A stretch of DNA of 62,458 bases, filler included, from Globobulimina sp. (Eukaryota), in assembly GCA_003354225.1 (NCBI GenBank). It is 33 parts of 33 records of this genome, joined end to end, with 100 filler letters (N's around TTAATTAATTAA, not from the genome) between each part and the next. Parts side by side here need not be neighbours in the genome. Positions count along the whole stretch, not along the records: positions 13,278 to 15,073 come from PIVH01011840.1; 32 more parts are not named here. One strand, given 5' to 3'. This document shows positions 1 through 62,458 of this stretch, piece after piece. The first letter of the stretch is position 1; each line of letters begins with the position of its first letter. The position numbers and the translations under genes are program-made. The notes below the pieces were generated by a model. It did not search any database. It saw only the letters and a list, made by a program, of their open reading frames with translations, and had not been told where the DNA came from.

Positions 1-1
1 C

Positions 2-1795
2 TGGTCCAATACATCGACATTTGCATTTCTTACACATTGTAATAGTATAAACTGGATAGGCATTTGCTAACTTTGTAGCTTGCTTATTGTCAATAAAAAC
101 CATCTCATATTTCCCGCACTCTTCATCCAAATCCATCGAATGTCGTAATACGTGGTCGTGGAACAGATGCCTTGTTTTCACATTAAACAGCTTTGGACAT
201 AAAAAGCATTGAATATAATATTCCTTACAATTATTCATCCAATGATAGGACAACGACTTTCTTTTAACTTTGCCAGAACATAATGGACATTGCACGAACC
301 GCTCTGCGCAAATGATTGAAATATGATCGTTCATAAATTTCTTATTTATTAATTGTTTGCAATATTTGCACTGTAAATGAGAGGATATTTTACATTGTGA
401 ACGCAGCAAATTGCACTCAATGATCACAGGACAAACATATACGTATTTTATGATGGAATTATACACATTTTCTAGCCATTGTTTATAGGTCGAATGTAAC
501 CTCTTTTTCGATTTCAAATTGACAATATTTATATTAGTTAAATGCGTCATACATTTAAAAAAATCAAATTCTGTTTTGTGTTTTTTTAATTTGCAATCAA
601 TCAAAAATAATTTGTTAATCCTATGAAAAAATTGAGATATAATCGCAAAAATCGTCTTTGACAATAAATGCCGTTTTACAGTGAAAGTATGCAACTTATT
701 ATGCAAATTTGTCTTTTCTTTCATATGCGAGATGGACTCAAATTGCGTCGGCTCATTAAAATGGCAGTTACTCATTAAATATTTCTTTAAATTTGGTAGC
801 CACGAAATACACGCTAATAAATCAATAATCGACGCTTCAAACCGTTGATTTACAATATTTAACTCACATAAATGTCTAAATGACACTTTCCATTCCAACA
901 ACTCTGTCCTCTCAATCTCCTCCCACGTGATTTGCTTGTTTTGTACGGTCAATACCGTCACATTAAAAAATTCCTGACAATCCATCCGGTTCTCGGCAGA
1001 CACTGATAAGTACAATATGGACGCGCGCGATTTGAAAAAATAAGATAACGACACATTTAATGTATATCTTATATCCAATTCCCACAAATTGTTCCCTAAC
1101 GACTGGAAACATTCCACCAATTCGAAGGGAAATATCGTGTCCGAGATATTGTCTTTGTTACACAGCTCGTTCCAGGGATAATTGCCCGGTCTCATCAGCC
1201 AGGAATTGGGCCGGATGTCGCGATCATCGATCACCAATTTATGAATGTATTTGTATAAATGCACATTGTCATCCATGCCCTTATCCACATTAAAAAACTG
1301 CAGAAACAGTCGCAACACCACAGGGTCGTAAATAAAGTACGCCATCGGCAATATCAATTCCTTTGGTTTATGAAACGACAAAACGCATAGTATCCTGCGG
1401 ATGGATTGGATGCATAATACGTCATAGAGCATGTAACGAAAATCATAGCACGCCACTAAGCGGATGCTGTCCAACGCCGATTGCGACACAAAGGCATACG
1501 ACGACAATTCGCGCATAGTCAGAAACGCCAAGATCCGGCTCATGCACTTACTGTTCAACGCGCCGAAGGGAATACGGACGCCGATCTTGTGCTGATTGCG
1601 TTGATTGCGTTTGATCTTCTTCTTTAGCACGGAAGTTATGTCAATTTTGCCGGTGGGAGTCAGGATTAATTGCACCACGCGGCTGTCGGGGTATTTTTCC
1701 TCCTCCTCCTCATGGATGATGTCCTCCTCCTTCATTTGCGAGGAATAGGCGGCTAACAAGGAGGGGAAGTCCGTGACATCGTTGCTGTCGTTGCT
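2..1795 (-). CDS. Partial protein with F-box-like motif, LRR-like middle and C-terminal TRAF-type zinc fingers (open at both ends, absent from the ORF track)
   Basis: Manual translation gives ~598 stop-free codons: LNSKCMSRILAFLTMRELSSYAFVS (F-box-like), WLPNLKKYLMSNC (LRR-like), CKYCKQLINKKFMNDHISIIC and CPLCSGKVKRKSLSYHWMNNC (TRAF zinc-finger-like). Confidence 0.7.
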
Positions 1796-1797
1796 CT

Positions 1798-1897
1798 NNN
1801 NNNNNNNNNNNNNNNNNNNNNNNNNNNNNNNNNNNNNNNNNTTAATTAATTAANNNNNNNNNNNNNNNNNNNNNNNNNNNNNNNNNNNNNNNNNNNN
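1798..1897. other. Artificial contig spacer N44-TTAATTAATTAA-N44, first of 32 copies recurring every ~1895-1897 nt (last at 60564-60663)
   Basis: Identical six-frame-stop linker flanked by N runs; the contigs between spacers are near-identical in length and sorted by size. Confidence 0.99.
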
Positions 1898-1919
1898 ACT
1901 ATCGGATAAAAATCATATA

Positions 1920-3694
1920 ATGGCAGCGAACCAAAACACGAACAATGTACCTAATATTCAAACCAATTCAAAGCAGACACAAGTCAACTCCTCGCATATT
2001 CATTCCCAATCACACGGGCAAATGTCACAATTTATGCGTACCAATTGTTCCCGTTATCAATCCTCACCAATTGTTCATTGGGGCAATCAATACAATTCAA
2101 ATGCAAACATGAACATCTTTTATCAAAATAATATGCGTCATGCAGTGAACCCAAGCGGTAACGTCGCACCATACCAACAAAATGAATCACAAATACAAAA
2201 GCTTAAACAATCACAACCACAGCCAACACCACAACAAACCAAAAACAAAAATAAACCTAAAAACAATAAAAATCGCGGGAGCCATACCCGTGATTCATCG
2301 CTGTCAATGTCGTACATTCAACAGCGACAACAAGCATTTTTCAGCGACAATCCACCGGAACCAATCTCTGATTCTGATGATGAAATCTATGGTGATATGT
2401 ATAAGGTTGGTTTAGGTGCAAATAACATCAATGTTAAACCATTAAACCCCAAAAGCCATAAAAACAAGAAAAAACCCAAAAAAAAAGCAAACAAATCGCG
2501 CAAAGAAACCGAAGATGTCTGGTGTTGCTCCATATGCACCTATCAAAATAATATGTTGTTAGGTTATTGCGAGTTATGTGGCTGTAAAAAATCTGAGACT
2601 CCAAACATTGTCAAAGTTAACATTTATTTTTACGCAAAATCGCATATTGCTATTGCATAACATATAACTTTATAACAATACGTACAGAGAGTGGTGTATC
2701 CGGATAATAATGAACATAAAAATAAAGACAACAATAACAGTCCCTCTCCCTCACCGCCACCACAACAACCACCAAAAGACGACATTGGTCTGTTTGACTT
2801 AACCAATAATAATAACAACAAACAACAAGAAATTCCCGATTTGTTAAGTATCCCACCGCCGCAAGAAGAGCACAGCCATACCCAACCCAAGAAAAGCAAA
2901 CCCAAAGTCCCAATTCCTCGACGCCAACAATTGCAGAAACATAGAAGCACCCAAAGTGAGCCCAATGTGTTGGAGGTAGCTAGGTATTGGCAATGTGGTG
3001 TCTGTACTTTTGGCGAGAACCCCATCGAAAGACCGGTCTGCAAACTATGCGGAGCTATCCCTCCCGAACGACCACCATCGCCCAATCCGCCTTTTAGCAT
3101 CGACCCGAAACAAATCAAACACAATGAACATCTGTTGGATTCCTTACACAATGAACACCCAAACCCAAATGGTATAAATGATGAAATCCTCGATTTAAAT
3201 GAAGAAACAGATCCATTGGGGCATCAGAAATCCGCCTCCATCACAGAGCTGCCTATGATTGATGAATCTATATTGCATAAAGAAAAAACACCGCCGATAC
3301 AAGCACAAGCGCCCAATGTATACGATTTCGGCTTTAATAACAACAAACTCAGCGCGCAAATGCAAGCCAAAAGTAATAAAAAAGACGCTGTCTTGTCCAA
3401 TCTGTCCAAATTAATGGTCGATGGTCAAGCCACCGGCGGTGTAGTCTTCCCAAACGCAGCCAAATCTGCACAAAATATCCGCGAATTGCATGTCCAGCCG
3501 CAAGCATATGAGATACCCGATTTACCCGCGGAGAAAATGGAACAAATGGAGGCAAAAAGCCAACCAAATAACCAACGAACCATCGCTGATTTGGGTGTCA
3601 GTGTCGGCGTCGGTATCAATGCCAACAGCAGCGGCAATGTGAGTGGCAGCGGCAGTGGCAGTGGAATTGGTGGCTGGTTTGGCAAAGTTTACAA
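1920..3694 (+). CDS. Low-complexity protein with two RanBP2/NZF zinc fingers; intron 2616-2687; 3' partial
   Basis: WCCSICTYQN..YCELC and WQCGVCTFGEN..VCKLC; a 72-nt GT..CAG intron joins ORFs 1920-2660 and 2691-3746 in frame. Confidence 0.8.
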
Positions 3695-4118
3695 NNNNNN
3701 NNNNNNNNNNNNNNNNNNNNNNNNNNNNNNNNNNNNNNTTAATTAATTAANNNNNNNNNNNNNNNNNNNNNNNNNNNNNNNNNNNNNNNNNNNNATACAA
3801 TTTGAATTATTTATTTTCAAAGTATCCACATATTCGTATGCTTTCAATTCGGACTGTATCTCCTTCCATTCTCTGTATTTTCCCGTTTTTATATTTCAAA
3901 ATACCATTTGTCAGACAAATCATCACTTGCACTTATTGCGACCAATGAAATTCTCCTTGAATCTGCACAAAAATATTATATTATATACGATCTTATCGTA
4001 CGCTATGCATTTTGAGCTCTCTGTTTCAATGCATATACCACTGACCACAACCGACATGAGATTGGCGACTGTACGGATTTGAAAACAGCTTCAATATTTT
4101 AGTGAAAGTGTGTTAATC

Positions 4119-5591
4119 ATGTCGCACTTTACGACGTTGCTGATACTAGAAACAATTATCATTTTATGCCGCCAGATAAGCGCATACTCCTCAGACTTTC
4201 CATGGTATACTAGCAATACAACGTTGCCATGGGAAGAATCAGAACATGCATCGTGTGTTGACACATTGGGTTATTTACATATTGTCGGTGGATCTGCCGG
4301 CACAGATGGTGTAAGAACAATTAATTTAAATCATATCACGTTTGATGGTGGTCGTGATAAGATGTACATTGCCGACACATGGAACATAATAAACATATTC
4401 CCTGATTATGAGAATGCAAAAGCGAAAAGTTTACGTTTGAGCTCGCAAGTATACACAAAGACAAATGGTAAATTATTTATGATGCCCATTATGTTTGATG
4501 ATGGCGCCCCAAATACGGTGTATGCACCGCCGTTAATCATATACGATTGCGAAAATACGCAATTTGTACCCACTGATTCCTACACATCGACCTCTATCCT
4601 TGCTAATGACGGTGATTATGGAGGTATTGATATATATTAATTTTGATTATACACAAAAACATTATACAAAACTCTATGAAAAACGCTTTTTGTTTCCAGG
4701 ATATTCATGCTTAGCGTCGACAAATACACATATTTATGTCATTGGAGGTCGGCCCAAAACCATCCCGGATCAGTCCAGCATACAATGGCCACAAACGTAC
4801 GTCTTGGATACGTTGCAAATATACGCAATCAGCGAAGATGAATGGTTTTATGGCGAAGCCATTCCCGCCAACGGCATACATTTAAACGGCCTCGAATCCG
4901 CTGCTTGTTCCAGCGACCTCCAACAAGAAAACATTTATGTATTTGGTGGCCAGGATGATTACACCAATGCAACCAATCAAATCTATCAATATCAGATACG
5001 CGACAATGTATGGACTGCGGTAATAACTCAATTAGTAACAAGCGAATATGAAGCAAGGGCAATACTGAATATCTACAACAATGATATTTATATAATTGGT
5101 GGGCATTCGCCTCAAACTGCGCTTGAAATGCAAATATTTGACCCGCCGACACACAGTGTACGCTCCAGCAACACTGATAATATGTATTTGAGCGGCGGCG
5201 CCAATGAGATCTATGCCGGCTTATTATTGAATATCGGTGGACATGACACCAAAATTACAAATTATAACAGCATCAAATATACATTCATACCACAAATACC
5301 TGACATTGATCTCACAGCCACAGAATGCCATACTTTCAACAACGATAATTATCAAATATGCTTTCAATTTGATATCGATTTAACCTCCGATCGGTTATAT
5401 GTTACTGCCACAGGTCCCTATGACCGGTATTTTGCAGTTGGTTTAGATAACATATTCATGGCCGGTACGTACGCCTTTGTCATATTTAATGATACCCAAA
5501 TCTATGAACGTCGATTGGCGCAATTCTCCCCCGGCCAATTAATCCAACCGCAATCCATCACAATTATGTCCAATACGGTGCAAAATGGCCG
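4119..5591 (+). CDS. Secreted kelch-repeat protein with a following DOMON-like domain; intron 4624-4699; 3' partial
   Basis: Signal peptide; kelch motifs LHIVGG, IYVIGG, IYVFGG, IYIIGG with downstream Y/W; DOMON-like VTATGPYDRYFAVGLDNIFMAG; 76-nt GT..CAG intron restores frame. Confidence 0.8.
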
Positions 5592-5691
5592 NNNNNNNNN
5601 NNNNNNNNNNNNNNNNNNNNNNNNNNNNNNNNNNNTTAATTAATTAANNNNNNNNNNNNNNNNNNNNNNNNNNNNNNNNNNNNNNNNNNNN

Positions 5692-6368
5692 AAAGCACTA
5701 TTTTCTAATTTCGACCGTAAATGGGCAAATTTTTCGACATTTGACAAAGTTGGATGCTTATGAACAGCAGCTTCATAACTGTCCCAAAATTCTCGCCATT
5801 TTAGAATTTCACCCCCAAATTTTTCGAGTTCGAGTTTTGGTAATTTAATCGAAGTTACTGGTCTAGGATTACCTCTAATATGTGGTCCTGGTGGATCGAC
5901 ATTAGCCTGTGGTACTGGTAATGCTGCTATATTGGGTTGTTGAGCTATTTGTCGTCGTAAATCGTCATTATCTCGGGCAAGACGATTTTGAGTCTCTAAT
6001 TCCTTAATTTTGTCATTTTTATGTTCCATAAGTTGCTCTTTTAGGATTGAGAAACGCGCAATTAGATCATTGCTTTTAGCCCACGAAGGAGCTTCTTCAT
6101 CTTGAAATGCCTCAAACTCATTAATTTTGGCTACTTCTCCTTCGATAGCATTAGTGTACTCTGTAGTAGCAAGCTCAAGTTTACTAAATTTGGTTGTAAG
6201 CAAATTAAGTTTGGTACCCACACTTATTAAATGCTCTTGTGTGGTCTGTAGATCATAGTGATGTATGTCTCGTTGTAATCCGAGAAGACCGTCTACATTA
6301 TGATGATTTATCTCCTCTTTCAATACTTTTAAATAACGTGTTACTACACCTTTCTTCTGTGACGACAT
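5692..6368 (-). mobile_element. BEL/Pao LTR retrotransposon gag N-terminus (DUF1759-like), 3' partial
   Basis: Coiled-coil N-terminus then IKLPKLELEKFGGEILKWREFWDSYEAAVH..LSNVEKFAHLRSKL, the typical BEL/Pao gag motif. Confidence 0.9.
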
Positions 6369-6611
6369 ATTTATAATAAAGTAAATAAAGTATAAACAAC
6401 AACAAGTATAAATTTTACTAACACTCTATTATATTTTCAAAATTGACATGGATCAATCATTCATATTACTTTTTCCCTTTTTTTGTTTGTGTTACAGCAA
6501 ATTACGCATTGGCGGTTTCCCAGCCAACAGTGATGCTGCACATTATTTATAACTCCACAAAAGTATGTTTGAAAAATTATAATAAATTATTGAAGTTTTT
6601 GTGTCAAAAAT

Positions 6612-6906
6612 CACTTCGGTTGACACCATATGTTGAAGTACTACTTTCCTTTCTATATAACAAAAGGAACGGCCCATAGAATATCAGAAGGAATTACTTA
6701 TAAATATCGGAAAATAGTACTCAACGAAACTTGGGGCACTTTTGCCATCTTTTTGTGTCTAATTTATGATTATTAAGTACAAAAAATATATTTACTTGGA
6801 GTCCTTTATGGATATTTATGCAACATAATAAACAAATAAATAACTTTTCTAATCTTCTTATTTTTCTTCTTATTCTTATTTCTTTTTTCTACATTTCTTC
6901 TTAACA
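6612..6906 (-). repeat. Putative 5' LTR (6631-6906) and primer-binding site (6612-6628) of the BEL/Pao element
   Basis: The minus strand begins TGTTAAG and ends CTTCAACA (TG..CA inverted termini), followed after 2 nt by TGGTGTCAACCGAAGTG (TGG-start PBS, loosely tRNA-Leu-like), 260 nt upstream of the gag ATG. No second LTR is available to confirm. Confidence 0.55.
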
Positions 6907-8015
6907 CTTGTTGCAACCACCTTTTTCCAAGATGTCTGACTCCAGGAGACAATTTTCTCTGGTGTCTTGAAGCGAAAGGCCTAAAACGCGCACTAAACTA
7001 CGCGATATACTCAAAGCGCGCCCTAAAATTATGGTATCACAGAAAATAAATTCTAATATAAAGTAAACTAATAATAAATCATGGTTAAATCCATGACACT
7101 CCCCAAAAAACGAAAAGAAAATTAACTTAATGTTCAACTTTTATCATTTCTTTCTTCATCTTCTGGCTGTGTGAATGTACAGCATAACAAATTAGAATAC
7201 CAGAAAGACCATACAAAACCAAATAATAAATTTCTTCTTTTGAAATACCATAAATGCACCATAGAATACTGGATTCTTTTCTTAGATGAAACCAGAAATC
7301 GGCCATACCAAATTCGCCATATTCTTTCTTCAAATTATTTGCGGAATTACCATATGACTTCTTGGGCAGACGAAATTGGGGGTTTAGGGCTTCTTCACTG
7401 CGCCATACTTCTAACATGAGCATGCACACGCAGACTTGTCGGGGACGATTCCTGCTATTACTGATGACAGGTGATATGCTACCGTAGCNNNNNNNNNNNN
7501 NNNNNNNNNNNNNNNNNNNNNNNNNNNNNNNNTTAATTAATTAANNNNNNNNNNNNNNNNNNNNNNNNNNNNNNNNNNNNNNNNNNNNAAACATGAAATA
7601 CTAGTAATCTCAAAACCAAATTCTAAATTCAAACAACTTCCGTTACATAAATTAATATCTTTTGTATCATTTATTACAATAATTATATTTGTACTGGCAA
7701 TCATATTTTCAGCTATATTGGTCTCAATGGATGCTATCTTTTCAACGCAACTATTTTGTAATCAAAAAGTGTGAAACCATAAGTGAATTGAAAGCAAAGT
7801 CGATAATCAAGTTTATTTTATCCGTCTACAGTCTATATTTATTAGTCTAATCGAATAAATGTTTAATTATATCAATCATATTTATGTTGAAAAGGATCAT
7901 AAAGTTTTTAGAAACCTTGATATCGTTGCTGGGACGAATAAAATTGTAATTCAATTGTTAACATTGTCATTCTCAAAATTTTCAAATAAATTATGTTTCA
8001 AAAAAAGAATGTTGT

Positions 8016-9365
8016 TTAACAAAAGTCAGCAATAATATTGGATAACACCATTGCTTGAATCGCTATCAACGCCTTATAATGTCTGCCGTCTTCCATGTTT
8101 GTATATTGACATCGAGACTGAAATGAATTGATTACTTTGTAATGATCATATAATATTAATTTGGTCCCATTCGTTTCAATTTGTTTTTTATAAATATAGT
8201 CCATCATACGATTTCGCACTGTATTTGACCCAAAATTGGTGAAAGCATATTTATACGAACATTGTTTACATTTCTTCTTTATCTGCTTTTCCAAAATTAA
8301 ACATTGTTCAATATCACAAACATCTTTTTTGTTAATTTTAATACCATTTCTATTTACATCTTTTGAATGATTTAAATAATTCTTCAAACACAATTTTTTA
8401 TATTCAGTTTCATTGTAATCATCATCTTCGTAAAAATGATATAAATTATCATTCAAAACAGCAATCGTTTTATACCCTTCATCAAATTTTTGCAAATGAC
8501 AGATCGGATTATTTGTTCTGAAAATTACACATTTTACATTCTTTGATATGGCGAATTTTATATATTTATTCCAACTTTCTTCCCATTTGTTCAATAAATA
8601 TGCTTTTTCATTTGCTCGAACCGGATACAAATGCAATCTATGCATTGCACCAAAATCAGTGTAAAACACGTCCATATTTTTTAAATTCTTTCCCATTGTC
8701 CAATGCTCATTTTTCATATACATTCCATCTGTAATAGATTCAGAGTCCAATTTAATCAAAGTGGTATTTGATTTGTTAAAAGTTTTCGGACAATTTGGAG
8801 TTTTGTAATCCTTTTCAAACGTTTTATTGTCAAAAGTCAAATTCTTTAATATCAATCCTCCGTTAATTGGAAACAATGACTCGCTATCATATAATTCATA
8901 TGTTACAGCTTTTGTGTATTTATAGATTTTTTTGATCAATGAATCTCCATCAAATACAACCGTTTTATTTGCAAATGATTCTTTTATTAAATCCAATGAA
9001 AATTTCTTGAATGGTTTAATGTCATCATTGCTTGTTTCAAACTTTGGTGCATTTGATAGCTTTTTAATATATTTATCGATAACAATTTGATAGTGCGGTG
9101 TGTCTGGTTCATGATCAAATGTTGGCTCTGATGTTGGCTCTAATGTTGGCTCAAATGTCGGTTCTAATGATGGATAAAAGGTAGGCAAAGAAGTGGGTGA
9201 TGTATCATTAATATTAATACCGACAGAAGAAATGGTTAAAATAAAATTTAAATTTGGTGTAATTAACATGACTGTCATGACAACAATGAACAGCACAAAA
9301 CCGACAATACTTAATGACAAACAACTATCTTGCTCCCTCAACATCGACATGCTTTGCTTGATCAT
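8016..9365 (-). CDS. Type II membrane SGNH/PC-esterase (TBL-like) putative O-acyltransferase or esterase
   Basis: N-terminal TM helix, PTxEPT stalk, VVFDGDSL (GDS) and C-terminal DGRHY (DxxH) catalytic motifs. Confidence 0.7.
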   Translation of the reverse strand: MIKQSMSMLREQDSCLSLSIVGFVLFIVVMTVMLITPNLNFILTISSVGININDTSPTSLPTFYPSLEPTFEPTLEPTSEPTFDHEPDTPHYQIVIDKYIKKLSNAPKFETSNDDIKPFKKFSLDLIKESFANKTVVFDGDSLIKKIYKYTKAVTYELYDSESLFPINGGLILKNLTFDNKTFEKDYKTPNCPKTFNKSNTTLIKLDSESITDGMYMKNEHWTMGKNLKNMDVFYTDFGAMHRLHLYPVRANEKAYLLNKWEESWNKYIKFAISKNVKCVIFRTNNPICHLQKFDEGYKTIAVLNDNLYHFYEDDDYNETEYKKLCLKNYLNHSKDVNRNGIKINKKDVCDIEQCLILEKQIKKKCKQCSYKYAFTNFGSNTVRNRMMDYIYKKQIETNGTKLILYDHYKVINSFQSRCQYTNMEDGRHYKALIAIQAMVLSNIIADFC

Positions 9366-9693
9366 TTCGTTTTTTTTTGTGTGTGNNNNNNNNNNNNNNN
9401 NNNNNNNNNNNNNNNNNNNNNNNNNNNNNTTAATTAATTAANNNNNNNNNNNNNNNNNNNNNNNNNNNNNNNNNNNNNNNNNNNNGAACAGTAAAAAGTT
9501 GTGGTACTCTGGATCATAACTCCCTTCACTATGACATATTCGAGGATATTCACGTTTTTCATGTCTGCTGGTCATCCATGCGCCAACTATAATGTTACAG
9601 AGTGTGTAAGTGTATACTACAGTCACCATGCACAGAGCATAACGTGTTTTACAATGTGCGAAATACTTCAATGGTATCATAACTGCAAGCAAG

Positions 9694-11118
9694 TAGGGAT
9701 GCACACGAAAATTAATATCTATATTATATAGAAATTAAAATTGGCCATTTTAATTTTCGTATTTTACGAGTACGATATAGAAATTAAACTGTGGGTTGTT
9801 CCCGCTTTATGCGTACGAATTTATCTGCCACCCATACGTAAATTAATTCTCGTATACGTAAATTAATTTCAGTACCCATCACATCCGGTTTTGTCCTGAC
9901 GCAGTCGCGTACTGTGGCAGCTTTATTTACTTTTTTTCCGTTGGGCGGGCCATATTTAACATTTTTCTCTTCAGTTTGGTTCGTTTATGTAGTTTAAAGT
10001 TAGAAATGTCAGCTAAACCTGAAGCTAAGAACATTAGAGGCGCTGGGCGCAAAAGAACTGCTATAGCTCATGATTATTTTACTGTGAAAGAAGATGGATT
10101 TGTGGAATGCAAACTGTTCGATGGCGAAAATTGCAAATTTCGCAAGAAAGAGTATAATCCAACGAATCTCGAATACCACTTAGCTCGATGCCACTCCTCC
10201 GATGGTACCTATCAGGAATATTTGGACAAAAAAGAGAAGTCGAAAGCACAAAAAACGCCTCAAACTGCTAAATTTTCACCGGACGCCTTATCATCAGGTA
10301 TACTGTAGTAGCTAGAGTCGCTTATTTTTCGTAAATTTGCGGCAAAAACCAATTTACGCAATTTGACTAATTTTGAAAAGCAAAGAAATCACTATCACTA
10401 TGAAATTTGAAGTTTTTCACCAAAAATTGCCGTTTTTAAATGAAAATTTATGATTTTAGCGCATTATTTGGGAAATTTTCGTTTGTTTAATATACATTTT
10501 TTAAAAAAATGTTAATTTATAAAAACAGATGCTTACTTTGAATAACAAAAGTCAGTTTTGACGAAAAAAGACTCGATATGCTCCAATTTTACTGTGAAAA
10601 CGTCATTTTTTTGCGGAAAAATTGTAGTTCTTAGTTGCTTTTAGAAAATTAGATGGCCCAACGTTAATTTCTTTCATGATTAGATTTAACGAACTGGAAA
10701 AATACCATAAGTCATGTTTTTAGGCTCCCGAGATATCCGTTCTGCATTTGGTAATGTTTATGATGTCAAAAATGCATTTGAAAGATCAAAAGTTGATCGA
10801 ATTAACCGAAAATATACTGCAATGATTGCAGCAAACCCCCATCTTCCATATTCGTTGTCTCAATGTGCATTTTTCAAATTGTTCGCAAAAGAGTTAAATC
10901 CACGTTGGGATCCACCTGACCGAATGAGTGTCAATCGGCATGTACCTGATTTGATAGCAAAAGTAAAAGAAGCAATGAAACTCAAACTCCATGAAGCAAC
11001 CAGACTTTGTCCATCTTCTGATATTTGGACATCACGTGATGGTACTCCATTCATTGCAGTAAAAGTACAATATTTTGACCAGCAGGGATATATTCTAGAT
11101 AGGCTGTCTGGCCGTTAA
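9694..11118 (+). mobile_element. hAT DNA transposon 5' part: putative TIR at 9694, BED zinc finger exon (10006-10297), intron 10298-10723, transposase exon
   Basis: TAGGGATGCAC hAT-like terminus; subterminal AAATTAAT/CGTA repeats; BED finger AHDYF..CKL..C..PTNLEYHLARCH; LPYS..FFK..LNPRWDPP and SSDIWTS (first catalytic Asp). The splice is in frame. Confidence 0.85.
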
Positions 11119-11381
11119 CGGCCGTTTCAAACCTTTTCTTTTCTTCATTATTGGTGACGACTAATTCATTCATGATGTTTTAGGCGGGAATGAGCATAAA
11201 ACGGCCGTAAGCCACAAAAGCAGCCATTAACAGGAGAATGAGATTCATCACAATTGCTTGAGCCCCATCCGCTCGTTTTATNNNNNNNNNNNNNNNNNNN
11301 NNNNNNNNNNNNNNNNNNNNNNNNNTTAATTAATTAANNNNNNNNNNNNNNNNNNNNNNNNNNNNNNNNNNNNNNNNNNNN

Positions 11382-13059
11382 GTACTTACAGTATAAGCAA
11401 GATGGTGTTGTTTTATTCGGTTATGATTATGAAAAAGCCTTTGACCGTGTTGATCAATCCTGGATGTTAAAAGTACTAGAAAGAATGAATTTTGGTCCTA
11501 TCTTTCTAAGATGGATCACAGCTATATATAATGGCATATCTGCCAAAGTTGAAATTAACGGTTTATTCACTAAGTCATTTGATGTAACACGTGGTATTAG
11601 GCAAGGATGTCCTGTGTCCATGCTACTGTTTGTTTTACAAGCTGAACCATTTTTAGAGGCAGTACGTCAAAATTCTAAAATTCAAGGATATTCTTTGCCA
11701 TTCTATTCTGGAATGGGCCAGCTAAAGTGTTTGTCATATGCTGATGACAACTTGTTTATATTGAAAAACCCCTATGATCGGGTTGAGTTAGAAAGGGAAA
11801 TTCTACAATACTCCAGAGCATCTGGAGCAAAAATAAATGATACTAAAACAGAGGCAATCATCCTTGGTCGTCTGTCTGATGACAAAAGTGCTACAATTCC
11901 TCGTCAATATTTGAAAAGCGAAATTAAGTTTCTTGGTGTCTGGGTTGGCAAAAACCAGCACAGACTTAATTGGCAATCTGCCATTGAATCTATTGCAAAA
12001 CGACTTCATAATGGAAATAAATTTTCAATGACTTGGTTTGACAGAATAAAATTTGTAAACATTTATGTTTTGTCGAAGGTATACCATATTATTCCATTTG
12101 AACCACCAGATAAGGCTGATATAAAAGCCATTGAAACAAAAATTCTAAAATTTGTTTGGGACTACCCAATCTGGCGTCCTATAAGAACAGACACACTTAG
12201 TAAAAAATGGCAAGATGGGGGTCTTCGCCTGCCCAGGTTAAAATATAGATGCCTTACTTTTTTTGCTAAGCTAATTGATCTGTTATATAAAGGTTGTGAC
12301 GAAAAGTTTAGACGTGTGTGGTGGGCACAAATGGTCTTTTGGCTTGGTTTAAATATTCCAAATATACGACAAATCTGTCCAAAAATTACTGAAAACAGGT
12401 ATCTTCATGCGCCTTTGTCCATAGCAGTAAAATCTGTATATGTTAAATTTGTTAATGAGTCCATAAAAGCCATATCTGGCTTAGTTCCACCTATTGATTG
12501 GTCAAAATTCGAGACCAGAAGTATTTACTGGAAATTGTTGTATAATGGTTCCAGTAGTGTCACCTGTGTGGCAACAGAGCCCTTCACTGACTGGGGTAAA
12601 GTTTGGCCTGAAATACTGTCTAGAGAGCTTCCCAGTAAGGAAAGACTCTTGAGTTATAAAATAATACATCATGCTTTGCCTTTTAAGTCCTTTCTATCTG
12701 ATCTAGATAAAAGATGTGTTGCCTGTGGTCTAGATGGGGCTGACAACCCTAGACATTTTTTCTCAGAATGCTGTAAATATCATCAGTTACGTGAAAGATT
12801 AAATATTGCTATTAGAGGTCTCAGTCTAAGCTTAAACTTGAACTGGGATACTGTAAGATTCAATGGTGCACTGGGACCAAATCTGGCCCAAAGAGAACGT
12901 AGAATTCTCCGCACAATCTGTGCTGTATATAAATCGGTACTTTGGGCTGAACGCCAAAATGCTCGGGCTATGGCCAACTATATTCTGTATAATCCTGATA
13001 TAGATGTCTTGGATGACAAAATAGCAACGAAATGTCAAGAAACATTATCTATCACTTAA
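11382..13059 (+). mobile_element. Non-LTR retrotransposon ORF2 (L1/Tx1-like reverse transcriptase plus C-terminal CCHC), 5' partial
   Basis: DYEKAFDRV, GIRQGCPVSMLLF, YADD, KFLGVW, DGGLRLP and CVACG..HFFSEC; AATAAA right after the stop. Confidence 0.95.
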
Positions 13060-13280
13060 AATAAAAAACGTGCGATCGCACGAATGTGTGTGATTGTGAT
13101 CAGGACGTCCGTTCTGGATGTCATTTGTTATGTATATTATTATATGTATTTATCTGTTAATTCTGTTATGATAATTTNNNNNNNNNNNNNNNNNNNNNNN
13201 NNNNNNNNNNNNNNNNNNNNNTTAATTAATTAANNNNNNNNNNNNNNNNNNNNNNNNNNNNNNNNNNNNNNNNNNNNCAG

Positions 13281-13366
13281 GTTGTCTACTGACGAGGTCC
13301 CCCGGACCAGTGCTCTCTATGGGGTCTAGACAACTACTGGACCGAAACCCGATTCCGATAGGAGTA
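13281..13366 (+). ncRNA. Hammerhead ribozyme with non-circularly permuted strand order; predicted cleavage after C13326
   Basis: Core CUGACGA 13289-95, GAAA 13344-47, GUC 13324-26. Stem I 13281-88/13327-34 (8 bp), stem II 13296-300/13339-43 (5 bp), stem III 13347-50/13322-25, extended by 13311-20/13358-66. Confidence 0.75.
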
Positions 13367-13505
13367 GAATTGCCTTATGTATCTATACTGGGACAGATTT
13401 CCTTTACTGTTTATAATACAGCCTTTTTATTTGTTTTTCATTTAATATAATTTTATTACACACAACACTGCGAGATGGGGCAATGAAAGTGTGCAAGATT
13501 ACTCA

Positions 13506-13935
13506 TTACTGTAGGAGATTTAAAGACCGAAGCTTTTCATGCATAGCATTGGTATTAAACAGTTCCAGCTACTCCATGTTATATTAATGTTATATTCATG
13601 GTAATAGTAATGGTAACGATAATGGTAATGGTATTACTTCTGTTACTGATGCTGCTAATATGAATGTGAGTGGATTTGCAGCAGGAATTTTTACTGCATT
13701 TGGCTATGGTAATGGTGATGCTAATGGTATTAGTTTTGGTTAAGGTAATGGTAACAGTAATGGTAACAGTAATGCTAATGGTACTACTACTGTTACTTAT
13801 GATTTAAAGACCGAAGCTTTTCATGCATAGCTTCGGTTGGGTGGGTGATTACTGTAGCAGATTCCAATAGACTAAAAGCCTTTTATGCGTAGTTTGGGTT
13901 GGATGATTACTGTAGGAGATTTCAAGGCCGAAGCC
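13506..13935. repeat. Degenerate ~55-60 bp repeat (ATTACTGTAGGAGATTTAAAGACCGAAGCTTTTCATGCATAGC-like, about 4 copies) interrupted by (GGTAAT)n-like microsatellite
   Basis: Near-identical segments at ~13506, ~13801, ~13848 and ~13905; a second duplicated block at ~13949-14035 versus ~14670-14762. Confidence 0.75.
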
Positions 13936-15173
13936 GTCCAGTCACTCTATACAAAACCAGTTTTTTGTTTTCCACCAAAAATAATTGCTGCATATAGTTT
14001 ATGCAATACCCCCAGTAGTCAAAATCCAAAAATAGTGCATTCTCAGCTAAACCATCAACAGCACATATGTATGTACTAGGAAAAAGAGTTCAAAGAGTAC
14101 AGAGTCATAATATAGTTGTCTGCTTACATGTTAAGAAAGATTTTAATCAAAAATCGCAAATCGATACCCATTTCATTTTGTAACTTTTGTGGTATGAAAA
14201 TGGCAAAATCGGGTATTGTTTTTATCTCATCGGGTATGGGTGGGTAAAAATGCTGGATTTCAGCTATCCTGAATTCATTACACCCGAAGCGCAGTAGTAA
14301 ATGGTCGGTTTATTTGAGTGTAATTTCTAAAGCTTTTCAGAAAATAGTACCTATGTATTTACATTGCAGCCTTTGTTTGTTGTATCCGGCTAGATCAACG
14401 AAAATTAAGAATATACTCCCATGCATATTGTACACCAAAACTGATACAGCTTCTTACCTAATCTTTATTCTTTGTTGAGGAGAGTCGAGATTGTCAGGAT
14501 TTCACTTCGTCAGTGTCTTGACTTGGTCGTTAGTTGATGTGGATAGTTTCTCGGCCGGCTGGCTGTATATTTGGAGAGCACACAACGGAAAACAGGCAGA
14601 GTAGCTAAAATTTCGAATGAAATAAACTGACTGTCCACGGGGTTTTATGTTGGCAATCTGGGTCACCACCATACAAAACCAGTTTTTAATTTTCCATATA
14701 AATATAATGCTGCATAGGTACCTATAGTTTATACAATAGCCCCAGTCAAAATCCAAAAATAAAGCACACTATTCGACCATCAATAGTACACACACGCTTT
14801 AAATTATATTATATTATTATTATTTATTAAAAATTCTTCCAGAAAAGTTACAGGAAGAGGTTTGAATTTGCCGCCAATTTCCTGGATCGATCCGGAGGAA
14901 AATGTTTGAATTTCCCACCAGGCCCAATCCCAAATCTACGTTTCTATGTTATCGCCCAAAATGGAATGTGCGTTCCAAGAGATTCGCGAATATTCGAATC
15001 TCCCACCTGGCCCAAATCTGAGATCTATGTTTCCACATTACTGTCCAATATGGGAAGCGCCTCTCAAGCGACTNNNNNNNNNNNNNNNNNNNNNNNNNNN
15101 NNNNNNNNNNNNNNNNNTTAATTAATTAANNNNNNNNNNNNNNNNNNNNNNNNNNNNNNNNNNNNNNNNNNNN

Positions 15174-16969
15174 ATTTCAAGTAAATACTATATCCGCTGA
15201 CTGCGAGCCGTATAAAGTTGGATTAAAGCAAGGTATATTTGCCTTATTTTTGCTATCCTCGCACATAAATATGTGTATTATGTGTATATATAAAGGCGAT
15301 ATATTGATAGCATTGAACGAAGAGGAGATTGTCTCCGTGAATACATTAGAAAAGATCGAGAACAGTGAGGATGGAGTGGTGTCGATGACGATTTGCCGCA
15401 GGATTTACGAGCATATCATGATAATTGTGAATCAATGTGGGAATGGAAAATGTAATGGGAAATATTATTTTCGTCACTTGGATGAATTTAATTCGCCGGT
15501 CTTTATGCAAGATATTGAACAAAATATAGACTATAAAGAGAATGACAAATATCCAATGATAATACGCAAAGCACATTATGTGACTGAGACTGGTGAGTCT
15601 TTGTGGACCATCAGCAACAAAACAGAAGATTTCTATGTTGGACTCAGTGTTGATATCATGCCACCAAATACAAATTGGGAATGCATCTCCAACACAACCA
15701 ATATATCCCCGCCTACCTTAATTTTTTACAATGGAAATCAGAAAATAAAGTTGAAAACAAATGTATGTCATATACTGCAACTTTTTTTCAGTCTGAAACG
15801 ACATCATTTTCACACAAAAGCACTTAAATAATATGAAAAACAAACAAAAGGATGAAAAGCCAGCCTCTTTCAGCACCAACAAAGCCGAGTTACTATCATC
15901 GTTTGCACCGCCTTCAAAGTCATATGTCGCGCCGATGGATGGCACCGCGTCCACATTATATCGGCGACCGTCGTGGAAAAAGAACCAGACTCCGTGGGAC
16001 ATGGACGTCATTGCCAGCATCAAAGAAGAAGTGGAACAAGATCAAGAATGGAAATCTAAATACTTTTCCCTCTACGAAACTGTGCAAGACTTAAATTCGA
16101 GTTTTTATACTTATTGGTTGCTGTTTGCATGCAGCGAGACTGAGATTGAACGATTACGCGACTTATTATCGCAACATCAGAACCGATTTATGATTGTCAG
16201 GAAGGAATTGTTGGAACAGAAGCGCCGCGAAGAAGACTTATTGGATAAAATCAACGCGTTACAGAGTCACAGCAGACAGGTTTCGTCCATCAGCGCGCTG
16301 TTTGATGATGACTATAAATTAGATATTGAAGAATTGCAAGACATTCACGAGAATCAGACGCAGCAAAGCGAGCAAGATATAAATTGCAAATTGGATCGCA
16401 TTGCCTTAGAGACTGAGATTAATGAATTAAAAGTACAGTTAAACGCGAAAGATGTCAAAATCCGCGAGTTGGAAATCGATATTAGTTCGTGGCAGGAGAC
16501 GCATTCACAGATTTATGACTCGTTCACGTCCGCTACCAAGTTGTATAGAGAGCAGATTGAGAAATTTAATGAACAGGAAAAATATTATAAAGAGCAGAAT
16601 GAGCGGTTAGCAGAGGATTTGGACAAATTACAGAAACAACAGGTTTGTATCATTGATATTTTATACATACACCATAAGCAATTAATGTTTTTTTTGCAAA
16701 AGATGGCATCGAGGAACAGTTTTGAAGACATTGAGAAGAAACGATACCGAGATATCGAAGCTGAATTGGAATATAACTCAGAAAGTTCGAGCGAAATGTC
16801 CGAGAGTGATAGTGATGACTCGATTGGTGGCGGACAACACGTCCGTCGTAGCAGCAAACCATGGATGCAAATCAAGCAGAAAATTAATAAACGACGCAAA
16901 AAAGAGCAGAAAAACAAAGAAGCAGACATGCTTACTCCCATTACACCAACTCACAGCACACCAACTCAC
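15174..16969 (+). CDS. PDZ-domain plus coiled-coil protein, multi-exon (introns 15233-15295, 15763-15850, probably 16643-16701), partial at both ends
   Basis: Spliced KVGLKQGDILIALNEE..VVSMTICR matches the PDZ C-terminal half; long heptad-rich region follows. Confidence 0.65.
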
Positions 16970-17069
16970 NNNNNNNNNNNNNNNNNNNNNNNNNNNNNNN
17001 NNNNNNNNNNNNNTTAATTAATTAANNNNNNNNNNNNNNNNNNNNNNNNNNNNNNNNNNNNNNNNNNNN

Positions 17070-18863
17070 GTGTTGCTTGTCTTATGCTTTTGCACTGCAT
17101 TGTTGTTAATATGTGTACCCTCTCCAATTAATATTGAAGCTGGTTTCTTCTTTTTATTGATACTTTTTTTCTTTTTATTAACCATTTTCTTCTTTGCAAC
17201 GGGTTTTTCTTTGTTATCCTGCTTAATTTTGTGTATATAGATAAAATACAAATAATATGCTTTAATTTTGACTACATTTCCTTAGCTATATTCAAAGGAT
17301 ATGTTGCTAGGAAATGTAGCCAAAATCGAAGTGTGTATGTATTTTATTTATAAAATTTACGTGTTGTACATCTGGATTTTTTTTCGCGTTCGATTTTGAT
17401 ATTGCAGGCACTGCTAAATCTGAACTTGATTTCTTCTTCTTTTTATTCGCTTGCTTCTTTGCATCGTTTTTACCATTTTTATCCTGTCAAAGGCAATGAA
17501 GTTACTACTGATATTTGACATTATTGTTTTCTGCTTTTTAAGATTTATTCAAAATGTTGATTCCTAACATTCTATGTTTGAAACAACAACATATTATTAC
17601 CTGCGGAATTTCGAATAAATCTGAAAAAACTCAACTGCACAACAACGTAACTTTAATTTTGTTCAAATTCATTTTACTATTTCCTGCGTCTTTGGTGGCC
17701 ACTTTTAATTTGGATATCTCAGACACTGAGATTAAGCTCGGTATTTTACTCGCTTTGCTTCTCTTTTTCCTCTTATGTTTGCTCCCAATATCACTGGCCG
17801 TCCTCTTTGGATTATGATTAAATGTCACAGTCTTCGTTTTTGTCAGTAAGTACGTGACCGGCTTCATATCAATCATATCAATCATATCCTCACTCAACTT
17901 ATTAGTGTGCGGCATACGTATCGGCAGCGACAAGCTATCATTTTTATAAATACTCTCCACAGAAACAGGAGGAGGACTTATTGGCAACGCTGGATACGAA
18001 TCAATGCCAAAGACGCTGCCATGCGGCGTGACCGGCGTCCAATTATTGGTCGGTGACTCCTGCAGAAAATGGGACAAATTATGCATGTCATGGACCGCAA
18101 ATAGGTTGGTCGGTAAATGGGTGTGTTTATAAAAATGAGCGTCATCCAGTTTCCCGTTGATATTATAATTTATATTTTTCCTGTAATATGAACGTCGGCC
18201 AAATCTATCAATGTGCACATCACATAAAACAGACAATATTCCAAAGCGCAAATGTTGGATTATTTGCTGCGGCGACGGACAGCCGAACATTAAATATATT
18301 TCTTCTTCGCGGATACCAATGCTTAACGAGGCCGATACTAACAAATTGCGCACCATTTCTGCGATTTTATTGACAGACTCAGCGTCCCGCCAATTCATAG
18401 CATTGCGTATGGTGTCTATAGAAATGTCATTGTCTTCGTTCATATTGACGTTTTTGATTTTTTTATAATCCGTTTCAATGTAACAATATGGAGCGGAGAA
18501 TATGAGCGATTGTAAGTTGTTATGTGGGTAAAATAGTATGTTATCGGTATCTGCGATTTGCTTTAACTTTACTTGTGATTTGGTATCGTGTGCAATATGG
18601 GAGGAATTGTACGGTGTGAGGTCAAGTTTTTTGTTTGATTTTTTGTCGCTGCGAGGTAGATAGGCTGAGGCCATCGAGATAGAGGGCTCCCAATCTGAGG
18701 AGGCGGCGGAGTCATCGTCAGAGGCAAAGTCGTGATGTCTGTAAGTATTGACTGTATTGGAGGGTGCTGATGAAGTGGATGAGGTATCATTGTCTGTTTC
18801 TGTGTCTGTGTCGGTGTCTTCGTTTGTGGCATATTCTGTTGGTGTGGTTAATGTTGCAATGGA
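17070..18863 (-). CDS. Hypothetical protein; large exon 17631-18863 open to the contig end, with K-rich downstream exons
   Basis: The frame of ORF 17631-18674 continues without stops to the contig edge; no family recognised. Confidence 0.55.
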
Positions 18864-19025
18864 TGNNNNNNNNNNNNNNNNNNNNNNNNNNNNNNNNNNN
18901 NNNNNNNNNTTAATTAATTAANNNNNNNNNNNNNNNNNNNNNNNNNNNNNNNNNNNNNNNNNNNNACATATTTAAATGAAATATAATTAATTAAACGAAA
19001 CACATTACAATAAATAAATAATTCC

Positions 19026-20663
19026 TTACGAATTGCTACATCTCTTCTCAACATCCCGTGTTTTAAATATTATTTTATCAATTTGTATGGCGCCTTGTTT
19101 GCCAATGCCACCATCATTCACTCCAACCTTCTTCAACAAGACTTGTGCGGAGGCACTCATTTGCTCACAGAACCCCAACAAACCATTTTCATTTTTGCTT
19201 GCTTTCTCTTCCTTTGCTTCACATTCAAATTTCTCATAAAACCTTTGCTTCGCCGCATCAATCCGACTCAAAAAATACGTCCCTTCGTAAAAATTCTCCT
19301 TACAAACCGGAAAAAGCGGAACAAACTCTTCTTTGCATTCATAATTCGCATGCATTACCTTCTCTTTTTCATTCATAATATCTGTAAATTTCACACACGA
19401 CATTTTCCTGCGCTGCGCAAACCTTTCTTCAATGTCATTGTTGCCAATAATTCTCCTCAATAAACGCGCTGAATTTGCAGAATTAACAACTTTCAACGAA
19501 TACAATGATGCCACCGTACCAGAACCATATGAAAACATTGTAATATCTTTACCCAACAAGCCATCCACATCCATTCTACACTCATAAATCAATGAGATTA
19601 ACCCCAAAAATATGCTCGCGGTGTAACAGTTGCCTACACTCTTTGGAATAACTGTAGATTTCGCCACAGATTCCTCATAATATTGTTTCGCAATCTTCTC
19701 AAATCTTTTTATCACCAATCTACAGTCCACAGTATCTGCACAAGCCACTTTCTCGTATTTTGTTAAAAACGCCAACATCTCTGCATTGTTTTTATATTTT
19801 TCAAAATAAAAGGCAGCATTCCTTAAGAAATCGTGATAGATGACCCTCCCAATTGTCTTTGTCACCAATTTGTTATACGGCGCATGACAAAGCCAATAAT
19901 TTGCAGTGTTACACGGTGTCCAGTCAGCGCCCATTTGCTGTGCATAGCGGTTATAACACGCATCGAATGCAGTTAAATAACACTTGTTTGAAACATGACC
20001 ATTCACCACAGGATAGGCAGAATTTAAATGTGGTTTATAAAAATCATATTCATCCGCTTTGTAACTGCTGCGCAATAAATTTAAATCAATACAGGCATTG
20101 TGACCGAGTAAGATTGCCACTGCGCCACAACCACCAGTACAGCGAGCGGGGCCTGGCGCATATTCCGCGATGTCCGCACTGATCACAATGCAATATTTAC
20201 CGTCCCAATATTTTGAATTGATGCGATCGAAGGCGGTGAACAAAGCAAATGTGCCGCCATAGCACGCATGCTTGACATCGATGCCTTCGATGGAAGAGTT
20301 GCCTTTGTCGGCAAATAGTTGTTGTAAGCTGGAAGAGATTGATTTGCTGTGATCGATAATGGTCTCCGTGGCGACGCAGATCCAACCAATGTCTGAATAG
20401 CAAATGTTGTTTTTGCGTAATAAGTTTGATAATACGGTCAAACAAATGGAGACAATGTCTTCTCGGTCGGAGGTGAATGCCATGTCGGTTTGGCCCAATC
20501 CAATCGTGTATTTGCCCTCCGATATGTTGTTGAATTGTTCATATTCGGACTGCGCAATGTATAGTTTAGGGAAATAACATTCCATTGCTACGATACCAAC
20601 GTTAACGGTTTCTTCTTCATTGCTTTCGGACGATGCTTTCGATGAAGGGTCTTTTTCTTCCAT
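19026..20663 (-). CDS. HMGCS: Hydroxymethylglutaryl-CoA synthase (eukaryotic type), complete and intronless
   Basis: GKYTIGLGQ, ATETIIDHSKS (catalytic Glu), GIDVKHACYGGT (Cys), CHAPYNKLV (His), GNCYTAS, FSYGSG. Confidence 0.97.
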   Translation of the reverse strand: MEEKDPSSKASSESNEEETVNVGIVAMECYFPKLYIAQSEYEQFNNISEGKYTIGLGQTDMAFTSDREDIVSICLTVLSNLLRKNNICYSDIGWICVATETIIDHSKSISSSLQQLFADKGNSSIEGIDVKHACYGGTFALFTAFDRINSKYWDGKYCIVISADIAEYAPGPARCTGGCGAVAILLGHNACIDLNLLRSSYKADEYDFYKPHLNSAYPVVNGHVSNKCYLTAFDACYNRYAQQMGADWTPCNTANYWLCHAPYNKLVTKTIGRVIYHDFLRNAAFYFEKYKNNAEMLAFLTKYEKVACADTVDCRLVIKRFEKIAKQYYEESVAKSTVIPKSVGNCYTASIFLGLISLIYECRMDVDGLLGKDITMFSYGSGTVASLYSLKVVNSANSARLLRRIIGNNDIEERFAQRRKMSCVKFTDIMNEKEKVMHANYECKEEFVPLFPVCKENFYEGTYFLSRIDAAKQRFYEKFECEAKEEKASKNENGLLGFCEQMSASAQVLLKKVGVNDGGIGKQGAIQIDKIIFKTRDVEKRCSNS

Positions 20664-20862
20664 GTTCTGTTTTTGTTTTTGTTTTTAATGTTCAAAATAG
20701 TAAATGTGTGGTAACAGAATGTTCAACATACTTTGTTTATGTTCGGAATGAATTTTGCTTGNNNNNNNNNNNNNNNNNNNNNNNNNNNNNNNNNNNNNNN
20801 NNNNNTTAATTAATTAANNNNNNNNNNNNNNNNNNNNNNNNNNNNNNNNNNNNNNNNNNNNG

Positions 20863-21024
20863 TGCGCCATTATTGCAAAATCAATTGGTCCATCTGGTAA
20901 AAATATGGATTATTTGTATAATTTGAATCGCTATTTTGTTGATAATAATATTGATGAAGCCTATATTAGGTTATTGACGCATAAAGTGAAGGACATAAAC
21001 TCAAAATTAATCTCAAAACTTTGA
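20863..21024 (+). CDS. chaC: C-terminus of ChaC-family glutathione gamma-glutamylcyclotransferase ending in SKL (absent from the ORF track)
   Basis: Manual translation CAIIAKSIGPSGKNMDYLYNL..NIDEAYIRLL..VKD..SKL*, matching the ChaC motif I..a.GPSG.N.eYL..L. Confidence 0.75.
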   Translation, partial: CAIIAKSIGPSGKNMDYLYNLNRYFVDNNIDEAYIRLLTHKVKDINSKLISKL

Positions 21025-21077
21025 GTTTGAGATTGATATCCTCGCACTATAGTTTATTTAATGCACTTCAAAGTCAA

Positions 21078-21848
21078 ATGTGCAGTCAATTAATTAAATG
21101 GTTAACAAGATCGTATACAAATGCATCAAATAACTATTTTAAGCTGTTAATTGTCGGCCCACCAGGAATTGGAAAAGGAACATTTGCAAAACATATTGCT
21201 ACTCATTTTAATGCAACATGTATAGATACAGGCAATATTGTACGTGATATTTATAATAATAAAGATGATAAATTTGAGAAAGAGACAATCGATAAAATTG
21301 GAGAATGTATGAAAACATATAATTCATATATTTCGGATGATATTATTGTACCAATTATGTTATCACATATAGAATTATATAAAAATAAATCATCAATCAT
21401 TTTAGATGGATTTCCAAGAACATTATCACAAATACAATTGTTTGATATTAATCAATATTTTGATATTATTGTTTATTTAAATGGAGATTATAATTTATGT
21501 CATTTGAAAGCATTAAATAGGATATCATGTCATGAATGTGGCCAAATATATTGTAATTTGACATTGGAACAATGCAAAGAAATGAATTTGCCAAATATGA
21601 GACCAAAACAAAATGGTATTTGTGATGTTTGTAATGGGAAATTAATTGAAAGGGAAAGTGATAAAAACGAAATTACACAAAAGAGAATGGATATTTATTG
21701 CAGAGAAACACTTCCAATGATTCAATATTTAATTTCAAATGAAAATAAAACTAATGCATCAATATCATACAATATGATACAACATTATGTTAAAAATGGT
21801 ATTGATGATACAGCTCAAATAATTCAAAGAATTGAAAGTGCGTTTTGA
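21078..21848 (+). CDS. adk: Adenylate kinase with zinc-binding LID and a likely mitochondrial presequence
   Basis: GPPGIGKGT P-loop, ILDGFPRT, LID CHECG..CDVCNGKLIERESD. Confidence 0.93.
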   Translation: MCSQLIKWLTRSYTNASNNYFKLLIVGPPGIGKGTFAKHIATHFNATCIDTGNIVRDIYNNKDDKFEKETIDKIGECMKTYNSYISDDIIVPIMLSHIELYKNKSSIILDGFPRTLSQIQLFDINQYFDIIVYLNGDYNLCHLKALNRISCHECGQIYCNLTLEQCKEMNLPNMRPKQNGICDVCNGKLIERESDKNEITQKRMDIYCRETLPMIQYLISNENKTNASISYNMIQHYVKNGIDDTAQIIQRIESAF

Positions 21849-21867
21849 CTGCCTAAAGTTTCCACAA

Positions 21868-22657
21868 ATGTTAAAACGAAGTGTCGTAGAACACTACAAC
21901 CGTTACGGATATGCCCTTTTACCCTACAAATTACATCCAACAGTTTTAAATGAATTGAATTATGCATTAAATGAGCTTCAATCTGTTGCTGAATGTGACA
22001 AAAATATACGATATACCGAACAATATGATTTAGATTTAAATGGTAATCTATGTAAAATTAAACGGCCACATGAACATCATAATGCATTCAAATCTATATT
22101 ATACAATCCATTTATTACATCAATCGTAAATAATTTATTAAATGACAGATTAACATCACCGCAAGAAAGAACAATTGAAAATAATAATTGTGGTATAAGA
22201 TATCAAGGGTGCAAATTAAATATAAAACCTGCATTTAATGGGGAAAGTACAATATTGCATCAAGATTTTGCATACTATCCACATTCGAATGATTATTTAT
22301 GCACAATATCAATTCCTTTGGTTGATTTATCGTTAAATAATGGTACATTAATATTTATTCCTAAATCGCATTTACATTCTGATATTTATTCACATCATTT
22401 AAACAATGAGTTTGTTGGCGGTATTCATGAGTTACCAAATGATAAAAATATAAACGATTTTGAGATTGATTGTATTCAATGTGCAGCTGGTGATATTATT
22501 GTGCATCATACACAAATAATACATGGTTCCACCGTAAATAAGTCAGATACGCAACGACCATTATTATTAATGCAATACGCAGCCAATGACGCATGGCCAT
22601 TGGCACAAAATACAAAAGGCTCTTTTGGTTATAAATTGCCAAGCAATCATAAATTGG
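21868..22657 (+). CDS. Phytanoyl-CoA dioxygenase (PhyH)-family Fe(II)/2OG dioxygenase, 3' partial
   Basis: YNRYGY, KLNIKP, LHQDFAYYP (HxD), NGTLIFIPKSH, AGDIIVHHTQIIHGS..NKS..RP. Confidence 0.92.
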
Positions 22658-22757
22658 NNNNNNNNNNNNNNNNNNNNNNNNNNNNNNNNNNNNNNNNNNN
22701 NTTAATTAATTAANNNNNNNNNNNNNNNNNNNNNNNNNNNNNNNNNNNNNNNNNNNN

Positions 22758-23186
22758 CGTTGAATTGTGTGTAGCTCTGAATATAGAAATGTGTATTAAA
22801 TTATACAATAGAGCATAAACTAACGATTAGTTGCTTTTTGAACAGTGTTGACATCATCAGATGTATCATTATATCGTTGATATAATTTATCCATAATTTG
22901 TTTTTCATCATCACCTAAAAAATGTATCTCTGTGCTTGGTTGTTGTTGTGTGATGGGTACAATTGAAGACATTTGAAGTCCATGCATCTGCTAATTTTAA
23001 TATATGCAAATATGGGATATTATCCCCTAATTTAAGCACAAATTTGTCAAATTGTTGTTTGGATTTTATGAATTTAAAATCTTGTGGAGATTCTATCCCT
23101 TGCAAACGTAATTGTTTTTCGTATTTTGATAGTTTCCATTTATGTAACCACTCAATCAAATCATCAATAACACCTTCATTTGCCAT
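22758..23186 (-). CDS. SAM-domain protein N-terminus (frame-disrupted or spliced, partial)
   Basis: LIEWLHKWKLSKYEKQLRLQGIESPQDFKFI..LHILKL resembles a SAM domain. Confidence 0.55.
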
Positions 23187-23386
23187 TTGACTTTTTGCTT
23201 CCAACAAAAATTACAAAATCTTCTTCCAATTCTTCAAAACTTTAAGAAATCAATATTTGATAGCAAGCAATATCAAACCGTTGACGATAAACATTTGTTT
23301 GAATGATATTATACATTGTACGAACGCAAAATATATGTATGTTATTGTGATTTTTTAATTACGGATAGTTTATCACAGAACTTACA

Positions 23387-24553
23387 TTACTGTACGAACT
23401 TTTTGAATATTATTTTTTTGTGGATGGTGGCCATTCCGTTGCTTGAGCATATTTGAGCATGATTGGTATCTCTCAATAATTTCCTGCCAACTTCTGAAAT
23501 TAATAAATTGAAATCTTTTGGTTTTTGCAAATGAAAGCACCCATTTCTAGATCTCACACTCCTTCCAAATACATCACAAATACATAGTGAAAACTCGCCC
23601 TTATCAGCCACTGTGCGATTTTCAGTGGTTCCATATATAGTGACACTGTTGAGATTTGGATCACTTCTACTCACAGCATCTGGTATTCCGCAGCTACCTC
23701 TTACTGGAATACCACTGTCATTCTCCTTCTCCTCATAATTATCATTGCCAATACAACAGCAAAAACAACAAAAACAACACCGATGTTGACCATAAACTGT
23801 TCTATTTGGATCAGAATAATTTTGTTCTCCTCTGCATGCGTCATAAAATATGATTTTCACTAAACCTTTATTCGAATGAGTTGCAGCCTCTGCTAACTTT
23901 CTTTTGATGAGATGAGTTCCAATGCTTTTACAATCAGATGTGATGAATGCTTCTTTGTCTGAGGATCCATGCGATAAAATATGTACAAGCACTGCTTTAT
24001 AAGAACTATCATTTCTTAGTGTTACTGTTGTGTGATAATTCACAAAGGCAATAATATCGTACCTCATACCACTGTGACATACATATACGTCGTAATTAAA
24101 CGAGTCAGTCCACAGAGCTATCAAACTATCAACATTCAACTCAACACCTGGTAAATTATCAATTATTTGGCTATTAAATTCTGATATACCAATGATTAAA
24201 ACAAGTGCTTTATCTACTTCATAAACTGGTCTTTTTTGATCTTTATTTAAACAAAATCGAGAGAGGCAATACACCCCAAAACAAACAATTATAGAAAGTA
24301 CACTAATTATAATCCATAGCAACGTCAGTAATGGTGTTGGACTTTTACTCGGAGATGGAGTTGCTATATATATCAGGTAAATAATAGTAGGCTCAATTGT
24401 CGGCTGAATGGTTGGATTAATGGTTGGCTCTATGGTTGGGTTAATAGTTGTAATTGTCGGCATGGTCGGTTCGATTGTTGGGTCTGATGTGGAGTATCTA
24501 TGTGGACGATAGTAACATCGTTGATTTTGGGTCTTCTATGGGTTCAGGCCAGG
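23387..24553 (-). CDS. Single-pass membrane protein with cytoplasmic caspase-like (peptidase C14) domain; 5' partial
   Basis: PTIxPT stalk, TM LLWIIISVLSIIVCFGVYCL, then KALVLIIGISEF, VHILSHG (His ~23970) and KIIFYDACRG (Cys ~23835). Confidence 0.85.
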
Positions 24554-24653
24554 NNNNNNNNNNNNNNNNNNNNNNNNNNNNNNNNNNNNNNNNNNNNTTA
24601 ATTAATTAANNNNNNNNNNNNNNNNNNNNNNNNNNNNNNNNNNNNNNNNNNNN

Positions 24654-25400
24654 GAGGCCTCCTATGGAGGCCAAACTCACCCCTAACCCCCGCCGCGCCC
24701 CGCGCGGCGTCCCCTCCACTTGGTTTCGTTAATTTTTTTATTATTTCTCAGTGACACCACTATTTTTTTAAACTTTTGTTTAATTTTTTATTATTTTTGT
24801 AACGGTACAGTTATTATCTTTAACTTTTGTTTAATTCTTTAACGTTTTTGCTTCATTTTTAGTCATTTTTGACTCTCGCGCACACATATATGTGGGCACA
24901 GAGATATCGCACCCATAAATATGTTGGCAGCCCTATATTTTCTTATCATTTTTATTGTTTTTGTAGCGATTTTATTATTATTTTAACCAGAAGTTTCTTA
25001 TTTCTAACGTTTTTTTGCGTTATTTTAGCCATTTTTTCCCTCTTGCACCCACATATATGTGGTTCTGCCCTCATATATGAGGGTGAGAGAGGCCTTTCCA
25101 CATATATTTTGGTGAAATAGGATGAATTTTAACCGAAATTGCATTATTTTCAACGTTTTTGTGTTATTTCAACCATTTTTCCATCCTGCGCCCTCATATA
25201 TGAGGGCTCAAGAGTGTTCTGCCCTCATATATGAGGGCGCGATAGTGTTTTACCCGCCTGTCCACATATATGTGGGTGTGACAGGACGAAAATGGTGAAA
25301 ATAGAGCCGCAAAACGTTAAAAATAGTAAACTTATCGGTTGAAGTAATAATAAAGTCGATCAAAAAACATAACCATAATAAACTTTTCATTAAAATAACA
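24654..25400. repeat. Non-coding fold-back / MITE-like region with clustered palindromes
   Basis: Hairpins GGCCTCC-tat-GGAGGCC and CGCCGCGC-ccc-GCGCGGCG at the contig start; about 6 palindromes CCACATATATGTGG / CCCTCATATATGAGGG between 24880 and 25280; imperfect inverted arms ~24950-25035 versus ~25290-25370. Confidence 0.7.
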
Positions 25401-26660
25401 TGAAAATCAATACAAAAACTGGTTCAGAAAGTGTCTTGCGCTCATTTATACATACTATGAATGGCAGAAGAGATCTGTCCACGCTTATGTGGGCATGAGA
25501 TTGTCAAAATGATAAAAAAATAAAGGCGAAAACGTTAAAAATAATAAACTAACCAGTTGAAATAACAAAATCGTTTCAAAAACATAAAAAATAACTGCAG
25601 AATCAGCTTGACAGTGACTCACAGTTAAAGTAATAACAAAAATCGATTCCAAAACATAAGAATAATAAACTGGGAGTTTGAATGTCAATAAAATTGAAAA
25701 GGAAGCACTAAAAATATGATTCTAGAAGCAAAATATCTTTTAACAAACATGAGTACATTGTAGACTTTGGATAAGAATCTCTACATTCTTTTGCGTAAAC
25801 GTCGACATACAAAACTAGTCCAAGTAGTCAGTCCTTTCTAATCGTTTGACAGATCTCTGCAGTGTAATTGATGATTTTTTGAAATTTAAACACATGCGAC
25901 ATAACTACACAACATCGGCCTTACTTTCAACACATCATACGAAAATAGCTTAGGCATCACTTTTGGGGTTTAGAAGAATATGAGACATCGCGCAAAGAGC
26001 AGAACAATAACTAAGAATAAGTAGGCATGGGGACAGTAGGTATGACTAAGAATCCTAAAGTCATATGACAAGTGACGTCATTCCACCCACCCGCTGTAAC
26101 CGCCCCGGGCTAAATGACTTGTCTGGCAAGCAAGATTCGGTCTTTCCGTTTTAATAAAGACTGTAACACTATCGTATCGTTTGCCTATATTTTATTCCTT
26201 TTGATATACATATCGGTAAAGGTGACACATCTCATATCGCAGAATTCATTGACACCCCATATTTCCACAACCAAATTTTCTGGTGGGCACCTATACCTCT
26301 TTTTCACACTTTCTTCAGCCATACCGAATACAAACACAAACCTCGAGTGAACTTTTTCTCACTATAAATGTGTAGTCATCGTATGATGTCATCTTTTTTC
26401 ATCATTTTGGTGAAAAGGACTCATCTTGCGCGGAATAGTGTTTTACGCGNNNNNNNNNNNNNNNNNNNNNNNNNNNNNNNNNNNNNNNNNNNNTTAATTA
26501 ATTAANNNNNNNNNNNNNNNNNNNNNNNNNNNNNNNNNNNNNNNNNNNNACAGTAAAAACAGTAATTTCAAACTGAAAAGCAAAAAGTTAAATGTTACCT
26601 TTAACATTTTATTATTAACCTATTTTCCTTCCGTTTTTAAGCGATAAAACAGCCATCTAA

Positions 26661-28345
26661 ATGCCATCCACTGCAACAACTGACATGGAGGAAACCAAAA
26701 CCGACAGCACTACAAAGCCAAATGCTAAGCAGTCTGCAGAGCACACAAAACTAGATAATACGTCGAAAGAAGAAGAGACAAAAGCAGACCGAAAATCAAA
26801 ATCAAAACCAAATCCTGATGAAAGTGATTGCGAAGAAGACAGTGACAGTGATTGTGAAGAAGACAAAGCGAAAGAAATGGAAGAAAGAAAAAAATTACAT
26901 CAAGAAACTGAACAGCATAAAACAAAAATGGTGCAAATATTATTCGTATTAATTGCTATTGAAGTCATAATATGTTCAATATTATTGTCGCCACCATCTG
27001 GTGTACAAATTGAAGATAAAAACAATTATTTCCGCTCAAGAATACTTAATTTCCGCCATGACACAGTTGATATTGTATTAGCATCAATATTACGATTGTT
27101 TATGTTATACGGATTTGTTTGTATTGCTATAATTTGGGGTAATGTTAAAACATACGATCCAGATTTAGATAAACATACAATATTCAATACCAACGCATCG
27201 CATTACAAACTAATTACTAAAATAAAAGCAAATGCTGCCTATATTATATTGACAGCTTGGAAATATATTATTGGTTTAAATGAATCTCATGACGCTTCTG
27301 TTAATAACAATGGATTTACCTCGTTATTATTACAACAGAATGATGACATCCATCCAGCCAATAATATGACATTTGATCGTAATAAAAAGATGAAACGGAG
27401 AAAATTATTTGATTTGAAAGAATTTGTGAATAAATACGCCGGCATGGAGGCGCAGGATGTGGCAGATGTGTGGAAAACTGTCCTATGGATGTTGCTATTT
27501 TTTAGTATGACTGTATGTACCACTATTATTGGCATAAAAATATCGTTTTTTCAGTGCATAAACAATGATCCTGATATGGACTCTTATTATTATTATATTG
27601 CGTTATTTGCATCGATTATTATATTAACGCACATTCAGACATATTTCATAAAGAAATACATTGATGATTGCTGTGAGCCATTGAATCGATATTTAGATAT
27701 TAACATCCATCCACATCCTGTATTCAAAACAAAGAATCGAGGCAGATATTGTCAACTTTGTTGGCAAAGACCTGGACGGCATTCTACTGAAAGAAAATTA
27801 ATATTTAAATGTTCGCAATGTCCGCGACATCGTGCTTTTGTTTGCATTAAATGTTGGAATAAAAAAAAGAAAGAAGCGAGATTAAGGTACAATGTTTGTT
27901 ACACAGCTCTGAGAAACGTTTGTACGGAGCTTGCTTTTATATATTTTTTAATTTATATTAAAGGGAGAAAGAGAAAGAAGATAAAATGAATGATGATCCT
28001 GACAAAGATGTTACTTTTCGAGAATATTTTACGACTTTATTGAAATATCATTTACCATATATTCGTTTGTTACTATTAGGTGTGGTGGCAATGGCTTTGT
28101 GCAGCGTTATAAACATATTTGTTCCAAAGCAGAAAGGACAATTACTGGATAGATTAATATCTGGCGACATTGATGGCTTTTATTTAGCCATCAAAATGCA
28201 AATAATTTTAACAGTAACCCAAGGAGTTGTGTCCAGCATCAGCGCTCAAAGTATGAATGTTGTATCACAACAGATAACCTGCGATTTGCAGAAGCGAATG
28301 TTTTCCAATTTGATGGCGCAAGATATGGTATTTTTCGATAACCAC
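26661..28345 (+). CDS. ABCB (TAP/ABCB9-like) transporter N-terminal part with an extra TM domain and a C1/DC1-like zinc finger; intron 27887-27963; 3' partial
   Basis: ABC_membrane motifs NIFVPKQKGQLLD and DLQKRMFSNLMAQDMVFFD; HPHPV..YCQLC..FKCSQC..FVCIKC upstream; the 77-nt intron splices in frame. Confidence 0.8.
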
Positions 28346-28446
28346 NNNNNNNNNNNNNNNNNNNNNNNNNNNNNNNNNNNNNNNNNNNNTTAATTAATTA
28401 ANNNNNNNNNNNNNNNNNNNNNNNNNNNNNNNNNNNNNNNNNNNNT

Positions 28447-28731
28447 GAAAATACTGCTTTATTTTTATTACGATGACGAAATCTAAATTACAAACAAAAC
28501 TGTCCGAGACATGTAACGATGAAAGTAATGAGAAATGGTGAATATCCTTGTTTGTTGAGTTCAAAGTTTGGAATTCAGATATTTGGAATATTTCTTTTAC
28601 AGTGGACCAATTGTCATCAGCTTGCGGATCAGGTCACTATTTCTAGTACTTTTGATGCATTACGAGGTGAATTAATTTATGGTGGAACTAATTTTTGGTT
28701 ACAACATGTTGAGGTTTTTCAAATATTGTGA
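28447..28731 (+). pseudogene. TLDc-like domain C-terminus with an in-frame TGA at 28474
   Basis: ENTALFLLR*..FGIQIFG..GGTNFWLQHVEVFQI resembles the end of a TLDc domain. Confidence 0.4.
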
Positions 28732-28817
28732 CAATCCTTGCACGTCTTTAAAAGTTCACTGATGACTACAGATTCCGATTTCCGACTAGATTCCATTTGG
28801 GAATACTAGTGTTTTTG

Positions 28818-29713
28818 TCACAGTTTAGATTTTGTCAAATCAGTCAAGTTGCCTCCATTTGAAACAAACTCGCAAACTCTTTGTATTTCCTCAGGATGCA
28901 CCTCATGTTGCAAATATTTATACTTTTCATATTTCAGAGTAATATGTCCTTTTAATTGATTAAATGTATATTCACTGTGCGATATAGGCACAACTTGATC
29001 CTGTTCACCATGGCACGCAAAGAGCGAAGTCTCTTTATTTGCTGCATTTATCTCATTTGGATAATTTGCAGTGTCTAAAACATACGCACTTAATCCAATG
29101 ACACCACCAAGACGTTGCGGATAATGATAACCACAGTAAACAGCCATGGCGCCGCCTTGGCTGAATCCACCAACAAACACATTTGCTGACGCAAATTCTA
29201 GATCTACTGTTTGACATTCATTGTGTTTTCCATTTGCAATATTCTCGCTCATCCGATCTATTTCCATATCAATGCATTGATTGATCTGTTTGGCAGCGGC
29301 CAATATGCCGTCTTTGTCTTCATGAGTTCGAGTAAAATCTTTGATATCATACCAGGATGGCATCCTCATGCCGCCATTGATAGTCACTGCCATTGTTGGA
29401 GCATGAAGCAATACAACACGTATAGACGGGGCTATATATAGTGTTGTTATATAGTTGTTTATGAGATGAATGATTATTTTGTAATGAATAACTAGTCTGT
29501 AATACGTGTAATGTTTTGGAAAAGATCAGCAAATCCATGATTTGTATCCCCTAAACCATGCATCCAAATGAGAGTTCGCTGCGATGCTTCTGGATTCACG
29601 ATCAAACTTTTCTCGATGGTTCCATTTACAATGGTTGATGCGGCGCGTTTGCTGAGATTGAATAGAGACATCATTAGCACGATCAAACTGGAAATACTAG
29701 TAAGCTTAATCAT
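28818..29713 (-). CDS. LYPLA: Acyl-protein thioesterase / lysophospholipase (Abhydrolase_2); intron 29432-29505; ends in SKL
   Basis: LIWMHGLGD, AVTINGGMRMPSWYDI, GGFSQG, HGEQDQVV, LQHEV; the 74-nt intron splices in frame. Confidence 0.92.
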
Positions 29714-30341
29714 ACTGAAAGTTTTTTTTATTTTATTGAATGTCGCTTTGTTAATCAACAAACCATACAATATTGTTATCAATATGCTACATAGAATCAG
29801 GGTATAATATCACTAATAAAAATATAATAAATAATACATTCATAAAATCATGTATATATATAACAATACAACCTTTAGAATAGTTCTTCACAGAGAGCAG
29901 ATCGCCATTTCAGAGAAAAGTTCCAACAAAACAAACAAAACCCTTTGCGCGATCTATGTAAATACATCCTGACAATCAGCATATTCTTCCTTCTCATGTA
30001 CATATTCATGCACAGTTTAGTGCCATTTCTATGTCCAACACACGTCATTTGCTCATAACAAAAACAACGAAAAGGTGTGTCCTCCATCCCTCTCGGGAGG
30101 GATATATCGCGTCAGAGTGCCACAGAAACAAATACGATTACTAACAAACAAGAAGCAGACAACAATAAAGTAATAACACAGCCAAACAAAGCAGAAAACA
30201 CCAAACATCCAAGAAATGATTACATCGTATTTCCAAACTTTNNNNNNNNNNNNNNNNNNNNNNNNNNNNNNNNNNNNNNNNNNNNTTAATTAATTAANNN
30301 NNNNNNNNNNNNNNNNNNNNNNNNNNNNNNNNNNNNNNNNN

Positions 30342-30617
30342 AAATATATTGATGAATTACTTAATTCATTGACATTTAAAAAGTTATCATTTATGGTTGT
30401 AAATAAAATGAATAAAATATTTAATTGTTTATTAAATGGCACTAATAATTGGAGTGGCTTTCATTCTGTATTAAGTCAAAGGAAATTATTATCTTCGTTG
30501 ATTCAAATGGTTAATCAAAAAAATAATGATCCACAAAAAGAATGGCATGCTAAATTACAACAATTGACAAATAAATACAGTCAAGCTTTGAATGCTTGTT
30601 CTAGCGATATCATTTAA
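30342..30617 (+). CDS. 3' end of a hypothetical gene, convergent with the SPRY-like gene
   Basis: Open frame from the contig edge; its stop lies ~5 nt from the stop of the opposite gene. Confidence 0.45.
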   Translation, partial: KYIDELLNSLTFKKLSFMVVNKMNKIFNCLLNGTNNWSGFHSVLSQRKLLSSLIQMVNQKNNDPQKEWHAKLQQLTNKYSQALNACSSDII

Positions 30618-30622
30618 ATAAT

Positions 30623-31405
30623 TTACCTGACTGAGAGTATCGACACACTGTCACCAAAACAACTTGTACCAACTGCAACTTTATAATTTTTGTTCCAGAT
30701 TCTTTTCTTTGACCAAATATGTTTGTCATTCACCAAAAATTTGATCGAACAACAATTGACTTGTAACATTACAATATCATCATTGTGATACACAGCGGTT
30801 GAATTTCCCTCAATATTATATCTTCTCTGTCCATTGACATATACTTCACCACATCCATTCAATGAATAGTTTGGTTCAGATGGACTTCCAAGATATGAGC
30901 CTCTTTTTGTTTTATCATTTGATGTAATACCAATGATAATACTCTTTGGATTGTTAATACAATTTATTTTTAGTTTGGTTGTTGTTTTTTTTGATGCAGC
31001 AATCCAAAATGACATATAACTAAAATTATACTCTTTTCTAGAAAAAGAATTCCAATCACTATAATCAATAAACGCAACATCATCACCAATTTGGGTGATA
31101 GTTTGATCGTTGCCACCAGTCACTACCAAATCATCTGAAGATTTATCAAAATAAATTATCAATATTCCATAATATTTAATCACATTTTGTATTGATGCTG
31201 GAATTAATAAGTTGCAAATATTTTCAATTTGTCGAATGTAACCAGTCATTAATAAGTCTCCAATATTACCCACTGATGTATATTCATATGATTTTACAAA
31301 TGATTTTTTTTCAAATCTTTGTACAGGCTGTTTTTTTCCATTGCCAGTATCACTATTATTCAGTGATTGCTTTTTCTGCTGTTTTGTACTTAGTTTGTTA
31401 CCCAT
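30623..31405 (-). CDS. N-myristoylated SPRY/B30.2-like protein
   Basis: MGNKLS start; SIIIGITS, YSLNGCGEVY, YHNDDIVMLQVN..IKFLVND, YKVAVG..GDSVSI beta-sandwich pattern. Confidence 0.65.
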   Translation of the reverse strand: MGNKLSTKQQKKQSLNNSDTGNGKKQPVQRFEKKSFVKSYEYTSVGNIGDLLMTGYIRQIENICNLLIPASIQNVIKYYGILIIYFDKSSDDLVVTGGNDQTITQIGDDVAFIDYSDWNSFSRKEYNFSYMSFWIAASKKTTTKLKINCINNPKSIIIGITSNDKTKRGSYLGSPSEPNYSLNGCGEVYVNGQRRYNIEGNSTAVYHNDDIVMLQVNCCSIKFLVNDKHIWSKKRIWNKNYKVAVGTSCFGDSVSILSVR

Positions 31406-31658
31406 GATTTTTCTCCAACTGCTGTCAGAAAAAAATCTCTTAGAAAGTGTCCACTCTTCGCATCGATCTCTCATCCTAACCTGAACAACGCTATACAGGT
31501 AACAAAAAACAAGATGATGGAAAAACCACTGTTACATCGCCAAACAACACAAGATTTGGTGAAAGAATATTCCCAACGCAACCAAGGTTAAGGATTTCAT
31601 AGGTTGTTTGTCCGATTTTTGAATTACACAATGTGATATATTTATACATTCAAAAGCT

Positions 31659-32120
31659 ATGCTTCGTATTATTTTTACTGTTATTATGTCACCACCAGCA
31701 ATTGCAGCAATTATTGTTGCTTTAGATTATAATGATAATTCAGCATGTAGTGATGGAACCGATTATACCATTGATTTGCAAGTGTTTCTTTATGTTGCGG
31801 GTGGTATTCAAATCCCGTTGGCTGTAATCACTTTAATTGCGCAATGTTTTGTATTAGTTTTTGGTGCTTCAGATAAAACGGCAATATTTAATGGGTTTTT
31901 TTCTGTGGTGGCATGTTGTTTGGGGATTGTTTTGCTCACATGGATGATTATAGGACTTGTCATGTGGTCTAATCAAATGTCGAATGATTGTCAAGATACA
32001 AGAATTGCAATAATGGTTTTAGCGTGGAGTGTAATTCCATTCGCTTTGTCTGGATTAATTTGTTGTGGGGTTTGCTGTTTAGTAATATGTGAGACCTGTG
32101 CTCACTACCAAGATCACTGA
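31659..32120 (+). CDS. Small Cys-rich four-helix membrane protein
   Basis: Four hydrophobic segments with luminal cysteines and a Cys-rich tail. Confidence 0.7.
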   Translation: MLRIIFTVIMSPPAIAAIIVALDYNDNSACSDGTDYTIDLQVFLYVAGGIQIPLAVITLIAQCFVLVFGASDKTAIFNGFFSVVACCLGIVLLTWMIIGLVMWSNQMSNDCQDTRIAIMVLAWSVIPFALSGLICCGVCCLVICETCAHYQDH

Positions 32121-32237
32121 AATTCAGTTCTTTGAGANNNNNNNNNNNNNNNNNNNNNNNNNNNNNNNNNNNNNNNNNNNNTTAATTAATTAANNNNNNN
32201 NNNNNNNNNNNNNNNNNNNNNNNNNNNNNNNNNNNNN

Positions 32238-32525
32238 GAAACTGAATATATGCTTTATTTGACATCGTCATCATGGACAAGATTGATGTGGTATTTTGCT
32301 GGCACTTTACATTGTAATCATGAAATGGTGAATCTTCCAAATGAGCATAAATGCGTTGCGTTGTTGACGCCGGGTTATATGGATCCTAATCGACAATACA
32401 AAGCAATCAAATTTGGACCAGACCTTAATAAAAGATTACATGATGAAAATTTGGATCCTGATGCATTTTATAACAAATTTGGAGTTCATATGGATGGCAA
32501 TGCATGTAAACAGTCTTATGATTAA
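32238..32525 (+). CDS. 3' end of a hypothetical protein
   Basis: Open frame from the contig edge with plausible composition; followed by a T-rich 3' UTR. Confidence 0.45.
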   Translation, partial: ETEYMLYLTSSSWTRLMWYFAGTLHCNHEMVNLPNEHKCVALLTPGYMDPNRQYKAIKFGPDLNKRLHDENLDPDAFYNKFGVHMDGNACKQSYD

Positions 32526-32780
32526 TATGTATTCTGTATTTTTTTATTGCTTTTTTTCAAGATAACCATTTTGCTTTTTTTATTAATTTATTTTGAACTG
32601 CAATTTTTTTACTTTTACTTTTACTATGTATTTTTTTATCCTTTTAAGTTTATTATACCAGATCGCAAACTGAAAGCGGTAACTAAGTTTCAGTAAGCTG
32701 GTATGCAACAAAAAAATAATTTCGTGCATTGGGTTTACGGACGTTGCCAATGGCAGAAAGATAGGCTTATGAATAAATTA

Positions 32781-34033
32781 TTATTGATTAACACGAGCAT
32801 ATTTTTTATGTGCTTGATTCCGTCTATGTGTATTAGTTGCATTCTTTCGTTGCTGTCTATATTTATTTTGATTCCCTCCCCTTCCTCGCCCTCTTCCTCT
32901 CCCTCTCCCTCCTCCTCCGCCTCTCCCTCTATATCCACCATAATTCCCTCCATCATTTCCATAATAGCTATTATTATAATTATTGTGTCTTGATCGATTA
33001 TTATATCCTTTTTGATTATAATTCCCATCATCCTGATTTTGATTGTACTTATCCCCATATCCATCATTCTGATTATTCTCATTATTATTCGCATTATAAT
33101 ATCTATTCTCCCTCTTATTCTTATTCTGATTCTGATTCTGATCATATTTAGGTTTATACTGCGAGGCATTCCTTACATCACTGCTCTGCTTCTTTGCTTT
33201 ATATACTTCCTTTTTCTTCCCTTTCTTCCCTAAGTTCCCTTTCTCCCCTTTCTTATCCGGCTTAGCATCACTTTTATTATGTGGTATAAACTCATATGAA
33301 TGTTTAGATCTATCTAATTTCGCATTCAATGTATCATTCTCTTCCTTTTCTTCTTCAATCTTATCCTTTTCTTTCTTTTCAAGGTACTCCAAATCGTCTG
33401 ACACCGAGCCGCCATCATCGACGCCAAAGCCAAAATATTCCACATTCTGCTCATCCACATCATCATCATACAAATTAAACTGTTTACTACCCACTTTCTT
33501 ATGATATTTCTTCATCGAATTCTGATTCGAGTCAAAACCAAACATATCAAAGAATTCTTCATCATCGTCCTTCTTCAATACGCGTCCTGTAAATTTTATA
33601 TATTCTTCCAACGAGGGGTCCATTCGACCGCTGCCTGTTTTACTTTTCTTTTTTTTCTTTTTCTTTTCTTTTTTCCTGTCAATAATATCCAATTCGTTGT
33701 CATCGATGGCTTCAATGGTAAGCGGCACAGTGCCCTCTAACACGGCATTGACTGCGACATCAAATTTATTGGCAAAATGTGATAATAATTTGCTGCAATA
33801 TGCACTGGAATGGTCGGGGAATATTTGTAATAATTTGGCAACTTCCTGCGAGGAATCCTGTTTTTTTTCTTCTTTTTGACATTGTTCAAACTCATTCTTG
33901 TGTTTATCAATTATATTTTGCGAGATATTGCCAATTAAATGTGATACCATACCGATATCAGATAAACTGATGATATTTTTGGACAGTAAATAGTTTACCA
34001 ATTTGCATAAATCATCGACAGTGCCAAATAATT
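32781..34033 (-). CDS. ASCC2: ASCC2/Cue3-like CUE-domain protein, 5' partial
   Basis: CUE domain VAKLLQIFPD..YCSKLLSHF..AVNAVLEGTVP, LYDDDVD motif, RGG box, C-terminal KNATNTHRRNQAHKK. Confidence 0.75.
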
Positions 34034-34133
34034 NNNNNNNNNNNNNNNNNNNNNNNNNNNNNNNNNNNNNNNNNNNNTTAATTAATTAANNNNNNNNNNN
34101 NNNNNNNNNNNNNNNNNNNNNNNNNNNNNNNNN

Positions 34134-35625
34134 TATCATAGCACATGACATCGGGCAGCGGCTCCAAGAGATCCACGATGAACTTGGGATAATTGTTTGC
34201 GTGGTCCCTCGCCACCCACACCAACGAAATGGCGATCTTGAGATAGTCGGTGTGCACCACATACGGGATCAGCGGCGCTATGCCGGCGCCCGTCGCCAAA
34301 ATGAAGACGCGGTTCCAATTAAAGAGGCCCTGCGTGAAATTGGGCGGCTTAATGCGCGACATATAAAAGGTGGTATCGTCCAACAATCCGGCAACGCGCG
34401 CTCGTTCATTCAAACTCCGCGTCCAATCTCCCAACGACTTCATCAACAAAAAGCATTTATGCGTGGTGCTGCCGTTCCAGCCAAAGGGCAGCGGCGTGAT
34501 GCCCATCACATGGAACTCGACATAGTCCGTCGACAATTTGCACACTGCGCCCATGGGCGCCCACCACGGGAAGATAAACGCAGTCGAGGTGCCCGCCGAT
34601 ATGATCTCCACGTCGCGCCCTTTGATGCGATGCAAAATGATCCACGGATACACCGTCAACAACAGCAGCAACATCGCAAACACACTCGGCGAATTCTGCA
34701 AAGCGGCCGCCACGTCGGGCGCACTGCGGATGTTTACGAGGACGACGTGCGTGATCAGCAAAGACAGCGCCAGCCAGTTCAAGTAACGGTGCACGATTTC
34801 GAACGAGTTGTGGAAATGGTGCCGAATGCAGGGCAGCGCCGCCACGCAGATCAGCATCAATAAGAAGGGCAAGCCCCAGGCGGTGGCGCTGCGCATATTG
34901 ATGCGGTAAGACTCGCGGATGAAGGCGCCCATCGCGTAGATGATGTTCCACACAAAAGCCGTGACGCCCAACGAGCTGTGAAGGCCGCCGATGCAGTCTG
35001 CCAGCCGCGAGATGTGGTACCGGCCATACTTGGAACAGCCGAGGTAATGTGTCCTCTTTACGCACCAATACACCGCCCATAGGAATATCTTGTCGCGCAC
35101 CAAAGCGCACAAAAAGACAGGGCCAACGGCCAAGAAACCCACTTCCGTCAAAGCGATGGCGGGGTTCGGATCGTTGTGCGTCGTGTTCCAGATGCAGAAT
35201 AAGACGATGTTGGTCACCAAGACCGGGACTTGCCACATCCAGTAATGCAAATAAATGCGCACTGTATAGTCTTTGCAGAAGCAATTGGACGGGATATGGA
35301 AGATTAATGCCCCCCGAATTTCGTCTGCTAATTTGATGGAATCGATTTCTTGGCCAGCTCCGGTGGATGATTTTGCCACTAATTTGGGCGTTTCATGCAT
35401 CGATGTGGAGGATTTTAGAAGGGCGGAGGAGGTGGGATGACTGGGCGAGGTTTTACTGACGCGGATGTTGGGTAATAATGGGGATGTTTCTGATGCTTCG
35501 ATGGCATCTGATATTTCTAAGTGAACGTCTCTTTCTTGTTTTTCTTGTGGTGGGGTTTGAGAGATTGAGATTGATTTTGCTCCTCTCCATGAAGATGGTG
35601 GTGCCTTTCGTTTGTTTCCTGACAT
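34134..35625 (-). CDS. TmpA-like membrane flavo-oxidoreductase (ferric-reductase-like TM plus FAD/NAD-binding domains), 3' partial
   Basis: IGGLHSSLG, RHHFHNSFEIVHRYLNW, EFHVMG, LGDWT, FNWNRVFILATGAGIAP, LVWVAR. Confidence 0.75.
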
Positions 35626-36028
35626 TCTTTTTTTTTGTTATATATTTTAAATTTGTGTATGCATTGGTTTGTGTAGCTTTTTTAAACAATTTTGGGTCGT
35701 ATATATGGTTTGTATTGTTTTTGTATATGGTGGGACTCAACTGTCTTTGTCAGGATGAAAGGATTGGTTTTGAGGTTTTTTAAAGTTTAGCTAGGTAATT
35801 TCACTAAAATTGGAAGGAAAATAGGTTAGTAATAAAATGTTAATGGTTCCCGATGAAACACAACCTTTAAGAATTCAATTTTGACTTTCAATGTTTTTAT
35901 TTTGAATAATCTGTAAAAAACTGTAAATNNNNNNNNNNNNNNNNNNNNNNNNNNNNNNNNNNNNNNNNNNNNTTAATTAATTAANNNNNNNNNNNNNNNN
36001 NNNNNNNNNNNNNNNNNNNNNNNNNNNN

Positions 36029-37823
36029 TTTATCATTGGTTTTCTTTTCTTTCTTCAGCATCCTCGACGGCGACGTATCATATCCACTCTCGTCCGATTT
36101 GACATTCCTTCGACCTCGCCACCCCACGAAGGGCGCCGCTTTTTTATTTTTTTGTGTATAATTACGCTTCTCCGCGTCGCGCAGCTCTTTCTTAGCTAAT
36201 TTCTCGTCAAAATCGGGGTGATGCGCTAATAAATGCACCAGATAAAATAATAAATATTCCGGCAACTTTGATATTTCATACGCGTCCACATTCATATTCA
36301 TATTAGATACCTGCGATCGGATTTGATTTTCCTTCCGCATCCGCTCAAAATAGCGCATCACCGCCGTACGATACACATCGCGTAACTTCTTATTTGGATC
36401 GGTGGCAATGAGGGGGAATATACACGCATAATGTGTGGGTAATTTGTGATCGCGCAGTTTGTTCCAAAACGATTGCAATGTATGTTTGCGTATAGCTGCG
36501 TTGCGATGATGAATCAGGAAACCTAACTCATAGAAACGCAATAAACCCAACAAACGACGATATCGCGGCTCTCGAATGATATCCAATATACCATCGACGC
36601 TCATATTTACCAAACGCATCTCAGCCATGCTTATCTCTGCTTTTTTACGCTCCTTTTTATCACTCATCATGACATCACGCGAATATTTGCGTGTATTTCG
36701 CTGTTCGATGTCGTCGATATTTATCTGTCCGTATTTTCGAATTAAGCCAAACAACGCATCTAAAATACGATCACATTCGATTTCGGGAGAGATGGGCTCT
36801 CGTAATACGTTGATGTTATCTTTGTTAAACGGATCCGATTCCTCCATAATTTGTACATCATTTTCGTTGTTTCGCGCGAGGTTTATGTCATGATCGCTGT
36901 CCTCGTGAGCTTCATTCATTATATCCTCCAAATTTAATCCCTCGCCTTCTTTCTTTTTGTTTTTATTTGTTGGAGAGGTGGTGGCCGATTTTATGGGTGA
37001 TATACCCACCGAATTTATACCCAATTCATCCTTTGGTAGATCCACAATGGACAATAAATAGTTTACTAAGATCTGGATACCGCATTGTTTCGAGGTTAAT
37101 AATGTCGGCGTCATGCATGGCGACGCACTCTTTTCTTTGCGCACTGCTTTCTTGCTCTTATTTGTTTTCTTCCTCCCTCGCTTTGAGTGTCTTTGTTTAA
37201 TCTCAACGGCATCCTCCACCTCCTCCTCTTCCTCGATATTATTTTCCTGATAAATGCCATCATTTTCGTTCAGATCAAACGGTAAAAGTGTCTCCATAAT
37301 GAACTGAGTAATATGCTGCGCCCGCGATATAAATATATTTGGTGACAACTTGGCAATCAACGACAACGTAGACAGCAACGTCGGCAAATATTGCTCCGTG
37401 ATATCCAACTCCTTACTCGTTTCCTCGCATAATGTCTGTACAACGGCCGAGTACTTCCCAGTACATTTTATGATACATTCCGTGGCCAATTGTGCCTCTT
37501 CATAATTACTGCTTATCTTAGCTTTCTCAATCAAATCTGACAAGAATTCATCCGGTATACCACCGCTCCCATCACCCTCCTCATCATCGAACGAATTCGG
37601 AGTGATGGATTTGGCCAAAATGCGCAGTGACACAAAGGATAATTTACGCGTAATATCAATAGCATACGTTTTATGGAAATTAAATAGTTTGATCAACGCC
37701 GTCAAACACTGATAGGCATCGAATATATTTGGAATCTCATCACACAAACAATTTAATAGAAAGATACCAGAGTTTAATAACGCACATGGTTGGCCATTAT
37801 CATTCTCAATAATAGCGACCATT
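36029..37823 (-). CDS. PDS5: Sister chromatid cohesion protein PDS5, internal to C-terminal part
   Basis: HEAT-like region, LPTHYACIFPLIATDP and the conserved LPEYLLFYLVHLLAHHPDF. Confidence 0.85.
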
Positions 37824-37923
37824 NNNNNNNNNNNNNNNNNNNNNNNNNNNNNNNNNNNNNNNNNNNNTTAATTAATTAANNNNNNNNNNNNNNNNNNNNN
37901 NNNNNNNNNNNNNNNNNNNNNNN

Positions 37924-38361
37924 GTGCGCATGGATCGAACTGGGGAAAGAACACATGTTTTTGTAGTATACTTTGATTTTCTCGTCGGTTAAGGCGCGGA
38001 TATTTGGTCCTAATGCCCCTAAATGGGAGTCTCTGGCCATTGGTGTTTTGATTTCATCGAAACATTCATCTGTGAATTCTCGATATAATCCTTTAAGATA
38101 TTCGGCGCCAATACGATCTCCAGCGTCTCCTAAACACCATACTGCTGCGGGTGAGCCTGGAGTTATCACTGTGCCTGCCACTAAATTGTATCCGGACGGA
38201 CAATAATTCCATCGCACTTCAACACATCCAATGTAATATACACGATCCGCGTCAACATTATAATTTGGAAGAGCACTCCATTCACCATTGCAAGCGCTGA
38301 CTGCTGGTTTTATTGTTAAATAGAATATGGTAATTATTGTGACTAAATATAAACAGGTCAT
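37924..38361 (-). CDS. Secreted Cys-containing hypothetical protein, 3' partial
   Basis: Signal peptide MTCLYLVTIITIFYLTIKPAVSA followed by a Cys-rich domain. Confidence 0.6.
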
Positions 38362-38483
38362 ATTTCTGTTTACTGTTAGAATGGTAAAGAAGGGGACACA
38401 AAGTTTTACTAAGAGTTTTTTAAAGTTTTTAAAGTTTTAGCTGTTTGTATGCAGTAAAAGATGGCATGATAATTGTGTCTTTA

Positions 38484-39128
38484 TTAAACAATTACAAATT
38501 CATAAAGCAATATAATAGCTGTTACCAATATAATTGTTAACGACCAGATTGCAATGGTTGAGTATATATTTGCCGCATGTGGTCCAATCAAACTATCTAT
38601 GTATGTACTTTCATCACTTTCTACAGAGCGCATTTCAATAATACTGTTAGATGAGTCATTTATTTGTCTTTCGACCACATCCTCTTTTTGACTGCGAATA
38701 CTTAATACACTTATAATACGACTCGCAGTTTCTGGCATAATTTGCGGTGTTTCTCTTGGTTGACTGGTCAAATGATCTGACTCTTGATCCGAATGAATTG
38801 TTTCATCTGATTCTTCCGGATCCGGATCCTCAATGATGACAAACGCATTTTCTATTTCGACCACATCATTATGAAAATGTGTTGAATAATTATTATCTTT
38901 TTCTAAATCATAAGAAATCGCAGAATGATTGTTGTCTGCAACTGTTCCTGAATTAGATAACGTTTGCAATTCCAGATCTTGTTCTATTACAACATTTGTC
39001 AAATTACCATCAGCGAATGTCTCTTTTTGAATTGGTGTATCTAACGGTGATAGAACTCGAAATCGTGACTCTGGCGGTAATCGTGCATCTGCTAATAATG
39101 GATTGGTTGCGTGTGATGGTGACAGCAT
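38484..39128 (-). CDS. Acidic tail-anchored membrane protein
   Basis: S/E/D-rich body with a C-terminal TM helix. Confidence 0.6.
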   Translation of the reverse strand: MLSPSHATNPLLADARLPPESRFRVLSPLDTPIQKETFADGNLTNVVIEQDLELQTLSNSGTVADNNHSAISYDLEKDNNYSTHFHNDVVEIENAFVIIEDPDPEESDETIHSDQESDHLTSQPRETPQIMPETASRIISVLSIRSQKEDVVERQINDSSNSIIEMRSVESDESTYIDSLIGPHAANIYSTIAIWSLTIILVTAIILLYEFVIV

Positions 39129-39174
39129 AACTGATACTACTGATTTTAATTCTAAAGTTTTTTCTAACAATCCT

Positions 39175-39678
39175 ATGTTCGGCTTGCAACAGCTGGTTGC
39201 GATTTTTCTATACACCTTTGTGTGTACACATTCCTTAGATTATGCAAGTGCGCCTGTTCTGAGTCCTTCAGATGCTCGACATAGAACAATAAAGCAAGAA
39301 TCAAGTGAACATGTACAGTTCGCATATTCCACAAAAATCAGAAAAGCCCAATATTTCCATCACCATTATATTTATCATGAATCGAACAAAAACAAAATGA
39401 GACATGATCATGAAATCAAAGTGCCGACGGAAGAGAGAATACTAAAATTATATCACATGATTGACATAAATAAAGATGACATTATATCGAAAAGCGAGCT
39501 GCAATCTTTGTTGCATGTTCATAAATATCCAAAACATCATCCAAAGCATGATAAATTGATTGAAACTGCAATAAAAAGATTAGACTTAAATTCCGATGGC
39601 ATAATAGACCTTTGGAATTTATCCGGTCGAATTCGCCTTGAGTTCGAGTGCTTGGAACCTATGGTGGAGTGTATATGA
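39175..39678 (+). CDS. Secreted EF-hand calcium-binding protein
   Basis: Signal peptide MFGLQQLVAIFLYTFVCTHS; EF loops DINKDDIISKSE and DLNSDGIIDL. Confidence 0.75.
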   Translation: MFGLQQLVAIFLYTFVCTHSLDYASAPVLSPSDARHRTIKQESSEHVQFAYSTKIRKAQYFHHHYIYHESNKNKMRHDHEIKVPTEERILKLYHMIDINKDDIISKSELQSLLHVHKYPKHHPKHDKLIETAIKRLDLNSDGIIDLWNLSGRIRLEFECLEPMVECI

Positions 39679-40163
39679 TCTCTAAAGGGGTTTGTATGCA
39701 AATATATTTCTCTACATCNNNNNNNNNNNNNNNNNNNNNNNNNNNNNNNNNNNNNNNNNNNNTTAATTAATTAANNNNNNNNNNNNNNNNNNNNNNNNNN
39801 NNNNNNNNNNNNNNNNNNAATTTTCGATTTTGGGACAAATTTTTTTTTGATTTTTCGGCAAAAATCCAACATAATTGAAAATATATTCAGATTATGTTAT
39901 CTCGATCGTCTAAAGGAGGAAATATTATGTAGTAAGCGACGTGGGGGGCGTGTTTTACTTTGTAATCGAGAGGCCCTCCTCCTCCTTTTTTTTGATCCTA
40001 AAAAATTCTAGATTTTTTTTTGAAAAATTATCGATGAGCTAACCATTTTTTCTTTTAGAGTGCCTCTTTCTTCTACGTTTTTGAACAATTTTATACTTTC
40101 TTTTAACGGGCGCCAGGTTTGCAATAATCGTAACAATGATACAATACGCTCTACACAGCCTAT

Positions 40164-41005
40164 TTATGCATTTTTAATCTTCCTAAAATGAAGAGTAGCG
40201 AAATTTTCACCCACATTCTGTCGAATATCTTCCCCGTTCTGGTCTTTAATATCAATTCTGATCTGGTCAACATATGACGGACCGATCCACCTTTTATACT
40301 TTGGCGATGGAAATTCTATACTCGTGTACTGACGGTACTCGTGATCACCGATGTGTAGCGTGGCAAGAATTTTTAGTACCGAATTATTGGCGTAACTGTA
40401 GCCGATATTTTCGTTGGTGAGGTATAGGTTCCGTTGCCAAAGGCAGGGATATGGGATCGGCTCTTCGGCTAACGTGGGATTAATTAACAGCTTTTCTTCG
40501 TTTTTACTATTATCAATCTTTACTGTTTTTAATCCCAGTAGACGGGCAAAATTTCGACTTAGCACTAATATGGTGTTTGCAGCGATTCTAAACTTTTTCG
40601 GGCTACCTCGAACCTTGAACCTGAAATAATCTTAGTTTTTAGTGTCGACGCTCGACACTTTTACTTGACCCAATCTTCGATCTTTTCCTCCGTTTCCAAT
40701 CTCGCTTTTATATCCGCGTTAAGTTGCTCGTATAAGTCGTCGAGACTTTGCTGGTATTGGTCTGGAATATTGACTTCTATTCTATCGGCCTCGTTTCCGG
40801 GGTTCGCCGGGTCCACTTTTATTATAGCTATCGATATTGCCGATACATTGAAGAAGCTGGTACATATATGCGCCGAATTTACCGCCATTTCATACTTAGT
40901 CAAATCGTAGAATCCGCCGTTGGGCAGATCGGCTACCATACCCGATACTAGGCCTAGTCTGGGCCAATTACTATTTGAACAGTATACTGTGAACTCGTTA
41001 TCCAT
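40164..41005 (-). mobile_element. Maverick/Polinton (adintovirus-like) minor capsid (penton) gene, 265 aa after removing intron 40621-40664
   Basis: N-terminal FTVYCSNSN..YEMAV and C-terminal ILATLH..IEFPSPKY..VDQIRIDIKDQNGEDI..ATLHFRK; the 44-nt GTAAAA..TTTCAG intron fuses two ORFs in frame. Confidence 0.8.
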
Positions 41006-41048
41006 CGTTTTATTTTTTCACACGCAAATTATTATATATATATATATA

Positions 41049-41613
41049 TTAGGATGTGACTTCTAATAACTCTTCTTTTAAAAACGTTCCAATCAAGGGC
41101 GTTCCTTCTAAAGTTTTCAATGCGTAACTTTCGGGAATACCGTGTTTGGCCTGAAAAACTCGGTTGATTTTTATTATTAACGTGGGCGAGATTTACCCTG
41201 TCTATGAGAAACGTTTCTTTGGTCCACGTGCCTTTATAAGATTTTGAAAATGGGTGACGTAACGTAGATATCTTAACCTTTGAATCCTGTTTAAGGCTCG
41301 GGTTTTTAAGGGGTTTAATATAATCCGATAATTTTGATCCATAAGTTTTAGCTACAACTATATGCTGATTTGTAAATGTTACGTCTTTAGGAGCATATCC
41401 TGTTTTTTGGTTTACGCCGCTATTCAAACCTTCTACAATTTCATCGATTTTGTCGATATATCGAACGGCCGGCTTCATATTGTTTTCACTTCGATACGTT
41501 ATGTATTGATATATTTTTCTCTTAATATATCTTATCGAATTCTCTGCTAACGCGGCTTTGTTCGGCTCTCTCAAGGCGTACAACGTTGTACGGCATTTTT
41601 TAAATATCTTATC
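41049..41613 (-). mobile_element. Maverick/Polinton retroviral-like integrase C-terminus; intron 41151-41196; 5' partial
   Basis: KAALAENSIRYIKRKI, LNSGVNQKTGYAPKDV, KVKIS..FSKSYKGTWTKETFLI; after splicing PESYALKTLEGTPLIGTFLKEEL, the typical Y.L.D..GE.I.G.FY.EEL tail. Confidence 0.85.
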
Positions 41614-41713
41614 NNNNNNNNNNNNNNNNNNNNNNNNNNNNNNNNNNNNNNNNNNNNTTAATTAATTAANNNNNNNNNNNNNNNNNNNNNNNNNNNNNNN
41701 NNNNNNNNNNNNN

Positions 41714-41900
41714 ATATTTTGAAACCAAAAAACAATATGGAATATATGTTCCAGTCAAATTTGTAAAAAAAAGTATAAACAAAAACGTGTTTTTTTATAT
41801 TTGCTCCGATACAAAACGTTTCAAGAAAAGCAGGAAAAAGCAGAAACAAAAATATGTTGAGGACGACGAGGACGCGGATGAGTATGACGATGAATATTGA
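41714..41900 (+). CDS. 3' end of a probable CAP-Gly domain protein with an acidic tail
   Basis: Manual translation YFETKKQYGIYVPVKFVKK...EDDEDADEYDDEY*. Confidence 0.4.
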
Positions 41901-42340
41901 TTTAATGCATTTCATTTCAGTTTTAACTGTAAATATTGATTTTGTTTTGTTTCTAATTTAGTGCTTTCTTTGTTTTTTTTTAATTTGTATTTTTAACGTC
42001 AAAAAGAGTCTGTTGATATTGTTCTGTCTTTTATCTGTATATAGAAACAAAAGGAAAATTAATTGAGAAAAGTTTTTTGTTGTGTTCAATTTTAATTTAT
42101 TTGTTGTTTGTTTTGTTTTGTTTTGTTTTGTTGTGTAAAATTTCTTCTTTTTTTTTTGACATTTTCTTCCCATATTCATAGCAATTCCTTTAATTTATCT
42201 CCATTCAATTTTAGATACATTTTTATCGGTCGCAAGTGCCCTTTATTTGTTTTTTCAATTATTTTTCCAGAAGTTTTGAAGAGAGCAAGATACAGTTTTT
42301 TTGCAGGTGCGAATAGCGTCATTTGAATATTAAAACAGAA

Positions 42341-43508
42341 ATGCTGTTAAATTGCATTTTCTTGGTTGTATTATTTGGAACAAATCATTCCAAACCAAAA
42401 GCAAAACAAGTAAAATATGGAATGGTTATTGATGCGGGCTCAACACATTCACAATTGTTTATTTATAGATTTTCATGTGATTTTAATGAATTAAATCCCA
42501 AATCAACACCAATGCAAATTGCATTCAGTGAATCAACAGAGCCAATTACGGCGCTGCAAAGTCAAGAACAATGTGATAATTTACTTTCAGTTTAATATTC
42601 CATCACAAAAATATACGTTTCTGATTGAATTGAAATATACCAGTATACAAATAATATTTATACATAGTTTCTGATCATTTTTGCCAAGACATACTTGGAA
42701 GATTTTGAAAATGAATGGAATCAATATCCAATATATTTAAAAGCAACAGCTGGGATGCGACTACTCGGCAATCCTAAAAAACAGAATATTTTAGAATGGA
42801 TTCAAACTTCTTTTTTAAACCGAGAGTTAAATCCGTTTTTATACGACGATGAATTAAATCAAATTATTATTTCTGGGAAACAAGAATCGATGTTTGGTTG
42901 GTTGGCAGTCAATTTGTTATATAATAAACTACAAAATATATCTCGTGATCCCACATATGTTTCTTATCGATTTTTTGCTGATACATTAGGAATATTAGAT
43001 TTAGGCGGACAATCTGCACAAATTGCATTCATGGCAAATTATGGGTTATACACCAATTCATTGCTTGGATATGGAACAATTGGCACTGAACAAAACATTG
43101 CTGACTTTGTATACAAACACAAAGATTATTACATCAATGATGTTGCATACAATCCATGTTTAAATAGTGGATATAACGAAGCATATAATGGTAGAAAAAA
43201 TATTAATATACAATTTGGGAGCTCTTCAAATGATTCATCTCGATGTTGTGAGCTGATACGCAATGTATTCTCATTGGATTTAAGTGTCGATATCGCTCAA
43301 ACAGTTCCCTCCGATATGAAGTTTATTGCATCGCAGGGTTTTGGATATGGCTACGATGATTTAGACAGACCGAAAAATATGGATTTGCTGCTATTATATG
43401 ATATGATGTTGGATATTTGTGGTATGACAATTGAACAGTTGAAACAATCGAAATGGAATAAAAATAATGATGTGGATGAGAAATATTTAAATAAATTATG
43501 TTTATTAA
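42341..43508 (+). CDS. GDA1/CD39 family NTPDase (apyrase); intron 42590-42667; 3' partial
   Basis: Apyrase conserved regions VIDAGSTHS, KATAGMRLL, ISGKQESMFGWLAVN, LDLGGQSAQIAF. Confidence 0.93.
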
Positions 43509-43608
43509 NNNNNNNNNNNNNNNNNNNNNNNNNNNNNNNNNNNNNNNNNNNNTTAATTAATTAANNNNNNNNNNNNNNNNNNNNNNNNNNNNNNNNNNNN
43601 NNNNNNNN

Positions 43609-44060
43609 AACACAATCCACATCAACTTTATTTTGATTCCAATGGACAAAAAATGTTTTGTTTATTTACAAATGAACATATTTATAATTCATACAAATTT
43701 GATATCATACACAATAAATGGATAACCTGTTGTGGTGAACTTGTATTTAATTATTTTAATGTATTTAAAAATAAATGGTATCGTCATTCAATAATTGATA
43801 TTCAAAATACAGGCGGTGATAAGAGTTTTGTATGGATAGAAAAAGAGAATCCAAACATTCTTTATTGTGGACTATCGAATATTATACGAACTTACCGCAG
43901 GAGACGAATATATAGGACATTGCCAGATGAATATTATATACCAAATGTCAAATATTATGATAATCGCAGTTCAAAACAATGGATATTAGATATGGACAGA
44001 ACACACATGTTTCAAAACATACGATCTTTTGAAGAAAGAGACAAAATAAAACTTGGTTGA
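43609..44060 (+). CDS. 3' end of a kelch/beta-propeller-like protein
   Basis: YKFDIIHNKW and KYYDNRSSKQW repeat-end motifs. Confidence 0.45.
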
Positions 44061-44161
44061 GTTTGTAGCACAAGTGAACTGCAGCAAATTCATATATTGT
44101 GTATTTATGTGTTTGTGCAAGGATATGTTGTGTAACAGAGACAAGAGAGTTCTACAATGCA

Positions 44162-45403
44162 TTAAAATATGCCCCGTGTGCGTGTAGTACAAGTGATGAG
44201 TTTATTTGTGGGTATTTCAATCACTATGAAACTGATAAATATTAGAAAAGACCCAATGATGGCAAATATTGTAATCTCTAATCCATGCAACCATGCATCA
44301 ACAACAAATGAGACTGGTATTATACTCAAAGCACCTAAACTCATTAAAACAGGGCCACTCAATGTTATCCCCGTCATATAACTTCCAACAAATATGCAAT
44401 CCAATATTGTCGGTAAAACAATAGTCATAACATCATCATATGAGTGAGGTAACGAAAATTTTTCAATTCCTAAAAAATGCAAAATAATAAATCCCGGCCA
44501 TAAACATAAAAAAACAAACATTCCCATCCCAGCCATTAACAGAAAAGTGTCTGCCATTTCAAAATGACGCCGAAAATGTTTATCCCCCACATACTTTGTG
44601 CCAACTGCCTGCATCGCATAAAAAATGGTAGAAATCAAACATAAAACATAACCAAACCATGTTGTTTTCACATTATTATCACTCTCCTTTCGTATACCAA
44701 AGGATACCATGGCGACTCCACCAACGGCGAGCAACATAGCCACCATTTTCATCAATGTTATCTGTTAAATTAAAACGTCCCATCCCTTTACTTAACTTAT
44801 GAAGCCTAGCTTACTTAACTTTTGTTTTCAAGATAAATGCAGAGAATAACAATACAAATACACACTGTGATTGATATATAGTATTGTTTGCAGCTACAAT
44901 CGTATGATCCAATGATAAATACCAAAAATAGCCACAGAAAAATGCTACGGCGCCAACAAACATTATACCGCTGGTCATGCTGCGCAAAAATGTAAATGTT
45001 GATTGCTGATAAGTTGTCTCAATGTCAATTATGTCAGCATTGTGTCCGTGATTATTGACAGAGTTAACAGCCAATGAATATGGTGCTGACCCAGCACTGA
45101 TGCTATTTTTTGCATTGAATCTGAAATCCTGTGGCGATGTTTCCATTAAGTCGCTTAATAGTTGTTGGTGTTTTATTTTTTTAACACCATATCTGTGGAG
45201 GAAGAACCATGGGATAATAACGAGCATATAACCGCTGGTACAACAATATCGAATGAAATATAACTGATTATATGATCCATCTTTAAACGCTTGCATCATT
45301 TCACCATAGCACACCCAATCAATTACAAGCACAACTAAACACAGGATCCCTCCAATATGTTTAGATGCTTTTGCACATAATGAGACACCCTGTGATTCAC
45401 TTG
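44162..45403 (-). CDS. SLC35F / EamA (DMT) family transporter; intron 44762-44819; 5' partial
   Basis: WYLSLDHTIVAANNTIYQSQCVFVLLFS, GITLSGPVLMSLG..IPVSFVVD; about 10 TM helices. Confidence 0.88.
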
Positions 45404-45649
45404 NNNNNNNNNNNNNNNNNNNNNNNNNNNNNNNNNNNNNNNNNNNNTTAATTAATTAANNNNNNNNNNNNNNNNNNNNNNNNNNNNNNNNNNNNNNNNN
45501 NNNAAATAAACGTATTCAAAGAGGAAAGTGAAGTGTAAGTCAACTAAAGATAACTAAACAATAAATAAAAAACACTTTTCAACGTTAAGAATCATAACAC
45601 TGCGTTTTATTTGTAAACAAATAAAACTCCGAATTATATATAATTAATC

Positions 45650-47113
45650 ATGTCACAATTTTTCAGCAAAATGCGTAATAATACAGTATGGGTTATTGGC
45701 ATTAATCAGTTATTTGAATGCGGTGAAACATTAAAAACACACAACATTAATGAGCATACAGATAACGATGAGGATTATTGCAATGCACTAACATTATGCC
45801 AATGGTCAAAAAATATGAAAAACATAACAAAAATAAACAGAGGCTATGGATTCAATATTTATACATTTGCATCAAAAGAGGAGGAATCCTTAATCAATGG
45901 GTTCATGAAGTCGTGCCAACTCTTATTGCCACATAAACAAAATTCATTTTACATCATACCCAAAGATATAATGTTATTATGTTTGAATTATTTGGGCAAT
46001 CATAGCATATATTATTCTGCCGGCGATAATAATCATGGTTCGTGTGGACTTGGTTATTTTAATCATGATCCAATTCAAACAATCACAGCCATTCCTGTCA
46101 AACTAAATAATATTACAAAAGTATGCATTGGCAGTGGTGGTCAAAGCGTTATATGGATTGCTTGTGATGGCTGTGTCTATTTAAACGGTGCGAATTATAA
46201 CAATCAATTAGGACTAATGCAGCATAAACAGGCTATACCCACGCCAACATTGTCAACGTTTTTCAAATGCAAATCATTAGATTGTACAGATGCTGCTTCC
46301 TCGAATAATTATTCCATGATTGTATGTAATGATGGCAGTGTCTGGTCCGCAGGTATTCTGATATTATGTTACTTTAACAACGTTATACGAGCAAATATTT
46401 TTGCTTGTTCACTTAAATTATTTTCAGGCAAGGGATATTTTGGAGAGCTTGGCCATGGCAGTAAGCAGGAAACAAGTCAATTTATTGCGATTGAAGCATT
46501 GCAGAAATATCATATCATTAATGTCTGTACAGGCAGTTTATTTTCGTTATTTTTGGATGAAGATGGCAGTGTATGGAGTTGCGGACGTAATGAGATTGGA
46601 CAATGTGGATTGGCTCATTTTGATACGGATGCACGTAAATTACCCGCAATGATTAACTTCCCTAACAAAGAGGTTAAAATCGAGAAAATAAAATGTGGAA
46701 TGGAACATAGTATTGCTATGGATGTGTGCGGTAATGTTTATTGTTGGGGGTCAAATGAATACGGACAATGTGGGATTGATACGTTTGTGAATGATAAAGT
46801 AAACGTACCTACATTGATTGAGACGTTTTCCGCATTGGAAGAGAGTGTGGTAATTAATATCAAAGCAGGTTCATATCATAGCGGTTCCATTACAGGTGAT
46901 GGTAAGTATTATATCTGGGGCTGTAATGATTATAATGAATGTTGTTTGAATGTGCAAGGAAAAGAGGAATTTGATACGTCTGATAATCATGTATTTATAC
47001 CACAGTGTATTAATTCGTATGTCAATCAAGCAACGAGTTGTGCAAATGTTGTGGATATGAGTTTGGGTGATTGTAATACAATGATTATAGTTTCTCAGCC
47101 TATTTTTATGTAA
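45650..47113 (+). CDS. RCC1-repeat protein; probable in-frame intron 46353-46427
   Basis: Repeats such as VWSCGRNEIGQCG, IKCGMEHSIAMD..VYCWGSNEYGQCG, IKAGSYHS. Confidence 0.92.
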   Translation: MSQFFSKMRNNTVWVIGINQLFECGETLKTHNINEHTDNDEDYCNALTLCQWSKNMKNITKINRGYGFNIYTFASKEEESLINGFMKSCQLLLPHKQNSFYIIPKDIMLLCLNYLGNHSIYYSAGDNNHGSCGLGYFNHDPIQTITAIPVKLNNITKVCIGSGGQSVIWIACDGCVYLNGANYNNQLGLMQHKQAIPTPTLSTFFKCKSLDCTDAASSNNYSMIVCNDGSVWSAGILILCYFNNVIRANIFACSLKLFSGKGYFGELGHGSKQETSQFIAIEALQKYHIINVCTGSLFSLFLDEDGSVWSCGRNEIGQCGLAHFDTDARKLPAMINFPNKEVKIEKIKCGMEHSIAMDVCGNVYCWGSNEYGQCGIDTFVNDKVNVPTLIETFSALEESVVINIKAGSYHSGSITGDGKYYIWGCNDYNECCLNVQGKEEFDTSDNHVFIPQCINSYVNQATSCANVVDMSLGDCNTMIIVSQPIFM

Positions 47114-47298
47114 TATTTTATTATTGATACAAAAAAAAATCATTAATTAATTTTTCATCGTCAGAAACGTTTTTACATATCGCATATCACTAAAATGACT
47201 AAAAAATAACATTGAAATATGTATAATTTATGGAACACAAAACAATCAAATCAATAATAAAATATTACATAAAAATAGGCTGAGAAACTATAATCATT
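47080..47298. repeat. Perfect 49-bp inverted repeat (47080-47128 / 47250-47298) running to the contig end
   Basis: The contig terminus is the exact reverse complement of the RCC1 gene 3' end. Confidence 0.95.
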
Positions 47299-47447
47299 NN
47301 NNNNNNNNNNNNNNNNNNNNNNNNNNNNNNNNNNNNNNNNNNTTAATTAATTAANNNNNNNNNNNNNNNNNNNNNNNNNNNNNNNNNNNNNNNNNNNNGG
47401 TTCCTTTTGCTTTACAGTCACAGTTCCTTTTGCTGCTGCAACAGTAG

Positions 47448-48809
47448 CTACGCCTTCTTCTGTTGCGGTTTGTGTTCTGTTCCAGTTCCTTTTGCTTTTG
47501 GTGTGGTGTGGTTGGTGCGATTATTCACGAGATATGCTCTGGTTTTGGTGACGGTTCTGTGCGGTTTGGCGGCAATCGGCTGTTGGTCAAATGTGATTTT
47601 TAGGGCATCATACTGTTGGAAGGAAGTCACAGTGTCCGGTACCATCGATGAGGTGCATTTAATTCTGATGGTATCATCATTGGCAACGGATTGGATGCCT
47701 TTTACATATGATAATTTATTAATGTTTTCCCCGGGATTCTGGATGGAATACACTTTGGTTGATTTACTGGTCGGCGAGCTGGAATCTAAAAAAATAGAGT
47801 TAGTATGGCTTCTTTTCAATGGATTGGGTCTAATACGGCAGGAATCGAGGATTGGATCTGGCGTTGCTTTGTCTGGGAATGGGATTAATGAATCGTCGGC
47901 CATCTGATCATCATCATCATCAAAGATGAAATCTTTATTTATGTTTATGTGTGTTATTATTATTTTGTATGCGTTTTTGTGAATTTCATTTTGTATAACT
48001 ACCTTTTTGTTCATGAGCCATCTAAAATTGGATGGATTTATGAATATGTGGCAGTGATTTATGTGTGGGAAGGAGTTTAGTGGAAAGTAATAGGGAGTGA
48101 GAAGTAGTGAGGAAGGTTTTGTTTTAGGTTTGTTGATGAAGAACGTTTGTGGGTTACGTTTGTTTGTTGGTTGCTCATAATGAGTTATATCAATCTTGAT
48201 ATTATTAGTTAGATGGACAAATTGGGAGAGGTACAAAACACATTTAATACAAACAAAATACACATTTAATACAAACAAAATACACACTATGGAGACAAAT
48301 AGAAACATATAAGTTCGGGGAACTGGGGATTGCCACAGGGACATCGCTACAGTCTCGAAAGGGCAGTGATATCCGTGCTTGTTGGTAATGATGGTGGTCA
48401 TAGTAATACTATGATTAACGCAATTCTTTTTATGATTATTTAGCTCATTCAGTGTGTTATAATGAAGATGCGGTTCATTGTTTATTTTAGACGGTGGTTG
48501 TTTGTAAATGTTGATATTATCAAATTCATTATGTGTTTCATTCGGAGTTAATGCGATGTGATTGGATGTTCGTTTTCCGATGTTCCAATATGAGTGTGAC
48601 TTTCCGCGCAAGTGTGTGACACTGTATTTTTCAATCGATTTTCTGTCATTTCCACCAATATATGATGACACTTCACACTGAACGAGACTAAATATCGCAT
48701 CGTGGCAATGTGAAAAGGGCGAGGGTATAGGTAGAAGAATTGAGAGCGTAAAGGAGAGAAGTGAAGAAAGTTTTTGTAGTAGATTTTCTACTAAAAAAAA
48801 AAATGCCAT
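47448..48809 (-). CDS. Hypothetical protein (true start and exon structure uncertain)
   Basis: 453-codon ORF; the C-terminal half is protein-like; weak PRELI-like segment TNKHGYHCPFETVAMSLW. Confidence 0.4.
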   Translation of the reverse strand: MAFFFLVENLLQKLSSLLSFTLSILLPIPSPFSHCHDAIFSLVQCEVSSYIGGNDRKSIEKYSVTHLRGKSHSYWNIGKRTSNHIALTPNETHNEFDNINIYKQPPSKINNEPHLHYNTLNELNNHKKNCVNHSITMTTIITNKHGYHCPFETVAMSLWQSPVPRTYMFLFVSIVCILFVLNVYFVCIKCVLYLSQFVHLTNNIKIDITHYEQPTNKRNPQTFFINKPKTKPSSLLLTPYYFPLNSFPHINHCHIFINPSNFRWLMNKKVVIQNEIHKNAYKIIITHININKDFIFDDDDDQMADDSLIPFPDKATPDPILDSCRIRPNPLKRSHTNSIFLDSSSPTSKSTKVYSIQNPGENINKLSYVKGIQSVANDDTIRIKCTSSMVPDTVTSFQQYDALKITFDQQPIAAKPHRTVTKTRAYLVNNRTNHTTPKAKGTGTEHKPQQKKA

Positions 48810-49293
48810 GGCATCATCTAATGTATTGATGATAGCTTAATGAAAGCATCTATTTAAAAGATTTGGATTCAATTTCCAATCATCACATTTAAATCATATA
48901 AATGTCTCTATTTGTTACATTTAAACATTTGACTGAAATAATTGGCAAAATCTCTAAAGTAACTGGATTTGGATATGATCAGATGGCGTTGGATTGGTTG
49001 AATTGAATTGGATATCCACAGATACACACAAGAACCCACTGAGATTACCGCAGAGTGTTAACATAGAGCAAGACCTGCGATTATATGATTATGAAAGTGA
49101 TTATGGTTGACATATTTTATACTTTATACTTTATACAAACGGTATCTATATTTAGTTTCTATTAATAGTTTCTTTCCACTTTTAGCACTTTACNNNNNNN
49201 NNNNNNNNNNNNNNNNNNNNNNNNNNNNNNNNNNNNNTTAATTAATTAANNNNNNNNNNNNNNNNNNNNNNNNNNNNNNNNNNNNNNNNNNNN

Positions 49294-50983
49294 ATAATAT
49301 ACCACAAAGTGGTCAAGAAAGACAAATTCTTGCGAGCATACTCTGAGCGTTTATGATAGGCCACGATGATGGTAACCAACCAAATAAAAAGACCCACACA
49401 AAAGGCAACAATCCATGATCCGTTGCCAAGTGTGCCGGTAAACACATACTTTCCATCAGCTCCCATCTCTGGTGTCGCCAACGCAAAACCTAAGAAACAC
49501 GCCATTAACAACGCAAACCAATAACCGACCCGATATAAATTGGCAGAAACACCGCCAATTTTACTCTCAATCAAAGAATACTTATAATACCAGCCACAAG
49601 CGCCAGACTCACAAATCCCGATGAAAACCATACCGTAATTATTAATATAACGGTCGACGATGTCCAGCCAAAACAGTCCGGTATCAAAACAATATAACGA
49701 GGAACAAACGGCGCCAAACACACAAAGCAACCCACTGATTTTGGTACGACTCCATTTTAAACGATACAAATTCAAATCACTGTCGGCAATCACAGTGGAA
49801 ATGGCCTCGACCATACTAAAAGCACTATCAATCCCTAACAACACCAATGTTAAATAGAAGACAATGCCGAAAAAATTACTCCCCGCAAACTCGGAAATCG
49901 CTACGGGGAAAATAGCAAATACTAAACCTAAGCCGCCCTCATCAAACTTACTCGGATCACCACTTTCGTGCACCACATAGCCCAACACGCTGTACACAAC
50001 AAAACCACTCAACAAAGAAGTGCCGACATCTAGAAATGCAATCACTTTCTCATCAGTGGCCACGTCTTGTTTTCTAGGGTTATATGAGCCGTACGCCGTC
50101 ATCACACCCATACAGACGGACAAACTAAAAAAGCATTGTCCAATGGCTGCATTCCAAATGCCTGACTCCCCCAAAAGACTCCAATTCGAGAAGTCCCAGT
50201 ATTGCTTAATGCCTTCCCAGGCACCGGGCAACGTCAACCCTTTGATCAACATTATGAACAATAATAAAAGTGGTAAAGGCATAGTGATCTTCACCGCCCA
50301 CGATGCGCTTTTTACACCTAATTATACAGAGTTGCAGAAAATGATTATACACTGCGAATTTGCGTAGTTTACATACCTTTCATAATGCAGCAAAATGTAA
50401 TAATCCAACAGAATGAAGTGGCTAAATATAATTTGCCTGAAATGATGGCTGTAGAGTCTTTAATACTGTCCGCAAGCATTAATACGTCGGTATAAAGGAA
50501 GTCAGATTCAGAGGCAATATCAGCGCCATATGGCAATGGCGTACGGAAGGATTCAAAGAAAAACACCAATGATACTCCGATGATCGCCATATAGAATGTC
50601 ACGATGCCGAATGTACCGATTACCGAAGCTAATCCAATGCCGCGTAAGCGCCAATTCATACGGCCAAAGGCTTCGATATCTCCACTGCGATGTTTCTGGC
50701 CTAAGGCTAATTCTTGCGTTAATATCGGCATTCCCAAAGTAAACAAACACACAAAATAGGCGAAGATAAAGGCACCGCCACCCCATGTGGCACATTGCCA
50801 AGGGAAACGCCATAAATTTCCCAATCCCACAGCAGATCCGACTGCCGCTAACCAAAATGTTACTCTTCCTGACCAACTTTGACGCGATTCCTCGTCCTCA
50901 AATCCATCATCTTCTGCAACATCTGCAGGTTTGTTGTCTTGAACTACCAATGCGGCTCGATCGTCTGCAATGTCTGTTGCCAT
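49294..50983 (-). CDS. SLC6 / NSS sodium-dependent amino-acid or neurotransmitter symporter; intron 50318-50376; 3' partial
   Basis: RQSWSGRVTFWLAAVGSAVGLGNLWRFP, GGGAF, WNAAIGQCFFSLS, LGIDSAFSMVE. Confidence 0.96.
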
Positions 50984-51188
50984 TCCAAATTGTTTTTTTA
51001 TTTTTTGAGTAATAATGCCTCGTTTCAAGAAGACCTCAACAGATCTGCTATGGAGAAAATTGGGTTTGCGAACATTACGCCTGGCTTTNNNNNNNNNNNN
51101 NNNNNNNNNNNNNNNNNNNNNNNNNNNNNNNNTTAATTAATTAANNNNNNNNNNNNNNNNNNNNNNNNNNNNNNNNNNNNNNNNNNNN

Positions 51189-52578
51189 CATTACACCAAA
51201 TCTCTGGTTTTTTGATTGATTGTCGAATTTGAGTGGATTTATCAAACTGTTTAATCATATTTCGACTCAAAACCAATAAGTCATCAAATTGTTTATCCAC
51301 TCCGCTCCCACAAATAATGGGAATATCATCATTCTCAACAATTTGTTTTAATTTATCCATCCTTTGATTTACAGTGCGCAACAAATCATTTTTATTTTTG
51401 TAGCCGCAGCCAATCAATTCATCTTTATATAATTTATCAAAATTGTGCAGAATGTCGCATTTATTTGCAAATATGATGGATGGTTTCTGTTTAATTAATG
51501 CCGGCTCATAACAATATAACTCATATCGCAATTTGTTAAAATCCTGAACCGGGCATCGATTGTCAGTGCCAATGATATCTAAGATGTAAATCAACACTTT
51601 GCATCTTTCGATGTGTTTTAAAAATTGTAAACCTAAACCTTTGTTCATCGCCGCACCCTCAATAATTCCTGGAATGTCGGCAATGCTCATCCCGTCAACA
51701 TGGCCAATGTGGGGATGTAAAGTCGTAAATGGTAAGCTCGAAATGCATGGCCTTGCTCTCGACATCGCAGTTAACAGAGTTGATTTGCCCGCATTTGGAT
51801 AGCCCACAAAGCCAATATCCGCAATGGATTTCAATTCCAACTCCAACAAAACTTCTTCGCCATTCTCGCCCATCTCACTCCATCGCGGATGATTATTTGC
51901 CTCGCTTTTTAAGCGCAAATTGCCTTTTCCGCCATAACCACCTTTTGCGACACAGACCGAGTCACTGACAGACAACAATTGGCGCAAAACACAGCTGTTA
52001 CTTTCCTCAAATATGTGATTTCCTTTTACTTTGTCATAAGTCCGATATATTCCCAATTGTTTTACCACAGTGCCCATTGGAACATTGATTGTGTAATCTT
52101 TGCCGCGCGAACCATGCCGTTTATTATCATAACCATTCAAACCATTCCCTGCTCTTATTTGTTTATTCGGAATTTTAAATTGTGAAATTTCTATCAATTG
52201 CAATTTAAAATGTAATTAATTTAGGTTTAACTGAAAAGAGCGTTTGGAAAAATTAAAGCCGCCAAAAGCATCGATACATTGAATGATAACATCACCGCCA
52301 ACCCCACCGCTGCCACCATCCGGTTTGCCACGTTTTCGACAATGCGGCTCAAACGAAACACAACCTTGACCTCCTGCGCCGCCTACACATTTAATGCGGA
52401 TCTTGTCATTGAACTGCAGGTTGGACTCATGTTTGCTATGTAAACCATTTAATGTGTCGAATTCTGGTTGGTAGTATAAATTCGGTTTATCAAACGATAT
52501 TGTTGAAAATGAATATTTTATTTTAGTTATTAATAATCCATCAATTATCTGCTTCTTCAACGATAAAGTTGTGCGCAT
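51189..52578 (-). CDS. Obg/CgtA family GTPase, organellar MTG2/GTPBP5-like; probable intron 52154-52231
   Basis: Gly-rich Obg fold (GGAGGQGCVSF, PDGGSGGVGGDV), ADIGFVGYPNAGKST, PFTTLHP, DIPG, NKCD. Confidence 0.95.
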
Positions 52579-52768
52579 GTCAAGGGTCACTTAATTAACG
52601 TTTTTGACTTACTTTGGATTGCATGACTCTGTTGGTCCGCTCGATGTCCCATGAAAGAATGACGAAAATCAAAACATTCAAATATAACACATGGAACTTG
52701 AGTATTAGCATTTTTTTTTATGAATTGAAAATTCCTTGTCAGCTCTTTCACTGCTTATTGACCATACA

Positions 52769-52983
52769 CTGCGATCACAACTCTTGAGCTAATTTTCATT
52801 GTGGTGATCGGATTTCAACTTTTTTTTTGCAGATAATCAGATCACCACAATAAAAAATAGCTCAAGAGTTGTGATTGCAGACACACACTGCAGTCACAGA
52901 TATTGAGCTAATTTATTGTGGGAGCAATTAATCAACTCCAAAAGTTGAAGTCCGATCACCAAAATTAAAATTAGCTCAATAGT
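52769..52983. repeat. Palindromic MITE-like dispersed repeat, two tandem fold-back units; related copy at 57657-57745
   Basis: 41-bp inverted arms 52769-52809 / 52840-52880 (3 mismatches); shared CGGATTTCAACTTTT and CCACAATAAATTAGCTCAA motifs on another contig. Confidence 0.8.
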
Positions 52984-53083
52984 NNNNNNNNNNNNNNNNN
53001 NNNNNNNNNNNNNNNNNNNNNNNNNNNTTAATTAATTAANNNNNNNNNNNNNNNNNNNNNNNNNNNNNNNNNNNNNNNNNNNN

Positions 53084-53450
53084 ATTAGATGGATTATCAC
53101 AAGCAATTCGAGAACAACAACAGCCAGAGCCAGAAGAGAAAGATCCAGATCATGAAAGCGGTAACGGTTTAGCTATTAATGCGATGAGTACTGCGGATGA
53201 GATGAATGAAGTGCAGTGTTGGCTTAATAATTGTGGAATGGGTGAGTTATTTTCTGTATTTGAAGGGAATGGTTTAGTGGAGATGGAAACTGTTATTTTA
53301 ATGGATAGAAATGATTTAAGTGCATTGGGTCTTAACATGGGCCTCCAACTAAAATGTGTGAAGGAAATTGGTAAATATGTTGTGGCAATGCAACCGAAAG
53401 AAATTACAGATGGCCCCAGTGACTCTCAGCCACAGCCATTGCAGATCTAG
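53084..53450 (+). CDS. C-terminal SAM domain, 5' partial
   Basis: VQCWLNNCGMGELFSVFEGNGL..MDRNDLSALGLNMGLQLKCVKEI. Confidence 0.75.
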
Positions 53451-53547
53451 TCATCTAGATTTGAGTAGATTACCAAAACGTTTTTTGAAGTGATCTAGTT
53501 TTCATTGTATATATACGTAAATACTGGCACTCTTTTATAAAAAATGA

Positions 53548-54878
53548 TTATGCATATATTTTAAGAAATGATTCACATAAACCCTGACAAACTGGACACG
53601 ATCCATGGATCAATTCCTTACACAATCCACAAATACATACATGGCCGCATGGAACACAAGCGTATGTACGATTATTATCCATGCAAACTACACAATCGTC
53701 AGCATCATTTTGTTTATTAACATTAGCATTCCTCATCAGTTCTTGAATTGCATTGTAAATATAAAACTTATCCTTGAAATTTGTGATACCCAATCTATGC
53801 AAATCATTTTTATCCAACTTACCCAAACATTCTCCATCAATACATTCATTCATTGCATTCTGTACCAGTCTGCTACGATATTTATTGTATCGTTTATCCA
53901 AATTAACAATCCAATTTGCCACATCCTTCGCATCCCACGCTTTAAACCCAAACTTTTTCTGCTGTTTAACATATTTTTTCTCCAAATTATACAGTCGAAG
54001 CAGTGTCGACTCATATGTCCCCATCAAAGCATTGTACTTTTGTTGCATGCTTTGTTTTGACCGCTTTAATTCAACATTTTCATATCTAATCTCATGATTG
54101 CTATTCAATCCAACAGTAAGCTCTTGTTTGTACTCTTTCTCCTGTTTCTTCAATTTTGCTTTCAATTCTTTAATAGTTTTATCCTTCACATTCTGCTCGC
54201 TTTGCAACTGTTCAATTAACTGTTTCTTTGACTGCTGTTTTGCCCATAATTCATGATATTGTTTCTTCACCAAATCCAAATCAGCACTTTTTTGTGACAG
54301 TTTCGGAGCTGGTTTTAAATCTAATGTTGTTTTCTTGACATCCACTTTTTGCAGATCTAGAATTTTTTTATCATTATCATTCTCATTATTTTTTTCCTCC
54401 TTAACTTTATGTTTCTTTTTACTATTTTTCACAGCAAACATTCCAGCATACAATTTCTTTTCCTTTTCAATATATTCCTTCTGTCGAACATTGCATATTT
54501 TCAATAATTTCTTGACATAATTATTATTCTTATCCAATGCCAACACTTTCTTCAAATCTTTTTTACATTCATCAAAGCTTAAATCTTCTAATTCTGCCTG
54601 GCCTCTTCGCGTCAATGCCTTGGTATTATTTGCTTCCTTCTCCAAAACATTGGTCGCATGCTTTATCGCTGCAGACCAATGCCGCATTTTGATATAAATC
54701 AATGTTAAATTATTGTTCACAGACACCACCAATTCAGCTTTCTTGGCTTCCAATGCATTATCTTTAAACACGCAGTCCCGATCCATGTCAACGCCTTTTG
54801 GTATTTTTTAGCTGCGCCGGAGTATCTATTCTGTTTAAACAATTTATTCCCTTCGTTTTTCGCATGCAAACAGTATTC
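53548..54878 (-). CDS. TPR (immunophilin-type) + coiled coil + SAM + RING (C3HC4) putative E3 ligase, 5' partial
   Basis: NNLTLIYIK..ATNVLEKEANNTKALTRRGQA; WDAKDVANWI..IDGECL..DLHRLGI; CVVCMD..CVPCGHVCIC..C..CPVC. Confidence 0.88.
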
Positions 54879-54978
54879 NNNNNNNNNNNNNNNNNNNNNN
54901 NNNNNNNNNNNNNNNNNNNNNNTTAATTAATTAANNNNNNNNNNNNNNNNNNNNNNNNNNNNNNNNNNNNNNNNNNNN

Positions 54979-56376
54979 GGAATTCATAAATGTACTGTAG
55001 CCTCATTGGTTGATAGCGGGTCAGTCTTAACTATTATGCAACGGTCAGCATATATACGGGCTGGTGGCAATCTATCAGATCTACAGCCGTGTAAACATAA
55101 AATGTTGACTGGGTTCGGTGGTGATATTACAATTCTAGGCAAAGCACTTATGCCTTTTGCATTAGAAAACATTACTTTCCAACAGACTGTACATGTTATT
55201 AATGATGATGTACGGTTACCCCTTATTATTCTCGGTTTGGATTGGCTTAAAAGGCATAAAGTATGGGTTGATTTTAATACTTATGTCATGTGTTTGTATC
55301 ATTTGTCAGTCCAATTGGGTAAACCATGCCCAAAACGGCATGTGCAGTGTCTGACTGGAGTGGATGAAGGTAAAGAATATCCACCAAAATTTGATGAAAG
55401 TGACTCAGATGATTTGACTGAAGGAGAGGAATTGACTATTTCTGCGATTAAAAAGGCAGCTAAGAATAGGCGTAAAAACCAATATAAAAAGAAGGTTTAT
55501 CTTGATCGACGAAGTCGTCGATATGAGCACACACCTGTCCCTCCTAAAAATTATATTTGCCATCGATGTGATATTCCAGGTCATTGGAGATATTTATGTC
55601 CGGAGGCATCTATCCCTTATAAAAGTTATATTTGTCATCAATGTAATACCCCAGGTCATTGGAGACATTTATGTCCAACAGAGAAATTGTTATTGGATGC
55701 TGGTACATCTGTTAAGGTGCAACCAGTAGGGGATAATGACATACAAATACCGAAGGAGTTAGTACTCGGGTCATTAACTACGGAAGAAGTGGGTGGTATG
55801 ATAAAGGGTTTACAAATGTATTTTTCTCGAATAGCGAAAAACCCAGCGGTTGCAGTACCGTCTGAGGAATTGCTATTCCTTCATACCTCTATTGCTTCTA
55901 TTGCTAATGATATTTCTAAAATATCGGAACGAGCAGATAAGAGTACTCAAACAGAATCAGTGGAAGAATATTATCAGAGGAAAATATCAGAAAGAGGAGA
56001 TAAAATTGGTTTTGGAATAGAAAAATTTAATATGGTCCGATTATTGGAAGATACACAACAAATAATGGAGGCATTACAATGGATCCTTCCAAGTGTTTGG
56101 GATTCATTGAATTCAGCAGGTCAAAAACACACTCTTGCAATACTTCATAATGTTTGCGACTTGTATGCCCATACAGCTCCACGATATCCAAGTAATGCTT
56201 CAATTATCAGTGCTCGAATTAGAAAGGACATGGGATGTGAAGGACTTCGTCAGGTATCATTGAATGAATTAACAATTAATGAAAAATCAGGGGATAGTTC
56301 ATTAGGTACGGGATCAAAAGTACCTAAGAAGAAATCATTGAGTAAATCAAGTCATACAGAGTGTGACAAGAAATAA
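54979..56376 (+). mobile_element. Retropepsin (retroviral-type aspartic protease) followed by two CCHC zinc knuckles; retroelement-derived, 5' partial
   Basis: ASLVDSGSVLTIM, LTGFGG, IILGLDWL; CHRCDIPGHWRYLC and CHQCNTPGHWRHLC; no RT follows. Confidence 0.75.
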
Positions 56377-56873
56377 TGGTCACAAATATTAATTGTGACA
56401 TCTTAGGATACTAATACCTTGTTTCTTTTTGTTGTCTCTACTAACAGCTATGTTATTATAAGGATTCTTGTAAACCTTAATAAATATTGGGGGATGTATA
56501 TGGTTAATGAATTTTCAGGAAACTGCATGAGATATGGTAATAACATCACAATATTTTTATATTAGTATCGCTGGTCGCATATAATGTCCAGACTTCACTT
56601 CTTTTGGAATTCAATGTGCATGCATATTATTTAATCTTTTTTGTTGTCTGTTATAGTAACCCATATATGGATATAGATACAGTTAGTGGGTGAGATAGTC
56701 GACGATCTTTCCGACTGAGGGTATTTGGCTATAAGTATGGATTACGGATGTAATATCATGCATGCGGGTTGAANNNNNNNNNNNNNNNNNNNNNNNNNNN
56801 NNNNNNNNNNNNNNNNNTTAATTAATTAANNNNNNNNNNNNNNNNNNNNNNNNNNNNNNNNNNNNNNNNNNNN

Positions 56874-57025
56874 CCTATTACGTTCCTAGCGTAACGTTAC
56901 AAAATATGGAATTTGTTACGTAATTATCATAACGTTACAACTTCCATATTTTATGACGTCACATATGTAACGTTATATATGTAACGTTAAAATACAAACG
57001 TTACAAACACAAACGTTACAAAACA
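56874..57025. repeat. Cluster of about 7 (T/A)AACGTTA(C) palindromic motifs at a contig end (transposon subterminal-like)
   Basis: Copies at ~56891, 56930, 56967, 56981, 56996 and 57011, plus a variant at 56915. Confidence 0.75.
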
Positions 57026-58200
57026 TTTCTGAATTTTTATGTGTACACAAGTAATAATCTTGCACTGAAGGTGCACATGTGTTGTTTATGTATGTTTGCT
57101 GTGTTATGTGGTTTTGATTATTTGTGTTGTTCTGGTATTATTTGTGTTGTGTTTGCATGGTATTTTTTCGCGTCTTTTTATTTTATTTTATGTTGTTTTC
57201 TTTTGATGACCATGCAGAATGTCATCACCTAGATATCATTCAATCCTTTCATTCAGTCCATGTTGAAGTCACTGCAAAATGTGACTAAATTCATCAGCTT
57301 GACATATAAATAGATGTTTTTCAGATGTTGTTTTTAGAATCAACTGGTTCGCGACATAATGAGATATTTGTATGTTTTGTCTGCTTGAGAGATAAATTAA
57401 CTCTTTGCTTCAGACGAAATGGTAGATGGCAACGTACAGTTTTTTGCAGTTTTCAAAATCTAAAAGAACCTATCACATTTTACGTCCAAGGTCGACTACA
57501 GAGTGATTTACCAAGAACTAGCTGCGATTAAAAACAGTTTTTTGGTTATTTTTTCTTGTTCTTGGTTATTTCAGAAATGTAATACCAGTGACCACTTGCA
57601 TAATATGCTGGTTCACTATTGATTAGGCTTACTGTTAGACACTATTGTACAGGGTTCGGATTTCAACTTTTATGGTTTACCGATAATCACCACGAAAGTT
57701 GATCGCGAACCACAATAAATTAGCTCAATAGTTGTGTCTGTAGTGGTGGTGCAACAGTAAGCTTGGATAAAATAAAATAAATATTTATAAATATTTTATT
57801 TTTTATTAGGTTTTATATGCACTGAATAGCGTCATTTTAGAGACATGTAAAGTTGAATCAATCTTAAAGTAAGTTTTCTTATTTCATTACATAAATGCAC
57901 AGTTCATGGCACACACAGTCTGAATCGTAAAAGCAGTCCTGTCAGTGTTTAGCAATCACATTATAGTTTTGTTATTTATCAATGATAATTTGTGTACTAT
58001 TTTATTTAACAAGATAAAAAATCTAAATAATTGTGTGAGCAATAAGGAACAATATAATATGTAAAAAACAATACAGCATAATCGATAATCCATAAAAGTG
58101 AAAAAAAATAAATTGCTACCTATCGTATCTGCCATAAACTCTGCCATTATTTGTATGGATAATGGTCATATTAATACGTGAACAGGGCTGTAAATTGACA

Positions 58201-58668
58201 ATGTGTTTGAGATCACATGTCAGTCAGAAACGTGCACATTATCATAATACATGCAACAAATACAACAAAACATATGCGCATTATAAGAATGATATTTTAT
58301 ATAAAATTAATAAAAAACAAAGAAATAAAAGGAAACATAATGACAATGATAAAGAAAACATACCAATATCAATGCAACCAGCTAAAAAAAAGCGAAAAAG
58401 GAAAAAAATTGGAGAAACAGAGTGAAAAAACCCAATCCTTATCGAGCAGTTCAAACACTACAACGCGCTCAACACAAACAGCAAGACATAAATACAAATA
58501 TTGCGATTTTGATTAGAAAAATAAAGGAATTGAATCAATCGCGAATGAACTGGGCCGATTATAGATTGTTAGAGAGATATAATATTGTTAAGATGATGTA
58601 TTTTGTGCAAAAACAATATAATGAGACTCAATATATTTCATTAAAAGCAACAGCATATCAAATGGTGG
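58201..58668 (+). pseudogene. Frameshifted basic hypothetical ORF, possibly a transposon protein
   Basis: Overlapping ORFs 58162-58425 and 58422 onward, with NLS-like K/R runs; no family recognised. Confidence 0.3.
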
Positions 58669-58768
58669 NNNNNNNNNNNNNNNNNNNNNNNNNNNNNNNN
58701 NNNNNNNNNNNNTTAATTAATTAANNNNNNNNNNNNNNNNNNNNNNNNNNNNNNNNNNNNNNNNNNNN

Positions 58769-59501
58769 TAATGGAAGGATCAATGCAATGACCATTATTT
58801 ATGTTAATACGAATTTCAAAAATCATATCAAAATCACTATTTATGTCCGCAATAACGATGGTTTCTGCTGTTTGTATGCCAGGCAACGGATACATATCAA
58901 TGTCATAACAATATTTATTTGTTCCACAGCTCGTTTTGGGAGTTATGGTTGGAGCAGGTGTTGGACTTAGAGTTATGATGGGAGCACAGGTAAATAGTAA
59001 AGTTGCATTTACTGTTTCTTCAACAGTGGTTTTTCCGTCCACAAAGCATAGTGCATCAACTTCATCCGATTTGGATACTGTAATTGTATATAATTCGTCT
59101 TGCTCAATTTGAGGTATTCCCAAATCATAATCAGTGAGACATTCAGATCTGAGCGGACAGGCTCTTTCTTGGCCACCTTGGCATCTTTGTATTAATGCGT
59201 TATAATTATCCAAAACATCAAGATATTCCTCGGGCGAATCATAATCAATTAATTCAAAGTTAAATGAAATATGTGGTGATCGACATTTTGCGCCTGTTGC
59301 TGTAAAGGACACTTCAAATTTAGCCTGGTCACCGCTACCATGGCGTATTACCACTTGTTCTGATACAAACTCTGTCTGTGATGGATAAATATCTATGAAA
59401 TAACACCATGTATTACCACTACCACATGGTATTCTTGTTTGTGATTTGGATATTGTTGCGAAAGCAGCAAATAATGAAAATATTTGGTACATTGTTCTCA
59501 T
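58769..59501 (-). CDS. Secreted protein with a repeated Cys-rich domain and PTxxPT linker, 3' partial
   Basis: Signal peptide; CGSGNTWCYFIDIYP..CRSPHISF is repeated as CGTNKYCYDIDMYP..CIDPSI. Confidence 0.7.
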
Positions 59502-59705
59502 TATGCTTTGATTGGAATAGTAACTAATTATTAATTCAACATATTAAAAGTGCCATTTAACAGTTTAGTCTGTAGTCAAAAATAGTTTTCTGATTGGTGT
59601 ATAAATATATGTTGTCTCAAATATTCGACCATGTTGTCTGTCCAAACACCAAATCGCAGCTGGCTTAAACATATCTAAAACATATCTTTTCTGTCAGACA
59701 AACTC

Positions 59706-60557
59706 ATGCTTTTATCTCAAAATTCTCAATTTGTCAGAAATGTTAACGTTAGCTTTGCAGTGATTATTATTTTTGTAATTTGTGTATTACTACTAACTGT
59801 ATATTACATCGATGGAACCTCATTCATCCCAAAAGGATGGATAATATTGACATCGATATCAACAACAAATTCAACAATTGGCCACAATGAATCACCACAA
59901 TCATCAGAATTAAATATATCACAATCATCAGAACAATACAATGGATTATCACAATTGCCATTGATGCCCTTAAATGCCAAAGAATTGAATAAAACGAAGT
60001 GTTTGGATCACACAATTAAAGTTAAAGGACATTTTGGTCCATCTCATATATTCGTAAAATCAAAATTAATCATATTAATCACTGCAAAAACAGGATCTTC
60101 ATTTTTTAAACAAAATTTACTAAAACCATTAAATGAATCTCTTCCGCATAACTCAAAAATACATCAAATTTGGCACGATGCAAGCATTGATTTTGTGCAA
60201 TATTTTTGCAATCCTAAATATAAGAAAATAATGGTATATAGGGATCCGATGGAACGATTATTGAGTGGATATTTGGATAAATGCACTGAAAATAATTATA
60301 AATACAGATCAAAAATTTGGCATAAGCATTGTCAACAATATCTATTATCAGTTGGCATTGACATACTATATTTAAGAAAATATAAAATCAGTAAACAAAA
60401 ATTAATGTTTTTGAATCGCAATAATACATTGAAAAAATTCATTGAATGGATATTTGATACATATTCTCAAGAAAATGATACTTTGAGTTTTGATGTGGAT
60501 CCTCATTTTTTTTTTAGATTATTTTCACGAAAATTGGAATTATTTTCATTTGAATGA
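59706..60557 (+). CDS. Golgi carbohydrate sulfotransferase (Sulfotransfer_2 family)
   Basis: Type II TM anchor, 5'-PSB ITAKTGSSFFK, 3'-PB VYRDPMERLLSGYLDK, DPHF; the 3' end is probably affected by a poly-T indel. Confidence 0.88.
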   Translation: MLLSQNSQFVRNVNVSFAVIIIFVICVLLLTVYYIDGTSFIPKGWIILTSISTTNSTIGHNESPQSSELNISQSSEQYNGLSQLPLMPLNAKELNKTKCLDHTIKVKGHFGPSHIFVKSKLIILITAKTGSSFFKQNLLKPLNESLPHNSKIHQIWHDASIDFVQYFCNPKYKKIMVYRDPMERLLSGYLDKCTENNYKYRSKIWHKHCQQYLLSVGIDILYLRKYKISKQKLMFLNRNNTLKKFIEWIFDTYSQENDTLSFDVDPHFFFRLFSRKLELFSFE

Positions 60558-60663
60558 TGCAAANNNNNNNNNNNNNNNNNNNNNNNNNNNNNNNNNNNNN
60601 NNNNNNNTTAATTAATTAANNNNNNNNNNNNNNNNNNNNNNNNNNNNNNNNNNNNNNNNNNNN

Positions 60664-61197
60664 GTTGAGGTGGAATGGAGTGACATCGATGAGGATGAGA
60701 GCGAGATTGGTAATTCTTCGATTTTTGAAAGATTTGAACCAATGGAAACGAATTCGAGTTTGATGCCAAAGCGTATCACAAATAAAGAGTTAATTAAAAA
60801 CCCGATGAAATTCTGCGGATTTAAACATAATGGGAATAATAATCGGAATATTCGGAATAAATTGAATGGAAATAAGAAGAAACGAAAAAGATCAGCCAAA
60901 GTGGCGTGGAGCGATGCGGAGATCGGTGCAGTGATTGAAGGCTATGCGAAATATAAACAATATGAGAATGTACCCATTGGCAAACCAGGGATATGGGCGT
61001 ATACGATGAGAGATATTAAATTAGGCAAAATACTGAGCAAAAATAACAGAAGCAACCAAAATCTTTGTGATAAATGGCGACATTTAAATGACAAAAATGA
61101 TCATAGAATTCAACATTTAATTGGTACAAATATTAAAAATGAGAAAGTTTCACCAAAGAAAAAAATGCCAAAATTACCTACTAAACCTATTCCTTAG
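60664..61197 (+). CDS. Protein with a C-terminal telobox-type Myb domain (TRF/TBF-like), 5' partial
   Basis: WSDAEIGAVIEGYAKY..GIW..RSNQNLCDKWRHL (telobox consensus LKDKWRNL). Confidence 0.75.
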   Translation, partial: VEVEWSDIDEDESEIGNSSIFERFEPMETNSSLMPKRITNKELIKNPMKFCGFKHNGNNNRNIRNKLNGNKKKRKRSAKVAWSDAEIGAVIEGYAKYKQYENVPIGKPGIWAYTMRDIKLGKILSKNNRSNQNLCDKWRHLNDKNDHRIQHLIGTNIKNEKVSPKKKMPKLPTKPIP

Positions 61198-61327
61198 TTT
61201 TTGTTTGTTTTTATTATTTTCACAAATGTACTCTATCATTATCCGTTGCTTTGATGGTTTGTTTTAATAATTAACTTTCAAAAAAAAAGATGCAACAAAA
61301 AAAAATTGATTTCTTAAAGTTTTTATA

Positions 61328-62458
61328 TTATATCAATGGCGCCAACTCACTGGCATCTACACATTTATTTTGTTCTTTTCTTCCCGTTTTGAATTTGACC
61401 CAAAAGAAACACAACTTAATAATGCCAACCATAATAATACCAATCATTGAGACTGATAATAAACTGAATGTAAAATACCGTTTCGTTGATATTTGCTTTG
61501 CATTACAAGCGTCTACAATGTCAATATAAGATTGAAATATATCGGGCCATGATAATTCTTGGTCATTATTACTTTCTTTTGAATATTCAGCCATTTGCTG
61601 CCAAGATACGTGATACGTTTTCTGTGTCTCACAATCATAACTTTCAATCTGTGCCAAGGTCCCTTGTTTATCCAATTCAATTTCATCAGGATTCATTTTA
61701 ATATATTTATCAATATTATCTTTCGAAAATAATCGTTGCAATAAACCATCAACAATGTCTGGATATACATTCGCTACGTTGCACGCTTCAATTTTATCCG
61801 TAGATATTTTAAATAACATTATTTCGTCATATTCAAATACCTCTTCGTCCACCAAACCATTTAAAATATAATCATCGAAACACGCAGATTCAACCAAATC
61901 GTACAAACCATCAACTTTCATATTTTCATATATTTCCTGTGGTGGCATCATAGAGTACGAATTATCGTACTTTACCCAATATTTATTGCTCACAAATTCA
62001 ACAAATGACACACTTGCATTGACCACAAGCTTCCAATCATTTGTGCGAATATACGATGCTTTGTATCCTTCATCAATATCATTTATATCATTCATTTCAA
62101 AATGAATAATTTCATCCCTTCCGTCTACGCCATATTCATCCATATCGATATCACTTCCATCAATGCCACAAATACCAAGCCACAAATTGTTACTATCGCC
62201 GTCATCAAAACCATCCAAAGGAATGCCCGCAACGCCATGAATAATAGTACTCCACCAATCCGATATATGCATCATTTGATTGTATTCACCATGTTTGCGA
62301 TCACAATTTTTATCAACAAAACCTCCATAAACAATGGCCGGAGTTCTTATCCCTCCCTCAAATGTTGAGCCTTTCGCTCCCCGTAAAGGTAATGTTTGAC
62401 CATAACCTTTTGGCAGATTTATACTATTTTGCCAGTTTGGATTTGGTCCATTGTCACT
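61328..62458 (-). CDS. Arylsulfatase B/I/J-like sulfatase C-terminal part with a TM anchor; runs off the window
   Basis: SDNGP, PLRGAKGSTFEGGIRTPAIV, MMHISDWWSTI, PLDG, WKLV; C-terminal TM helix. Confidence 0.9.
   Translation of the reverse strand, partial: SDNGPNPNWQNSINLPKGYGQTLPLRGAKGSTFEGGIRTPAIVYGGFVDKNCDRKHGEYNQMMHISDWWSTIIHGVAGIPLDGFDDGDSNNLWLGICGIDGSDIDMDEYGVDGRDEIIHFEMNDINDIDEGYKASYIRTNDWKLVVNASVSFVEFVSNKYWVKYDNSYSMMPPQEIYENMKVDGLYDLVESACFDDYILNGLVDEEVFEYDEIMLFKISTDKIEACNVANVYPDIVDGLLQRLFSKDNIDKYIKMNPDEIELDKQGTLAQIESYDCETQKTYHVSWQQMAEYSKESNNDQELSWPDIFQSYIDIVDACNAKQISTKRYFTFSLLSVSMIGIIMVGIIKLCFFWVKFKTGRKEQNKCVDASELAPLI

Follow-up and report, generated by a model that had tools for sequence, protein, structure and literature searches.

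A candidate type-CSG hammerhead ribozyme at the 5′ edge of a multicopy non-coding repeat

Does a 71-nt stretch at the very start of a short contig, in which all parts of a hammerhead ribozyme stand in a non-circularly permuted order, encode a ribozyme that cuts, or does it hold the remains or the mere semblance of one? The motif reads CUGACGA, GAAA and a GUC cleavage triplet, with its three blocks following each other as C block, S block and G block. Judged from its pairings, it may be a genuine, probably slow, hammerhead of type-CSG, a reading to which we give about even chances, and its place in an apparently animal assembly seems to be the 5′ edge of a repeat that is multicopy and non-coding. 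The original prediction had taken the order for none of types I–III; it was correct in calling it a non-circular permutation, since the descriptor scan classes the site as CSG, but this order has already been published as type-CSG with two cleaving sequences (PMC10085705). Thus, the motif is a candidate new member and not a new class.

The window, that is the whole analysed stretch of 62,458 nt (positions 1–62458), consists of 33 contigs of 1795–1797 nt each, ordered by size and joined by spacers of the form N44-TTAATTAATTAA-N44; contigs that stand side by side in it are not genomic neighbours, and their GC content ranges from 0.28 to 0.49. The motif occupies the extreme start of contig 13278–15073 (1796 nt), at which 13278 is the first base past the N spacer, and so begins 3 nt from the contig end as had been claimed. 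No ORF of 170 aa or more was found in this contig, none of the 8 scanned ORFs (15 ORFs of at least 50 aa were listed) had a Pfam match, and a search for a tRNA-derived SINE head with ARAGORN found no tRNA in it. The contig is unlike every other contig of the window, and when up to 3 mismatches were allowed, neither half of the motif was found a second time in the window. Rfam returned zero families at the gathering score in the full window, nothing at E up to 1 across the motif contig, and, within 13278–13700, none of the hammerhead families even at E up to 10, which bears out the expectation that standard covariance models miss the motif.

The core and pairing coordinates of the original prediction all proved correct. 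On the + strand, the first contig bases, CAG (13278–13280), precede block C (13281–13300), which is made of the 5′ strand of stem I (Ia, GUUGUCUA, 13281–13288; GTTGTCTA in the DNA), the catalytic core C3–A9 (CUGACGA, CTGACGA in the DNA, 13289–13295, unique in the window) and the 5′ strand of stem II (IIa, GGUCC, GGTCC in the DNA, 13296–13300, with 13296 as G10.1). A CCC triloop and a second GGACC follow (13301–13308), and then the linker from block C to block S (13309–13318). The 3′ strand of stem III (IIIb, 13319–13325) ends with U16.1 (13325), and block S, taken as 13322–13334, comprises IIIb, UC and the 3′ strand of stem I; in the original prediction, IIIb, U16.1 and C17 were placed at 13322–26. 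C17 is 13326, and by analogy with the hammerhead core, cleavage is predicted between C13326 and U13327. The 3′ strand of stem I (Ib, UAGACAAC, 13327–13334; TAGACAAC in the DNA) pairs with Ia, and the linker UACU (TACT in the DNA, 13335–13338) joins the distal ends of stems I and II. Block G (13339–13350) holds the 3′ strand of stem II (IIb, GGACC, 13339–13343, with 13343 as C11.1), the core bases G12, A13, A14 and A15.1 (GAAA, 13344–13347) and IIIa, which is CCC at 13348–50 and, read further as CCCGAU, extends to 13353. Internal-loop bases and the 3′ strand of a distal helix (13354–13366) complete the region.

Stem I has 8 Watson-Crick pairs (13281–88 with 13327–34) and one G-U, since G13280 may pair with U13335 as a ninth pair, which was included by the descriptor scan when G-U was allowed; the linker between Ib and IIb is accordingly 4 nt, or 3 nt if this pair forms. 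Stem II has 5 Watson-Crick pairs (13296–300 with 13339–43), the first being G13296–C13343, that is G10.1–C11.1. Stem III has 4 pairs, namely one A-U and three G-C, with U13325 (U16.1) facing A13347 (A15.1); beyond them, G13321 faces G13351 as a mismatch in the window copy. As counted here, all three stems run without interruption and abut the core. Hammerheads prefer the G10.1–C11.1 pair and the GUC triplet, both present here.

From these pairings we infer a fold in which, in the + strand RNA, Ia would pair with Ib, IIa with the distal GGACC and IIIb with IIIa. All three helices would cross one another as pseudoknots and so rebuild the normal hammerhead core, while the 3–4-nt linker would tie the distal ends of stems I and II. 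Self-cleavage 3′ of C13326 would then release a 5′ fragment of 49 nt, if the RNA begins where the contig does. Once transcribed, the first GGACC is expected to pair with IIa at once as a decoy hairpin, and another hairpin would sequester the cleavage site along with IIb. Slow or partial cleavage is expected, as the decoy hairpin and the site-sequestering hairpin would compete with the active pairings.

The closest published counterparts are described by Eckert, Friedrich, Weinberg and Weinberg (Nucleic Acids Res 2023; PMC10085705), whose paper defines the three blocks and names their six orders. Its type-CSG consists of CSG-1 and CSG-2, a similar pair, both from metagenomes; both cleaved in vitro at the predicted site, giving fragments of 48/49 and 29 nt, with kobs of 0.004 and 0.026 per min, which is slow cleavage. 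The covariation of type-CSG was called "modest", and its authors rated the evidence for its biological relevance as weaker than that for type-SGC (PMC10085705). Like CSG-1 and CSG-2, our motif has the C-S-G order, the full core, three crossing stems and a predicted cleavage after the UH of block S, and is derived from DNA; its predicted 49-nt fragment, from the contig start to C13326, stands beside their 48/49 and 29 nt. In this comparison by description, the differences are that CSG-1 and CSG-2 are metagenomic whereas our motif is a multicopy repeat among animal-type contigs, and that our motif has a decoy IIb strand and no visible helix bridging stems I and II. According to the paper, such an extra helix is required in SGC-3 and apparent in type-CSG (PMC10085705); here, no partner for it was visible, only 3 nt (5 in the variant copies) being present upstream of Ia, which is where its 5′ strand would be expected.

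Type-SGC, with the HRIMA-1 motif and its variants, is a circular permutation of CSG that shares with our motif the S-to-G junction, the short linker between Ib and IIb and the pseudoknotted core, whereas the ends of the molecule lie at different blocks. Its 583 predicted examples come from metatranscriptomes of probable circular RNAs, and its Ib-IIb junction is "typically three nucleotides" (PMC10085705), a length with which the short linker, regarded in the original prediction as a possible replacement for a loop-loop contact, agrees. In HRIMA-1, stem I is a conserved 5-bp helix, and SGC examples have a fourth helix that is needed for cleavage (PMC10085705); stem I here has 8–9 bp. Taken together, the order, the core, the stems and the short Ib-IIb linker fit a candidate member of type-CSG.

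Resemblances to the canonical type III hammerhead (SCG) were also seen. They include the core, the GUC site, the long stem III with its interruptions, a 5-bp stem II able to form a closed hairpin and the location in repetitive non-coding DNA, but canonical type III has its substrate block upstream of block C, and here this block lies between IIa and the strand that bears GAAA. Retrozymes carry two hammerheads in direct or tandem repeats, and Penelope-like elements have an RT/GIY-YIG ORF with hammerhead-bearing terminal repeats. Unlike retrozyme hammerheads, our motif has no paired copies, LTR-like repeats or tandem units, and the traits of either element type were absent from the 1796-nt contig; an element reaching beyond this short contig may still possess them. 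Of the proposal that the motif belongs to a multicopy retrozyme or Penelope-like element, the multicopy part stood, with two colinear copies described below, while the assignment to either element found no counterpart in the contig, where the motif occurs once and outside every repeat, and where RT is absent.

To judge how easily such an arrangement arises by chance, we scanned the whole window on both strands with a descriptor for all six block orders. The motif was the sole hammerhead-like match in any block order, even at Watson-Crick thresholds of 3/3/2. With G-U allowed and thresholds of 4/4/3, 69 of 1000 dinucleotide shuffles had at least one match, and 5 of the 83 matches obtained in total reached a summed stem length of 17 or more, 17 being the observed value. 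With Watson-Crick pairs only and thresholds of 3/3/2, 802 matches were obtained from 10,917 mononucleotide shuffles, among which the largest sum was 15, seen once; the observed sum of 16 was reached in none of the 10,917. The per-window chance probability is thus below about 1e-4, and extrapolation of the decay places it at about 1e-5 to 1e-4. The motif exceeds chance for one window (p below about 1e-4), yet a few equally good chance motifs are still expected over hundreds of thousands of windows, and many false positives are reported from pattern searches by Eckert et al. (PMC10085705).

Other copies of the element were found in sequencing data. One public run, here X1, was listed as containing the contig, with a share of 0.68 of its sampled words, and no RNA run was listed; in X2 and X3, two runs from the sample of X1, only a minisatellite part of the contig was covered. 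The exact window version of 13278–13546 was absent among the X1 Logan contigs (0 pieces at 99% or more), in which two variants were identified instead. The first, V1 (265 nt, depth 28.9), covers 13278–13546 with 7 differences over 269 nt and a 6-base gap downstream of the motif; the second, V2 (102 nt, depth 16.7), covers 13278–13377 with 10 differences over 100 nt. Both are colinear with the window over 13278–13377, with the same C-S-G order, no gap and no reported joints. The element is therefore multicopy, with at least 3 versions, and its minimum extent is 13278–13546 on the + strand, as covered by V1 (gap-free over the motif) and, for the first 100 nt, by V2. As the two variants come from an independent assembly, the C-S-G order is real sequence and not an assembly artefact. 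The contigs of V1 and V2 end 2 nt upstream of 13278, and three variant sequences in all have their ends no more than 2 nt from this position; this shared stop near 13278 suggests the edge of an element or of a transcript, although a branch in the assembly graph would look alike. That the 265-nt variant contig could be a circular unitig was ruled out, since in the window copy the sequences at its two ends do not resemble one another.

Six of the positions that differ bear on the motif. In both V1 and V2, 13317 C>G removes one pair of a 9-bp extension of stem III, 13321 G>C turns the G-G mismatch into a C-G pair, 13337 C>A falls in the linker, and 13356 C>A, seen in three variant contigs in all, falls in a loop; in V2, 13322 G>A loses a stem III pair and 13331 C>U changes a G-C of stem I to G-U. 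V1 consequently has seven continuous stem III pairs (13319–25 with 13347–53), a helix which is within its minimum-energy fold, and a stem III mismatch is present in 2 of the 3 copies. None of the listed differences of V1 and V2 falls in the UC or GAAA core positions, the GAAA of V1 included. Within about 30 nt of the ends of a variant contig, differences go unlisted (at most 1 for V1 and 4 for V2), and these end zones take in the whole C block, so that CUGACGA lies outside the comparison. The search for further copies and covariation that the original prediction had proposed yielded two diverged copies, but no double compensatory change in the stems, as judged from the difference tables of these two variants; likewise, V1 showed no conservation of the motif above that of its flank. 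The variants are compatible with the hammerhead model, but they do not prove selection.

Several features that were absent from the original description, namely the second GGACC (13304–08), a 7-bp alternative hairpin, the break of the extension at 13317 and the competing folds, affect how the RNA may fold. IIa and 13301–08 form GGUCC-CCC-GGACC, a complete local stem-loop II (−7.3 kcal/mol) that rivals the active stem II, and this local decoy hairpin on IIa is part of the minimum-energy fold in all three copies. The 7-bp hairpin pairs GGUCUAG (13323–29) with CUGGACC (13337–43) at −9.8 kcal/mol, and hides the cleavage site and IIb. Both hairpins are contained in the nested minimum-energy fold, which is an inactive form (−29.1 kcal/mol, z −0.78; an equal or better fold was obtained for 43 of 200 shuffles), while the active helices, each taken alone, have −8.05, −5.45 and −4.2 kcal/mol. 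The pseudoknotted active fold is not scorable by ViennaRNA, which ignores tertiary contacts; thus, these energies show strong competition rather than impossibility of the active fold. A canonical hammerhead with the local hairpin as its stem II was ruled out, since AGUG instead of GAAA follows the hairpin.

The extension of stem III, 13311–20 with 13358–66 (9 bp), is fully paired in the window copy as had been described, but it is not conserved, being broken at 13317 in both variant copies. Stems II and III of the hammerhead stack end to end, so the linker from block C to block S would have to span the whole stack. By our own length estimate, this linker of 18–20 nt should be ample for a stem III of 4–7 bp; with the distal helix formed (13311–15 with 13362–66), 10 nt would be left for about 24 stacked layers, which is barely possible when fully stretched. 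As this span seems too tight, we read the distal extension as an alternative fold or an ancestral state, outside the active fold.

We also searched for relatives with the words of the motif itself. A pattern for the S-G junction gave 0 matches in viral contigs and 0 in metagenome contigs. A 20-mer covering the C core and the decoy gave none in viral contigs, one in metagenome contigs (L001, 3997–4016) and one in the prokaryote genome collection (L002, a Solirubrobacterales MAG, 6812–6831). Each agrees with the C core and decoy hairpin over all 20 bases, but both were dismissed as chance matches, as they lie in GC-rich bacterial sequence, without GAAA after the match and without an S block. No relatives were thus found in the viral, metagenome and prokaryote genome collections scanned, and the motif is therefore probably a separate lineage. 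A full-text literature search with the sequence words of the motif returned only unrelated papers, and for type-CSG, the literature searched contained nothing relevant that was later than Eckert et al. 2023 (PMC10085705).

The motif may have other origins. As the main rival reading, it could be a dead relic, that is a scrambled canonical hammerhead, probably of type III with a long open stem III, which no longer cleaves; its blocks would still match because they all derive from one ribozyme, and a piece of about 30 nt with the substrate strand would now lie between two GGACC copies. We consider this possible, if somewhat doubtful. It is consistent with the direct repeat of GGACC (13304–08 and 13339–43) that brackets the S-block segment, the chance of a second exact GGACC in the 38-nt gap being estimated at about 0.01–0.04 from base composition, and with GGUCC-CCC-GGACC being an intact canonical stem-loop II. 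The interrupted pairing 13311–20/13358–66 resembles an open type III stem and is useless in the CSG fold, the inactive nested fold is favoured, and the stem III mismatch in 2 of 3 copies and the lack of excess motif conservation in V1 point the same way. The duplicated GGACC, the intact stem-loop II and the long open-ended stem III are together the traces expected of one rearrangement of a type III hammerhead. On the other hand, the 20-mer scans of viral, metagenome and genome contigs found no canonical relative with the same C block, and no contig of X1–X3 skips the inserted segment, no joints being seen. Moreover, the 3–4-nt linker between Ib and IIb has the length seen in active permuted hammerheads, and the C-S-G order cleaves in 2 of 2 published cases (PMC10085705), both of which speak for a motif that may still cut.

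A patch of the repeat that is richer in GC might instead meet the loose three-block descriptor by accident. As set out above, 5 matches from 1000 shuffles equalled the observed length when G-U was allowed, the rate of about 1e-5 to 1e-4 per window implies several such motifs over hundreds of thousands of windows, and Eckert et al. report many false positives from pattern searches (PMC10085705). Still, a chance resemblance seems improbable to us, as the observed sum was never reached in the Watson-Crick-only shuffles, V1 has 4 more pairable stem III positions, the G10.1–C11.1 pair and GUC are the forms of the consensus, the blocks are packed within 71 nt, and a second exact IIb strand beside IIa is hard to obtain randomly. 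Another possibility is action between molecules or neighbouring copies, in which each S block would serve as substrate for the C and G blocks of the copy that follows, in a pseudoknot-free, discontinuous type III arrangement like that of tandem ribozyme repeats; by our own topological reasoning, S(1)-C(2)-G(2) is a canonical order for two copies in a row. This we likewise regard as improbable, given that no tandem copy is present within the 1.8-kb contig and that the stop of the three variant sequences within 2 nt of 13278 is a better fit to the edge of an element or transcript than to an array. Finally, a misjoining of canonical hammerhead pieces at a contig end might be suspected from the motif touching that end and from the exact window version of 13278–13546 not being among the X1 Logan contigs. 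It is hardly credible, since the C-S-G order and a gap-free motif recur in two distinct contigs of the independent X1 assembly, and the sole internal repeat in the motif is 5 nt, far below the word size of an assembler.

We propose, tentatively and with more reserve than for the hammerhead itself, that an animal genome may carry a repeat family with a working type-CSG hammerhead at its 5′ end, which would have arisen independently of the metagenome pair, and in which the decoy strand would be a folding switch that decides on cutting. Eckert et al. state that they found no permuted hammerhead in a known organism except for one doubtful type-GCS in a bacterium (PMC10085705); the motif, if it works in this way, would give eukaryotes, and indeed identified organisms of any kind, their first ribozyme with a non-circular permutation. 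It would connect such ribozymes with the repeats of eukaryotes and offer many natural copies for covariation statistics, and an independent multicopy animal lineage would mean that the type-CSG permutation arises repeatedly. The duplicated IIb strand hints at how one rearrangement of a canonical ribozyme might produce a non-circular permutation, a point on which PMC10085705 does not decide. If the motif does not cleave, it would serve as a warning that pattern matches with perfect stems can be scrambled relics.

Regarding the source of the sequences, the other contigs of the window have long unbroken ORFs, with a Pfam match in 6 of 12 ORFs in one scan and in 9 of 16 in another, and the families are eukaryotic and mostly of animal type. 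They include PDS5, RCC1, caspase, the sodium:neurotransmitter symporter family (SNF) transporter and Kelch, as well as SAM plus RING, reverse transcriptase and DUF1759. Judged from these families, the sequences of the window appear to be animal in origin. A reverse transcriptase ORF (RVT_1, 11464–13059, + strand, 531 aa, E 2.3e-14) and a DUF1759 ORF (5640–6368, − strand, 242 aa, E 2.3e-9) are on other contigs and unlinked to the motif. An HMG-CoA synthase ORF (19026–20663, − strand, 545 aa) is apparently full-length with short flanks in a 1796-nt contig, and its best solved relative is 2p8u ("Hydroxymethylglutaryl-CoA synthase, cytoplasmic"; E 5.7e-103). As the ORFs are unbroken, including this one, the assembly may be derived from transcripts.

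Several internal repeats were identified in the motif contig, none of which includes the motif. A direct repeat of about 95 nt (13949–14039 and 14671–14766, 80–91% identical, about 725 nt apart) may represent either a small repeat present twice or the two ends of one element. A 12-nt-period minisatellite (13589–13813; GGTAAT/GGTAAC-like units, 7 copies in register) is the sole part of the contig also covered in X2 and X3, with a high summed depth. A repeat of about 30–45 nt (ATTACTGTAGGAGATTTAAAGACCGAAGC...) has 4 copies (13505–13553, 13789–13837, 13848–13876 and 13906–13934); V1 ends inside the first of them, and one copy ends in a near-palindrome, formed by 13810–23 with 13824–37.
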